From NCBI RefSeq assembly GCF_016462955.1, contig NZ_JAEMSD010000005.1, positions 1 to 49,863 on the forward strand: 49,863 nucleotides of DNA, given 5' to 3'. Below are positions 1 to 49,863 of the stretch, piece by piece. The notes under the pieces are model-generated. The model was not told the origin of the DNA. It searched no databases and worked only from the letters and a program-made list of their open reading frames with translations. This DNA is from Bradyrhizobium sp. Its GTDB lineage: Bacteria; Pseudomonadota; Alphaproteobacteria; Rhizobiales; Xanthobacteraceae. Position 1 is the stretch's first letter. Each line of letters starts with the position of its first letter. The translations under genes were made by a program, and so were the position numbers.

Positions 1-891
1 CGGCCGTAGCGCTTCGGCCGCTTCCGTCGCCGAATTGATCTTGGTGACGCCGTTGGCGTGCAGGACCGTGGCGGTGGTCAGGATGATGAAGAAGGCGATA
101 CCGTTGGAGAGCAGCATGCCGGAGATGGTGTCAGTCTTGATGCGGCCGAGCTCGTGCTGGCCGCCGCGCTTGAGGTCGCGGAGCGGCTTGTCGCGTTTGC
201 CCTGGTTCATCTCCTCGACCTCCTGCGAGGCCTGCCAGAAGAACAGGTAGGGGCTGATCGTGGTGCCGAGCACGGCGACCACCATCAGGAGATAGTCGCC
301 GCTGACGTTCGGCGTCGGCCACACCGCGGCGAGCAGCGCCGTGCTCCAGGGAATCTGCACCGTGAAGGCGGTCGCGACATAGGCGAACAGCGCGAGTGTG
401 AGGAATTTCAGCAACGGAGAATAGCGGCGATAAGGCAGGAACACCTGGAGCAGGGCCGAGCCGGCCGCGAAGATCAGGGCGTGCTCGTGGTTGAGACCGC
501 CAATGACGAGCGAGAGCGCCTCGGCCATCGCGGCGATGTCGGCGGCGATGTTGAAGGTGTTCGCGGCAACCAGCATCGCGACCAGCGCCAGCACCGCCCA
601 TCGCGGCGCGATCTGCATGACGTTGGCGGCGATGCCCTTGCCGGTGACCCGCCCGATCTGCGCGCTGACGAGCTGGATCGCGATCATGAAAGGCGTGGTC
701 AAAAACACGGTCCACAGCAGGCCGAACCCGAATTGCGCGCCGGCCTGCGAATAGGTGGCGATCCCCGACGGATCGTCGTCGGCAGCTCCAGTGACGAGGC
801 CTGGCCCCAACCGTTGCAGCAGCGTCGGCGCGGACTTCGTCTCGGTAAGGGCGCCTTCGCGCATGAAGCGGGCCTCGAATGAGGTGAGCAT
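1..891 (-). CDS. NRAMP-family divalent metal cation transporter (runs off the window start)
   Basis: Minus-strand frame not in the ORF track, read manually from ATG at 891 (or 864): MLTSFEARFMREGALTETKSAPTLLQRLGPGLVTGAADDDPSGIATYSQAGAQFG; later GTTISPYLFFWQ; typical NRAMP-like motifs. Confidence 0.85.
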   Translation of the reverse strand, partial: MLTSFEARFMREGALTETKSAPTLLQRLGPGLVTGAADDDPSGIATYSQAGAQFGFGLLWTVFLTTPFMIAIQLVSAQIGRVTGKGIAANVMQIAPRWAVLALVAMLVAANTFNIAADIAAMAEALSLVIGGLNHEHALIFAAGSALLQVFLPYRRYSPLLKFLTLALFAYVATAFTVQIPWSTALLAAVWPTPNVSGDYLLMVVAVLGTTISPYLFFWQASQEVEEMNQGKRDKPLRDLKRGGQHELGRIKTDTISGMLLSNGIAFFIILTTATVLHANGVTKINSATEAAEALRP

Positions 892-1055
892 TTTAGCAAA
901 TACGAGTCGGGGAACATAAGTTCCACTGCCGGCACCCCACCGGCAAGTTCGATGCTCAACCGCCTCAAAGCGGCCAAAGCAGGAAGATCGCTATCATCCC
1001 GTGGTTGATATGGTCACCTCGCCGCGAGGCCTGCAGGTGCGCGGGACGAAAGCGG

Positions 1056-1241
1056 CTACTTGATGCTGACGAACATACCCCAGGCGGCGGCCAGCGCCGC
1101 GCCGGTGAAGAGGACCACCGGGTTGTCGCAGAACGTGCCGCCATAGCTGCACACGCTCGCTCCGAATTGGCCGAGCTCATGACGGCTCGCGGAATAGAAC
1201 AGTCCCGACAGCACCAGCAATGCAGCGGCGACGTAGTACAT
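1056..1241 (-). CDS. Small membrane protein (61 aa)
   Basis: MYYVAAALLVLSGLFYS...AAAWGMFVSIK; GGAG RBS upstream; two hydrophobic stretches. Confidence 0.6.
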   Translation of the reverse strand: MYYVAAALLVLSGLFYSASRHELGQFGASVCSYGGTFCDNPVVLFTGAALAAAWGMFVSIK

Positions 1242-1419
1242 GGGAGGTCTCTCCGGCTTGCCCCCGTCCAGGCGACATGTCTCAGCATGGTGCGAACAGT
1301 TTTCGTTTCGCCGAATCCACTCTGCGGCATTTAAGGTAAAGTTGACCCGCCCGGTAAAACACCTGCAGGATGACGCCCTTGACCAGGTCGGGATCGCGAT
1401 GATGATGGCGTTCGACATC

Positions 1420-1446
1420 AAAAAGGCCCCGCATCGCGGGGCCTTT
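1420..1446 (-). terminator. Rho-independent terminator
   Basis: aaaggccccgc-atc-gcggggccttt stem with a T-run on the minus strand, just after the stop of 1471..2097. Confidence 0.8.
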
Positions 1447-1470
1447 GTCGTGTTCATTCGCTCTTGGTGC

Positions 1471-2097
1471 CTATCGCCGCGAGCCTGTGCCGTACAGCTC
1501 GCGCTCGCGGCCGATATCCTCGGGCGATAAGGGCGGGCTTGCGGCGTCGAAGTCGGTCCAGCCGGACTTCTGCCACGCGGCGCTGCGCTCTTGCAGGTTG
1601 ACCGATCGCTCATGCAGGAGTGCATCGAGGCGCGCGCGGTCCTGGTCCGGCACCCTCGCGGTCACCAGCGTGCCGCCGCGGCGGACGCCTTCGGCATAAC
1701 GCGATGCGTCTTCCTTCGAGACACCGGTCTCGGTCAGGGCGCCGATGATTCCGCCCGTGGCCGCGCCGGCCGCCGCGCCTGCCGCGGTCGCTGCGAGCCA
1801 TCCGGCCGCGACCACCGGGCCGAGGCCGGGAATGGCCAGCAGGCCCAGGCCTGCCAGCAGGCCGGCAGCGCCGCCGAGCCCGGCGCCGATACCTGCACCC
1901 GTGCCCGCCCCTTCGGCGCGGTCATCGGTGCCGTCGCGGTCACGGTCGACCTTACCGGACGACGAGCCGTACCAATTGTCCGAATTGTTGGCGACGATGC
2001 TGATCTCGGAGTGCGGTACGCCGGCGCTTTCAAGCCGCGTGACGGCCTGCTGCGCATCGGAATAATTGTCGTACAGGCGAGAGATGGTGGTGGTCAT
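1471..2097 (-). CDS. General-stress-protein-like membrane protein (Gly/Ala-rich segment)
   Basis: MTTTISRLYDNY...GAGIGAGLGGAAGLLAGLGLLAIPGLGPVVAAG...YAEGVRRGGTLV; AGGAG RBS. Confidence 0.75.
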   Translation of the reverse strand: MTTTISRLYDNYSDAQQAVTRLESAGVPHSEISIVANNSDNWYGSSSGKVDRDRDGTDDRAEGAGTGAGIGAGLGGAAGLLAGLGLLAIPGLGPVVAAGWLAATAAGAAAGAATGGIIGALTETGVSKEDASRYAEGVRRGGTLVTARVPDQDRARLDALLHERSVNLQERSAAWQKSGWTDFDAASPPLSPEDIGRERELYGTGSRR

Positions 2098-2133
2098 TTA
2101 GATCTCCTTGCTTCTCGGAATGACTTGCGCCGA

Positions 2134-2454
2134 TTACTTGGTGGGGTTCACGTTGCCCTGGAAGTCGACGCTGACGTCGGCTTTGGTGCCGGCCTTGTCG
2201 GCCTTGCCGCGCCAGACGCCCTCGTTGTCCTTCTGCAGGCCGGAAACGTTGGAATAACCCGCGTCCTCGATCCGCGATTTCGCCTGTCCTTCAGTGAAGC
2301 TGTTGCGGCCAGCGACCGGCGCGTTGGAGTTGTTTTGGTCGGAGCTGTTGACGGCGTTGTTGCCCGGACCGCTTTGCGCCGGCTGCGATTGAGCGCCCGC
2401 GGATACCGAACCGAGCGTCAGCAAAGCTGCGGCCAGCACAGTTAGTCGTGACAT
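2134..2454 (-). CDS. Secreted PepSY-like small protein
   Basis: Signal peptide; NSFTEGQAKSRIEDAGYSNVSGLQKDNEGVWRGKA...VDFQGNV. Confidence 0.75.
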   Translation of the reverse strand: MSRLTVLAAALLTLGSVSAGAQSQPAQSGPGNNAVNSSDQNNSNAPVAGRNSFTEGQAKSRIEDAGYSNVSGLQKDNEGVWRGKADKAGTKADVSVDFQGNVNPTK

Positions 2455-2628
2455 GTTGTTGTCTCCCTTGAAGTGATTGTGCGGGCGACAACAAGCAAGT
2501 TTCGGATTGGTTGCTATTTGTTTCGAGGAGTTTGCTGCGGCTCATTGGTCGCGACTGTTTGCCTGCGACCATCTCGCACGTGCTGCACCCGTCCCGCAGC
2601 CGCCGCAATTGCGTGTGTCCGTCGCCTG

Positions 2629-2826
2629 CTACTTCGAAGATTGCGCGGACTCGGCCTGACCCTTCGTAGGCTCCCAAGGCGCGGGAAGGATCACGCGGAT
2701 GGGGCGGACTTCGGGGGCGCCTTGAAGGCCGGGTGCAGGCTGATCCTTGACGGGCTCAGCCAGCGCCACGCTCATCAGCGCCGCCATCATCGCCAGAGAA
2801 GTCGTCACGAGCCGCATGTCGAGCAT
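2629..2826 (-). CDS. Small secreted hypothetical protein (65 aa)
   Basis: AGGAGG RBS before ATG 2826; MLDMRLVTTSLAMMAALMSVALA signal-like. Confidence 0.55.
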   Translation of the reverse strand: MLDMRLVTTSLAMMAALMSVALAEPVKDQPAPGLQGAPEVRPIRVILPAPWEPTKGQAESAQSSK

Positions 2827-2854
2827 CGAAGCCTCCTGTTTGCTGTTGCGCACC

Positions 2855-2915
2855 AACGCGGTCCACGCCGGTTGGTTCGGCTCAGAACCGGGAACAAGTG
2901 GCAATTTGTGACGTT
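2855..2915. promoter_or_regulatory. Back-to-back sigma-EcfG-like general stress promoters
   Basis: Plus: GGAAC(2891)-N16-CGTT(2912); minus: CGAAC(2879)-N16-CGTT(2858). Confidence 0.6.
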
Positions 2916-2959
2916 TGCAGGAGACAAGCCCGCTAACCGGGCCATTGGAGGAGGAAACC

Positions 2960-3187
2960 ATGAATATCAAAGCGATCATTGCTGCCGCCGTGCTGACGTC
3001 AGTTGCGGCTCCCGCCTTTGCGCAATCGTTCTACGTTGTGCAGGACGTCAAGACCAAGAAGTGCACCATCACCGAGTCGAAGCCGACGACCACGGAGACG
3101 ACCGTCGTCAGCGGCGATACGATCTACAAGACGAGAGCGGAAGCCGAAACCGGCATGAAGACCGTCAAGGTCTGCACGTCGAACTAA
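2960..3187 (+). CDS. Small secreted protein with Cys pair (75 aa)
   Basis: GGAGGAGG RBS; MNIKAIIAAAVLTSVAAPAFA signal peptide; FYVVQDVKTKKC...KVC. Confidence 0.75.
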   Translation: MNIKAIIAAAVLTSVAAPAFAQSFYVVQDVKTKKCTITESKPTTTETTVVSGDTIYKTRAEAETGMKTVKVCTSN

Positions 3188-3567
3188 GGAAGATACGATA
3201 CCCATATCGCTGCTGTGGCCGCCCGGCCGTGATCGTTATCGGTGGCGGCATCTAGCTGATCGGCCACATGCAGTGAGTCGTGGGGAGGTTGAAGGCCTCG
3301 TCGCGATGGCGCCAAAGCAGCCCGCGCGGAGCGATCCGTCGCGGGCTGAGATTTCGAGGACGCCGTCATTGTCGGCAAACGAACATGAGAAGCTGAAAGT
3401 CATGGCCGACGCGGGGCGCCGACCCGATGAGTCGCAGCCGAACTCGACCGGGGCGAAGCGGCCGTGCGGGTGCCGGGCTGGCAGCACGGCATCGTGCTGC
3501 GCACCGTCCCGCCAAGCGCGGCAAACAGCCCTGCGCTGGTTCGAGGGACGCAGCTTGTCCGTGATCC

Positions 3568-4341
3568 TCAACCGGCGAGCGACACCTCGAGCGGCTCAAG
3601 TCCGCGCACCGCCGGAAGCGACATGAAGCCGGGCTTGGCGAAATAATAGCCTTGGAACAGCCTGATGCCCGCGGCGCGCAGGGTGATGAGTTCGGCTTCG
3701 CTCTCGACGCCCTCGGCGAGGAGGGTGATGTCCAGCTCGCGCGCGATCGCGGCCAGTGCGGACACGATTACCTGCTTCGGATGGCTGGCATCGATGCCGC
3801 GGAGCAGCTCCATGTCGATCTTGATCAGGTTCGGCTGCAGCCGGGCAAGCAAGGTGAGGCCGGCATAGCCGGCGCCGAAATCATCAAGCGCGGTCCAGAA
3901 CCCCAACGCCTTGTATGCTCGCACGATGTTCTCGACATGCGCCGGATCGCTCATCCGCTCGTTTTCGGTGAATTCGAACATCAGGTTCTCTGCCGGAAAG
4001 TTCGCGCGCCGCGCCGCCGCGAGCGATTGCTGAATGCACGCGCGCGGCTCGTACACGGCATTCGGCATGAAATTGATGGACAGACGCGCCTGCGGATCGT
4101 CGAACAGCTTGCCGGCCGTCTCAATTGCCATGACGCGGGCGGCCTGGTCGAAGCGGTAGAGCTGATCGTCGGTGAGCTGGCCCAGCACGCTGTGCGCACC
4201 TTCGCCGTTGGGGCCGCGCACCAGGGCCTCATAGCCCCAGACGCGGTGCTCCATGACGTCGACGATCGGCTGGAACGCCATCTTGAATTCGAACGGCAGC
4301 TCCGCACCGTCCCTGCATCCCGCGCACGTCACCGCCATCAC
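3568..4341 (-). CDS. Stand-alone EAL-domain c-di-GMP phosphodiesterase
   Basis: FQPIV, EALVR, DDFGAGY, KID, EGVE, QGYYF motifs. Confidence 0.9.
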   Translation of the reverse strand: MMAVTCAGCRDGAELPFEFKMAFQPIVDVMEHRVWGYEALVRGPNGEGAHSVLGQLTDDQLYRFDQAARVMAIETAGKLFDDPQARLSINFMPNAVYEPRACIQQSLAAARRANFPAENLMFEFTENERMSDPAHVENIVRAYKALGFWTALDDFGAGYAGLTLLARLQPNLIKIDMELLRGIDASHPKQVIVSALAAIARELDITLLAEGVESEAELITLRAAGIRLFQGYYFAKPGFMSLPAVRGLEPLEVSLAG

Positions 4342-4563
4342 GCAACCCCCTGCCTTGCGGCCGCAACCGTAGAGGACGCGGGGTTAAGGAAGAGAGAAGT
4401 GGGCCGCGATCGATGAACGCAGAGCGTTCAGTTGTGCACACAACCGGCCCGTCCGGCGAATGCAGCCGGGCGACGAAACGAACTTGAAACCGTACTGAAA
4501 CCATATCGTCCTGAACTCGGCGGGGCTGGTGCCCGACCAACGGATCGAACAGGAGAGACAATC

Positions 4564-4668
4564 ATGATCCAGATCGGTTCGAAGGAAGAAGTCGCGTTGC
4601 TGCTGGCGCTGTTCGGCACCCATACCCAGCCCGTCAGGCGGCCGAAGCCGAAGTCGCAGCAGAGGTGA
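4564..4668 (+). CDS. Small hypothetical protein (34 aa)
   Basis: AGGAGAG RBS, MIQIGSKEEVALLLALFG...; GTGA overlap with next gene. Confidence 0.45.
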   Translation: MIQIGSKEEVALLLALFGTHTQPVRRPKPKSQQR

Positions 4669-4925
4669 GCGACGCCATGCCCGGTTTGGCCGAATGCCAG
4701 AGCCTGCTCAGGCTCCTGATTGCCAAGGGCGATCCCAAGGCCATCCCGCTTGCCAAGGGTGCCATCGACCAGTTCCTGAACACGGTGCCGGCGAGCGCCC
4801 GCGGGCGGGGCCTGCGCGTGCTCCAGCGCGACGCACTCGACCAGCAGGATGTCGCGGTCGGCGTGCAGCGCTCGTTCGCCGAGACGGTGGACGCCTATAT
4901 CGAGGGCAAGCTTACGGAGGAGTAG
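4665..4925 (+). CDS. Hypothetical protein
   Basis: 86-aa ORF, coupled by GTGA overlap, normal codon usage. Confidence 0.6.
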   Translation: MSDAMPGLAECQSLLRLLIAKGDPKAIPLAKGAIDQFLNTVPASARGRGLRVLQRDALDQQDVAVGVQRSFAETVDAYIEGKLTEE

Positions 4926-5189
4926 GCCGGCCCAGTCCGGCCTGCCGCGGGTCCGAGGTGTTCCAGGAGCGCATGGATTTCCGAAACTCGTTTTCGGCCC
5001 CGGCGAAACGTCTGTTCACTCCCCGGCCTATAAGGCCCAAAGGTCGCCGACATGGTGCGCGATGCGGTGCTCTCCGCGCCGCTGACCGGCAAGAGATGGT
5101 GATAGACGTTCGCGACGCTGGCGGTCCGTGATGCAGGTGAGGTTCTGCTTCGAGATCGAAGATCTCAGGTCGCGATCCGCATCCCGCGA

Positions 5190-5417
5190 TCACTGACGCG
5201 TCAGCGTCGGCCGGGATGGCACGGGCGGTGGCGGCAGAGACTGCTCGGAATCAAGCACGGCGACCTTGCGGTCGAGCTGCCAGACCTCGACCTTGCCCCG
5301 CCGCGTGAACTGCCGGGCAAAGGTGAGGGCGGAGGAATCGGACGGGGCTTCGAAAGCTTCGGTGGAGCGGAAGACGCCGTTCTCACCGACGAGATAAGCG
5401 CGATATGGCTGCGTCAT
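5190..5417 (-). CDS. Hypothetical protein
   Basis: MTQPYRAYLVGENG...VEVWQLDRKVA; ATGA overlap with upstream gene. Confidence 0.6.
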   Translation of the reverse strand: MTQPYRAYLVGENGVFRSTEAFEAPSDSSALTFARQFTRRGKVEVWQLDRKVAVLDSEQSLPPPPVPSRPTLTRQ

Positions 5418-5614
5418 GTCGGCGCCCTCAGCCCGGGCGAGCGCAGCCAGGCCTCGATCTGCATGGCGGTCTCGTCGCGCCGCGCCTCGCGCAGCAGCAT
5501 GTCGCGGCGGTGCCCCGGCGCCAGCTGGCGCGCTTCGTCACGGCAGCGCGCGGCCTCGTCCGCCAGTCTTTCGGTCAGGGTCTTGATCTGTTTGATACGA
5601 CGCCGCTTCGGCAT
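5414..5614 (-). CDS. Hypothetical protein
   Basis: GAGGGAG RBS; MPKRRRIKQIKTLTERL...WLRSPGLRAPT. Confidence 0.6.
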   Translation of the reverse strand: MPKRRRIKQIKTLTERLADEAARCRDEARQLAPGHRRDMLLREARRDETAMQIEAWLRSPGLRAPT

Positions 5615-5828
5615 GGCGTGCTCCCTCATACGAGTAAGGCGGGAGCGCAATCGGCGTTCTCATCACCGATCTCTGCCACGGGCCTTGCGGTGATGGATTA
5701 AGTCTACGCCCCCTGGCAGTGGAGAGTCACATCAATTGATAACGGGCGCGGGGATTATTTTCGTGGCGAAGCGTGAGCATCTTGAGCCACTTACTCACCT
5801 CGCGCGGCTAGATCCCAAAGTTCACTAT

Positions 5829-5853
5829 TGAACAAAAGCGACTTCAGATCGTT
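5829..5853 (+). promoter_or_regulatory. Sigma-EcfG-like promoter
   Basis: TGAAC-N16-CGTT about 90 nt upstream of the 5946 ORF. Confidence 0.4.
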
Positions 5854-5945
5854 TGCAAGGCATCACCGGCCGAGGCTTTGCCCGTAGGCGTCGGTGGCTG
5901 AGAGACCGAGCGTGCTCCCGCCTATAGAGCGAAGGGAGCCGCACC

Positions 5946-6104
5946 ATGCCGGTGTTTCGGCCGTTGCCTGTCGACCATGAGCAGGCCGAGTACATGCGTC
6001 AAATCGTGCGCCAATGCCGCGAACTGCTGAAGCAGCCGCCGCCCGATACGTTTCTGGGGCGGAAGACGCAGGACGCGCCTCCGAAGGCGGAGGATCACTG
6101 GTAA
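5946..6104 (+). CDS. Small hypothetical protein (52 aa), not in the ORF track
   Basis: GGGAG RBS; MPVFRPLPVDHEQAEYMRQIVRQCRELLKQPPPDTFLGRKTQDAPPKAEDHW. Confidence 0.55.
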   Translation: MPVFRPLPVDHEQAEYMRQIVRQCRELLKQPPPDTFLGRKTQDAPPKAEDHW

Positions 6105-6398
6105 GGGCATGCGTGTGACATCCTCGCGTTGCGCTGGGATCAAAGCACGACGTCGAGCGAACCGTCCAAAAGGCTACGCATCATCACTGTCGCTGACGCC
6201 GAAACGCCGTGTTGCTCGGCCGGCCCTGCTTCGCTCTGCCACGATGGGCACGACTCCAACTCGGCCGGCAGCAGTTAGGAAGCAGGCGCGGGTTGACATT
6301 GTTCCTGTTTTGTTCTAGCGTGCGACCTCAACCTTAAGACGAAAAGCCGGAGCAATTGGCTCGTTTGCGTTCGCTCTTATTTTTTTGCAAGGTGGTCG

Positions 6399-7178
6399 AT
6401 GAGTACCTCGCCTCTCGCATTTGTCTTGTTGAACAAGTGGTCGACGCCGGACACGTCGGCGATCGCCAGGGTCCTTCAGGAGCGGCATCCCGAGTTGGCA
6501 ACGGAGCCGGTGGACAGTGGAGAAGAGCAACCTTCTCACGCGAATTCGCCGCTCATCCGCTGCGGCAACGAGTTGGTTGCGGTCATGTCGATGCCGGCAC
6601 CGATTCCGCAAGACCCGGGACTGTGGGCGCGCGCTGCGCGAACCTGGCCGGAAAGCGAGGCCGTGGCAACGGGCCATCAAGGTCACATCATCGTCTCGCT
6701 GCTTGGAAAAGCTGAGCAGCCGTTGGTCGCCGCCCGCCTTACGACTGCAGTGATCGGTGCGTTGATTGCCACCGTGCCGGAATGTTGCGGCGTGGTGTGG
6801 GCTGGCCGAGTGGCGCGGCCGGCTGACTTATGGCTGGAGGAGTCTCGCTGGTCGCTCGCACCATATCCGGACTATCCTTTCAGGTTATGGGTCGACATCC
6901 TTCCATTTCGGTCAGGCGCAATGGTCGGGGTTATCACGATGGGATTGGCGGCCTTCGTTGGCCGTGAGATCGAGTTCGTGACCGCTAAGCTCGCGCTTCC
7001 GGCGTTGTTCGAGAAGGTAGCAGGGCTTTCCGTATATCTGATCGAGCACGGAAGCGTGGTGAAGGACGGCGATACAATGGGAGCAAGTGCGAGCGAGCGG
7101 ATTGCAGTGCGCTACAAGAACTCTGATATTTTTGAAGGGCCGCCGGTGTTTCATTGTACGGATGAACTCGCGCACTAA
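6399..7178 (+). CDS. DUF4261-like domain protein
   Basis: C-terminal LWVDI...TMGLAAFVGREIE...YLIEHGSVVKDGDTMG pattern. Confidence 0.65.
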   Translation: MSTSPLAFVLLNKWSTPDTSAIARVLQERHPELATEPVDSGEEQPSHANSPLIRCGNELVAVMSMPAPIPQDPGLWARAARTWPESEAVATGHQGHIIVSLLGKAEQPLVAARLTTAVIGALIATVPECCGVVWAGRVARPADLWLEESRWSLAPYPDYPFRLWVDILPFRSGAMVGVITMGLAAFVGREIEFVTAKLALPALFEKVAGLSVYLIEHGSVVKDGDTMGASASERIAVRYKNSDIFEGPPVFHCTDELAH

Positions 7179-7225
7179 TTTCTCGAGGGCGCATCGACTG
7201 TTAGTTGCACCAATGGAAGATCGCT

Positions 7226-7266
7226 TTGACACGTCGGGCAAAACACTGGCAGAATGGCATCATCGA
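7226..7266 (+). repeat. 41-bp dispersed repeat, copy 1 (hairpin 7279-7303 plus T-rich tail follows)
   Basis: TTGACACGTCGGGCAAAACACTGGCAGAATGGCATCATCGA. Confidence 0.95.
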
Positions 7267-7335
7267 AGAACTCGAAACAGGGCTGCGGATCTGCCGCAGT
7301 CTTGTTTGTTTTGGCGGCGCAGAGATGTCCGTGCG

Positions 7336-8859
7336 TTACGCGCCACCCGGCCCGAACCACCGTTTCAACGCATCAGCAAGTCCGCGCTGGCTCCCGTCTC
7401 CTACCCAGGCCACATGTCCATCCGGCCGCACCAGCACGGCGCTCGGCGCAGGGACCGCTCCGATGGCCGGAAGCTGCAAGTCGCCGTCGTAATCGGCGTC
7501 GACTCTTTGCAGGCGGTCCGCCCAGGGCGTGATGTCGATGCCGCCGCGTTTGCCGAAATGGAGCAGCACGCCGCGCGCGCCGTGCAGAAGCGTGAACAGA
7601 CGCAGCTTCTGTCCGTCGACCACGAGATCGAGATCGGGCATGCGGCGTCCTAGCAACGCGTGGCCTTCGCCGAGGTCGTAGCGAATGTCGAGCCCGCTCA
7701 TCATTGCGCCAAAGCGCTGTCGCGGCTCGTCCATGGCGAGCAGCTCGGAGATCACCTCGCGCGCGGCCTTGCGGCCATCGTCGCCGCGGCGGAGCAGGGC
7801 GATCTGCGCCATCGTGTCTTTCAGCACGCGCGCGGCCACGGGATGGCGCTCGGCATGATAGCTGTCGAGCAGGCTGTCCGGCGAGATGCCCTTCACGACC
7901 TGTGCCAGCTTCCAGCCGAGATTGACCGCGTCCTGCACACCGAGGTTGAGGCCCTGGCCGCCGACGGAGTGATGGATGTGCGCGGCATCGCCGGCGAGCA
8001 GCACGCGGCGCTTGCGATAGGAGACGGCCTGCCGCGCCGCGTCGGTGAAGCGGGAGATCCAGGCGGGATTGTGCACGCCGAAATCGGTGCCGTACACGGT
8101 GACGATGGCCTCGCAGAGATCGCGCAAACTGGGCTCGCCGCTGCGCGAGAGCGTGGCTTCCGTCACGACGACCAGCACGCGTCCGCTCTCGGTCTTGCTG
8201 AGGCCGTGGAAGCCGAGAGCGTCATGACGTAGGCCGAAAATCGGTTCCTGCCGCATCTCGACCTCGGCCATGAGGTTGCTGAGCGTCGGATCTGAGCCGG
8301 CAAGGTCGATGCCGGCGGCTTTGCGCACCGCGCTACGGCCGCCGTCGCAGCCGACGAGATAGTCCGCGCGCAAGCGCGCGCCGTCCGACAGGATGATTTC
8401 GACGCCGGTCTCGTCCTGCGCGAAGTCGATCACCTCGCGGTTCCGATAGATCGGCACCTCGAGCTCAGAGGCCCATTCAGCGAGGAGGCGCTCGATGTGG
8501 TTCTGCCGCAGCGCGAGCCCGTAAGGATGGCGGGTGGGGAGATCGCTGATGTCTAGCCTGGTCCAGGCGAAGCCGGCGAGCTGCGTGACCTGGCCTTCGC
8601 GCAGAAAGCGCTCGGCAACGCCGCGCTGATCGAGGATTTCGATGGTGCGCGCGTGCAGTCCGCCGGCGCGGGTTTCGACGATCGCCTGATCGCGACGCCG
8701 TTCGACGATGGCGACGTCGACATGCGCGAGCGCAAGCTCGGCGGCAAGCATCAGCCCGGTCGGGCCGCCGCCGGCAATGATGACCTCATGGCCGGTGGCT
8801 GCTGCGCGTTCTGAACGCGTTCGGCCGTGCGACCGGGACGTTGGAAACGATACAGGCAT
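7336..8859 (-). CDS. FAD-dependent monooxygenase (rifampicin monooxygenase/aromatic hydroxylase-like)
   Basis: GGGPTG, GCDGGRS, LLAGDAAHIH..GGQGLNLG, LVRPDGHVAW; likely start MPVSFP at 8859, not 9378. Confidence 0.85.
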   Translation of the reverse strand: MPVSFPTSRSHGRTRSERAAATGHEVIIAGGGPTGLMLAAELALAHVDVAIVERRRDQAIVETRAGGLHARTIEILDQRGVAERFLREGQVTQLAGFAWTRLDISDLPTRHPYGLALRQNHIERLLAEWASELEVPIYRNREVIDFAQDETGVEIILSDGARLRADYLVGCDGGRSAVRKAAGIDLAGSDPTLSNLMAEVEMRQEPIFGLRHDALGFHGLSKTESGRVLVVVTEATLSRSGEPSLRDLCEAIVTVYGTDFGVHNPAWISRFTDAARQAVSYRKRRVLLAGDAAHIHHSVGGQGLNLGVQDAVNLGWKLAQVVKGISPDSLLDSYHAERHPVAARVLKDTMAQIALLRRGDDGRKAAREVISELLAMDEPRQRFGAMMSGLDIRYDLGEGHALLGRRMPDLDLVVDGQKLRLFTLLHGARGVLLHFGKRGGIDITPWADRLQRVDADYDGDLQLPAIGAVPAPSAVLVRPDGHVAWVGDGSQRGLADALKRWFGPGGA

Positions 8860-8980
8860 GTCGTGACCCTGGAGTGGTTGCTCGGGCCGAGGGGTCTTAC
8901 GCGATCGCCTGGGGCTTGAAGCAAGTCCCTTGCGCACCACATATGAAGATGGGAGATGAGGCTTTGCCGTGTTCGGCGCG

Positions 8981-9021
8981 TTGACACGTCGGGCAAAACA
9001 CTGGCAGAACGGCATCATCGA
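8981..9021 (+). repeat. 41-bp repeat, copy 2 (no complete hairpin after it)
   Basis: One mismatch to copy 1. Confidence 0.95.
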
Positions 9022-9044
9022 GATGCGCCCCGCTTTTGCTGCGC

Positions 9045-9260
9045 TTAGTCGTCCTTCGCCAAATCGCCGGGTTGTGTGGGCAGATCGATGCTGCCGCCCT
9101 CGCCATGCGCGAGATCGCGACCATCGTCCGCCGTCTCGTCGCCGTCTTCGACGATCGCTTGCTGCGTGGGGCGCTCCTCGTCGATGCTCGGCTTTGAGCC
9201 CGCAAGATTTCGCGCCGCCTCGTCTTGCGATTTTCCGAGTGAGGTCGTCTTCATCGTCAT
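9045..9260 (-). CDS. Small acidic hydrophilic protein (71 aa)
   Basis: AGGAGAG RBS; MTMKTTSLGKSQDE...; CGAAC-N16-CGTT at 9306-9282. Confidence 0.6.
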   Translation of the reverse strand: MTMKTTSLGKSQDEAARNLAGSKPSIDEERPTQQAIVEDGDETADDGRDLAHGEGGSIDLPTQPGDLAKDD

Positions 9261-9307
9261 GGCAGTCTCTCCTGATTGTCCAACGCGGCTTGCACGAAAT
9301 CGTTCGT

Positions 9308-9396
9308 TTGACACGTCGGGCAAAACACTGGCAGAATGGCATCATCGAAACGAGTTTCAGTGAGCCCGCGCGGAGCAATCTGCGGCGGGCCTTTTC
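9308..9396 (+). repeat. 41-bp repeat, copy 3, with terminator hairpin
   Basis: Identical to copy 1, then gcccgcgcgg-agcaa-tctgcggcgggc-ctttt. Confidence 0.95.
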
Positions 9397-9437
9397 TTGT
9401 CCGCTTCGCGCGAGACGTATCGCTCACAGCACGAGGT

Positions 9438-9526
9438 TTGACACGTCGGGCAAAACACCGGCAGAATGACATCATCGAGACGAGTTTGGTTGACCCGCGC
9501 GGAACTATCCGCCGCGGGTTTTTTCG
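9438..9526 (+). repeat. 41-bp repeat, copy 4, with terminator hairpin (130 bp after copy 3)
   Basis: Two mismatches, then acccgcgcgg-aactat-ccgccgcgggt-ttttt. Confidence 0.95.
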
Positions 9527-9767
9527 TTCTCGATCTCGCAATCGGACGGCGGCGGCGCATTGCGGCCACGCACTCGTCAAACCTGGAGCGCCGATCGGCG
9601 CGCCGTCGTCCGAACCATTGCTGGCCGTGCACGCGCGAACGTGCCGGCCCGCGGCGCCGGGCGTGCGCCCGCGCCGCTGCGGTCTCCGGGACACGGAGAT
9701 AGGGTTCGCGCCCGAAACGATGGCGCCTCATGGCGCGATCTGCCGCGCATTTTATCGACAAGGAGAG

Positions 9768-9842
9768 ATGATGACCGCCTACCTGATATCGCTGGCCGTC
9801 GCGGGCCTCGTTGCCATCGTGCTATGGGAGACGTTCTCGTGA
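9768..9842 (+). CDS. 24-aa single-TM peptide
   Basis: AGGAGAG RBS; MMTAYLISLAVAGLVAIVLWETFS; GTGA overlap with next gene. Confidence 0.5.
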   Translation: MMTAYLISLAVAGLVAIVLWETFS

Positions 9843-10225
9843 GCGACGACATCATCGAGGGTGAGCTTGAGCCTGCACCGGTCCGGTTGCCCGCGCGCGG
9901 GAGGACGGCGCGCGCGCGTAACCTGACGGAGATCCGCTCGCTCGCGCGCAGCCACACCAGGACGGCCATCAGGGTGCTGGTCGGCGTCATGCGCAGCGAG
10001 GAAGCAACGCCCGCGGCACGTGTCTCGGCCGCCAATGCCATCCTCGATCGCGGTTGGGGCAAGGCCGCACAGCCCGTCGAGAACGGCCAGGACGGCGTGC
10101 TGGAATTGATCCACCGGATCGAGCGCATCATCGTGCATCCGTCGAGCTCGAGTGGCGGTGATGCCGTCACGACGCTCGAGATGTCGGAGATCCCGATCTG
10201 CGATCGCGCCTCGATTGAGCGTTGA
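9839..10225 (+). CDS. Putative phage/GTA terminase small-subunit-like protein
   Basis: EIRSLARSHTRTAIRVLVGVM...ARVSAANAILDRGWGKAAQPV helical motif; its IERIIVHP-coding DNA resembles the sequence overlapping the terL start at 17304. Confidence 0.6.
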   Translation: MSDDIIEGELEPAPVRLPARGRTARARNLTEIRSLARSHTRTAIRVLVGVMRSEEATPAARVSAANAILDRGWGKAAQPVENGQDGVLELIHRIERIIVHPSSSSGGDAVTTLEMSEIPICDRASIER

Positions 10226-10308
10226 CCCGTCGGGCAAAACACGGGCAGAATGGCATCATCGACAGAAGTTGGTGTTGCCCGCGCGGAAGCAATCCGGCGC
10301 GGGTTTTT
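10222..10308 (+). repeat. 41-bp repeat, copy 5, with terminator; left boundary of cassette 1
   Basis: TTGACCCGTCGGGCAAAACACGGGCAGAATGGCATCATCGA-cagaagttggtgtt-gcccgcgcgg...ccggcgcggg-ttttt. Confidence 0.95.
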
Positions 10309-10309
10309 G

Positions 10310-10390
10310 TTTGATGCGGTCGGCAGTTCCTGGTCTGATTATCGCCCGGCCTAGGCACAGCACGTGGCCGCTGCAAGTACGAGGTATTTC
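10310..10390 (-). pseudogene. Eroded 3' remnant of the Cys-rich partner gene seen in cassettes 2 and 3
   Basis: ttgatgc..ttcctggtctg.ttatcg..gcac.tgg.cgctgcaa matches the 3' ends at 13103-13195 and 15337-15425. Confidence 0.55.
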
Positions 10391-10722
10391 ATGAAATTCT
10401 GCACATACGCGACCTTGAATCGTCGAAATGATTTCTGATTCAGTGAGGCCGTCCGACTTTTCAGGAGGGGGCAATGTCGACGAGGAGAACCGGGGCCACA
10501 GCGATCGTAGCTGCATGCGTTGTCGCGACGATTAGACAGACGAGGAACGGGCGCCGGGGAAGAGGCCGATTGTGCCGACCATGGACGCCGGCAACAAGCG
10601 CACGATCGACATGCGCGAGGTGATCAACGGCCTGATGGATGTGCCGAGCGCCGGCAGGATGATAATCTACCCCCGCCCGGATAGCATCTGCGCTTCTCAC
10701 AATCAGCCCACGGGGCGCAATC

Positions 10723-11103
10723 ATGGACACTGAGCAACTCGTGGATGCGATCCCTGCGATCAATAATTTCTCGACGGTCGCATCTATCGCATGCGTGCTT
10801 CCAACATACTTTCTTCGTCTTCAGCCTGCGACTTATAGGCTCGTCCTGACATTGGGGATTGTCTTCGGTCTTTCGACGTGGGTGGTCGGAATGGCAACGG
10901 TCCTTTGGCCGCTTCCGCATCAGTTTGCCCGATGGATTGTGCTCTTTCAGCTCGTTATCTTTTCGCCGTTCGTTATTGTTCTCATTACGATACTTGCATG
11001 CATTAGGCGCGTAACCCGTGTCGGCTTATGGAGCACGGTAGTTCTGGCTTGCGTTATTTTCGACTGGCTTGGAATTTCCGGACTCATCCTGGCTCTTTCG
11101 TAG
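10723..11103 (+). CDS. Multi-TM membrane protein, paralog A (candidate immunity)
   Basis: 126 aa, highly hydrophobic, AT-richer DNA; 81/126 identical to paralog B by manual count. Confidence 0.75.
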   Translation: MDTEQLVDAIPAINNFSTVASIACVLPTYFLRLQPATYRLVLTLGIVFGLSTWVVGMATVLWPLPHQFARWIVLFQLVIFSPFVIVLITILACIRRVTRVGLWSTVVLACVIFDWLGISGLILALS

Positions 11104-11144
11104 TGCCCCCCCATCCGAATTGAAACGCATATCGGAGATGAGTC

Positions 11145-11525
11145 ATGGACGTCGATCAATTCTTAGAAGCGATCCCTGTGACTAATAACGTCTCGACTAT
11201 CGCTTCTATCCTATGCGTGCTTCCAACATACTTTCTTCGTCTTCAGCCTGCGACCTATAGGGTTGTTCTGTCATTGGGGATTGTTTTCGGTCTTTCGATA
11301 TTTGCGATTGCAATGACAGTGGTTCTTTGGCCGTTTTCGCACGAATATCATCGATTGTTTGTATTCCATATATTTGCTTATTCTTCGCCGCTTGTCGTCG
11401 TCCTCATCGCAATACTTGCATGCATCAAGCACGTAACCCATGTCGGCTTATGGAGCACCGTGGTCCTGGTTAGCGTCGTCCTCGACTGGGCTGGAATCTC
11501 AATGCTCATCCTTGCCCTTTCGTAG
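11145..11525 (+). CDS. Multi-TM membrane protein, paralog B (candidate immunity)
   Basis: Tandem duplicate at 422-bp period; GGAG RBS. Confidence 0.75.
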   Translation: MDVDQFLEAIPVTNNVSTIASILCVLPTYFLRLQPATYRVVLSLGIVFGLSIFAIAMTVVLWPFSHEYHRLFVFHIFAYSSPLVVVLIAILACIKHVTHVGLWSTVVLVSVVLDWAGISMLILALS

Positions 11526-11577
11526 AGCCCCGCGACCGTTAAAGCGCCGTACCTGACAAGAAGAGTGAGAGACCGTC

Positions 11578-12854
11578 ATGGCGAGTAAGCTTCCATCCTA
11601 TACGCAAGGTAATCTGGCTCTGGTCCGAGGGATGACGTCTCAGATCGCCGCTGCGGCGGCGAGATACGGAGTGCCTGCCGAAGCGATCGCCGGCGCGTTG
11701 GTTCAAGAGCGGTTTGACCAGACGGACTCTTTGACGAATTACGCGAGGATGGTCGGCTCTTCCCTCGTTGCACGTGAATTCCTTGACAGGAGGTTCATTG
11801 ACGGAAGAGAACGAAACCGATTGCATCCCACGCAAGGAGCCTCCGATATTATTCTGGATAAGTACAACGCCGATCCAAATGCGATGACGGTTGGAAGGGA
11901 CATCAGGAAGAAAATCAAAAATCCTCTGCTCGTCGATTATGGCCCTGCTGGAATGAAGTTCCAGAACGCCATTCGGGCAATTCTCAATAACCCAGATGAT
12001 CCCGCCTTCGCGCAATATGTTAAGGATCTATATTCGGCCGACGTCGCTTTGCATAAAGGCAGCGATCAGGCTCTCATGGCATCAACCATCGGCGCATATT
12101 TGCGTGAAGGTGCTCGAAACTATCAGTCCAACATGAGCGTCAATGGCGATCTGACGACCGGGATCGACGCTTGGACACGTCTGGATCCGTCGACTCGAAA
12201 TGCATTGCTTGTCCAATTCTACAAGCAAGGTCCGACACCGAAGCTCGCGCTGAAAAATTCGATGATCGCGGCGCAGAACGGTGTCCCCTATGTTCCCCGG
12301 ATAGGTGTTGACGGCGCCGGAGCAACGTATCTCGCAAACGAACCTGCGATCATTCGAGCGTTGGCTGATGGGCCAGCTAGCTTCTCCGACCGCTGGAATG
12401 CGATCAACGACCGCGCGGGACGTGACTACCAGCGGTCTGTCAGGAATCCCGCAGATAGGTTCACGAATCCCGCGTCTCGTGCTGACGTGCAGCCATCAGT
12501 CGATCTCAACCCGGGCCGCCCGCATACATTCCGGAGTATCTACGGTATCTGAAAGATGCGGATCGCGTGCCTCGAACCCGTCCCGAAGACCTGCGGGTTC
12601 TGAGGAGAATGCCCGCCGGAAAGTCGGATCGATCCGTCTTCAATTCGAGCGACGGCGCGCCGGTGCCTTTTGTCTCTCCCGACGAGTCGTTTCCGCTCTC
12701 GCCACAAAGCGACTTCGAGAGGCGGTTCGGCTCGTGGCCGGCACCTGCCGGCGGCGTCCTTGCTGGTGTCTATCAAGCTCCGCAAAGCCCATCCGACTCA
12801 CTGAACAACGAAGACTGGTCCGCGATGTGGCGCAGGCGCACTGGCCTGCCTTAG
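11578..12854 (+). pseudogene. Lysozyme/SLT-like putative effector with conserved C-terminal tail, split by a 1-nt deletion near 12514-12518
   Basis: IAAAAARYGVPAEAIAGALVQE resembles the SLT catalytic-Glu helix; PAYIPEYLRYLKDADRVPRTRPEDLR...WSAMWRRRTGLP continues in the shifted frame from 12519. Confidence 0.7.
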
Positions 12855-12872
12855 GGCGAGCGAGCGTATCCA

Positions 12873-12957
12873 TTGTCCATCTTCAAGAGCCCGACGGCCG
12901 AGATCATCGAGCCGCTGCTGATGCCCGCGCGGACAAGGCGTTTACGGCGTGCGCGGC
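12873..12957 (+). pseudogene. Degenerate copy of the terL 5' end
   Basis: MSIFKSPTAEIIEPLLMPAR versus MSILRIPTAKIFEPLLQPVR at 17304; similarity ends at cgcggc in Walker A. Confidence 0.85.
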
Positions 12958-13013
12958 GCTGCGCGCGATACTTGATCTACCAGGCATCTCGATTTGAGAT
13001 TCGGATTGATCGG

Positions 13014-13099
13014 TTGACCCGTCGGGCAAAACACTGGCAGAATGGCGTCATCGACAGAAGTTGGTGTTGCCCGCGCGGTGCAATCCGGCGCGGGCTTTT
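13014..13099 (+). repeat. 41-bp repeat, copy 6, with terminator; left boundary of cassette 2
   Basis: Near-identical to copy 5 including the hairpin. Confidence 0.95.
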
Positions 13100-13114
13100 A
13101 ATTTGATGCCTCGG

Positions 13115-14095
13115 CTAATTCCTGGTCTGCTTGCTGGTCCGGCGCTGCCCGGCATAGGCGCGTTGCACCTGGTCGCTGCAATAGGACAGCTTTCGGCCGC
13201 CGCCGGTGAAATGTCCATCCTTGATGATCCAGAGGATGACGGTCCTGTCATCGATCTTCTTGAACATCAGGTTCTCGCGGTCCTGAATGGTGTTCGGGTC
13301 CTGCACGCTGACGGCTTCAGGGTCTGAAGGAGCTCGCAATGTGCAGGCGGCGTCGACCCTGACGGTGTCGGGAAGCTGAACACGCGTGCGGCGGATATCG
13401 CACTTGTTAGAGGCAGTAACGATCGACTTCCTGGCGAACGCAACGACCGTGTCGCTGAATCTCGTGCAACGGTCCTCGAAATCGGCACCCACCGCGGCGT
13501 AGACGCCATCTTGCGGATGAGCGCTCTTGAGAGTGAGTTCCTCTTCGGCCTTCCGCTTGGCTTCTTCGGCCTTCTGCTTGGCCTCTGCCTTGGCTCTCAG
13601 CGTGGCCTCAGCAAGCGCGCGCTGTGTCTTCAGAGGGCAGTAGGCCGCGCGCCAGGGAGAATCCTTGAGCTTCCCATTCAGGCTCTTCTGGACGGAGATC
13701 GCCGCCGCATCGAGCCGTTTGATGAAAATGACCTCGTTGAATTTTCTGTTCGCCCAGTTGGGATCGCGAGGGTTGAGGTTCTGTGCTAGATTGTAATCGT
13801 CACAGACCATGTCAACCTTCAGCGAGCCCGGGCCGAGGTCGGTGATCTTCTTGACGTCGCAGATCCATTCGTAACCGCTGACCGATTTCCCGCCGAGATC
13901 GATTATCAGGCCGCCGCTTTCATCGCAGTTCGACTGGAAATTCTTGCCAGGTTCGGCGTAGACACCGGGCTTGGGACGCCATTTGTCCAATGTCGGAGCG
14001 AGCGGCTCCTGTGCGAGGGCAGGAAGTGCTAGAGCGACCAGCGTAGCCGCAGAGATAGCCTGACCGAGAATTCGGCGACGAATGACTCTGTTCAC
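13115..14095 (-). CDS. Exported two-repeat Cys-rich protein (candidate immunity/inhibitor)
   Basis: GTG 14095 with GAGGGG RBS (or ATG 14137); signal peptide ending ALA-QE; two domains each starting P..GVYA..G..F...C and ending YC. Confidence 0.8.
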   Translation of the reverse strand: MNRVIRRRILGQAISAATLVALALPALAQEPLAPTLDKWRPKPGVYAEPGKNFQSNCDESGGLIIDLGGKSVSGYEWICDVKKITDLGPGSLKVDMVCDDYNLAQNLNPRDPNWANRKFNEVIFIKRLDAAAISVQKSLNGKLKDSPWRAAYCPLKTQRALAEATLRAKAEAKQKAEEAKRKAEEELTLKSAHPQDGVYAAVGADFEDRCTRFSDTVVAFARKSIVTASNKCDIRRTRVQLPDTVRVDAACTLRAPSDPEAVSVQDPNTIQDRENLMFKKIDDRTVILWIIKDGHFTGGGRKLSYCSDQVQRAYAGQRRTSKQTRN

Positions 14096-14267
14096 GCAAG
14101 TCCCCTCATTCCTCGACGCATGCCGCATGTCTTTCATGAAACCACCGCGCGCGAAATAGTTAATGGATTAACAAGAGTTGAGCAAGCTGTCGCCCGCTGG
14201 CGAAACGGCGAGGACGGCTGCTTGTCAATTCGCGTGAAGCCCTCTCGCTTTCAGAAGGATTCTCAGC

Positions 14268-15089
14268 ATGTGGGATGACATGATGCGACGTATTCTTCAG
14301 CCCGCCAGGGACATCTCGCCTCATGTTACGAGTCCATACGGCGCGGTGACAGGTAGGCCGCGTGGATCAAGCAACCCGCACCGGGGCATCGATTTCAATT
14401 ATGTTGGTGGTCAAAGCGCTCGGCTGAACACGAACCACCCGGAGTTGCGGTCTCCCGTGAATGGCGTCGTTGAGAGCGCCGGTGATGATCAATGGGGAAC
14501 AATCTCAATCAGAGACAATAACGGCTTGCGGCATCAGATCCTGCATACCAACTCTCGGCACGTTAAGGTCGGCGATGTGGTTGCGGCGGGCCAAGTGATT
14601 GGCACGATGGGTAATACCGGTCTTTTTGATATGAAGGGCAATCCAGGGCACCACCACGTCCATTATCAAATCAAGGATCGCGCAGGTAATGTTCTTGACC
14701 CCGGTGCGTTTGCGGATGCACTGGGACCGTTCGATCCAATTCCCGCGCCGGCCTACGTTCCGGAGTATCAGCGGTATCTGCAAAACGCGGATATGGTGCC
14801 GCGGATCCGTCCCGAAGATGTGCGGATCCTGAGGAGGATGCCTGCCGGAAAATCGGATCAATCCGCTTTCAACTCGAATGATCCCGTACCGGTGGTGCCC
14901 GCTATTCCGCCCGATGCTTCGTTTCCATCTTCGCCACAATCCGACTTCGAAAGACGGTACGGAAATTGGCCTTCGCCTTCCGCAGGCGGTGTCTTTGCTG
15001 GCTTCAATCAAGTGCCGCAGCGACAATCCGATACTCCGGACAGCGAGGACTGGTCCGCGATGTGGCGCAGGCGCACCGGCCTGCCTTAG
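14268..15089 (+). CDS. M23-family metallopeptidase with conserved C-terminal tail
   Basis: HRGID (HxxxD), SPVNGVV, VKVGDVVAAGQVIGTMGNTG, HVH (HxH); no signal peptide; ends EDWSAMWRRRTGLP. Confidence 0.9.
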   Translation: MWDDMMRRILQPARDISPHVTSPYGAVTGRPRGSSNPHRGIDFNYVGGQSARLNTNHPELRSPVNGVVESAGDDQWGTISIRDNNGLRHQILHTNSRHVKVGDVVAAGQVIGTMGNTGLFDMKGNPGHHHVHYQIKDRAGNVLDPGAFADALGPFDPIPAPAYVPEYQRYLQNADMVPRIRPEDVRILRRMPAGKSDQSAFNSNDPVPVVPAIPPDASFPSSPQSDFERRYGNWPSPSAGGVFAGFNQVPQRQSDTPDSEDWSAMWRRRTGLP

Positions 15090-15107
15090 GGCGAGCAATC
15101 GCATCTA

Positions 15108-15193
15108 GCGTCCATCCTGAAAATCCCGACGGTCGAGATCTTTAAGCCGTTACTGATACCCGCGCGCTACAAGGCGTTTCCGGCTGACGCGGC
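15108..15193 (+). pseudogene. Second degenerate copy of the terL 5' end (start codon lost)
   Basis: (A)SILKIPTVEIFKPLLIPARYK... Confidence 0.85.
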
Positions 15194-15247
15194 GCTGCGC
15201 TCGATACTCGATCCATCGGGCATCTCGAATTGAGATGGATTGATCGG

Positions 15248-15338
15248 TTGACCCGTCGGGCAAAACACTGGCAGAATGGCATCATCGACAGAAGTTGGTG
15301 TTGCCCGCGCGGATGCAATCCGGTGCGGGTTTTCTTTT
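15248..15338 (+). repeat. 41-bp repeat, copy 7, with terminator; left boundary of cassette 3
   Basis: Near-identical to copies 5 and 6. Confidence 0.95.
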
Positions 15339-15346
15339 GATGCCTT

Positions 15347-16309
15347 CTAATTCCTGGTCTGCTTATCGGCCGGACGCCGCCCGCCATAAGCGCGCTGCAC
15401 CTGGTCGCTGCAATAGGACAGCTTTCGGCCGTCGCCGGTGAAGCGCCCGTTGTCGATGATCCAGAGGATGACGGTCTTGTCGTCGATCTTCTTGAACATC
15501 AGGTTCTCGCGGTCCGGAGTCGTGTCCACATTTTGTACGGTGACGGCGTCTCTGTCTGGAGCCGGCTGCAATTTACAATCGGCGCCCACTCTGACGGTAT
15601 CGGGAAGCTGAACCCGCGTCCTTTCGATCTTGCAAATGTTCGAGGCAGTCGTGATCGACTTTCCGGAGAACGCAACGACGGTGTCGTTGAACTTGGTGCA
15701 GCGCTCCTCGAAATCGGCGCCGGCCGCCGCGTAGACGCCGTCCCGCGGATGGGCTTCCTTGAGGGTCCGCTCCTGGTCGGCCTTCCGCTTTGCTTCCAAC
15801 TTGGCTCTCAGCGTGGCTTCGGCAATCGCGCGCTGTGTCTCCAGAGGGCAGTAGGCGGCACGCCAGGGAGGATCTTTGACCTTCCCGTTCAAACTTTTCT
15901 GAACGGAGATCGTCGTATCATTGATCCGCTTGACGAACATGACTTCGTTGAATTGCCTGTTCTCCCAATTGGGATCGCGAGGATTGAGGTTCTGCGCCAG
16001 ATTGTAGTCGTCGCAGACCATTCCGACCTTCAGCGAGCCTGGCGCGAGATCGATGACCTGTGTGACTTTGCAGCCCCATTCGTAACCGTTGATCGATTTC
16101 TCGCCAAGATCAATGGTAAGATCGCCGCTTTCATTGCAGGACGATTGGAAATTCTTGCCGAGCTCCGCATAGACGCCGGACTTCGGGCGCCATTTGTCGG
16201 CGGTCATCGGAGATGCTTCTTGAGCAACAGCCGACAGATCGGTTGTCGACGTCAGAAGAACGATGATCGCCATCAACGACGCGCCACGTCTTCTCTCATC
16301 AGGGCCCAC
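15347..16309 (-). CDS. Exported two-repeat Cys-rich protein, paralog of 13115..14095
   Basis: Shares DKWRPK.GVYAE.GKNFQS.C, CDDYNLAQNLNPRDPNW, RKLSYCSDQVQRAY, KQTRN. Confidence 0.8.
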   Translation of the reverse strand: MGPDERRRGASLMAIIVLLTSTTDLSAVAQEASPMTADKWRPKSGVYAELGKNFQSSCNESGDLTIDLGEKSINGYEWGCKVTQVIDLAPGSLKVGMVCDDYNLAQNLNPRDPNWENRQFNEVMFVKRINDTTISVQKSLNGKVKDPPWRAAYCPLETQRAIAEATLRAKLEAKRKADQERTLKEAHPRDGVYAAAGADFEERCTKFNDTVVAFSGKSITTASNICKIERTRVQLPDTVRVGADCKLQPAPDRDAVTVQNVDTTPDRENLMFKKIDDKTVILWIIDNGRFTGDGRKLSYCSDQVQRAYGGRRPADKQTRN

Positions 16310-16465
16310 GAATAGCTCCCGCGTTTGGATGTCGAGCCGTTCGCCGACATGTTGCAGCTTTGCGTTCAGAATAGTGGAACAGCCACAAGTTGAGCAAGAG
16401 GGTTCGCTCGTGCGGGGTATCGCGCGCGGGTCTCAAGACTATGCTTCGAAGCATTGGAGAGTGGA

Positions 16466-17317
16466 ATGTCTTGGCATGATGCCTTGCGGCGAATGTTACC
16501 CCCACTTGCGGGTTTCGAGCCTCACACAACGAGCCCATATAATGCGATACGGGACCGTGGCACTTCACCCCATCAGGGCGTAGACGGAAATTACAACGTC
16601 GGCCCGAATGGGCAGCGGGGAATCAATCTGAAGCACCCTGTGTTGCGCTCCCCAGTCGACGGCATCGTGACAAACGCGGGCGAAGGTACGGCCGGTAGAA
16701 TCGCGATCAGAGACGCAAATGGCATATCGCACGAGCTTCTGCACACGCACCGCAGATTTGTCAACGTAGGCGATCCGGTCGTTGCTGGGCAACTGGTCGG
16801 CACGATGGGTAATACAGGCGTGATCCAACCGTATATCGAAAGCGGCGATCATCATCTTCATTATCAGTTGAAGGACCCCGCCGGTCGTGGACTCAATCCT
16901 CAGGCGTACTGGGAGCAGCAAGGACCAATAGATCCAAATCCGGCGGCTCCTGCCTATGTTGACGAGTATCGCCACTATATGCGCGATGCAGGCGCCATTC
17001 CTGCAACGTCTCGAAAAGATGTGAGAGTTCTGAGGAGAATACCCGACCGCGCAATGGAGCGGTCGTCATTCAATTCGAAGCCCGTTGAGGTGCCCTACAG
17101 CGGCTCCAATTCTTCCCGTCCATCCGCTATTGAAAACCATTTCAGGAGGCTTCTTGGACTTTGGCCGCCTTTCTCGGAGCACGACGCCTCTTCCGACTTG
17201 ACCCGAACCCAACAAGGCCAATCCGAGACCTTCGACAACGAAGACTGGTCCGCGATGTGGCGCAGGGCGCACTGGCCTGCCCTAGGGCGAGCGAGCGCAG
17301 CCATTGTCCATCCTTAG
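16466..17317 (+). CDS. M23-family metallopeptidase with conserved tail; +1 frameshift alters the last residues
   Basis: GGAG RBS, MSWHDAL; HQGVD, VGDPVVAGQLVGTMGNTG, HLH; EDWSAMWRR then extra G at 17265-17267. Confidence 0.88.
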   Translation: MSWHDALRRMLPPLAGFEPHTTSPYNAIRDRGTSPHQGVDGNYNVGPNGQRGINLKHPVLRSPVDGIVTNAGEGTAGRIAIRDANGISHELLHTHRRFVNVGDPVVAGQLVGTMGNTGVIQPYIESGDHHLHYQLKDPAGRGLNPQAYWEQQGPIDPNPAAPAYVDEYRHYMRDAGAIPATSRKDVRVLRRIPDRAMERSSFNSKPVEVPYSGSNSSRPSAIENHFRRLLGLWPPFSEHDASSDLTRTQQGQSETFDNEDWSAMWRRAHWPALGRASAAIVHP

Positions 17318-17951
17318 AATTCCAACGGCGAAGATCTTCGAGCCATTGCTGCAACCGGTCCGCTACAAGGGCGTTTATGGCGGACGCGGCTCGGGCAAAT
17401 CGCATTTCTTCGGCGAGCTCCTGGTCGAGACCTGCCAGGCCGAGCGCGGCACGCTCGCGGTCTGTATTCGCGAGGCGCAGCGCACGCTGGCGCAATCGTC
17501 CAAGCGTCTGATAGAAGGCAAGATTGCAAGCCTTCGCCTCGGGCATGGCTTCAAGCTGTTCAGCGACAAGATCGAGACGCCCGGCGACGGGCTCATCATT
17601 TTCCGCGGACTTCAGGATCACACGGCCGACTCGATCAAATCCCTGGAGGGATTTCGCATTGCCTGGATCGACGAGGCGCAATCCTTGAGCGCGCGCAGCC
17701 TCGCGCTGCTGCGGCCGACGATCCGTGCCAAGGACTCCGAGCTGTGGGCGAGCTGGAACGGCCTTCAGCGCAGATTGATGCGTGTCGTCGAGGCAAGGGG
17801 ACGGCGGTTCGGCTGGGACAGCATCGTTTCCGACACAACGGACAACGCAGTATCCGCCAACAACTTCATCCAGGCAGGCTATCGGCTCTTCGAGCCCGAG
17901 ACGCCATGGGCGTGGGCGCATACGCTCTATTGGAGAAAGCGGCTTCGCTGA
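17304..17951 (+). pseudogene. terL: Truncated PBSX-type terminase large subunit (152-aa ATPase part) fused in frame to a GNAT acetyltransferase C-terminus
   Basis: Walker A YGGRGSGKSHF, Walker B AWIDEAQ, ELWASWN; from 17760 GLQRRLMR...SDTTDNAVSANNFIQAGY is GNAT-like; nuclease domain absent. Confidence 0.8.
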
Positions 17952-18034
17952 GCGGGGTTTCCGCCGCACGGAACGTGTCGCATGGAATGGGCAGTACGCG
18001 ATGTAGCGCGACCTCGCATAGTTGGAACGTCCGA

Positions 18035-18069
18035 GGACCCGGCAGCCTGGCGGCTGCGGGGTCCCTTTT
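18035..18069 (+). terminator. Rho-independent terminator
   Basis: ggaccc-g-gcagcc-tggc-ggctgc-g-gggtcc then ctttt. Confidence 0.6.
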
Positions 18070-18179
18070 GCGTACTGAAGCGATGTGGGCGGGGGACTTG
18101 CGAAGACGGAGGCGCCGGGCTTTAAGTTTGCTCTTGCGGGAAATTCGGCGGCCATAAGCCGATGTAAGGAGCGCTATCG

Positions 18180-19448
18180 ATGCCCACCAAACCTCAATTG
18201 CCGGAACGTTCAATGAGAGGGACAGGCGAGCCGGCTGCGCTCGATGGTCTATTGGTCGTCGATTTTACGCGGGTGGTCGCCGGACCGGCCTGTACCCAGA
18301 CGCTTGCCGATTTCGGCGCGCACGTCATCAAGATCGAGAATCCCGACGGCGGCGACGACACGCGCGCCTACGAGCAGGCCGAAATCGGCGGCGAAAGCGC
18401 CGCCTTTCTCAGCCTGAACCGCAACAAGCGTGGCATTGCGCTCGATCTTGCCGTGCCGGAGGCCCGCCAGATCGCGATCGACCTGATCCGCAAGGCGGAT
18501 GTGGTCGTCGAGAATTTCTCGAGCGGGGTCATGAAGAAGTTCGGGCTCGACTATGAGTCGGTCGCGCCGCTCAATCCACGGCTAGTGTATTGCTCGATCT
18601 CCGCCTACGGACGCACTGGACCGTTCGCCTCGCGGCCTGGCTTCGATCCCATCACGCAGGCGGAAAGCGGCTTCATGTCGCTCAACGGATTTGCCGACGG
18701 CCCGGCGGTGCGCACCGGCCCGCCCATCGTGGACATGGCGACCGGGATGTCCGCCTGCAACGCCATTCTGCTTGCGCTGCTGGCACGCGACCGGCTCGGC
18801 CGCGGGCAGCATGTCGAGGTCGCCCTGTTCGACGTCGCGATCGGAATGACCGGTTTCTATGGGATGGCCTACCTCATCAACGGCGAAAACCCCGGTCGCT
18901 TCGGGAATTCGCCGAGCGGGTCACCCACGGTCGGGGTCTATGAGGCCTCTGACGGACCGCTCTACATGGCCTGCGCCAACGACCGGCTCTACCGACGGCT
19001 CGTGGTCGAGGTGCTGAACCGGCCCGATCTCATTACCGATCCGCAGTTTGCGACGCGCAAGGCCCGTTCGGAGAACAAGGAGCTCCTGCGGGCTGCCATT
19101 GCGGATGTTTTCGCGAGCGATACCCTCGAGAACTGGATGGCAAAGATGAAGCTGGCCAATATTCCGGTGGGCTATCTCCGGACAGTCGAAGAGGGCTTCA
19201 ATGCGCCCGAGGCTCGTGAGCGCCATCGCCTGAGCCGGATTCCGCACCCCACGGCTGAATGGGTGCCGAACATCGAGCCGCCGATCTTGATGAGCCTGAC
19301 CGGCGCGATCGATCCCGTTGCGGCCCCGCTGTTGGGCGAGCACACGAAGCAAGTCCTGCAGGATACGCTCGGCTACGACGAACGTCGGATCGCGGAGTTC
19401 GCCGAGAAAGGCGCCTTTGGCGCGGTCAAGCCCCCGACTTCGGCTTGA
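18180..19448 (+). CDS. CaiB/BaiF family III CoA-transferase
   Basis: LDGLLVVDFTRVVAGP, LADFGAHVIKIE, NRNKRGI, ADVVVENF, GFD catalytic Asp. Confidence 0.92.
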   Translation: MPTKPQLPERSMRGTGEPAALDGLLVVDFTRVVAGPACTQTLADFGAHVIKIENPDGGDDTRAYEQAEIGGESAAFLSLNRNKRGIALDLAVPEARQIAIDLIRKADVVVENFSSGVMKKFGLDYESVAPLNPRLVYCSISAYGRTGPFASRPGFDPITQAESGFMSLNGFADGPAVRTGPPIVDMATGMSACNAILLALLARDRLGRGQHVEVALFDVAIGMTGFYGMAYLINGENPGRFGNSPSGSPTVGVYEASDGPLYMACANDRLYRRLVVEVLNRPDLITDPQFATRKARSENKELLRAAIADVFASDTLENWMAKMKLANIPVGYLRTVEEGFNAPEARERHRLSRIPHPTAEWVPNIEPPILMSLTGAIDPVAAPLLGEHTKQVLQDTLGYDERRIAEFAEKGAFGAVKPPTSA

Positions 19449-19512
19449 GAGATCCCTCGGCTTGATTTGGCAAAGGTCCCGCCGCATAAATGTGTGAGAG
19501 CGAGGGACCCGA

Positions 19513-20742
19513 ATGGCGCCTGGCCAGGAGCCAAGCATGATCCAGACCGCCGGCCGACAAGCCGGCGGAGAAGTCTATGCGGCCATGATTGCCAAGGCTG
19601 GGGCGCTCCTGCCGCGACTGAGAGAGCGCGCGGCGCGGACGGAAGAGCTGCGGCACCTTCCGCCGGAAACCGAAAGAGATCTCCACGACACCGGCCTGTT
19701 CCGAATGCTCCAGCCGGCCCGGGTCGGCGGCGCCGAGCTCGACTACGTCGCCCTCGTCGATTGCGCAGAGTTGCTCGGAAAGGCGGATGCGTCGGTCGCC
19801 TGGAATTTCGCCAACCTGGCGAGCCATCACTGGATGCTCGGCATGTTCGAGCAGAAGGCGCAGGATCTGGTCTGGGGCGGTGATCCGGACACGCTGATCG
19901 CATCCTCGTTCATTTTTCCGGCTGGACGGGCCACGCGGGTCGAGGGCGGATACCGGCTGCATGGCAGCTGGCCGTTCTCGTCCGGCGTTGTCTCCTGCGA
20001 ATGGAACATGCTTGCGAGCGTGGTCTATTCCGACGATGAGGCTGATGGCATCGAATATCGAATCTTCCTGCTGCCGAAAAGCGATTACAAGGTGCTGGAC
20101 ACCTGGAATGTCGCCGGATTGCGCGGGACGGGGTCCTGCGACGTGGAGGTCAGGGAGACCTTCGTGGCCAGCCACATGACGGTCGCGGTCGGTGATCTCT
20201 CTGGTGGGCCGACACCGGGAAGCAAGGTCAATCCGAATCCGCTCTATGCGCTGCCGGTGTTCTCACTCTTCCCATACGTCCTTTCCGGTGTCGCGCTCGG
20301 GAATGCTCAAGCGTGTCTCGACGACTATACCGAGGTCGCCCGTCATCGCATTTCGACCTACAACCGTGCCAAGCTGAGCGATTTCCAGAGCACGCAGATC
20401 AAGATTGCGGAGGCCTCGGCCAAGATCGACGCCGCACGCCTGATCATGCGGTCGGCTTGCCTCGAAGCCATGGCAGGCGCGCGGCGGGGTCATATCCCCG
20501 ACATGGCGACCAAAACCCGGTATCGGCGCGATGGATCCTTCTCGGTGAATTTGTGCACGGACGCGGTCTCGATGCTGTTTGCCGCGAGCGGCGCGCGGGG
20601 TCTGTTCACGAGCGGCGTCTTGCAGCGGCAATTCCGCGACGCGCACGCCATCAATTCGCATCTGGCGTTCAACTTCGACGCGGCAGGAACCAATTATGGA
20701 CGTGTAGCCCTGGGCCTGCCGTCCGAGAATCTCACGCTGTGA
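19513..20742 (+). CDS. Two-component flavin-dependent monooxygenase, oxygenase subunit (acyl-CoA dehydrogenase fold, HsaA/C2-like)
   Basis: GLFRMLQP...GG, W.FSSG, DTWNVAGLRGTGS, LQRQFRDAHA. Confidence 0.85.
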   Translation: MAPGQEPSMIQTAGRQAGGEVYAAMIAKAGALLPRLRERAARTEELRHLPPETERDLHDTGLFRMLQPARVGGAELDYVALVDCAELLGKADASVAWNFANLASHHWMLGMFEQKAQDLVWGGDPDTLIASSFIFPAGRATRVEGGYRLHGSWPFSSGVVSCEWNMLASVVYSDDEADGIEYRIFLLPKSDYKVLDTWNVAGLRGTGSCDVEVRETFVASHMTVAVGDLSGGPTPGSKVNPNPLYALPVFSLFPYVLSGVALGNAQACLDDYTEVARHRISTYNRAKLSDFQSTQIKIAEASAKIDAARLIMRSACLEAMAGARRGHIPDMATKTRYRRDGSFSVNLCTDAVSMLFAASGARGLFTSGVLQRQFRDAHAINSHLAFNFDAAGTNYGRVALGLPSENLTL

Positions 20743-20752
20743 GGCCCGGTCG

Positions 20753-21316
20753 ATGAATGATCAGCCGAGGCAGCCCGGCGCTCCCGATCCCGCGAACGAG
20801 CTCGCGAGCGACAGTTCGCAGATCGATCCCCGCGACTTTCGCAATGCGCTCGGCACTTACGCGACGGGCGTGACGATCATCACGGCCGCCGCGCTTGACG
20901 GCAAGCCCTACGGATTGACTTGCAATTCGTTCGCCTCGGTCTCGCTGAATCCGCCGCTGGTTTTGTGGAGCCTCGTCGTCTATTCCTCCAGCCTGACCAT
21001 CTTCCAGAACGCCAGTCATTTTACCGTCAATGTTCTTGGCGCTTCGCAACAAACGCTTGCGAACAAGTTCGCGAAATCATCGGATGACAAGTTCACCGGC
21101 GTCGACTGGGCGCCTGGCCTCGGCGGAGCGCCCGTGCTCGCCGAGAGCGTCGCCAGTTTCCAATGCCGCTCAGCGAATCGCTACTATGGCGGCGACCACG
21201 TCATCTTTCTCGGTGCGGTCGAGGCCTACACCTACACTGCGAAAGAGCCGCTGCTTTTCGCGCGAGGGAAGTTCGGTCGCTTCATAGCCGACGATGAGCG
21301 GAAAAAGTCGCCATGA
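20753..21316 (+). CDS. Flavin reductase subunit
   Basis: FRNALGTYATGVTIIT, SFASVSLNPPLVLW, GGDHVIFLG. Confidence 0.92.
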   Translation: MNDQPRQPGAPDPANELASDSSQIDPRDFRNALGTYATGVTIITAAALDGKPYGLTCNSFASVSLNPPLVLWSLVVYSSSLTIFQNASHFTVNVLGASQQTLANKFAKSSDDKFTGVDWAPGLGGAPVLAESVASFQCRSANRYYGGDHVIFLGAVEAYTYTAKEPLLFARGKFGRFIADDERKKSP

Positions 21317-21322
21317 GGCGCC

Positions 21323-22246
21323 TCAGCTCGCCCCAGACCGGTGCTCTGTCGCTGAAAGCTTGTAGATCTCCAACGCGTCCGCTTCTGCGCCGCGCGCGGC
21401 CTTCGCCAGCCTGAACAGTTGTCCGGCAAGCGAGGCCATCGGGACCGGAGTCGAGGTCGCCTGCGCGACATCGGCGACCGTATCGAGGTCCTTGAGCATC
21501 GTTGCGATGTGGCCGAGCGGGGGGCTGTGAATGCCCTGCGCCATCCTCGGCACGAACAGCTGGAGTGGAATGGAATCCGCAAAGCCTCCGGCGAGCGCTT
21601 CGGGCAACCGGTTGGCGTCGATACCCGCGTTCACGGCCAAGCGCGTTGCTTCCGCGAGAACCGCCATCGCGCAACCGACGATCACCTGATTGCACAACTT
21701 CGTGGTCTGGCCGGCGCCGGTTGGGCCCATGTGGGTGAATCGGCGGGCCATGGACAGCACATAGGGCCGCACCCTCTCGATGTCGCCGGCTTCTCCGCCG
21801 GCCATGATCGCCAGCGTGCCTTCTTCCGCACCTTTCGTGCCCCCGGACACCGGCGCGTCGATCCAGCCCGCCCCATTCGCCTCTTTCAGTCGCGCTGCGA
21901 GATCGCGAGCAGCGTCCGGATGTATGGACGAGAAGTCGACGACGAGCTTGCCTGCGCCGGGCGCCGCCGCCAGGCCTTCGGGCCCGAAAATCACCTCTTC
22001 GACGGCGATAGCGTCCGTCACGCACATGAAGACAATGTCCGAATTCACCAGGACGTCGCGAGGTGTCATCACACGCTTGGCACCGGCGGCGACGAGGGGA
22101 GCCACCTTGCCCTCCGACCGGTTCCAGATAGCGACCTGATAACCTGCCTTGAGCAGGCGTCGGGTCATCGGAGTGCCCATGAGTCCCAGGCCGAGATATC
22201 CAAGCCTCTCGGTGCCTTGCGGGTTTGCCTTGCTCTCATCAGCCAC
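21323..22246 (-). CDS. 3-hydroxyisobutyrate dehydrogenase-family NAD(P) oxidoreductase
   Basis: YLGLGLMG, DAPVSGG, KLCNQ, KDL. Confidence 0.9.
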   Translation of the reverse strand: MADESKANPQGTERLGYLGLGLMGTPMTRRLLKAGYQVAIWNRSEGKVAPLVAAGAKRVMTPRDVLVNSDIVFMCVTDAIAVEEVIFGPEGLAAAPGAGKLVVDFSSIHPDAARDLAARLKEANGAGWIDAPVSGGTKGAEEGTLAIMAGGEAGDIERVRPYVLSMARRFTHMGPTGAGQTTKLCNQVIVGCAMAVLAEATRLAVNAGIDANRLPEALAGGFADSIPLQLFVPRMAQGIHSPPLGHIATMLKDLDTVADVAQATSTPVPMASLAGQLFRLAKAARGAEADALEIYKLSATEHRSGAS

Positions 22247-22411
22247 AGGTTGTCTCCTTCGGTCGCATTCCGACGCCGCATTACTTTACATGGCGCATCG
22301 CGCGGCGAAACCGCCCGGCCTGCATGGCTTGCCTGATTGTTTGAACCATGAAACATTTGACGCGGTCGGGTTGGGGGCGCCTGTCGGGCGCCGGAGCAGC
22401 GGAGTGGCACG

Positions 22412-23395
22412 ATGCGAACCGTTTCGAAGTGGATCCTGGCTTTGGGGGCAGCAGCCGCCGTGAGCGCGGGCGCAAGCCCATCATGGGGGCAGCAGACGAT
22501 CCGCGTCGGCTGGACGATTCCGGCGGAGGAATCCAAGTACTGGATGATGCGCAGGCCAGCTGAATTTCCCAATCTAGGCAAGACCTACAATATCGAATGG
22601 ACCCAATTTCAGGGCACCGCGCCGATGACGCAGGCATTGGCGGCCGGTGCGTTGGACTGTGCGACCCAGGCGCCGCTGTCGCTCTCCAACGGAGTCGTCG
22701 GCGGCAATCTCAAGGCCTATATCGTCGCGCAGCACGTTTTCGAGAAGCCTGGCGGCTTCTCGGTCTACTGGGCCGTCAAGGATGACTCGCCGATCAAGAC
22801 AATTGCCGATCTCAAGGGCAAGACGGTGGGCATCTCGGTGATCGGTGGTGGGACGCAGGGCCCGTTCAACCTGCTCCTGAAGCAGAATGGCGTCGATCCA
22901 GCCAAGGACATCAAGCTGGTAGAGGTCGGTTTCGCCGTCTCCGAGGACGCGCTGCGCCAAGGCCGCGTCGATGCGGTCAACATGAACCAGCCGTTTGCCG
23001 CGCGCGCAGAGGCAAAGGGCGGCACAAGGAAGCTGTTTTCGCTGTCCGAGGCCATGCCGAACATCGTGCACATCCTGGAAGCCTGCCGTGCCGATTTCGT
23101 CGACAAGAACCCGGAACTGGTCAAAGCCTATGTCCGCGACATCACGTCAGGCATGAAGAAAGCGCTGGCCAACCGAGAGGAGACCTTGAAAGTGGTGTCC
23201 GAAGTGCTGAAGGCGCCCGTTCCGGTGCTCGAGACCTATTTGCTCAAGGACAACGATTTCGGCCGCGATCCGGGCGCCGCGCCGAACTTCCCCGCGATCC
23301 AGAAGATGCTGGATATCTATGCAGAGACGGGAATGCTGCCTAAGCTGGATGTCGCACAGTTCAAGCATCCGTCGATCGTCGCGCCGCTGCAATAG
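22412..23395 (+). CDS. ABC transporter substrate-binding protein (NitT/TauT/SsuA type)
   Basis: Signal peptide; [15 protein letters not shown]. Confidence 0.88.
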
Positions 23396-23469
23396 AAGCA
23401 GGATGGGTGATCGAACGACAATCGTGGCGTTCCGGGTCCTCCGGGACGCTGCATGAAGAAGATGCACAT

Positions 23470-25164
23470 ATGAAGAAGCTGCGATCACGGGTTACGACAG
23501 ATGGGCTCGACCGGGCCCCGCATCGTGCATTCATGCGTGCCATGGGGCTCGATGACGCTGCGATTGCCAAGCCGATGGTGGGCATCGTCAGCATGAAGGG
23601 CGAGCAGACGCCCTGCAACATGACCCATGACTTTCAGGTGGCTGCAGCCAAAACCGGACTCGAGGAGGCCGGCGGCACGCCGCGGGAGTTTTCGACCATC
23701 TCGGTGTCCGACGGCATCAGCATGAATCATGAGGGGATGAAGTTCTCGCTGTTCTCGCGGGAGTTGATCGCCGACTCGATCGAGGCTGTCGTTCACGGCC
23801 TGGCCTATGATGCGTTGATCGGATACGGCGGATGCGACAAGACCCTTCCCGGCGTGATGATGGGCATGGTTCGCTGCAATGTACCGTCCATTTTCATCTA
23901 TGGCGGCAGCTCGCTTCCGGGTCACGTGGACGGGCGGACGCTCACGGTGCTCGACTCCTACGAGGCTGTCGGCAGCTTCATGACCGGTGAGATCGACGGC
24001 GCGACCCTCGAGCGGATCGAGCGTGCCTGCCTGCCGACGATTGGCGCATGCGCTGGCCAGTTCACCGCGAACACCATGGGAATGGTTTCGGAGGCGATGG
24101 GGCTGACCATTCCCAACGTCTCGATGGTGCCCGGTGTTTATTCCGAGCGCGCCCAGATCTCGCGACGCGCCGGACGTCTCATCATGGAGATGCTGAAGCG
24201 TGGCGGGCCGTTGCCGCGCGACATCGTGACGCGGAAATCCCTGGAGAACGGCGCAGCAATCGTCGCCGCAACGGGCGGCTCGACCAACGCCGCGCTGCAC
24301 CTGCCGGCGATAGCGAACGAAGCCGGGATTGCATTCACCATCGATGATGTGGGCGAAGTCTTTGCCAGGACGCCGCTGATCGGAAATCTACGGCCGGGAG
24401 GCAAATACACGGCCAAGGATGTCTACGACATCGGCGGTGCTGCGGTCATCATTCGCGAGCTGATCCAGAGCGGTCATATCGATGGCCGCTGCATCACGAT
24501 CACAGGCCACACGCTTGCTGAAGAATATGGCGCTGCTAACGGGCCCGACGGAGAGATCGTGTACGCGGCTGGTGCGCCGATCATGCCTGACGGCGGCGTC
24601 GCGGTGTTGAAGGGAAATCTCTGTCCCGATGGTGCGGTGATCAAGGTAGCTGGCCTGAAGAGCCAGTTTTTCGAAGGTGTCGCGCGAGTTTTCGAGGATG
24701 AAGAGGCCTGCGTCGCCGCGGTTCGCGACCGCAGCTACAAGGCGGGTGAGGTCCTCGTGATCCGCAATGAAGGGCCTGTCGGCGGTCCCGGGATGCGCGA
24801 GATGCTCGGCGTCACAGCGCTCATCTACGGTCAGGGCATGGGCGAAAAAGTGGCGCTGATCACCGATGGCCGGTTCTCCGGCGCAACCCGCGGCATGTGC
24901 ATCGGCTACGTGTCGCCCGAGGCTTTTGTGGGCGGTCCCTTGGCGCTCGTTCGCGACGGTGACAGGATCCGGATTGATGCCGCAAACCGCCGGATGGATG
25001 TCCTGCTCGACGAGCAGGAACTCGCCGCTCGGCAACTTAACTGGACGCAACGTCCGCCCCGGCACCGCGCAGGTGCGCTCGCCAAATATGCGCGACTGGT
25101 CGGGCAGGCTCCGGGCGGCGCCGTGACGCATGAAGGCCCGGCGGAATGGCCCTGGTTCGAATGA
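23470..25164 (+). CDS. ilvD: IlvD/Edd-family dihydroxy-acid dehydratase
   Basis: [40 protein letters not shown]. Confidence 0.88.
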
Positions 25165-25258
25165 CGCGCCGCACTTGTGCGAAAATAACGGCCTGTCTGG
25201 CAGGCTTCTTGCTAAGCTCATTGCGCTGAATGTTGGTCCGAGCGAGGCGGAAGGCGGG

Positions 25259-26104
25259 ATGATGGCAGTGCCTGCGAGATCGAGCGAATGGGTGAGACCG
25301 GTGGCGCGACAAGAGCCGGCTTCTGCGATCATCGAGATCGACCGCGTCTCTCAGGTCTTCCAGACCTCGGCGCGCAAAGATCATGTGGCGCTTTCGGACA
25401 TCTCCCTGACGATCGAGGAGGGCGCCTTCGTTTCCATCCTTGGCCCGTCCGGTTGCGGCAAGTCGACATTGCTCTACATTGTCGGCGGCTTCGTCAGCCC
25501 GACCAGCGGCGCGGCGAAGATGAAGGGGCGGGCGATCACGGGACCGGGGCCGGATCGCGGACCGGTGTTCCAGGAGTTTGCCCTGTTTCCCTGGAAGACC
25601 GTGCTGGGCAATGTGATGTATGGCCCACGCCAGCAGGGGATACGCACCGCCGAGGCCGAGGCGCAGAGCAGGGCCTTGATCGAGATGGTTGGTCTCAAGG
25701 GCTATGAGAATTTCTACCCCAAGGAGTTGTCGGGCGGCATGAAGCAACGCGTGGCGCTGGCGCGGACGCTTGCTTATCATCCTGAAGTGCTGCTGATGGA
25801 CGAGCCGTTCGGCGCGCTCGATGCGCATACAAGGACGCGCCTGCAGAACGATCTGCTGAACATCTGGGAGCGTGACCGCAAGACCGTGCTGTTCGTTACC
25901 CATTCGGTCGACGAAGCTGTCTTCCTCTCCGACAAGGTCGTCATGATGTCGAAATCGCCTGGTCGAATCCGGCAGGTCATCGACATTGATCTGCCGCGAC
26001 CGCGCCGCCGCAACGAGCTGTTGCTCGACCCCCGCTATCAGAAGTACGTGGTCGATATCGAGCGAATGTTCGACGAGAGCGACGAAGCCGGGCCCGACCT
26101 ATGA
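25259..26104 (+). CDS. ABC transporter ATP-binding protein
   Basis: GPSGCGKST, LSGGMKQR, LLMDEPF, VTH. Confidence 0.93.
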   Translation: MMAVPARSSEWVRPVARQEPASAIIEIDRVSQVFQTSARKDHVALSDISLTIEEGAFVSILGPSGCGKSTLLYIVGGFVSPTSGAAKMKGRAITGPGPDRGPVFQEFALFPWKTVLGNVMYGPRQQGIRTAEAEAQSRALIEMVGLKGYENFYPKELSGGMKQRVALARTLAYHPEVLLMDEPFGALDAHTRTRLQNDLLNIWERDRKTVLFVTHSVDEAVFLSDKVVMMSKSPGRIRQVIDIDLPRPRRRNELLLDPRYQKYVVDIERMFDESDEAGPDL

Positions 26105-26886
26105 TGTCATCGGCTGCCATGGCCAAGCGCGCCGCACCGGTGTTGGCCTGCATCGGATTGCTGGCGGTGTGGCAGGTTGCGTCGCTGGCGCTGAAGAACG
26201 ACAGCTTTCCGACGGCGATCGAGGCGATCAGGGCGGTCCCGAGCATTCTCGGGGACAAAGAATCCCTGATTAACATTTTGGCCTCGCTCCGGCGCATGGC
26301 GATGGGATTTGGTGCGGCCGTGCTTTTCTCGATTCCTCTCGGACTCTTGATGGGACGTAACGCTGCGGTGGCGGCCTTTTTCAATCCGCTCCTGATGGTG
26401 ATCTACCCGGTGCCCAAGGCGGCGTTGATGCCGATCATCATGCTGTGGCTGGGGGTCGGCGATCTCACGAAGACATTGGTGATCTTCCTCGGTGTCAGCC
26501 TGCCCGTGATCTACCACAGCTTCCAAGGCGCCAAGGCGGTCCAGGAGAAGATGCTGTGGTCGGGCGCTGCGATGGGGCTTTCGCCGCTGCAACGCCTGGT
26601 GCGCATCGTGCTGCCGGCGGCGCTCCCGGAGATTCTCACAGGGTGCCGTACTGGATTGGTGCTGGCATTGATCACAATGATCACCAGCGAGATGATTGCG
26701 CGCCAGTCCGGCGCCGGGAACATCCTGTTCAACGCGCTCGACATGGGCCAATACGACACGGTCTTTGCGATGATCATCATCGTGGGCGCGATGGGAATCT
26801 GCCTTGATGCGATTTTCGAGCGTGTGCGGGCAAAACTGGTGCGCTGGTCCGAACCTCAGTTCGACATACCGCTGAGTTTCTCATGA
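26101..26886 (+). CDS. ABC transporter permease
   Basis: Multi-TM; IVLPAALPEILTG loop. Confidence 0.9.
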   Translation: MMSSAAMAKRAAPVLACIGLLAVWQVASLALKNDSFPTAIEAIRAVPSILGDKESLINILASLRRMAMGFGAAVLFSIPLGLLMGRNAAVAAFFNPLLMVIYPVPKAALMPIIMLWLGVGDLTKTLVIFLGVSLPVIYHSFQGAKAVQEKMLWSGAAMGLSPLQRLVRIVLPAALPEILTGCRTGLVLALITMITSEMIARQSGAGNILFNALDMGQYDTVFAMIIIVGAMGICLDAIFERVRAKLVRWSEPQFDIPLSFS

Positions 26887-27650
26887 TGGCACGGTTTCTC
26901 TCCCTCAATGTCGCTCTTGGGATCGCCCCGATCGCACTGGTGATCGCGCTGTGGCAAGGCTTGGTGTCTTTCGGCTTCGCGCCGGCCGTTCTGCTGCCGC
27001 CGCCAGGCTTTGTCTTCGGCCGGCTGCTCCAGCAGCTTGTGACTTCAACATTCCAGCATGAGATCGCGGCGACCCTGATCCGGTTGTTTGCCGGCTTCGC
27101 GATTGCAGTCGTGGTCGGTGTCAGTGTCGGCATCGCCGCTGCCGCCAGTCCAGCGATCAATGCCGTTGTCCGGCCGATCGTGCGGGTCCTGGCGCCTTTG
27201 CCCAAGGTCGCGCTCTATCCGGCGTTGCTGCTGCTGCTCGGATTTGGCCACGGGTCGAAGATCACCCTGGTGACCGCGGACGCGCTTTTTCCCATTCTGC
27301 TCTCGACCTACTATGGTGCATCGACCGTCGAGCAGAAGCTGATCTGGTCGGCTATGGCGGCGGGAACGCCACGCCGTGAAATCCTCTTCAAAGTGGTGCT
27401 GCCGGCGGCGATGCCGTCAATCTTGACCGGGTGCCGGATTGGCCTTGTCATTTCCTGCATCGTGGTGTTTCTGGCCGAGATGATCACGTCGACGGACGGA
27501 CTGGGGCACGTGCTCGTGACGGCGGCCAGAACCTTCCAGGCCGTGGATATGTTCGTGCCGCTAATCACGATCTCGCTGTTGGGGTTGATCCTGAACGCCC
27601 TGCTGAGTGTCCTGCGGTCGTACCTCTTGCGCGGTTTTCCAGAAGCGTGA
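26883..27650 (+). CDS. ABC transporter permease
   Basis: Multi-TM; VVLPAAMPSILTG; ATGA overlap. Confidence 0.9.
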   Translation: MMARFLSLNVALGIAPIALVIALWQGLVSFGFAPAVLLPPPGFVFGRLLQQLVTSTFQHEIAATLIRLFAGFAIAVVVGVSVGIAAAASPAINAVVRPIVRVLAPLPKVALYPALLLLLGFGHGSKITLVTADALFPILLSTYYGASTVEQKLIWSAMAAGTPRREILFKVVLPAAMPSILTGCRIGLVISCIVVFLAEMITSTDGLGHVLVTAARTFQAVDMFVPLITISLLGLILNALLSVLRSYLLRGFPEA

Positions 27651-27686
27651 TCTGAACGAAGAAGAAACAAGACCGGGAGTGACCCC

Positions 27687-28733
27687 ATGCTGGCAGATCG
27701 CATCGAGGCAAAATGGATCGACGCATTTTGCGAGATCTTCGAACGTTGCGCTGTCAAGGCCGGGGATACCGCCGCGATCCTCTCTGAAACCCAGTCGCGG
27801 GCGTTAAACGTGCATCTTGCAGAGCTGGCCCTGCTGCGCATGGGGGCGCGTCCGTTTCACGTGGTGATGCCGACACCCCGAAACCGGAATATCGTTCCAG
27901 TTCGCTCCACCGGGGCGAGCGAGGCAATCCAGAAGCTCGGCCCGGTCATCACCGCCCTGCAGCAGGCAGGTTTTGTGGTGGATTGCACCATTGAGGGCCT
28001 GATGCATGCGGTCGAGACACCGGAAATCCTGAAAGCCGGAGCACGGATCCTGGTGATCTCGAACGAGCATCCCGAGGCCCTGGAGCGGATGGTACCGGAT
28101 CCCGCGCTGGAGAAGCGTGTTCGTGCCGCGGCCAAGATGCTGCGCGGGACGAAGCGCATGCGGGTGACCTCCAAAGCCGGCACGGCGCTCGACGTCGACA
28201 TGGTCGGGGCTTCCACTGTCGGTGTGTGGGGCTGGACCGACAAGCCCGGGACGCTGGCGCATTGGCCGGGTGGCATCGTCGTCAGCTTTCCCAAGAGCGG
28301 AACCATCAACGGCACGCTGGTGATGGCGCCCGGCGACATCAACCTGACCTTCAAGCGCTATTTGACCTCGCCGGTGAAGATGACCTTGAAGGACGACTAT
28401 GTCGTCGAGCTGGAAGGCGACGGCACGGACGCCGCGATGATGCGCGCCTATCTCGCCGCATGGGGCGATCGCGAGGCTTATGCGGTCTCGCATGTCGGCT
28501 TCGGCATGAACCCTGGGGCGCGCTATGAGGCGCTCTCGATGTACGACCAGCGCGATACCAACGGCACCGAAATTCGCGCCGTCCCCGGCAATTTCCTGTT
28601 CTCGACCGGCGCGAACGAGTTCGCAGGACGCTACACGGCGGGACATTTCGACCTGCCGATGATGGGAACGACCATTGAGCTCGACGGCGTTGCCGTCGTC
28701 CGTGATGGCGTGCTGCAGGATATCTTCGGCTAG
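27687..28733 (+). CDS. Peptidase-M29-fold protein resembling 2,5-dihydroxypyridine dioxygenase (NicX)
   Basis: LAHWPGG, SHVGFGMN, GNFLFSTG.N, GHFD candidate His/His/Asp metal site. Confidence 0.7.
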   Translation: MLADRIEAKWIDAFCEIFERCAVKAGDTAAILSETQSRALNVHLAELALLRMGARPFHVVMPTPRNRNIVPVRSTGASEAIQKLGPVITALQQAGFVVDCTIEGLMHAVETPEILKAGARILVISNEHPEALERMVPDPALEKRVRAAAKMLRGTKRMRVTSKAGTALDVDMVGASTVGVWGWTDKPGTLAHWPGGIVVSFPKSGTINGTLVMAPGDINLTFKRYLTSPVKMTLKDDYVVELEGDGTDAAMMRAYLAAWGDREAYAVSHVGFGMNPGARYEALSMYDQRDTNGTEIRAVPGNFLFSTGANEFAGRYTAGHFDLPMMGTTIELDGVAVVRDGVLQDIFG

Positions 28734-29722
28734 TTGCGGTCGAGCACCGGGGGGCGCGCCAGATCGAAGTGCCGGAGCAGGTCGACCATGGCCTGAAGCC
28801 GCTTCAGGCGATACGCATCGACGTCCATCCCGGCGTAGTCCAGGAAGCCTGCGCCCGTGCGCAGGCCGATCCGGCCTTTATGCATGTTGCGTGAAATGAC
28901 GTCTGGCGCACGGTAGCGGTCGCTGCCAAGCGCGCCTTCCAGATACCTGCTCGCGTAGTAGAGGATGTCGCCGCCGCCCCAATCGATGAATTCGAGCAGC
29001 CCGAGCACGGCATAGCGGAAACCGAATCCGTAGCGGATCGCCTTGTCGATCTCTTCCGCGCTGGCCACGCCTTCCTCGACCATGCGTGCGGCTTCGTTCA
29101 TTGCCAGCGCCTGGATGCGTGGAACGATAAAGCCGGGCGTCGCGGCGCAGACCACCGGCACCTTCCCGATGCCTTCGAGCAGCGTCTTGACGTCGTCGAT
29201 GACGGTCGGGTCGGTCGCCTTGCCGGGCGAGATTTCGACCAGCGGAATCAAATAGGCCGGGTTGAGCCAATGCACGTTGAGGAAGCGGCGAGGATTGACG
29301 ATCGCGCCGGAGAGATCGTCGACGAGGATCGTCGATGTCGTCGATGCAATGACCGTATCCGGGCTGACTTGCCTTGACGCTGCCGCCAATACCTCGCGCT
29401 TGAGCTCTACCACCTCGGGTACGCCCTCGAAGACCAAGCCGGCCTCGGCCAGTACCGCATCGTGTCCGGAGGCTGCGACGACCGAGACGCGCGCGATAAG
29501 CGGATCGACATCCGCTTCGGCCAAGAGCCCCAGCCTCGACAAGCTGGCAAAAGTCTTCCTGACCTCGCCGAGCGCGTCCGCTTCCAGCCTGGTGAAATCT
29601 TCCGTGGAACGCGTCTTGATATCGATCATTGTGACCCTGTGGCCTGCATAGGCGAACGCGACGGCGATGCCGCGCCCCATGCGACCGGCGCCGAGACAGG
29701 CGATATTGGCGCGATTGGTCAT
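28730..29722 (-). CDS. 3-hydroxyacyl-CoA dehydrogenase
   Basis: GAGRMGRGIA, EGVPE, HWLNP, PGFIVPRIQ. Confidence 0.9.
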   Translation of the reverse strand: MTNRANIACLGAGRMGRGIAVAFAYAGHRVTMIDIKTRSTEDFTRLEADALGEVRKTFASLSRLGLLAEADVDPLIARVSVVAASGHDAVLAEAGLVFEGVPEVVELKREVLAAASRQVSPDTVIASTTSTILVDDLSGAIVNPRRFLNVHWLNPAYLIPLVEISPGKATDPTVIDDVKTLLEGIGKVPVVCAATPGFIVPRIQALAMNEAARMVEEGVASAEEIDKAIRYGFGFRYAVLGLLEFIDWGGGDILYYASRYLEGALGSDRYRAPDVISRNMHKGRIGLRTGAGFLDYAGMDVDAYRLKRLQAMVDLLRHFDLARPPVLDRN

Positions 29723-30813
29723 CGATCAAATCCATTGCGAAGCAGCTTCTGCAATTCGGCCTTGCTGAGCTCGCTGAGCCCGAGCGTCTCGAGCGTCCGG
29801 CCACCTCGCGCAAAGTCCTCGCCGCAGATCGCGCCGCCGATCGACAGGAACGCTTTGGCCAGCGGCGTGGCCACGCCGGCGAGGCTCGCGACCGACACCA
29901 GCAGCGACAGTCCGAGCCGCAGATCCTCGCGCAGGTAGCGGTGCTCGGCCAGGACGATCCGCTCGCGCCAGTCACCCGAATCGGTCAGCCGATCGTGCGA
30001 GCCGCGGCCATACATCCAGATCTCGCCTTCCTTCGCGTAGTGATGAGCGAGCGGGAAATGCGGTGCGCCGTAACCGAGTGCCTCGCGCACCGCGATGCGC
30101 TCGGCGTCGAGCGCGTCTGTGACCCGCCGGATCGCAGCTTGCGTGCCTTCCTTGTGAATGTCCCAGCGCTCGAAATGTTCGATCGGCCCTGCGTTCATCA
30201 CGATCAGCGGCGGATGGATGATCGGGCCTGCATTCATCAGCGCGCCGGACAGGGCGTCTCCGCAGGGCTCGATGACGCCCGGGAAGGCGCGTCCGATGAC
30301 GTCGAGTGCATGCGGCGCCTGATCATGTGGAAACACACCGACCGGCAAGCGCTTGGCGCGGATGGTAATCGCGACCTCGAACGGTCCGTGCTTGCGGGTC
30401 AGCCAGGGCAGCGTGCCGGTCTCGGCAAAGCTGGCCTTGGCGTGGTTGCCGGCATTCCGGACCGCCTGGGCGAAGATCATCGAGCCGAATGTCGCCGGCG
30501 GCAGAAACACGACCTGGCCGTCTCGCAGGTGCGGGGCGAGCAGGCGGGCGATATCCGCTTGTGCGAAGGCGGGAGCGGGACACAAGATCAGCTCCGTGCC
30601 GTCGACCGCTTCGGCGATGTCCGTCGTGACCAGCGCGAGCCTCACGTCGTGACGGCCGTTGTGATCCTTGACCAGGATGCGCGAGCCGGCGGCGCGCTGA
30701 GCCGCAACTTGATCGGCATCGCGGCGCCAGAGCCGCACCTCATGCCCCGACAGGGCAAAATCGCCCGCGGCCGCGAAAGAGCCGTTTCCCCCACCCAGAA
30801 TCGCAATCTTCAA
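29719..30813 (-). CDS. Opine (octopine/nopaline) dehydrogenase-family protein
   Basis: ILGGGNG, AETGTLP, NAGPIIHP, HRYLRED. Confidence 0.85.
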   Translation of the reverse strand: MKIAILGGGNGSFAAAGDFALSGHEVRLWRRDADQVAAQRAAGSRILVKDHNGRHDVRLALVTTDIAEAVDGTELILCPAPAFAQADIARLLAPHLRDGQVVFLPPATFGSMIFAQAVRNAGNHAKASFAETGTLPWLTRKHGPFEVAITIRAKRLPVGVFPHDQAPHALDVIGRAFPGVIEPCGDALSGALMNAGPIIHPPLIVMNAGPIEHFERWDIHKEGTQAAIRRVTDALDAERIAVREALGYGAPHFPLAHHYAKEGEIWMYGRGSHDRLTDSGDWRERIVLAEHRYLREDLRLGLSLLVSVASLAGVATPLAKAFLSIGGAICGEDFARGGRTLETLGLSELSKAELQKLLRNGFDR

Positions 30814-32345
30814 GATGCTTCTCCTTGCGGGCGCGACTGCGCATCAAGCTGCTTCAGCAGGAAATGCTGGACCTTGCCCAGCGCGGTCCGCGGCAGGTCG
30901 GCGACGAAGACGATCTCGCGCGGAACCTTGTAGCGCGCGAGTTGCGCCTGAAGATGCGCCCTTAGTTCTTCCGCTTCCAGCCGGCAGCCTGATTTCGCAA
31001 TGACATAGGCGATCGGCACCTCGTCCCAGCGCGGGTCCGGCCGGCCGATCACGGCGCATTCGCTGACGTCAGGGTGCTCGAGCAGGACGCGCTCGACCTC
31101 GGCCGGATAGACGTTCTCGCCGCCGGAAATGATCATGTTCTTCTTGCGGTCGCGGACCCAGAAATAGCCGTCCGCGTCGTAAAGGCCGATATCGCCGGTG
31201 CGATACCAGCCGTCGTGCAACGCCTCGCGCGTTGCGCCCTCGTTACCCCAATATTCGAAGAACACGTTTGGGCCGCGCACCGCGATCTCGCCCGGCGTGC
31301 CCGCAGGCAGTTCGTTGCCGGCCCGGTCGATCACTTTCGCCTCGCAGCACAGGCCGGCAAGGCCGGTCGATCCCGTGCGCGAAAGATCGCCGCCGAGGCG
31401 GGTGTAGACCGCGATGGGGCAGGTTTCTGTCGAGCCGTAGACCTGAAGCACAGGAACGCCACGCGCGACGAAGCGCTCGATCAGGTGCGGCGCCACGATC
31501 GTCGAGCCGGTGGCGACGGCCTTGAGTGAAGAGAGATCGGCGGCCGCCCAGGCGGGATGCTCGCTTACCGCCTGGATGACCGCAGGCACCATGACTGTGA
31601 GCGTCGGCCGGTCCTGCTCGATAGTGGCAAGCGCAGTATCCGGCGTGAAGCGTGCGTGCACTGTCACAGTGGCACCCAGTTGGAGCGCCGGCGTGGTCTG
31701 GATGTTGAGGCCGCCGACGTGGAAGAACGGCAGCACCGTCAGCACGTGATCATCGGACGTCATGTTGTGCATGTGCTGGCTCATGACGCCGTTCCAGAAC
31801 AGCGCGTTCTGCCGCAGCACGGCGCCTTTAGGCCGTCCGGTCGTTCCCGATGTATAGACGATGAGCAGCGGGCAGGAAAGATCGGTGTGCGGATTGCGGC
31901 TGGTGCCGCTGCTCCTAGCCAGCAGAGCTTCGAACGACGTGCCGGCCGGCGGCGTGAAGTCGAGGCCTACGACGGATGGTCCCGGAGCGGTCTGCCCAAG
32001 CTCGGCCAGCATTCCGGAAAACGCCTCCTCGAGCATGAGAACCTTGGCTCCGGCATCGCTCAGGATGAATAGCTGCTCGGCGACCGCCAGCCGCCAGTTC
32101 AGCGGTACCAGAATCGCCCCGAGGCGCGCGCATGCATAGAGCAGAACCAGGTAATCCGGCCTGTTCAGGCTGAGGATTGCGACACGGTCGCCGCGGCCGA
32201 CGCCGAGCTCGCCCTTCAAGGCTGTCGCGGTTCGTTCGATGCGCGCGGCGAACTCGGCATAGCTCAGCCGCTTCCCCTCGAAGGCAATGGCGGTCTTGTC
32301 CGGCGCAAACGCCGCGTTCCGCTCGATCAGACTGCAGAGGTCCAC
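30810..32345 (-). CDS. Acyl-CoA synthetase (AMP-forming)
   Basis: YTSGTTGRPKG, YGSTE, YRTGD, GGENVYP. Confidence 0.92.
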   Translation of the reverse strand: MDLCSLIERNAAFAPDKTAIAFEGKRLSYAEFAARIERTATALKGELGVGRGDRVAILSLNRPDYLVLLYACARLGAILVPLNWRLAVAEQLFILSDAGAKVLMLEEAFSGMLAELGQTAPGPSVVGLDFTPPAGTSFEALLARSSGTSRNPHTDLSCPLLIVYTSGTTGRPKGAVLRQNALFWNGVMSQHMHNMTSDDHVLTVLPFFHVGGLNIQTTPALQLGATVTVHARFTPDTALATIEQDRPTLTVMVPAVIQAVSEHPAWAAADLSSLKAVATGSTIVAPHLIERFVARGVPVLQVYGSTETCPIAVYTRLGGDLSRTGSTGLAGLCCEAKVIDRAGNELPAGTPGEIAVRGPNVFFEYWGNEGATREALHDGWYRTGDIGLYDADGYFWVRDRKKNMIISGGENVYPAEVERVLLEHPDVSECAVIGRPDPRWDEVPIAYVIAKSGCRLEAEELRAHLQAQLARYKVPREIVFVADLPRTALGKVQHFLLKQLDAQSRPQGEAS

Positions 32346-32347
32346 CG

Positions 32348-33637
32348 TCAGTCGTCCGTCTCACCCGCCTCGTAGAGCGCCTCGCGCCCGATCCGGTCGA
32401 GGCAGAGCTCGGCGGTCCAGGGCAGCATCAGCGAGCCGCAGCGGCTGTCGCGATAGATCCGTTCCAGCGGCAGCGACCGCAGCATGGCCTGACCGCCGCA
32501 GGTGCGGATCGCGAGCGCGGCGAGTTCATTGGCGCCTTCCATCACCGAATATTGCGCGGCATAGGCGCGCAGAACCTGCTCCTTGCTCGGATTGGCGCAG
32601 GCTTCGGTGACAGCCTGGAACCAGATCGCCTTGATCTGTTCCAGCTTGATCTGCATCTGCGCGACCGCGATCTGCTTGGTCGGGTACATCCGGCGCTTGA
32701 CCGAGGGCATGCCCGGCACCTCACCGCGCAAATAGCTTACGGTGAAATCATAGGCGGCTTGCGCCAGGCCCATATAGGTCGGCGACAGCGTCAGGAACAT
32801 GTGCGGCCAGCGTTGAGCTGCCTGGAAATAGACGCCGCGCGGCATCAGCGCGGAATCCTCCGGCACGAACACGTCCTTGAACAGCAGCGTCCGCGAGACT
32901 GTGCCGCGCATGCCAAGCGGATCCCAGTCGCCCACCACCGAGACGCCGTCTGATTTCGCTGATATCGCCAAGTAAAGCGTGTTGCGGCGCGAGGCCTTCT
33001 CGCCCTCCTCGATCTCGGTGCAAAGCACGCCATAGTAATCGGCATGGCCGGAGAGCGAAGCAAAGATCTTCTTGCCGTTGACGATCCAGCCGCCGGCGAC
33101 CGGCCTTGCTTCGGTGCCGAAAGCGACGCCGCCCGCAGCGGCAGCGCCGCCCTCGGAGAACGGCTGCGAGTAGATCGCCCCGTCGTCGACGATGCGTTTG
33201 TAGTGGACCGCACGGCGCCGCTCGTGTTCGGCGCGCGTTTCTGCATCCATGTCGAGATCGTCGGCAAGGGGGCCCGACCACAGAGTCGAGCAGACATGCA
33301 TGTTCCAGGTGAGCGCGGTCGCGCCGCAATAGCGGCCGATCTCGGCCGCCGCCAAGGCATAGGTCTGGTAGTTCGCGCCGAGTCCGCCATGCTTCTTGGG
33401 GACGGCGATGCCGAGCAGCCCGACGCGATGCAGGTCGCGATAGTTTTCGGTCGGGAAGATCGCCTCGCGATCGTAAGTAGCGGCGCGACCTGCAAATACG
33501 GTCTGGCCGATCTCCCTTGCCCGGGCGATGATGCCGGCCTGTTCGTCGCTCAAGCGAAATGCAATGGGATCGAAGATCGGTGCATCCAGCGCGACCTTCT
33601 CAGTCGTACCGATCGTCTTGCTGACTTGCATGGTCAT
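32348..33637 (-). CDS. Acyl-CoA dehydrogenase-family protein
   Basis: NGKKIFAS, WDPLGMRGTVS, LERIYRDSR. Confidence 0.88.
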   Translation of the reverse strand: MTMQVSKTIGTTEKVALDAPIFDPIAFRLSDEQAGIIARAREIGQTVFAGRAATYDREAIFPTENYRDLHRVGLLGIAVPKKHGGLGANYQTYALAAAEIGRYCGATALTWNMHVCSTLWSGPLADDLDMDAETRAEHERRRAVHYKRIVDDGAIYSQPFSEGGAAAAGGVAFGTEARPVAGGWIVNGKKIFASLSGHADYYGVLCTEIEEGEKASRRNTLYLAISAKSDGVSVVGDWDPLGMRGTVSRTLLFKDVFVPEDSALMPRGVYFQAAQRWPHMFLTLSPTYMGLAQAAYDFTVSYLRGEVPGMPSVKRRMYPTKQIAVAQMQIKLEQIKAIWFQAVTEACANPSKEQVLRAYAAQYSVMEGANELAALAIRTCGGQAMLRSLPLERIYRDSRCGSLMLPWTAELCLDRIGREALYEAGETDD

Positions 33638-33649
33638 CGCGCAGTTACC

Positions 33650-34465
33650 TCAAGCTGTGGTCGCGAGTGCGTTCAGAAACCGGCCGAGAGCTTCGTTGAA
33701 GGCGCCGGGCCGTTCGAGATTGGCGAGATGACCAACCCCGGCGAGCTCGACATACTCTGCCCCTGGAATGAAGGTGGCCGTCTTCGCCATCATCGGTGCG
33801 GGGGCGTTGTTGTCCTTGGAGCCGGACAACAGCAGCGCCGGGACGGAGATATCCCCAAGCGTGCTGCGCTGATCGAAGCCGATCAGCGCGAGCATCATGG
33901 CGCGATAGCTTGCCTCGGGCACGCTTCCCATGCATTCGCGCGCCAGCTCCATCCCGTCCGGATCGGGATCGTCGCCGACAAGTTCCTTCACCAGGGAGGG
34001 GGCCAATGACTTCATCGTCTCCCCGCGATCCAGCGGTCCGAGCCGCGCCGCGATGAATGATTTTTGCCAATCGCCATCAGCCTTCCCGAAGGCCGGGCTG
34101 GTCTGCGCCAGCACGACCGCGCGTGCCAGTTTGGGGGACTGCACCAGCCACTTCTGAACGATCATGCCGCCGATCGAATGGCCAACCACGATGGGTCTGG
34201 TTGCGCCGAGCTGGTCGATGAACTGCTGGAGCGCTTCCGCCAGGGCAGCGATGCTGACGCTTGCAAGCGGCGCCGAACCACCGTAGCCCGGCATGTCCCA
34301 TGCGATCGCGCGAAAGCGGTTGTTCAATGCAGCAAGCTGTCGACGCCAGGCCCGCGCCGCGCCGCCGATGCCGTGCAGGAAGATCAACGGTGTAGCGTTC
34401 GGGTCGCCCGCGGCTTCGTAGGCGAAGCGTCCGTCCTTTGTTATCATTGGCACAGGCTGCGACAC
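33650..34465 (-). CDS. Alpha/beta hydrolase
   Basis: FLHGIGG, WDMPGYGGS, GHSIGG nucleophile elbow, GHL. Confidence 0.9.
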   Translation of the reverse strand: MSQPVPMITKDGRFAYEAAGDPNATPLIFLHGIGGAARAWRRQLAALNNRFRAIAWDMPGYGGSAPLASVSIAALAEALQQFIDQLGATRPIVVGHSIGGMIVQKWLVQSPKLARAVVLAQTSPAFGKADGDWQKSFIAARLGPLDRGETMKSLAPSLVKELVGDDPDPDGMELARECMGSVPEASYRAMMLALIGFDQRSTLGDISVPALLLSGSKDNNAPAPMMAKTATFIPGAEYVELAGVGHLANLERPGAFNEALGRFLNALATTA

Positions 34466-34527
34466 GCGACATCCTTTTGCTTGGCCCTGTGATGCTAACA
34501 GGCCCGTAGGCGATGGGAAGCGATAAT

Positions 34528-34607
34528 TTTATGCTTAAAGCAATTTCCGGGCCGCATTCGTCGCAGCGTCCGGGCGCCTCTCTCGTTGCAAAAATTTGAA
34601 GGTTAAA
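34528..34607. promoter_or_regulatory. Two candidate operator sites in a divergent promoter
   Basis: TTTATGCTTAAA (34528) and TTGAAGGTTAAA (34596). Confidence 0.55.
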
Positions 34608-34649
34608 ATATATCCGGAGAACGCAACGAGATCCGAGGGAGCCCAGCGC

Positions 34650-35411
34650 ATGTCCGGATTGCCGCATTCGCCGCACGCCCTGGTGACCGGTGGCGGTCGC
34701 GGCATTGGCCGCGCGATCGCCGCGTCTCTCGTTGGCGCCGGCGCGACCGTCACCGTGCTTGGCCGGAACGCGGCTAGCCTCGACGAAGCGGTCCATGCAG
34801 GCGCCGCGCACTTTGCGGCTGTCGCCGATGTCTCGAATGAATCATCTCTGAAAGCTGCCATTGCCGGCGCGAGTGCCCGTCAGCCGATCGACATCCTGAT
34901 CGCCAACGCGGGCAGCGCTGAATCGGCGCCATTTTTGAAGTCGGACTCCGCCCTTTTCGCGCGCATGATGGATGTCAATTTCATGGGCGTGGTTCACGCC
35001 GTCCGTGCCGTGCTGCCGGGCATGAAAGATCGTCCTTACGGCCGCATCGTCGCAGTCGCCTCGACGGCTGGGCTCAAGGGCTACGCCTATGTCAGCGCTT
35101 ATGCTGCGGCGAAGCACGCCGTCATCGGGCTAGTGCGTTCGCTCGCGCTCGAGATGGCTGCAAGCAATGTGACCGTGAATGCCGTGTGTCCCGGCTTCAC
35201 CGACACGGACCTGGTCGCCGGCAGCATCGAAAACATCATGAGGAAGACAGGCAGAACGCGCGAGCAGGCGATCGCCGAACTGGCGAAACACAATCCGCAA
35301 GGGCGCCTAATCACGCCGCAGGAGGTGGCCGACGCGGTGCTCTGGCTGTGCGGCGAGGGCGCCGGCGCCATCACCGGACAGGCGATCGCAATTGCGGGCG
35401 GTGAAATCTAG
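34650..35411 (+). CDS. SDR-family oxidoreductase
   Basis: TGGGRGIG, NAG, YAAAK. Confidence 0.92.
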   Translation: MSGLPHSPHALVTGGGRGIGRAIAASLVGAGATVTVLGRNAASLDEAVHAGAAHFAAVADVSNESSLKAAIAGASARQPIDILIANAGSAESAPFLKSDSALFARMMDVNFMGVVHAVRAVLPGMKDRPYGRIVAVASTAGLKGYAYVSAYAAAKHAVIGLVRSLALEMAASNVTVNAVCPGFTDTDLVAGSIENIMRKTGRTREQAIAELAKHNPQGRLITPQEVADAVLWLCGEGAGAITGQAIAIAGGEI

Positions 35412-35453
35412 CGCGTGTGTGCAGACGCGGAACAGGGAATCCTAGGAGATCGC

Positions 35454-36290
35454 ATGAGCAGACCAGCCAATCCCGTCACCCTCCCGCTTGCAGATTATTC
35501 GCCGCAGCATTTCCTGCTGGCGGTGGTCGACGGTGTTGCGACGGTGACGCTCAATCGGCCCGAGCGGAAGAATCCGCTGACGTTCGAAAGCTACCGGGAA
35601 CTGACCGATTTCTTCCGCGCCTGCGCCTTCGACGATGCGGTCAAATCCATCGTCGTCACCGGCGCCGGAGGCAATTTTTCGTCGGGCGGGGACGTGTTCG
35701 AGATCATCGGCCCACTCGTGAAGATGGACACCAAGGGGTTGACCGCCTTCACGCGGATGACCGGCGACCTCGTCAAGGCGATGCGGGCCTGCCCGCAGCC
35801 GATCGTGGCCGCGGTTGAAGGTATCTGCGCCGGGGCAGGGGCGATCATCGCCATGGCATCGGACATGCGTCTCGCCGCAAGCGGGGCCAAGGTGGCGTTT
35901 CTGTTCAACAAGGTCGGCCTTGCCGGCTGCGACATGGGCGCCTGCGCCATCCTGCCCCGGATCATCGGGCAATCCCGCGCCTCGGAACTGCTCTACACGG
36001 GCCGGTTCATGACCGCGGAGGAGGGGGAGCGCTGGGGCTTCTTCAGCCGAATCGTCACGCCGGAGCAGGTGCTGCCCCAAGCGCAAGTTCTTGCGAAGCA
36101 GATTGCGGAAGGGCCGACCTTCGCCAACACCATGACCAAGCGGATGCTGGCGATGGAATGGGCGATGTCGGTGGAGGAGGCGATCGAGGCGGAGGCCGTT
36201 GCCCAAGCCCTGTGCATGACCACGGCGGATTTCGAGCGTGCCTTCGAGGCTTTCGCCAGTAAGGTCAAGCCGGTGTTCAGGGGCGATTAG
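35454..36290 (+). CDS. Enoyl-CoA hydratase-family protein
   Basis: [22 protein letters not shown]. Confidence 0.92.
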
Positions 36291-36338
36291 GCGCTCCACT
36301 TTGCGGCGGCCAACCCGCAGCGGGGACTTGCGCGGAAT

Positions 36339-36356
36339 TATTTTAGGCTTAAAATA
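36339..36356. promoter_or_regulatory. Candidate MarR operator palindrome
   Basis: TATTTTAGGCTTAAAATA, near-perfect inverted repeat 33 nt before the 36390 start. Confidence 0.65.
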
Positions 36357-36389
36357 GTTTTCATGGCCGGGTGAATTGGCGAGGCTCCC

Positions 36390-38741
36390 ATGAAAGTCGC
36401 GATCATCGGTGGCGGACCTGCGGGTCTCTACGCTGCAATCCTGCTCAAGAAGCAGCGCCCAAACGCCGACATCACGGTCTATGAGCGCAACCGGGCCGAC
36501 GACACTTTCGGCTTCGGCGTGGTGTTCTCGGACGCGACGCTGGACAATTTCGAGAAGCACGATCTTCCGAGCTACCGGCGCATCACGCAGGAGTTCGCCT
36601 ACTGGGACGACATCGCCGTGCATTTCCGCGGCACGGTGCATCGCGTCGGTGGCAACGGCTTTTGCGGCTGTTCGCGGCAGAAGTTGCTCCTGATCCTCCA
36701 GGAGCGTGCACGCGAGCTCGGCGTCGCGTTGCATTTCGAGGTGGATATCGACGACGAGTCCCGCTTCGCCGATGCCGATCTCGTGCTGCTCGCCGACGGC
36801 ATCAACAGCCGCTTCCGCGAGAAGTACGCCGATCATTACCAGCCGGAGGTCGACGTCCGCGCCAACAAGTTCGCCTGGATGGGCTCGACCAGGCCGCTTG
36901 ATGCCTTCACCTTCATCTTCCAGGAGACGGAGTGGGGGCCGTTCATCGCCCATGCCTATCAGTATGAGGCCGGGCACTCCACCTGGATCTTCGAGACCGA
37001 CCCAGAAACATTCGAGCGCGCGGGGCTGACGGGGCTGGACGAGACGCAGTCCGCCGCGCGGATGGCGGACATCTTCGACTGGTTTCTGGATGGACACAAG
37101 CTGCTCACCAACCGCTCGATGTGGCGCAATTTTCCGATGATCCGCAGCAAGCGCTGGGTCAAGGACAACATGGTCCTGCTCGGCGATGCCAAGGCCAGCG
37201 CCCATTTCTCGATCGGCTCCGGCACTAAGCTCGCGATGGAAGATGCCATTGCGCTCGCCGAGGCGATGGAGAAGGCGCCTGGCGTCAAGGCGGCGCTGGA
37301 TCTCTACGAGCACGGCCGCCGTGAGGAGGTCGAGAAGACGCAGCATGCCGCCGACGTCTCGCTGGTCTGGTTCGAGCATGTCGACCGTTTCTGGGATTTC
37401 GACGCGGTGCAGTTCGCCTTCGGCGTCATGACGCGCTCGAAGGCGATCACCTATGACAATCTGAAGCTCCGTGCGCCGGATTTCGTGGCCGAAGTCGAAA
37501 CGTCATTTGCCAAACGGGTTCGCGACAGCGGCTTCGACGTCGATACGGAGGAGCCGGCGGTGCCGCTGTTCCAGCCGTTTCGCCTGCGCGAGATGGAGAT
37601 CGCCAATCGCGCGGTGATGTCGCCGATGTGCATGTACTCGGCGAAGGAAGGCGTCCCGACCGATTTCCACCTCGTGCATTACGGCTCGCGTGCAATCGGT
37701 GGCGCAGGCCTGATCTTCACGGAGATGACCTGCGTCGGCCCGGAGGCCCGGATCACCCCTGGCTGCGCCGGCCTCTGGAACGACGAGCAGGAAGCCACAT
37801 GGCGGCGCATCGTCGACTTCGTCCACGGTAACTCGGCTGCAAAGATCTGCCTGCAGCTGGGGCACGCCGGCCGCAAGGGCGCGACCAAGCTGATGTGGGA
37901 TGGCATGGACCGGCCGCTGGAGCAGGGCGGCTGGGATATCGTTTCGGCATCGCCCTTGCCCTATTTCCCCGACAGTCAGGTCCCGCGCGAACTCGATCGC
38001 GCCGGCATGATTGCAGTGAGGGACGCCTTCGTTGCGGCCGCCGAGCGCGGCGAGCGCTGCGGCTTCGACATGCTCGAATTGCACTGCGCCCATGGTTATC
38101 TGCTCGCGAGCTTCATCTCGCCTCTGACCAATACCCGTACGGACGAATATGGCGGCTCGCTCGAAAACCGTCTGCGGTTCCCGCTCGAGGTTTTCGAAGC
38201 GCTGCGCGCGGTGTGGCCGTCGCGCAAGCCGATGTCGGTGCGCATCTCCGCGACCGATTGGGCTGACGGCGGCATCACCGGCGATGATGCCGTCGCCATC
38301 TCACGCGCCTTTGCCGAGGCAGGTGTCGATCTCGTCGACGTCTCGACCGGCCAGACCGTACGCGATGCACAGCCGATCTACGGGCGCATGTTCCAGACAC
38401 CCTTCTCCGACCAGGTTCGCAACGAGGCGCGCGTTGCTACGATGTGCGTCGGCAACATCACAACGGCTGACCAGGCCAACACCATCCTGGCAGCCGGCCG
38501 GGCCGATCTCGTCGCCCTCGGCCGTCCCCATCTTGTCGACCCCTCCTTCACCATGAGGGCGGCGGCGTGGTACGGGGCGAACGACACGTTCTGTCCCCCG
38601 CAATATCTGCCCGGGAAAGACCAGATTTTCCGCAACAGCGTGCGCGACCGGCAGGATCTGGAGGAGCTGCGAATTAAGGCTAAGCCCAAGACCCGGGCCG
38701 AGCTGAAGGCGGAGGCGACAAAGCCGCTTGCGGCGGAGTGA
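36390..38741 (+). CDS. abmA: 2-aminobenzoyl-CoA monooxygenase/reductase (salicylyl-CoA 5-hydroxylase family)
   Basis: N-terminal FAD monooxygenase ([31 protein letters not shown]) fused to an Old-Yellow-Enzyme domain ([15 protein letters not shown]). Confidence 0.88.
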
Positions 38742-38792
38742 CCGCCCGTGCGACGTTAACCCATTGCCTGTGTTTCGAGTGGAGTTAGGGCG

Positions 38793-40043
38793 ATGAAGGC
38801 GATTATCATCGGTGGCGGTATCGGTGGTCTCACCACGGCATTGATGTTCCGTTCGCGCGGCCTGGATTGCGAGATCTTCGAGCAGGCCGATACCATTCGC
38901 GAGCTCGGCGTCGGCATCAACACGCTGCCGCATGCCATGCGCGAGCTGGCAGGGCTCGGCCTGTTGCAGAAGCTCGACGACGTCGCGATCCGCACCGACC
39001 AGCTCTACTATCTCAATCGCCACGGTCAGGAGGTCTGGCGCGAAGCCCGTGGCATCGACGCCGGCCACGACGTGCCGCAATTCTCGATCCATCGCGGCCG
39101 GCTTCAGGGCGTCATCCATCGCGCCGTCGAGGAGCGGCTGGGTCGCGAGGCGATCCACACCGGATGCCGGCTCGGTGCTTTCACACAGGACGAGGGCGGC
39201 GTCACCGCCTACTTCTTCGATCGCGCCGGCGCGCATGTCCACACCGCGCGCGGCGATATCCTGATCGGTGCTGACGGCATCCACTCACGCGTCCGTGAAA
39301 CGCTGTTCCCCGACGAGGGGCCGCCGTGCTGGAACGGCTTGATGTTGTGGCGCGGCGCCCGCGATTGGCCGCTGTTCCTCACCGGCAAGTCCATGATCGT
39401 GGCCGGCGGCCTCAATGCCAAGGTGGTGATCTATCCGATCGCGGAAGGATCGAGCCCGGCGAGCCGCCTCACCAATTGGGCGGTGCTGGTCAAAGTGGGG
39501 GAAGGCAATGCGCCCCCGCCACGGAAAGAAGACTGGTCGCGGCCAGGACGGCGCGATGAGCTGATGCCGCATGTCGCACGCTTCTCGGTGCCTTTTGTCG
39601 ACGTGAAGAGCCTGATATCGGCAACGCCCGAATTTTACGAGTATCCGACCTGTGACCGTGATCCCTTGCCCTATTGGTCATCAGGGAGAGTCACGCTGCT
39701 CGGCGATGCCGCGCACCCCATGTATCCGGTCGGCTCCAACGGCGCCTCGCAGGCGATCCTCGATGCGCGCTGCATTGCGGACGCGCTGATGCGGGCCGAA
39801 CATCCGCGTCAGGCGCTGCTCGAATACGAAAAGAAGCGTCTGCCGATGACGGCCGAGATCGTCCGCTCCAATCGGCGCGGCGGCCCTGAAGGTGTCATCG
39901 ACGCGGTCGAGCAGCTCGCGCCCGACGGTTTCGACAATGTCGACAACGTCCTCAGCTATTCCCAGCGCGAAGCCATCGTGCGCGGCTATGCCACCAAGGC
40001 CGGCTTCGCCGCAGTGCCGGGACTTGCGGCGGTGCGCGCTTGA
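38793..40043 (+). CDS. Flavin-dependent oxidoreductase (group A monooxygenase)
   Basis: GGGIGGL, GADGIHS, LLGDAAHPMYPVGSNGASQA. Confidence 0.88.
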   Translation: MKAIIIGGGIGGLTTALMFRSRGLDCEIFEQADTIRELGVGINTLPHAMRELAGLGLLQKLDDVAIRTDQLYYLNRHGQEVWREARGIDAGHDVPQFSIHRGRLQGVIHRAVEERLGREAIHTGCRLGAFTQDEGGVTAYFFDRAGAHVHTARGDILIGADGIHSRVRETLFPDEGPPCWNGLMLWRGARDWPLFLTGKSMIVAGGLNAKVVIYPIAEGSSPASRLTNWAVLVKVGEGNAPPPRKEDWSRPGRRDELMPHVARFSVPFVDVKSLISATPEFYEYPTCDRDPLPYWSSGRVTLLGDAAHPMYPVGSNGASQAILDARCIADALMRAEHPRQALLEYEKKRLPMTAEIVRSNRRGGPEGVIDAVEQLAPDGFDNVDNVLSYSQREAIVRGYATKAGFAAVPGLAAVRA

Positions 40044-40052
40044 GATCGGAAG

Positions 40053-40511
40053 CTAGCCGGCGCCGGGCGGTGGCGGCAGGAAGTGGATGTTGAACTCGGC
40101 GGCCAGCGCCACCACGTCCTCGGGCTTCTGCTCCTTCATGTTGTGAAGGCCCCAGAACAGGTCGAACAGCCTGCGGCTCGGCGAGACCCAGAACAGCACC
40201 TTTGCGGTCTGCTCCGATTTGTTGAAGATGCCGTGCGGCACGCCCATGCCGAGCCGGATCAGGTCGCCCGCGGTCGCTTGGGACTCCGAATTGCCGAGCA
40301 TGAAATCGAGCTTGCCCTCCAGCATGTAGAGATACTCGTCCTGGTCGGGATGAATGTGCGGCGGCACGAACGTGCCCGGCGGCAGCGTCGCGTGCCAGGA
40401 GAAGCTGTGCTCGGCGTAGCTCTTCGGCACGTAGGTCTGGCCGAGGATGTTCCAGGAGATTCCCTGGATGCCCTCATTGGCCCGGGTGATGCCGGTGATT
40501 TCACTCTTCAT
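40053..40511 (-). CDS. Cupin-domain protein
   Basis: PPHIHPDQDE...GD......GVPH. Confidence 0.88.
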   Translation of the reverse strand: MKSEITGITRANEGIQGISWNILGQTYVPKSYAEHSFSWHATLPPGTFVPPHIHPDQDEYLYMLEGKLDFMLGNSESQATAGDLIRLGMGVPHGIFNKSEQTAKVLFWVSPSRRLFDLFWGLHNMKEQKPEDVVALAAEFNIHFLPPPPGAG

Positions 40512-40540
40512 TTCAGTCCTCCCTTGACGCAGTACGCCGC

Positions 40541-41716
40541 CTAATTCTTCGCCTTGCAGTCCTTGGCATAGCGGTCGCCATAGTTCTCGAAGACCTTCTG
40601 CACGATCTCGGTCTGGAACTTGCCATCCGGACGCTTGGCCACCTTGGTCAGGTAGAAATCCTGGATCGGGTAGCCGTTGGTATTGAACTTGAAGGCACCG
40701 CGCAGCGAGGTGAAATCGGCCTTCCTCAAAGCGGCGGAGACAGCGTCCTTGTTGGAGAGGTCACCCTTGACGGCTTTGACGGCGCTGTCGATCAGCATCG
40801 CCGCATCATAGGCCTGAAAGGCGTAGGTGCCGGGCACGACGTTGTAGGCTGCCTCATAGGCGGCGACGAACTTCTTGTTCTGGGGATTGTCGAGATTGGG
40901 CGCCCAGTTCGCGCCGCCGAACATGCCGACCGCCGCGTCCTGCTGCGCCGGCAGGGTCGATTCATCCACCGTGAAGGCCGAGAGCACCGGAATCGTGTCG
41001 GCAAGGCCTGCCTGACGGTATTGCTTGACGAGATTGACGCCGAGACCGCCCGGCATGAACGTGAAGAGAGCGTCGGGCTTCTGCGAGGCGATCTTGGAAA
41101 GCTCCGGCTGGAAATCCAGCGTGTTCAACGGCATGTAGGTTTCCTCGACGATCTCGCCCTTGTAGTCGAGCTTGAAGCCCGCAACCGAATCCTTGCCGGC
41201 CTGATAGTTCGGCACCATCAGGTACATGCGCTTGTAGCCGCGATCCTGCGCGACCTTGCCGAGGATCTCGTGAACCTGATCGTTCTGGTACGAGGTCACA
41301 TAGAAGAACGGGTTGCAGTCCTTGCCGGCGAAGGTCGACGGACCCGCATTCGGGCTGATCAGGAAGGTCTTCGATTCCGTGATGGGGCGGTGGATCGCCT
41401 GCAGAATGTTCGAGAAGATCGGACCGATCACGAAATCGACCTTCTCACGCTCGAGAAGTCCCTTGACCTTGGTGACCGCCGCGTCCGGCTTCAGTTCGTC
41501 GTCGACCACGACGACCTCGACCTCGCGGCCGCCCATCTTGCTGCCGAGATCCTTCACCGCGAGCGCGAAGCCGTCGCGAACCTGTTGCCCCAACGCTGCG
41601 GCCGGTCCCGACAGGGTCACGATCACGCCCAGCTTGATTTTGTCCTGGGCGAGCGCAGGGGTCACCACGGTACCCAGCAGCATTGCGGCTGCAGCCAAGG
41701 TCATTTGCGTCTTCAT
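40541..41716 (-). CDS. ABC substrate-binding protein (branched-chain/aromatic acid type)
   Basis: Signal peptide; IKLGVIVTLSGP, DDELKPD, PNYQAGKD. Confidence 0.9.
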   Translation of the reverse strand: MKTQMTLAAAAMLLGTVVTPALAQDKIKLGVIVTLSGPAAALGQQVRDGFALAVKDLGSKMGGREVEVVVVDDELKPDAAVTKVKGLLEREKVDFVIGPIFSNILQAIHRPITESKTFLISPNAGPSTFAGKDCNPFFYVTSYQNDQVHEILGKVAQDRGYKRMYLMVPNYQAGKDSVAGFKLDYKGEIVEETYMPLNTLDFQPELSKIASQKPDALFTFMPGGLGVNLVKQYRQAGLADTIPVLSAFTVDESTLPAQQDAAVGMFGGANWAPNLDNPQNKKFVAAYEAAYNVVPGTYAFQAYDAAMLIDSAVKAVKGDLSNKDAVSAALRKADFTSLRGAFKFNTNGYPIQDFYLTKVAKRPDGKFQTEIVQKVFENYGDRYAKDCKAKN

Positions 41717-41859
41717 GATCTGTCCCTCGTGACGATTGGCTCGCGCTGCAAGCCACGTATTTCAGTTCGAGCTTATGCCGATGATGGCCGCCGCGGCAAG
41801 CCGAGCGCCAGGCGCAACATCCCGCAGGCAGCTCTGCATGCAAGCGGCGCGCCAATTAT

Positions 41860-41941
41860 TTGAAGCCTAAAGGAATGGGACATGCGGTCGATTGTTGCAG
41901 CTTTGGACTTGCAGCCGGCCCCGATTTATTTGAAGCTCAAA
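41860..41941. promoter_or_regulatory. Two candidate operator sites between the SBP and MarR genes
   Basis: TTGAAGCCTAAA (41860), TTGAAGCTCAAA (41930). Confidence 0.55.
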
Positions 41942-41994
41942 ACGTTGGGGGAATCCGCGCCGGCGCCAATGCCTGCCGTCCATGATTGCATCAG

Positions 41995-42486
41995 ATGCTC
42001 GATTCCGAGACCAAGGCCGTCGAAACCCCGGAGGATCACGCCGAAGAGCTTCGGCTGTGGCTGCGGCTCTTGACCTGCACGACACTCATCGAAGGCGAGG
42101 TTCGCGGCCGGCTGCGGCAGCGCTTCGACGTCACGCTGCCCCGTTTCGATCTGATGGCGCAGCTCGACAAGGCGCCCGACGGCATGACGCTGTCCGATGT
42201 CTCCAAGCGCATGATGGTGTCGAACGGCAATGTGACCGGGCTTGTCGAGCGCCTTGTAGACTCGGGTCATCTCGATCGGCGGACCTCGGAGACGGACCGT
42301 CGCGTCCAGGTGATCCGCCTCACCAAGCTCGGGCGCGCCGAGTTCCGCAGGATGGCTGCCGAACATGAGACCTGGATCGCCGATCTCTTCGCCGACCTCT
42401 CGCCGAAGGACGTGCGTGAGCTGATGCGCCTCTTGGCCAAGACCAAGGCCTCGGCGCAGAAATCGGCCGCGCGGCGCCGGCCGTAA
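41995..42486 (+). CDS. MarR-family transcriptional regulator
   Basis: LRLWLRLL, TLPRFDLMAQL, SNGNVTGLVERL, DRR. Confidence 0.92.
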   Translation: MLDSETKAVETPEDHAEELRLWLRLLTCTTLIEGEVRGRLRQRFDVTLPRFDLMAQLDKAPDGMTLSDVSKRMMVSNGNVTGLVERLVDSGHLDRRTSETDRRVQVIRLTKLGRAEFRRMAAEHETWIADLFADLSPKDVRELMRLLAKTKASAQKSAARRRP

Positions 42487-42562
42487 GCGCAAGACCGGCG
42501 CAATCCCTTTTGCCGCAGGAAAAAGCACGGGCTGCCCAAAATCCGCTATTGCGCTAAATTGC

Positions 42563-42574
42563 TTTAAGCCTAAA
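42563..42574. promoter_or_regulatory. Candidate operator upstream of the CoA ligase
   Basis: TTTAAGCCTAAA, exact reverse complement of the core at 36342. Confidence 0.6.
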
Positions 42575-42625
42575 ATGTTTCCATATCGTGCTGCCGGGTG
42601 CAATCCATGCTGAAAGGAGCGTGCG

Positions 42626-44317
42626 ATGGCCAACGCCGCCAAGATTGAAGTGACGGGCTCGGATGACGGCAACGCCGAGACGGCTCATGTCGACACATTC
42701 GCGCGGCAACATCTGCCGCCGCGCGAGCTTTGGCCCGAGTTCATGTTCACGCGACCCGAATTGCGATATCCGCCGCGACTGAACTGCGTCAGCTACTTCC
42801 TCGACCGCTGGGTGGAGCAGGGCCATGGCGACGCCGCTTGCGCCATCAGCCCCGCCGCCAGCTACACCTATCGCGAGCTGCAGGCGCTGGTGAACCGTAT
42901 CGCCAATGTGCTGGTCGGCAAGCTGGGCCTCGTCACCGGCGGGCGCGTGCTGCTGCGCTCGGCCAACAATCCGATGATGGTTGCGACCTATCTCGCGGTG
43001 ATCAAGGCTGGCGGAATTTGCGTGGCGACGATGCCGCTGCTGCGCGCCAAGGAGCTGTCCTATCCGATCCAGAAGGCCGAGATCTCGCTGGCGCTGTGCG
43101 ACGGAAAGCTTTCCGACGAGATGGAGAAGGCGAGAGCTGCGGCGCCCGGCCTCAGACGGGTGGTCTATTGGGGCAACGGCGCGGCAGACTCGCTCGAGGC
43201 GCTGATCGCGGATGCAAACCCCGACTTCGAGGCCGTCGATACCGCCGCCGAGGATATCTGCCTGATCGCATTCACGTCCGGCACGACCGGCGATCCCAAG
43301 GGGACCATGCATTTCCACCGCGACATGCTCGCGGTGTGCGATGGCTACGCGCGCAACATCCTGCGGGCGGAGCAGACCGATCGCTTCATCGGCTCGGCCC
43401 CGCTCGCTTTCACCTTCGGCTTTGGCGGCGTGCTGTTTCCGATGCATATCGGTGCTTCCTTCGTCGTGCTGGAGAAGACGACGCCGGACGACATTCTGAA
43501 TGCGATCGAGCAGTACAAGACCACGGTCTGCTTCACCGCTCCGACCGCATACCGCGCCATGATCGGCAAGCTTCCGGGCCGCGACATCTCCTCGCTTCGC
43601 AAATGCGTCTCCGCGGGCGAAACACTGCCCAAGCCGACATTCGATGCGTGGCTGAAGGCGACCGGCATCAAGCTGATGGATGGCATCGGTTCGACCGAGA
43701 TGCTGCACATCTTCATCAGTGCGACCGAGGACGAGATCCGCCCCGGCGCCACCGGCAAGCCGGTGCCGGGCTATGAGGCCAAGATTGTCGACGACGAGGG
43801 GCGCGACGTGCCTCCCGGAACGATGGGTCGTCTCGCCGTGCGCGGGCCGACCGGCTGCCGCTACCTCGCCGACGAGCGGCAGCGGAAATACGTCCAGAAC
43901 GGCTGGAACATCACCGGCGACACCTACCTGATGGATAGCGACGGCTACTTCTGGTATCAGTCACGCTCCGACGATATGATCGTGTCGGCCGGTTACAACA
44001 TCGCAGGGACAGACGTCGAGGCGGCGCTGCTCACGCATCCGGCGGTCGCCGAGTGCGGTGTAGTCGGCGCCCCCGACGAGGCGCGCGGCATGATCGTGAA
44101 GGCCTATGTCATCGCCGCGCCCGGCGTGACGGCGGACGCCCAGCTCGCGGCCGAGTTGCAGGAGCATGTCAAACGCGAGATCGCGCCGTACAAATATCCG
44201 CGCGCAATCGAGTTCGTGACGCAGTTGCCGAAGACCGAGACCGGGAAGCTGAAACGCTTTGCCCTGCGGCAGTTGGCGGAAGCCGCGGCGACGTCATCCG
44301 GCGTCGCGGCGGAATGA
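42626..44317 (+). CDS. abmG: 2-aminobenzoate-CoA ligase (benzoate-CoA ligase family)
   Basis: HVDTFARQHLPP, FTSGTTGDPKGTMHFHRD, DGIGSTEMLHIF. Confidence 0.85.
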   Translation: MANAAKIEVTGSDDGNAETAHVDTFARQHLPPRELWPEFMFTRPELRYPPRLNCVSYFLDRWVEQGHGDAACAISPAASYTYRELQALVNRIANVLVGKLGLVTGGRVLLRSANNPMMVATYLAVIKAGGICVATMPLLRAKELSYPIQKAEISLALCDGKLSDEMEKARAAAPGLRRVVYWGNGAADSLEALIADANPDFEAVDTAAEDICLIAFTSGTTGDPKGTMHFHRDMLAVCDGYARNILRAEQTDRFIGSAPLAFTFGFGGVLFPMHIGASFVVLEKTTPDDILNAIEQYKTTVCFTAPTAYRAMIGKLPGRDISSLRKCVSAGETLPKPTFDAWLKATGIKLMDGIGSTEMLHIFISATEDEIRPGATGKPVPGYEAKIVDDEGRDVPPGTMGRLAVRGPTGCRYLADERQRKYVQNGWNITGDTYLMDSDGYFWYQSRSDDMIVSAGYNIAGTDVEAALLTHPAVAECGVVGAPDEARGMIVKAYVIAAPGVTADAQLAAELQEHVKREIAPYKYPRAIEFVTQLPKTETGKLKRFALRQLAEAAATSSGVAAE

Positions 44318-44332
44318 GGGAAGGATAGAGAT

Positions 44333-44797
44333 TTGTCCGTGACCACGCCGAAAGGCCCGCAACTCGCGGTGCTGCCGACAGCAGCCGAGGACGGGATGCG
44401 TATCAAGGCGCAGACCCTCCAGCCGTCAGGATGGCCGGTGCCGAAGGGCTATGCCAACGGCATGGCTGCCGAGGGACGCATCGTCGTCACCGGCGGGGTG
44501 ATTGGCTGGGACGCTGAAGAGCGGCTTGCGGACGGCTTCGTCGCGCAGGTGCGTCAGACCCTTGAGAACATCGCCGCAATCCTGGCCGAGGCGGGCGCCC
44601 GGCCCGAGCACCTCGTGCGGCTGACCTGGTATGTCGTCGACATGGACGAGTATCTGGCCAATCTGAAAGAGCTGGGCAGGGTCTATCGTGACGTCTTCGG
44701 CGCGCACTATCCCGCCATGGCCCTGGTTCAGGTCGTCCGCCTTGTGGAGAAGGCGGCGCGCGTCGAGATCGAAGCCACCGCCGTCATTGCTCGCTGA
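44333..44797 (+). CDS. RidA/YjgF-family protein
   Basis: PKGYANG, YPAMALV, VEIEATA. Confidence 0.88.
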   Translation: MSVTTPKGPQLAVLPTAAEDGMRIKAQTLQPSGWPVPKGYANGMAAEGRIVVTGGVIGWDAEERLADGFVAQVRQTLENIAAILAEAGARPEHLVRLTWYVVDMDEYLANLKELGRVYRDVFGAHYPAMALVQVVRLVEKAARVEIEATAVIAR

Positions 44798-44837
44798 GTT
44801 CCGCCGCGAGCGGCTCGCCTTGGTCAGCTTGCGCTGA

Positions 44838-45566
44838 TTAGCTCGCTTTGGCGAGTTCATCGTCCTCAGGGGAGTTGAGATAGACGCCGGACATAGTGTC
44901 GACCCAGCAGAGATGGTCGTGCACCTTCTTGACGCCTTCGACGTTCTCCGCTGCGACGACCGCGGCCTGCCGTGCGCGGTCTTCGGTGATGACGCCGCTG
45001 AGATGGACGATCCCGTCGCACACGATGACGTTCAGCCCGAACGGGCACCAGTCGGTCTTCTCCATGGTATCGATGATGCGATTGCGAATGTGGTCGTCAT
45101 CGGCGGTCGGATCCGCCACGTCGCGGGCTAGCCCCGCCACCGCCTGCAACAGATTGGCGCGGGATACGATTCCGACGACCTTGTCGCCGCGCACCACCGG
45201 CAGCCGCTTCACGTTGTTTCGCTCCATGAGCTCGACGATCTCCGCGAGCGCGGTGTCCTCCGTGATGGTTACGGGCGAGTCGGTCATCACTTCCGAGACT
45301 TTGCGGCCGTGCTCGTGAACGAAGTCGCTGGCGGATTTGCCGGGACCGAGGATAAACCGCAGCCAGCGCCCGCGCTTGCGCCCGGTGCCGATCTCGCTGC
45401 GCCGGATGAAATCCCCTTCCGAAACGACGCCGATCAGCTTGCCGGTATCGTCGACCACGGTGAGCCCGCTGACGTGCCGCTTCAGCATGATATTGGCCGC
45501 TTCGACGATGCTGGTATCGGGGGTGACCGAGATGACCGACCGGGTCATGATCTGGTGGGCGCGCAT
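44838..45566 (-). CDS. CBS-pair plus BON-domain protein
   Basis: MRAHQIMT...GVVSEGD, VKRLPVV, C-terminal GIVHLSG...VEGVKKVHDHL. Confidence 0.9.
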   Translation of the reverse strand: MRAHQIMTRSVISVTPDTSIVEAANIMLKRHVSGLTVVDDTGKLIGVVSEGDFIRRSEIGTGRKRGRWLRFILGPGKSASDFVHEHGRKVSEVMTDSPVTITEDTALAEIVELMERNNVKRLPVVRGDKVVGIVSRANLLQAVAGLARDVADPTADDDHIRNRIIDTMEKTDWCPFGLNVIVCDGIVHLSGVITEDRARQAAVVAAENVEGVKKVHDHLCWVDTMSGVYLNSPEDDELAKAS

Positions 45567-45631
45567 GGACGACTCCGCTGGCTTTTTGGAATTTCGATGC
45601 TCGAAACCTAGCCCGGGTACCAAGGTGCGGT

Positions 45632-45706
45632 TTGACTCAGGTCAATCGGTGAACATGTTCGTTCCGATTGAGCGTTTGTGACGGCTGCGCATTTGATGCA
45701 GCTCAA
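45632..45706. promoter_or_regulatory. Two FixK2/FNR boxes in a divergent promoter
   Basis: TTGACTCAGGTCAA (45632-45645) and TTGATGCAGCTCAA (45693-45706), both TTGA-N6-TCAA. Confidence 0.8.
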
Positions 45707-45770
45707 GACGAATTGGGAGGCTCGCCATATCCTGTTGCCGACGTAGATCGAGCCCGCAGGAATATGAGTC

Positions 45771-47621
45771 ATGAGCGTCGTGCAAATTTTTCCGCGAGCC
45801 GAAGAGCCGGCGGTGCAGGTCCTCCCTGCAAGTTCCGCCGCAGGTCCCCAGGTGCTGGTGAGCACCGAAAAAGGTGCAGGTGCGCCTTCTGGCAGCGACC
45901 CTTCGCCGGCACCAGAGCCATATCCCCTCGACCGCGCCCTTCACGCGATGCTGGCGCGGTTCACGGGCGGGATTTCGCCGCTGGCTTTGTCGCTCGCCTG
46001 GCTCGATTGGAGTTCGCATCTCGCCGCTGCGCCGCAGCGCCAGGTGGAGATTTGCCGTAACGTCGTTCGCGACACCGGCCGGCTCGTTGAAGCTGCTGCG
46101 CACGCATTCTCGCCGGTGCAAAGGCCGTGGTCTGTGATTGCGCCGCAGCAGCGGGACCGCCGCTTCAGCGGACCGCAATGGGAAACCCCATCCTTCAATC
46201 TGCTCGCGCAGGCATTTCTGCTCGTCGAGCACTGGTGGCGCGATGCTGCGACAGGAGTGCGCGGCGCGTCCCCCGCAAACGAGGCGATCGTCGAATTCTC
46301 GATGCGCCAGGTATTGGACATGCTGGCGCCGTCGAATTTTGCGGTGACCAACCCGAAGGTGCTGGAGAAGGCATTCCAGAGCGGCGGGGAGAATTTCGTT
46401 TTCGGCTGGCAGAACTGGTGCAGCGATCTTTTGCGCCTGCTCTCCAACTCGAAGCTGACGGACGACGGGCAGTTCGTGGTCGGCAAGACGGTGGCCATTT
46501 CACCCGGCAAGGTCGTCTATCGCAATGAGCTGATCGAGCTGATCCAGTATCATCCGACCACCGCGCAGGTGCGGCCCGAGCCGATCCTGATCGTGCCGGC
46601 CTGGATCATGAAGTATTACATCCTCGATCTGTCCCCGCATAACTCGCTGGTCAAATATTTGACCGGCCAAGGCTTCACCGTGTTCGCGATTTCCTGGCGC
46701 AACCCGGATGCGAGGGATCGGGACCTCGCCTTCGACGACTACCGCAAGCTCGGCGTCATGGCGGCGCTGGATTTGATCGGCCTGGTCATGCCGGGCCGCA
46801 AGACCCATGCGCTCGGCTATTGTCTCGGCGGCACATTGCTGTCGATCGCCGCCGCCGCGATGGAGCGCGACGGCGACAACCGTCTCGGCACTGTCACGCT
46901 GCTGGCGGCCCAGACCGACTTCACCGAAGCCGGAGAGCTGACGCTCTTCATCAACGAGAGCCAGGTGAGCTTTCTCGAAGACATGATGTGGCAGCGCGGC
47001 TATCTCGATACGACGCAGATGGCCGGCGCCTTCCAGCTGCTGCGCTCCAACGAACTGATCTGGTCTCGGCTGTCGCATGACTATCTGATGGGCGAGAGCG
47101 CGCCGCCGAGCGACCTGATGGCCTGGAACGCCGACGCCACGCGGCTGCCCTATCGGATGCACTCGGAATATCTGCGAAAGCTGTTTCTCGACGACGATCT
47201 GGCCGAAGGCCGCTATCGCGTCGATGGCAAGAGCGTCTCACTTTCCGACATTCACACGCCGATGTTCGTGGTCGGCACGCTCGCCGATCATGTTGCGCCA
47301 TGGCGATCCGTCTACAAGATCCACTATCAGGTCGATGCCGATGTGACGTTCCTGTTGACCAGCGGCGGCCACAATGCCGGCGTGGTCGCGCCTCCAGGGG
47401 AGCCCGGGCACTTCTATCAGGTGCTGACCAAGACCGCCGATGCGCCCTATGTCGGTGCGGACGATTGGCTCAAGCTGGCGCCGCGCGTTGAAGGCTCCTG
47501 GTGGCCGGAATGGACCAATTGGCTGGCGGCGCGCTCGGGCACCCCGTGTGAACCGCCGCCGATCGGAATTGGAAACACCCTTGGCCTGCCGGATGCGCCG
47601 GGTGACTACGTCCACACCTAG
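45771..47621 (+). CDS. phaC: Poly(3-hydroxyalkanoate) synthase
   Basis: PGKVVYRNELIELIQY, MKYYILDL, lipase box GYCLGG, DHVAPW, SGGHNAG, GSWWPEW. Confidence 0.92.
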   Translation: MSVVQIFPRAEEPAVQVLPASSAAGPQVLVSTEKGAGAPSGSDPSPAPEPYPLDRALHAMLARFTGGISPLALSLAWLDWSSHLAAAPQRQVEICRNVVRDTGRLVEAAAHAFSPVQRPWSVIAPQQRDRRFSGPQWETPSFNLLAQAFLLVEHWWRDAATGVRGASPANEAIVEFSMRQVLDMLAPSNFAVTNPKVLEKAFQSGGENFVFGWQNWCSDLLRLLSNSKLTDDGQFVVGKTVAISPGKVVYRNELIELIQYHPTTAQVRPEPILIVPAWIMKYYILDLSPHNSLVKYLTGQGFTVFAISWRNPDARDRDLAFDDYRKLGVMAALDLIGLVMPGRKTHALGYCLGGTLLSIAAAAMERDGDNRLGTVTLLAAQTDFTEAGELTLFINESQVSFLEDMMWQRGYLDTTQMAGAFQLLRSNELIWSRLSHDYLMGESAPPSDLMAWNADATRLPYRMHSEYLRKLFLDDDLAEGRYRVDGKSVSLSDIHTPMFVVGTLADHVAPWRSVYKIHYQVDADVTFLLTSGGHNAGVVAPPGEPGHFYQVLTKTADAPYVGADDWLKLAPRVEGSWWPEWTNWLAARSGTPCEPPPIGIGNTLGLPDAPGDYVHT

Positions 47622-48622
47622 ACCTCCGGCTCGGACCGCGGCGCGAGGTCTGACGAGCGGAAAGGCTTGGCCTTGTCCAGCTTCTGGTAGGCCCTTGCAG
47701 CGGTCCGCAACAGCTTCTTCTCCCGCTTGCGGTCGAGGAAGCGGCGGCCGGCATCGAGGCCGGCGCCGTCCAACGACGCTGCCAGCGCCTGTCCTCGTGC
47801 ATCGTCGTTCAATTGCCCGAGGGATCGCTGCGCCTTGCGCAAGTGTTTGAGGACGGACTTCTGCTTCGCCGCCGCCCCATCGGCGAACAGGTCCGAAAGT
47901 GACTCGATCGAATAGGTCATCCGCTTGTTGAGAAGCCGCAGCTTGTGGCGTTTCTCGACACCGAGCTTCTTCAACTTGCGGGCCTTCTTGAGCAGCGTCG
48001 TCTCCCACTCGGCCAGCCGCTCCGTTGCGTGGTCGGCAAGCGTGCGACGGCGCAATCGGATGGTTTCCTTGCTGCGCCGGGTCGACCAGGGGCCGCTTTC
48101 GATCCATGTCGAGGTCTGTTCGACCAGACGGCGGTATCGTGCAGATCGCAGCGCACGCGCCAGCAGCCGGTGGCTCTCGGCCCGTTTCTCGTTCCAGTGC
48201 TGGAGCTCGGCGACCACGGCGAGTTCCTCGCCACTCTCGGCGACGACCCGCTCGATGGCGACGTCGAGATCGCGCACCATGCCGAGCTGACCGTTCAACC
48301 ATTTCAGTTCGGCCCAGACATTCGGCCGCTCTGTATCGTCGACCATCGGCGAGAAGAAGCGGATGGAAGTCCGTAGATGCGTCAGTGCGATTCGGATCTG
48401 ATGCAGGGCATCAGGATCGCCGCGGCAGGTGCCGTCGTGCTGAGCGATCACGGCGTCCAGGTGCCGGCGCGCGATGATCCGGAACGCCGTGTCGCAAGCC
48501 ATGCCGGGGCTGAGGCGGGCGGGCAGCGTGTTGCGCCGCGCCGCCGGCTTGGCAGGCGCCGCCCGCTTGACACGCGTGGTCGGCATCGAGCTCGTGCCGG
48601 GTCGCGACTTCCTTGCCCGCAT
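47618..48622 (-). CDS. CHAD-domain protein
   Basis: LHQIRIA, LGMVRDLDV, RHKLRL..KRMTY, LGQLND; TGATG overlap with upstream gene. Confidence 0.85.
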   Translation of the reverse strand: MRARKSRPGTSSMPTTRVKRAAPAKPAARRNTLPARLSPGMACDTAFRIIARRHLDAVIAQHDGTCRGDPDALHQIRIALTHLRTSIRFFSPMVDDTERPNVWAELKWLNGQLGMVRDLDVAIERVVAESGEELAVVAELQHWNEKRAESHRLLARALRSARYRRLVEQTSTWIESGPWSTRRSKETIRLRRRTLADHATERLAEWETTLLKKARKLKKLGVEKRHKLRLLNKRMTYSIESLSDLFADGAAAKQKSVLKHLRKAQRSLGQLNDDARGQALAASLDGAGLDAGRRFLDRKREKKLLRTAARAYQKLDKAKPFRSSDLAPRSEPEV

Positions 48623-49863
48623 CAATCTGATTGCCTTGTTTCCCCCGTCGCGATGGCATTCCGGCAATTCTGGAGCGTCTGCTCTTGTGTTCCGGATGCA
48701 TCGATGGTCGCCCAGCCGACATGGCCGATATTATAGTGCTCTTGCAGCGCGGCAACCTCCGGCGTGGCGTCCGATGCGTCTCCCCGGCGGCGCCCGATCC
48801 GTGACTGTCGGGTCGCGAGGTCCGCCACCAGGAAAAGACCGTTCAATGCCACGTTGCACTCGCGCGCCAGTGCCGCGATCACATCGCGCTCGTCCTCGCG
48901 GGCGAATACGCCGTCGACGATCACCGAATGGCCTTGCGCCAGCACCCGCTGGGCGCGTTGCGCCAGCGTGTCGTAGACCCGGGCCGTGACCTCTGGCGTG
49001 TAGGCGGAGGGCGGCAGGCGGTGCGTGTCCTCGACGGCGAACATCTGCTTGCGGACGAGATCGCTGCGCAGCACGACGGCGCCCGGCTGCGGCGCGACGT
49101 CCGGCGCGAGCCCCTGCGCCATGACAGTCTTTCCAGTGCCGGACAGACCGCCGACGGCGATCAGACGCGGAGCAGGTGGGCGGATCAGCGTCCCCGCGAG
49201 CTCGAAATAGCGCCGTGTCTGGTCGAGAATGCCGGGTTTCCCCGAATGCGGCCGTTGCAGCCGTGCCAGCGTCACCTGTGCGCGGATCGCCGCCCGGATC
49301 GACATGAACAGCGGCAAGGCCGAGAGCGCATCGAGATTTTCGGTCGGCGTCGCGGCGAGATAGCGATTGAGGACCATGTTCGCTGCGCCCGGCTGATGGT
49401 GCTGCAGCAGGTCCATGAGCGCGAATGCGAGATCGTAGAGCACGTCGACCGTTGCCATCTGCGCGTCGAACTCGATCGCATCGAAGAGCACGGGCCGGTC
49501 ATCGAGCACAACGATGTTAGCGAGATGCAGATCGCCATGACAGCGGCGCACGAAGCCCTGGCGGCCACGCTCCAGGAGCAGGGGACGAATACGCAGATAG
49601 GCCGCGTGAGAAGCCTGGCCGAGCTTCTCGATCCCTTGCGCGTCGAAATGTCCGCCGGCCCGCAGGCCGTCAAGGTTGCCGTCGATCAGGGTCGGGATGG
49701 AAGAGACCCATGCTTTTCCGTCGGCGCGTGTCGCCGCCGCGTGCGAAGCCGCGATTGCATCGGCGGCAGCCGAGGCGAGTTTCGCGTCAAGGGGGCCGGT
49801 CTCGGCCAGATGATCCAGCGTCCTGTTTTCGTCGAAGCGCGACATGTCGACCGCGTACTCGAT
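48622..49863 (-). CDS. Bifunctional aminoglycoside-phosphotransferase-like/P-loop kinase protein (5' part outside window)
   Basis: RRCHGDLHLANI, FDAIEF, GGLSGTGKT, RSDLVRK, DASDAT. Confidence 0.88.
   Translation of the reverse strand: MEYAVDMSRFDENRTLDHLAETGPLDAKLASAAADAIAASHAAATRADGKAWVSSIPTLIDGNLDGLRAGGHFDAQGIEKLGQASHAAYLRIRPLLLERGRQGFVRRCHGDLHLANIVVLDDRPVLFDAIEFDAQMATVDVLYDLAFALMDLLQHHQPGAANMVLNRYLAATPTENLDALSALPLFMSIRAAIRAQVTLARLQRPHSGKPGILDQTRRYFELAGTLIRPPAPRLIAVGGLSGTGKTVMAQGLAPDVAPQPGAVVLRSDLVRKQMFAVEDTHRLPPSAYTPEVTARVYDTLAQRAQRVLAQGHSVIVDGVFAREDERDVIAALARECNVALNGLFLVADLATRQSRIGRRRGDASDATPEVAALQEHYNIGHVGWATIDASGTQEQTLQNCRNAIATGETRQSD

What the first reader, a model, noticed from the sequence alone, without database searches (positions are those of the whole stretch)
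9839..17951. Tandem array of hydrolase-plus-partner cassettes inserted between terminase small and large subunit genes: candidate new polymorphic effector-immunity system
Seen: three units (10222-13013, 13014-15247, 15248-17303) with the same layout: 41-bp repeat plus terminator, envelope-targeted partner gene(s), an enzyme gene with a shared C-terminal tail, then terS-end/terL-start sequence. The N-terminal enzyme domain varies (SLT/lysozyme-like, M23, M23) and the partner type changes with it (membrane pair versus Cys-rich exported protein). The enzymes lack signal peptides. Established: M23 and SLT domains cut peptidoglycan, and antibacterial effectors of this kind are encoded beside envelope-located immunity genes. 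Inference: an expandable toxin-immunity locus that uses a phage/GTA packaging operon as its insertion site; delivery could be by a secretion system or by the particle.
Basis: partly seen in the sequence, partly recalled or inferred. Interest (0 to 1): 0.92.

Follow-up and report, generated by a model that had tools for sequence, protein, structure and literature searches.

The report
Domesticated podophage carrying swappable toxin cassettes
Three swappable cassettes, each a predicted cell-wall-cutting enzyme beside a likely immunity gene, sit at the front of a tamed short-tailed-phage gene cluster inherited across Bradyrhizobium, which likely uses the particle to inject toxins into rival bacteria, although this strain has lost the particle genes.

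Summary
The window is a Bradyrhizobium contig. Three cassettes lie between a terS-like gene and terL: a lysozyme/SLT-fold protein with two membrane proteins, and two M23 peptidases each with an exported double-barrel partner. In 79 related loci this interval holds 0-3.8 kb, and each enzyme type keeps its partner type (M23-barrel 20 of 25). In relatives, terS-terL opens a complete podophage virion-and-lysis cluster at a fixed chromosomal site. It has no integrase or replication genes, is vertically inherited and is under purifying selection (capsid dN/dS 0.05). Toxin-immunity pairs (WHH+SUKH, AHH+Imm11, SLT+Ivy) fill many of its gene junctions. The phage's two large ejection proteins are missing, and some cargo carries their leader. 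Four of five complete elements are in genomes with neither T6SS nor T4SS markers. Best reading: a domesticated particle that delivers polymorphic toxins (0.5); toxicity and delivery are untested. This copy is a relic: particle genes are deleted and two of three enzymes are frameshifted. The same deletion junctions recur independently across the genus. Not found in ten literature searches.

The parts
6399..7178 (+). DUF4261 protein, left over from the upstream AHH-nuclease/Imm11/DUF4261 cassette of relatives
   Evidence: Pfam E 1e-10; in relatives followed by Imm11 and an AHH nuclease
7226..9478 (+). four upstream copies of the 41-bp repeat (7226, 8981, 9308, 9438)
9839..10225 (+). terS-like gene (likely terminase small subunit) with a new 3' end
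   Evidence: phrog_15261 E 4e-12, phrog_10899 terS E 0.003; lies within 60 nt of terL in 35 of 79 loci
10222..10317 (+). unit 1 repeat (sigma70-like TTGACC-18-CAGAAT) plus hairpin and T-run
10301..10375 (-). remnant of the 3' end of a barrel-partner gene (possible 5' exchange anchor)
   Evidence: repeat families D11 and D20
10723..11103 (+). membrane partner m1 (candidate immunity to enzyme 1)
   Evidence: 3 hydrophobic segments; upstream of the SLT-fold enzyme in 3 of 3 loci
11145..11525 (+). membrane partner m2, duplicate of m1 (64% identical)
11578..12854 (+). enzyme 1: lysozyme/SLT-fold domain; frameshift near 12,515 separates it from the shared tail
   Evidence: frameshift also in public contigs
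12856..12957 (+). decayed terS-end/terL-start copy
13014..13109 (+). unit 2 repeat plus hairpin
13115..14137 (-). partner 2: signal-like N-terminus, two lipocalin-like barrels (candidate M23 inhibitor)
14268..15089 (+). enzyme 2: M23 peptidase plus shared tail ending EDWSAMWRRRTGLP; the only intact enzyme gene
15093..15193 (+). decayed terS-end/terL-start copy
15248..15343 (+). unit 3 repeat plus terminator-like hairpin
15347..16309 (-). partner 3: double-barrel protein, 72% identical to partner 2
16454..17317 (+). enzyme 3: M23 peptidase (49% identical to enzyme 2); tail end frameshifted near 17,266
17304..17758 (+). PBSX-type terL codons 1-152, truncated by deletion
   Evidence: Terminase_3 E 1e-18; TIGR01547 below cut-off
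17759..17951 (+). 3' half of the GNAT-type gene that ends the element in relatives, fused in frame to terL
   Evidence: GNAT label recalled from sequence, no library hit

Best explanation
The three cassettes are likely toxin-immunity pairs at the front of a domesticated short-tailed-phage gene cluster that Bradyrhizobium inherits at one chromosomal site; in relatives that keep the particle genes the enzymes would be loaded into the particle and injected into competing bacteria, while this strain has deleted those genes. Shown: the layout, the variable content, the strict enzyme-partner pairing, a complete head-tail-lysis gene set without integrase or replication genes in 8 relatives, purifying selection on it, and loss of the two large ejection proteins. 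Inferred: a few cells express the cluster and lyse. Signal-less enzymes are packed into the head through short amphipathic tags, either an ejection-protein leader or the conserved C-terminal tails. The tail injects them into the periplasm of a neighbour, where M23 and SLT domains cut peptidoglycan. Exported barrel or membrane partners protect kin. Cassettes are added and swapped by recombination between shared ends (repeat plus partner 3' end; tail plus terL start), which gives tandem arrays, orphan partners and broken enzymes.
For: Interval: under 60 nt in 35, 60-300 nt in 10, and 300-3,824 nt in 34 of 79 loci; the closest relative L038 has the empty site. Pairing: M23 with an upstream divergent barrel gene 20 of 25, SLT60-Ivy 8 of 8, WHH-SUKH 6 of 6, SLT1-membrane 3 of 3. 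Full-length in one ORF: 4 of 15 M23 traces against 11 of 20 barrel traces, plus 3 single-barrel forms. Confinement: 22 of 22 tail-A hits and 19 of 19 hits of this M23 subfamily in 121 genomes lie within about 7 kb of this terL. Particle: 8 of 8 complete elements keep terL, portal, capsid, adaptor, gp10-like, first ejection protein and a fibre at 46-80% identity to phage OP596614, and lack its integrase, recombinases and ejection proteins 2 and 3. dN/dS: capsid 0.053, terL 0.077, gp10-like 0.045, host control 0.069, M23 0.10, barrel 0.23, tail 0.37. A profile of 5 cargo leaders ranks the phage's ejection-protein-2 N-terminus first of 2,911 proteins (iE 5e-4; leaders picked by eye). TssC in 0 of 5 and VirB4/TrbE in 1 of 5 complete-element genomes. 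A podophage ejectosome protein carries SLT and M23 domains (PMC12002296 passages). M23-barrel complex: score 0.37 against best control 0.00, runs agree in at least 92% of contacts, partner pLDDT at least 82; weak support only, since at 0.60 or under the mark was passed by 18 of 157 solved complexes and by both mismatches that passed.
Against: No experiment shows toxicity, protection, particle production or loading. The window's tail A has no match in the phage, so its loading is inferred from position only. Without ejection proteins 2 and 3 it is unclear how nucleases would reach a cytoplasm. In 19 genomes without this capsid, an open frame of 500 codons or more still ends in tail B, so some toxins persist without the particle. 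M23 genes are also broken in capsid-bearing genomes. The capsid is in only about 11 of 120 genus genomes against terL in 60. G000 and G036 have VirB4/TrbE genes.
Confidence: 0.5

Rival explanations
1. The cluster is a gene transfer agent or a lysis device. The toxin-immunity pairs are passengers: enzymes are released freely on lysis, or the pairs act as addiction modules that hold a costly element in the chromosome.
For: Terminase and portal are kept under purifying selection, which fits DNA packaging. B. japonicum S06B makes podophage-like particles whose DNA maps evenly over the host genome (PMC10127595 passages); that this element makes them was not tested. Tail-B nucleases persist without the capsid.
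Against: The two large ejection proteins, which build the DNA conduit in podophages (recalled for these two; PMC8402733 abstract for P22), are missing in 8 of 8. Free M23/SLT enzymes would face an outer membrane. Exported immunity-like partners point to attack from outside the cell.
Confidence: 0.25
2. The enzymes are effectors of a secretion system encoded elsewhere (C-terminal signal, as in bacteria-killing T4SS), and the phage locus is only an insertion hot spot.
For: Variable N-terminal hydrolase, conserved basic C-terminus and upstream exported partner resemble X-T4SS effector layout (recalled). G000 has VirB4/TrbE genes.
Against: No XVIPCD or other secretion domain in Pfam. No TssC in G000 or in 5 of 5 complete-element genomes, and no VirB4/TrbE in 4 of 5. 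Tail A and this M23 subfamily occur only at this locus.
Confidence: 0.12
3. An old prophage decaying neutrally, with moron-type cargo of no coordinated function or acting only in phage exclusion.
For: Most genomes have lost the module, and many cassettes are frameshifted, including two of three here.
Against: Host-like dN/dS on virion genes. Deletions map to separate tips beside full-length sisters, so ancestors kept the module. Strict enzyme-partner pairing with known immunity families.
Confidence: 0.13

Closest known systems
MuF polymorphic toxins / 'phage DNA packaging system' toxin delivery (Jamet 2017 PMC5576092, abstract read; Zhang 2012 PMC3482391, passages read)
   Same: Polymorphic toxin-immunity pairs in the packaging module, proposed to travel in a capsid.
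   Different: No MuF domain; the toxin domain is N-terminal with a conserved C-terminal tail; many cassettes at many junctions; fixed, vertically inherited, integrase-free locus; envelope-acting hydrolases with exported partners.
Bradyrhizobium temperate podophage ppBeUSDA76-2 / ppUSDA76Be-2 (OP596614; PMC10127595 passages)
   Same: Same virion gene set, including the split portal; capsid 68%, terL 71-74% identical.
   Different: The phage has integrase and recombination genes, contiguous structural genes, three ejection proteins and no such cassettes. The element lacks these genes, has the scaffold-like gene moved behind the first ejection gene, and is filled with cassettes.
Gene transfer agents (RcGTA, BaGTA; recalled)
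   Same: Chromosomally fixed virion cluster without replication genes, inherited vertically under purifying selection.
   Different: Podophage capsid (phrog_1328/DUF5309) with PBSX-type terminase; toxin-immunity cargo; DNA transfer not shown.
Tse3-Tsi3 (T6SS muramidase) and X-T4SS peptidoglycan-hydrolase effectors
   Same: Signal-less cell-wall hydrolase with an envelope partner; Tse3 is the top fold match of enzyme 1 (Z 9.9, tied with MltE); the barrel resembles the T6SS immunity-complex chain 9jdd_B (Z 8.2).
   Different: No T6SS marker in these genomes and no XVIPCD; linked to virion genes instead.

Membership tests
Polymorphic toxin-immunity system (general) | Variable toxin domain on a shared trafficking part | tested here: met
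   Tail A joined to M23, SLT-fold and a third domain across loci
Polymorphic toxin-immunity system (general) | Adjacent cognate partner that changes with the toxin; orphan partners | tested here: met
Polymorphic toxin-immunity system (general) | Toxicity and neutralisation by the partner | not testable with these tools
   only a weak predicted complex
MuF toxins | MuF domain (PF04233) in the packaging module | tested here: not met
   1 hit in 5 complete-element genomes, on another contig; none in window or cargo scans
MuF toxins | Encoded by temperate phages or prophages with C-terminal toxin | tested here: not met
   no PF00589 hit at the element in 5 of 5 genomes; window enzymes have N-terminal catalytic domains
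Gene transfer agent | Fixed virion cluster lacking integrase/replication, vertically inherited, purifying selection | tested here: met
   relatives only; deleted in the window's genome
Gene transfer agent | Packages and transfers random host DNA | not testable with these tools
   needs particle sequencing and marker transfer
T6SS effector | T6SS in the genome, or PAAR/VgrG link | tested here: not met
   no TssC in G000 (88% complete) or in 5 genomes 97-100% complete
X-T4SS effector | C-terminal XVIPCD domain | tested here: not met
   no such Pfam hit in window enzymes or 71 cargo and element proteins
M23 peptidase | PF01551 with HxxxD and HxH zinc ligands | tested here: met
Lysozyme/SLT superfamily (enzyme 1) | Lysozyme-like fold with a glutamate at the end of the catalytic helix | tested here: inconclusive
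   top 11 VIA rows are lysozyme-like, best Z 9.9, rmsd 3.7 over 182 residues; Foldseek found nothing at E<=0.001; conserved QE at the end of helix 34-49, catalytic role inferred

The most novel reading that the evidence does not exclude
Bradyrhizobium has domesticated a whole podophage into a protein-injection weapon: a capsid-and-tail particle whose DNA-conduit proteins were replaced by a rotating set of tagged toxins with cognate immunity genes, maintained across the genus and repeatedly shed by deletions at the same few junctions.
Probability: 0.35. Interest if true: 0.93.

Novelty: new variant of a known kind. Interest (0 to 1): 0.82.

Why it matters
Capsid-based toxin delivery has been proposed from genomes for MuF systems (PMC3482391, PMC5576092). 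This locus offers a vertically inherited, integrase-free candidate in culturable strains, with defined cargo, candidate loading tags and natural deletion controls, so the idea becomes directly testable. It could shape competition among nodulating and soil bradyrhizobia, including inoculants. It also points to a new family of candidate M23 inhibitors and to an unexplained, precisely recurring deletion.

Tried and rejected
Assembly artefact rejected: contigs of 8 of 8 laid runs cover the enzyme 1 frameshift without a gap. The enzyme 3 site shows no gap either, but the covering contigs begin only about 30 bases before it. Rfam: 0 matches in 5000-18500, so the repeat is no known RNA family; its promoter-like shape is only a consensus match (7 sites against 4.0 +/- 2.5 in shuffles). 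Foldseek PDB gave nothing at E<=0.001 for enzyme 1 or the barrel partner. Atlas look-ups gave only unnamed clusters. No relative of enzyme 2 was found in viral contigs by pattern, although loci hold M23 homologues, so that blank is a sensitivity limit. Profiles of tails A, B and C found nothing in the phage proteome. A portal C-terminal extension plus the next gene start had no blastn match among phages. The Imm11 query was partly out of frame, so AHH-Imm11 counts from it are not used. In one search pairs with saturated dS were dropped (M23: 9 of 21 pairs kept). Scan look-ups by place, sequence and words found no look-alike. Ten paper searches listed no description of this element; the library covers open-access papers only, and the supplements of PMC10127595 were listed, not read.
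Full report
Source. The window is G000:C171, an 88%-complete, 64% GC assembly. Its terL piece is 84-98% identical to 80 loci, mostly named Bradyrhizobium. Near-identical DNA is held by 16 runs at half the sampled words or more, several from water samples.

Observation. Three units of 2.8, 2.2 and 2.1 kb each begin with the 41-bp repeat and a hairpin and end with a shared tail and a terS-end/terL-start copy. GC falls to 51-59% against about 64% outside. Unit 1 has two 126-aa membrane proteins and an enzyme without library hits. Its model is lysozyme-like: Tse3 Z 9.9, MltE 9.5, phiKZ gp144 8.2. Units 2 and 3 have M23 peptidases with intact zinc motifs, each divergent from an exported protein modelled as two lipocalin-like barrels (Tp0751 Z 10.8, 9jdd_B Z 8.2). 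Enzyme 1 is frameshifted before its tail, enzyme 3 within its tail end, and terL stops at codon 152 in a fusion with a GNAT-type gene. Public contigs carry the same breaks.

Variability. In 79 of 80 loci the terS-terL gap could be measured: 35 are under 60 nt, 10 are 60-300 nt, and 34 are 300-3,824 nt; the window has about 7.1 kb. The nearest relative, L038, has repeat, hairpin and terL start with nothing between. Enzyme and partner types covary: M23-barrel 20 of 25, SLT1-membrane 3 of 3, SLT60-Ivy 8 of 8, WHH-SUKH 6 of 6. In this gap, 4 of 15 M23 traces are full-length with tail, against 11 of 20 barrel traces. Kin are not independent, so these are descriptions, not tests.

The larger element. 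Downstream of terL, relatives carry a split portal, capsid (phrog_1328), adaptor, gp10-like protein, a DNA ejection protein, scaffold-like gene, fibres, and lysin- and holin-like genes (the last two labels rest on position and recall), then GNAT and a CoA-transferase-like host gene. The nearest cultured phage is the temperate podophage OP596614 (PMC10127595 passages). Eight complete elements keep its head and tail genes but show no tblastn hit to its integrase, recombinases or two large ejection proteins; these proteins diverge fast, but the gene lists seen show no large replacement (output partly cut). Cassettes sit at many junctions. Pfam names WHH nuclease with SMI1/KNR4, AHH nuclease with Imm11, Ivy, more M23s and an ART domain among 71 proteins scanned. 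Three C-terminal tails recur. Tail A and this M23 subfamily were found only beside this terL in 121 genomes (22 of 22 and 19 of 19 hits; this sample overlaps the 80 loci). A terL tree groups the named photosynthetic and japonicum-group strains separately, which fits vertical descent. Virion genes have dN/dS 0.045-0.077, like a host gene.

Delivery. Five complete-element genomes lack TssC, four lack VirB4/TrbE, none has MuF or an integrase at the element. Several cargo proteins near the ejection genes start with a leader that matches the N-terminus of the phage's lost ejection protein 2 (best of 2,911 proteins, iE 5e-4; leaders chosen by eye after seeing that protein). M23 and SLT domains occur in a podophage pre-ejectosome. 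These points favour the particle. Against it: tail A has no phage match; tail-B frames of 500 codons or more persist in 19 genomes without the capsid; M23 genes decay with or without the capsid; and nothing was tested at the bench. The predicted M23-barrel complex is weak support only (0.37 against 0.00).

Loss. terL is in 60 of 120 genus genomes and this capsid in about 11 (12 hits at 81% identity or more, one of them beside a second, 63%-identical terL). G000 has no hit for portal or capsid, and its deletion junction is on the contig itself. Junctions recur. terL codon about 271 joined to codon about 51 of the last holin-like gene occurs in 16 of 80 loci. On a tree of terL codons 10-270 (16 deleted and 17 chosen full-length loci) it needs 14 changes, 10 forced by well-supported branches; one clade is rejected at p 2e-39. 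The window's own junction is shared by L039, L052, L069, L080 and G002, while four near-identical runs hold 803 more bases there and three hold the window's form. The junctions share only a few bases; the cause is unexplained.

Comparison. It works like a polymorphic toxin system with the capsid route proposed for MuF toxins (PMC3482391 passages; PMC5576092 abstract), but it fails MuF membership. It has the genomic marks of a gene transfer agent, with DNA transfer untested. A B. japonicum strain is reported to make podophage-like particles with even host-DNA coverage (PMC10127595 passages); a link to this element is a lead only. Ten searches of an open-access library listed no description of the element.

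Verdict. A real, variable effector-partner array that is the relic front end of an apparently undescribed domesticated podophage carrying toxin-immunity cassettes. Particle delivery 0.5; GTA or lysis passenger 0.25; neutral decay 0.13; secretion system 0.12. Interest 0.82.

Noticed in passing
L041, L043, L045, L046, L048, L050, L053, L058, L059, L068, L091, L097, L099, L101, L104, L106 (about 813 nt after terL start): The same in-frame deletion joins terL to the last holin-like gene in 16 loci, arising at least 10 times independently at a site with only a few shared bases; the crossover codon varies (E-L-R, E-I-R, E-M-R). Other junctions recur too (terL152::GNAT80, portal-C111::F30, portal-N130::holin-like). 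Mechanism unexplained.
   Followed up: partly
L023:2361-4875; L070:15361-16353; L222:8443-11053: Portal C-terminal halves with an added end (such as YVSDPKRPGKYLLVVHH in L023) are followed by proteins starting with repeated SLVPV(D/E)H(Q/D)PF motifs, some of them WHH nucleases with SUKH partners; possibly a docking pair that ties toxin to portal.
   Followed up: partly
L027:1379-3594; L206:19031-21246: The portal is split into two adjacent genes even in the true phage and in the G024 prophage, and the element uses the split as a cassette slot.
   Followed up: no
window 6399-7178; L018:4559-8286: Upstream of terS, relatives carry DUF4261, Imm11 and an AHH nuclease with tail B; the window keeps only DUF4261. 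The nuclease frame stays open in many genomes without the capsid.
   Followed up: partly
window 7226-15288 and 16 other contigs of G000: The 41-bp repeat belongs to a dispersed family (23 copies with up to 8 mismatches) shaped like a sigma70 promoter; the closest copies cluster here and often follow effector stop codons in relatives. No Rfam match.
   Followed up: partly
L078:11330-13443; L094:9585-10267; L114:12714-13304; L092:12320-13149: Genes that look like type II toxin-antitoxin pairs (labels recalled from sequence) also sit between terL and portal in some loci.
   Followed up: no
L049:6052-6399; L207:16207-16740: A second, about 50%-identical terS-like gene lies 3-6 kb upstream of terS in several relatives.
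   Followed up: no

Follow-up and report, generated by a model that had tools for sequence, protein, structure and literature searches.

A conserved C-terminal tail on variable toxin-like proteins as a candidate capsid-loading signal in a phage-derived gene cluster of Bradyrhizobium

Here, we present an analysis of a C-terminal tail shared by three proteins encoded in a 49,863-nucleotide stretch of DNA from Bradyrhizobium sp. (contig NZ_JAEMSD010000005.1; hereafter the window). We consider it somewhat probable that this tail is the capsid-loading signal of a phage-derived toxin-delivery particle. The tail likely labels toxins for loading because it lies inside a cluster of phage-particle genes and because some twelve types of toxin-like protein carry related tails; a particle-loading signal, as an earlier sequence-only reading of the window had suggested, fits this gene context. 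In the genome analyzed here, the particle genes are gone, and only the toxin-like cassettes remain. In the openly accessible literature, we found no description of the cluster or the tail.

Results

Homologous tails had been proposed at 12519-12854, 14748-15089, and 16949-17285 (all on the forward strand), and homology was confirmed (copy-to-copy tblastn E = 1e-17 to 1e-46), with copy 2 being 72% identical to copy 1 and 44% identical to copy 3. There is no fourth tail in the 7.4-Mb genome, in which the next-best tblastn match had an E of 0.14. The last ~45 nt had been described as almost identical, and this description is correct for copies 1 and 2 (2/45 mismatches); however, copy 3 has one additional base within this stretch, a surplus G at 17265-17267, and, therefore, ends in MWRRAHWP... 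and not in RRRTGLP, with the ORF running to 17317. The extra base is also present in contigs of four runs, in which its left side spans fewer than 31 letters. Nor is the near-identity confined to these ~45 nt; in all copies, it extends beyond the stop codon through an 18-nt spacer and into the 5' end of a gene for a terminase large subunit (terL). Copy 2 is intact and in frame. Copy 1 had been listed as a C-terminal tail like the others; however, it is out of frame with its head because the ORF at 11578-12552 is one base short at ~12513-12518. The break was reproduced without difference in contigs from four of four other DNA runs, and unbroken 426-aa head-tail fusions of the copy 1 type are found in relatives.

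The three heads are not, as had been thought, three unrelated enzyme domains. Heads 2 (14268..14747, forward strand; PF01551 E 1e-13; pLDDT mostly 83-94) and 3 (16466..16948, forward strand; PF01551 E 2e-11; a second subtype) are both M23 peptidases and 52% identical. Head 1 (11578..12518, forward strand; stop of the frameshifted ORF at 12552) is likely SLT/lysozyme-like, with ESM Atlas feature matches to SLT clusters at 0.91-0.93 as a lead only. It had no Pfam match, a PDB profile search gave nothing useful, and AlphaFold2 modeling of the SLT-like head (12 sequences) gave a mean pLDDT of 34.

Based on their sequences and gene neighborhoods, the genes next to the heads likely confer immunity to the toxin of their own head. 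The candidate partner of the SLT-like head is a hydrophobic 126-aa membrane protein (10723..11103, forward strand), of which a second copy (11145..11525, forward strand) is 64% identical to the first. This protein and the SLT-like head occur together in six of the eight loci that have either one, and a partner gene lies beside the SLT-like head in six of seven SLT-like loci. The likely periplasmic partner of the M23 heads (13115..14137, reverse strand) has a signal-peptide-like N-terminus and, based on alignment, two Cys-containing repeats; its second copy (15347..16309, reverse strand) is 72% identical, and the two-repeat partner accompanies M23 in 22 of 24 M23 loci. A predicted M23-partner complex scored 0.60 compared with 0.07 for the best control, with runs sharing at least 85% of contacts and a partner pLDDT of at least 81. 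The mark used for this score was attained by 116 of 157 solved pairs and 2 of 215 mismatched pairs; because those at the mark with scores of 0.60 or lower comprised 18 solved pairs and both mismatched pairs, the support from this prediction is weak. Other toxin-like domains in the cluster are transglycosylase, weak AHH, WHH, and Tox-ART-HYD1 domains, and WHH cargo is accompanied by SMI1_KNR4.

The tail is present in 36 of 400 other genomes of the genus. Among the tail loci, 28 of the 29 that the genus search yielded and 10 of 10 from IMG/VR had terS, terL, or portal genes in their fetched flanks, and the 29th genus locus lies inside an array adjoining terL (L040). An iterated tail HMM matched 87 ORF segments, i.e., 84 in 43 fetched loci and the three in the window, and nothing elsewhere in this genome; 86 of the 87 end at most 60 aa from the C-terminus. 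Clustering of 64 heads gave 14 clusters, or about a dozen real families, in agreement with the proposal that variable N-terminal domains share one tail family. The AHH-nuclease cargo, which occupies a different slot, ends in a tail that is homologous to this one (profile probability 94.6, E 7e-8). No match to the tail was found among 50,697 phage and 72,556 plasmid records, and none that was usable in the ESM Atlas. A profile search of 1.84 billion representatives returned only 23 matches, which came without names or context, and among the 19 of these that were new or distant, the 14 that were read (13 of them fetched) resembled the same tail family. No descent from the phage lysozyme tail (hhalign probability <0.2) or from other phage genes (no homology to any ORF of OP596614.1) was detected, and the main text of the Lipocone paper held nothing relevant to the idea of a Lipocone relationship.

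The sequence-only reading would have lost ground had the tail been restricted to recent duplicates free of purifying selection. Instead, besides its wide distribution, the dN/dS of the tail is 0.30 (codon bootstrap 0.24-0.37) in 15 intact tails, a set that was selected for intactness and is phylogenetically non-independent, compared with 1.15, 1.34, and 0.99 in control frames. Thus, the tail is under purifying selection at the protein level. Many tails and heads are frameshifted or truncated, which speaks against a loading role. With a pLDDT below 50 over most of its length and three short helices, the tail is predicted to be disordered. The tail had no match to any family in Pfam, PHROG, or NCBIfam.

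The tail had also been likened to the XVIPCD and to other signals of VirB/D4 substrates. We judge it to be highly improbable that the tail serves type IV secretion of this kind or type VI secretion. In X-Tfes, the XVIPCD is a C-terminal region of ~110-120 aa that follows variable antibacterial enzymes, which have immunity partners (PMC8740702). This layout is like that of the tail, which is of comparable length and comes with variable enzymes and immunity-like partners; moreover, 24 of the 31 tail-bearing genomes, including this one, have VirD4-family genes. However, VirD4 was unmatched in the other seven, including G221 with its near-complete cluster, the T6SS sheath gene VipB was found in only 4 of the 31, and the tail is located at a terminase site and not next to secretion genes. 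Unlike the XVIPCD, the tail has no predicted folded N-terminal core, no Gln-rich end (Gln 4.4%; net charge of the last 20 residues −2 to +1), and no virB/D4 linkage, and PF20410 had no match at E 0.1 in tail-bearing proteins. A PF20410 search of five genomes gave no match, but no control matched either.

Every tail ends ~18 nt upstream of a terL start. In relatives without cargo, the small terminase-like gene terS overlaps terL, an overlap that recurs in the spacer behind the tail. Tails 1 and 2 are each followed by a spacer, which after tail 1 is a relic of the terS 3' end, and by a decayed terL 5' fragment (12855..12950 and 15090..15180, respectively; forward strand). On the left, cassettes A, B, and C are each bounded by a repeat of ~100 bp (10222..10317, 13014..13111, and 15248..15345; forward strand), of which the first has a terminator-like hairpin and no Rfam match. 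The repeat is not an element specific to the cluster; the genome has 38 core copies. The three cassettes in the window carry terL remnants, and arrays with two tails are found in G217, G086, and G116. Each cassette resembles a different donor genome more than it resembles the other cassettes (tail 1 is 92% identical to the tail in L048 and 77% to tail 2), and the synonymous divergence is 0.23 in the final 16 codons of the tail compared with 0.55-0.60 elsewhere. Cassettes from relatives likely stack by homologous recombination, for which the ~100-bp repeat would serve on the left side and the end of the tail, with the spacer and the start of terL, on the right side, and we suggest that the final 16 codons likely double as the anchor.

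These patterns, including identity that continues through the spacer into terL, are also what is expected if the tail were a recombination scaffold only, i.e., shared DNA for swapping heads in front of terL, in which constraint merely maintains a harmless open frame. We consider this explanation quite unlikely: The first 45 codons have a dN/dS of 0.22 and the middle part one of 0.37, both distant from terL; homologous tails whose motifs follow the same order are present at further slots, where the flanks differ (controls for the tail motifs being partly circular); and three proteins have tandem tails (P0047, P0051, and P0058). The earlier suggestion of a recombination handle fits the final 16 codons plus the spacer. 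It seems that the loading signal and the recombination handle are both correct, each for its own part of the tail.

The cluster that surrounds the cassettes has matches to terminase, portal, SU10-type capsid, tail fiber, collar, and virion proteins, and its capsid is closest, among cultured phages, to that of ppBeUSDA76-2 (OP596614.1; 69%), which is reported to be podovirus-like (bioRxiv 2022.05.06.490963). The cluster is, therefore, a virion cluster of podophage type, of which this genome has only the remains. At its left end, terS (9839..10225, forward strand; phrog_15261 E 4e-12) has the same position in relatives and weakly matches the gene preceding terL in OP596614.1. In this genome, a deletion of ~38 kb relative to G221 has fused the 5' part of terL (17304..17951, forward strand; Terminase_3 E 1e-18) at ~17757, where the junction was mapped, to the end of the last, GNAT-like, gene of the cluster; the conserved right flank, outside the cluster, is a CoA-transferase gene (18180..19448, forward strand). 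The cluster occupies a fixed chromosomal site across Bradyrhizobium with constant flanks, no integrase was matched in or beside five of five clusters checked, and, judged by eye, the ORF lists of the cluster contain no replication genes. Distances between terL sequences follow those of the flanking CoA-transferase (Spearman 0.85, Mantel p 0.001; 26 genomes), and the core genes have a dN/dS of 0.10-0.16, a value that includes prophage sequences and old history. The terL family is present in 173 of 400 genomes of the genus, some of these copies being ordinary prophages. Genes like gp20 or gp16, the ejection genes of prophages, were found in 0 of 20 clusters examined, several of which were only partly fetched; a kinship between the GGLLG motif of cargo and the start of gp20-like genes was dismissed as a resemblance by eye. 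As for expression, the coverage in four runs of RNA or possible RNA was sparse and uniform and may stem from DNA.

Toxin/immunity-like pairs are interposed between virion genes, and cargo has been inserted into the virion operon at numerous junctions but nowhere else in this genome. The tail HMM matched nothing in 48 loci centered on the right half of the cluster; there, the C-termini of cargo-like ORFs carry a shorter motif, PPIF, which is missing from the tail. One loading signal is insufficient for all cargo. Also against the loading role, only 8 of the 31 genomes with a tail yielded a capsid gene, and this genome (88% complete) did not; because most of the 15 intact tails are from capsid-less genomes, the tail persists without the particle.

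This persistence could also indicate that the proteins are soluble bacteriocins, which lysis frees beside the particles and in which the disordered tail serves in uptake or translocation on the target side. Unstructured domains act in this manner in colicins. Additionally, deletions often leave the holin-like end of the cluster intact, and the disordered tail has aromatic motifs. We nevertheless regard this explanation as unlikely because cargo is restricted to the virion operon in this genome, one tail family is found on both periplasmic and cytoplasmic heads, and the endolysin-like gene is usually deleted together with the capsid.

Alternatively, the cluster could mainly be a gene transfer agent or a decaying prophage, in which the tail would still load cargo but the cargo would be virion wall-piercing enzymes and passengers that aid DNA entry rather than weapons. 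Consistently, the terminase is retained, all three heads in the window are likely wall hydrolases, and an SLT head found among the cargo is homologous to the prophage virion SLT. In addition, bioRxiv 2022.05.06.490963 describes short-tailed particles from one B. japonicum strain with DNA mapping evenly over the chromosome, and the link of these particles to the cluster is putative. However, head-specific partner genes and the stacking of cassettes suit conflict better than entry, and nuclease and ADP-ribosyltransferase cargo comes with SMI1-type genes, making this explanation rather improbable.

Discussion

According to the capsid-loading model, the cluster would make short-tailed particles that are freed by its lysis genes. 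Short motifs in the tail would attach to a protein of particle assembly, such as the scaffold, coat, or portal, in a manner modeled on the ejection proteins of P22, which are recruited through the scaffold. The particle would then eject its cargo into rival bacteria, delivering wall hydrolases to the periplasm and nucleases to the cytoplasm, while the partner genes would protect the producer.

Several known systems share parts of this arrangement. The P22 proteins gp7, gp16, and gp20 are loaded in the head through an assembly protein, as we propose for tail cargo; gp7 and gp20, however, assemble via N-terminal parts, whereas the tail is C-terminal (PMC8402733). MuF polymorphic toxins are proposed to be phage-head cargo against competitors (PMC3482391; PMC5576092), and their genes lie inside the terminase-portal-capsid module as those for tail cargo do. 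By contrast, tail cargo and its clusters lack a MuF domain (no PF04233 match in the cargo and core proteins scanned, and one match in five genomes, on another contig), conservation lies in a disordered tail at the C-terminus, behind an N-terminal enzyme, cargo is found at many junctions, and the genes reside in a chromosomal cluster that has a fixed site and no integrase rather than in a temperate phage. As in polymorphic toxins, variable domains are attached to a conserved region, for which we infer a role in trafficking, and arrays of alternative cassettes are likely built by recombination. As a precedent, lysozymes in the phage family of ppBeUSDA76-2 have GH24, SLT, or other heads in front of one common Pro-rich C-tail (30 proteins in four head clusters, in the ejection-gene block). 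These swappable heads resemble those described here; however, the phage lysozyme tail has no detectable homology to the Bradyrhizobium tail, and immunity-like partners are missing from the phage genes.

The fixed site, vertical descent, purifying selection, and lack of an integrase that characterize the cluster are features of a gene transfer agent. BaGTA is likewise a domesticated head/terminase cluster that is subject to purifying selection and has a fixed site (PMC3610622). Here, toxin/immunity-like arrays lie between the structural genes, the portal is split, and internal deletions are frequent. A study by Tamarit (2018) reportedly deals with relatives of BaGTA. Tailocins and eCIS are chromosomal phage-derived weapons that are freed by lysis, and eCIS load toxins with short signals. 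The cluster would be a similar weapon, putative and known from its genes; however, it comes from a short-tailed phage and, in full clusters, keeps the capsid, portal, and terminase genes, unlike headless particles.

More tentatively, and with a probability that we place clearly below even, we speculate that Bradyrhizobium has turned a short-tailed phage into a headed toxin-delivery particle, i.e., a capsid-based counterpart of tailocins and eCIS. This particle would have dropped the large DNA-ejection proteins, and its head would hold at least a dozen antibacterial enzymes, each loaded via a portable disordered peptide code, of which the tail would be one, while capsid-less genomes would keep stacked cassettes as immunity.

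So far, head-borne delivery of toxins has been proposed, from sequence, for MuF toxins. The case described here differs from these and can be tested, because the candidate loading signal is defined and the host, a crop symbiont, can be cultured. If the capsid-loading model is correct, the cluster would represent an additional class of interbacterial weapon, the tail would provide a short tag for putting proteins into capsids, and the particles may affect the competition between inoculant and native rhizobia.

Tail copies in the window

We found homologous C-terminal tails of ~110 residues at 12519-12854 (copy 1), 14748-15089 (copy 2) and 16949-17285 (copy 3), confirming the sequence-only reading on this point; copy 2 shares 72% and 44% identity with copies 1 and 3, respectively. 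Six-frame HMM and tblastn searches yielded no fourth copy in the whole genome, and an iterated tail HMM had no match in the rest of it. The tail HMM that the same reading had proposed gathered 87 segments, of which 86 are C-terminal; that reading's placement of the three tails on unrelated enzyme domains was wrong, because copies 2 and 3 both follow related M23 peptidases, and the window therefore holds two kinds of head (the enzyme part before the tail), not three. The near identity of the tail ends stands, but in every copy the DNA identity continues beyond the stop codon and covers the first part of terL, the large terminase gene. Copy 1 is out of frame relative to its head, a break also present in contigs from 4/4 other DNA runs, and copy 3 is frameshifted close to its end, a shift present in contigs of other DNA runs below the bridging standard. 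In this genome, the tail locus is a relic.

Cassettes at the terS-terL junction

In the window, terS (the small terminase gene) is followed by three stacked cassettes, A, B and C, carrying tail copies 1, 2 and 3, and then by a truncated terL. The cassette order is a ~100-bp repeat, a partner gene (the likely immunity gene of the head), head and tail, an 18-nt spacer and the terL 5' end; decayed terL starts close cassettes A and B. terS overlaps terL in eight relatives without cargo at the junction and in ppBeUSDA76-2 (OP596614.1), the nearest cultured phage by capsid, and the spacer 3' of the tail repeats this overlap; therefore, the cassettes are insertions into the terS-terL junction. In our reading, the cassettes stack through sequence homology on both sides, which the repeat provides on the left and the tail end with the terL start on the right. 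The nearest relatives differ from one cassette to another.

The repeat is dispersed; starting TTGAC, it lies at 7226, 8981, 9308, 9438, 10222, 13014 and 15248 of the window, where an FAD monooxygenase gene is located between copies, with a weak copy at 1342, and 38 core copies occur across the genome. The cluster copies carry an additional terminator-like hairpin and look like a promoter, short RNA and terminator. An orphan DUF4261 gene occupies 6399-7178; most relatives have an AHH-like gene of 550-600 aa with a related tail after it, and the window lacks that AHH-like gene. Runs from drinking water and aquifers, and runs labelled with varied hosts, contain DNA near-identical to 11500-17400, a spread that would be expected for a water or reagent strain.

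The tail as a protein module

The proposed dN/dS check came out in favor of the tail: for fifteen intact tails, selected by pattern among loci, the pooled value was 0.30 (0.24-0.37), whereas control frames, either shifted or reversed, gave about 1. Synonymous divergence in the last 16 codons is less than half that of the rest of the tail, which marks homogenization at the DNA level. AlphaFold2 (26 sequences) folded the M23 head and gave the tail low confidence, with predicted helices at the PAY..EY..Y, F.RR.G.W and EDWSAMW motifs. AHH-nuclease-like cargo upstream of terS ends in a tail that preserves these motifs and their order and also matches by profile (probability 94.6, E 7e-8). Heads of at least 70 aa number 64 and form 14 clusters, two of which are fragments. 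Heads and tails mix, one head occurring with different tails and one tail with different heads, and some distant members have two to four tandem tail units.

Named homologues are without exception from Bradyrhizobium, and the tail profile matches 36/400 other genomes of the genus, a few weakly. terS, terL or the portal gene lies within the fetched flank in 28/29 returned loci and 10/10 viral-database (IMG/VR) loci. Similarly, among 45 GTDB loci with the AHH-cargo tail, every titled one comes from Bradyrhizobium or an unresolved relative; in 38 of the 45, a terS, terL, portal or capsid gene lies within 6 kb.

The virion cluster in relatives

In relatives, terL is followed by a two-gene portal, a 99-aa gene, an SU10-type capsid and head-closure, tail-fiber and tail-tube-like genes; next come gp7-like, scaffold-like, collar-domain spike, lysis and GNAT-like genes, and then a CoA-transferase gene. 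We assigned the labels gp4, gp7, gp10, gp16, gp20 and scaffold by gene position and P22 biology. Pairs of toxin-like and immunity-like genes sit between the structural genes. In a survey of 47 genomes, many fetched only in part, each of the 14 core genes was covered to at least 89% by a single stop-free match in five (G194, G190, G301, G005 and G337). No integrase was found at 5/5 clusters checked; by contrast, integrase, recombination and early genes are all present in the nearest cultured phage. terL distances track those of the flanking gene (26 genomes; Spearman 0.85, Mantel p 0.001), and core-gene dN/dS is 0.10-0.16 in sets that include prophage sequences. In this genome, ~38 kb between mid-terL and the GNAT-like gene has been deleted. 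We read the cluster as a podophage module that has been domesticated and that frequently disappears through internal deletion.

Other features of these loci are as follows. One shared deletion joins terL residue ~275 to a holin-like gene in six loci (L040, L042, L049, L052, L055 and L056); the genomes with this fusion do not form a single group in the trees, and the reading frame across the fusion often remains open. The portal comprises two genes, of ~185-190 aa and ~555 aa, in both OP596614.1 and the cluster (L048:14136-14711 with L125:1112-2788; L220:19031-21246); in the cluster, cargo genes lie between the halves, and L076 has a fused 744-aa portal. A second cargo class (L044:18461-19923; L047:1501-8166) lies 3' of the portal; its proteins begin with a DYSLVPV[DE]HQPDF-type motif in the N-terminal part and carry a WHH nuclease or Tox-ART-HYD1 domain at the C-terminus. 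This class is accompanied by SMI1_KNR4, DUF6881 or DUF4926 genes and stacked with repeated portal 3' fragments.

Proposed loading and delivery

Wall hydrolases and nucleases have this conserved region in common, and here it occurs nowhere outside a virion cluster; the explanation that we favor is an address that would direct its carriers to the particle. Loading into the particle, ejection, killing and immunity would be the steps of such a system. According to PMC8402733, P22 ejection proteins enter procapsids via the scaffold. In related phages, lysozyme heads are swapped on a common Pro-rich C-tail. Partner genes are specific to head type; one predicted head-partner complex scored 0.60 compared with 0.07 for the best control, a weak value, as the calibration mark was reached by 116/157 solved and 2/215 mismatched pairs, with 18 solved and both mismatched pairs at or below 0.60.

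Several results stand against particle loading. The capsid gene was found in 8/31 tail-bearing genomes, and the majority of the intact tails occur where it was not found. The capsid may have been lost recently in these genomes, the tails may still be imported, or immunity may be selected for; however, a particle-independent role of the tail would fit the pattern as well. The tail has no homology to any OP596614.1 protein, and none of 48 loci around the cluster's right half contains it. There, ORFs end in a PPIF motif (24/26 matches at most 30 aa from the stop; 25 per million residues compared with 0.4 in the control), which may serve as a second loading motif. None of the 20 clusters examined, several of them fetched in part, yielded the prophage gp20/gp16-like genes; in 35/48 IMG/VR loci, the place directly after the gp7-like gene, which these genes occupy in prophages, holds the scaffold-like gene.

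Many cargo-like right-half ORFs (L173-L202) terminate in PPIFFPF, and the AHH-cargo tail and one phage lysozyme tail (L215) likewise contain a PPIF-like motif. The scaffold-like gene has changed place: once located after the portal, it now follows the gp7-like gene (L125:18780-19640, L126:138-839; L172-L216).

Relation to known systems

At the gene level, the tail cargo resembles MuF head-borne toxins in its mode of working but does not belong to them; likewise, the tail resembles XVIPCD as an addressing region but is not an XVIPCD. By genomic criteria, the cluster would qualify as a gene transfer agent. The literature searched held no earlier description of the tail or cluster in the parts covered. 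Altogether, we conclude that the tail-cargo system is real, that it represents a new form of polymorphic toxin system derived from a phage, and that the value of the finding rests not in the relic copy of this genome but in the intact clusters of its relatives.
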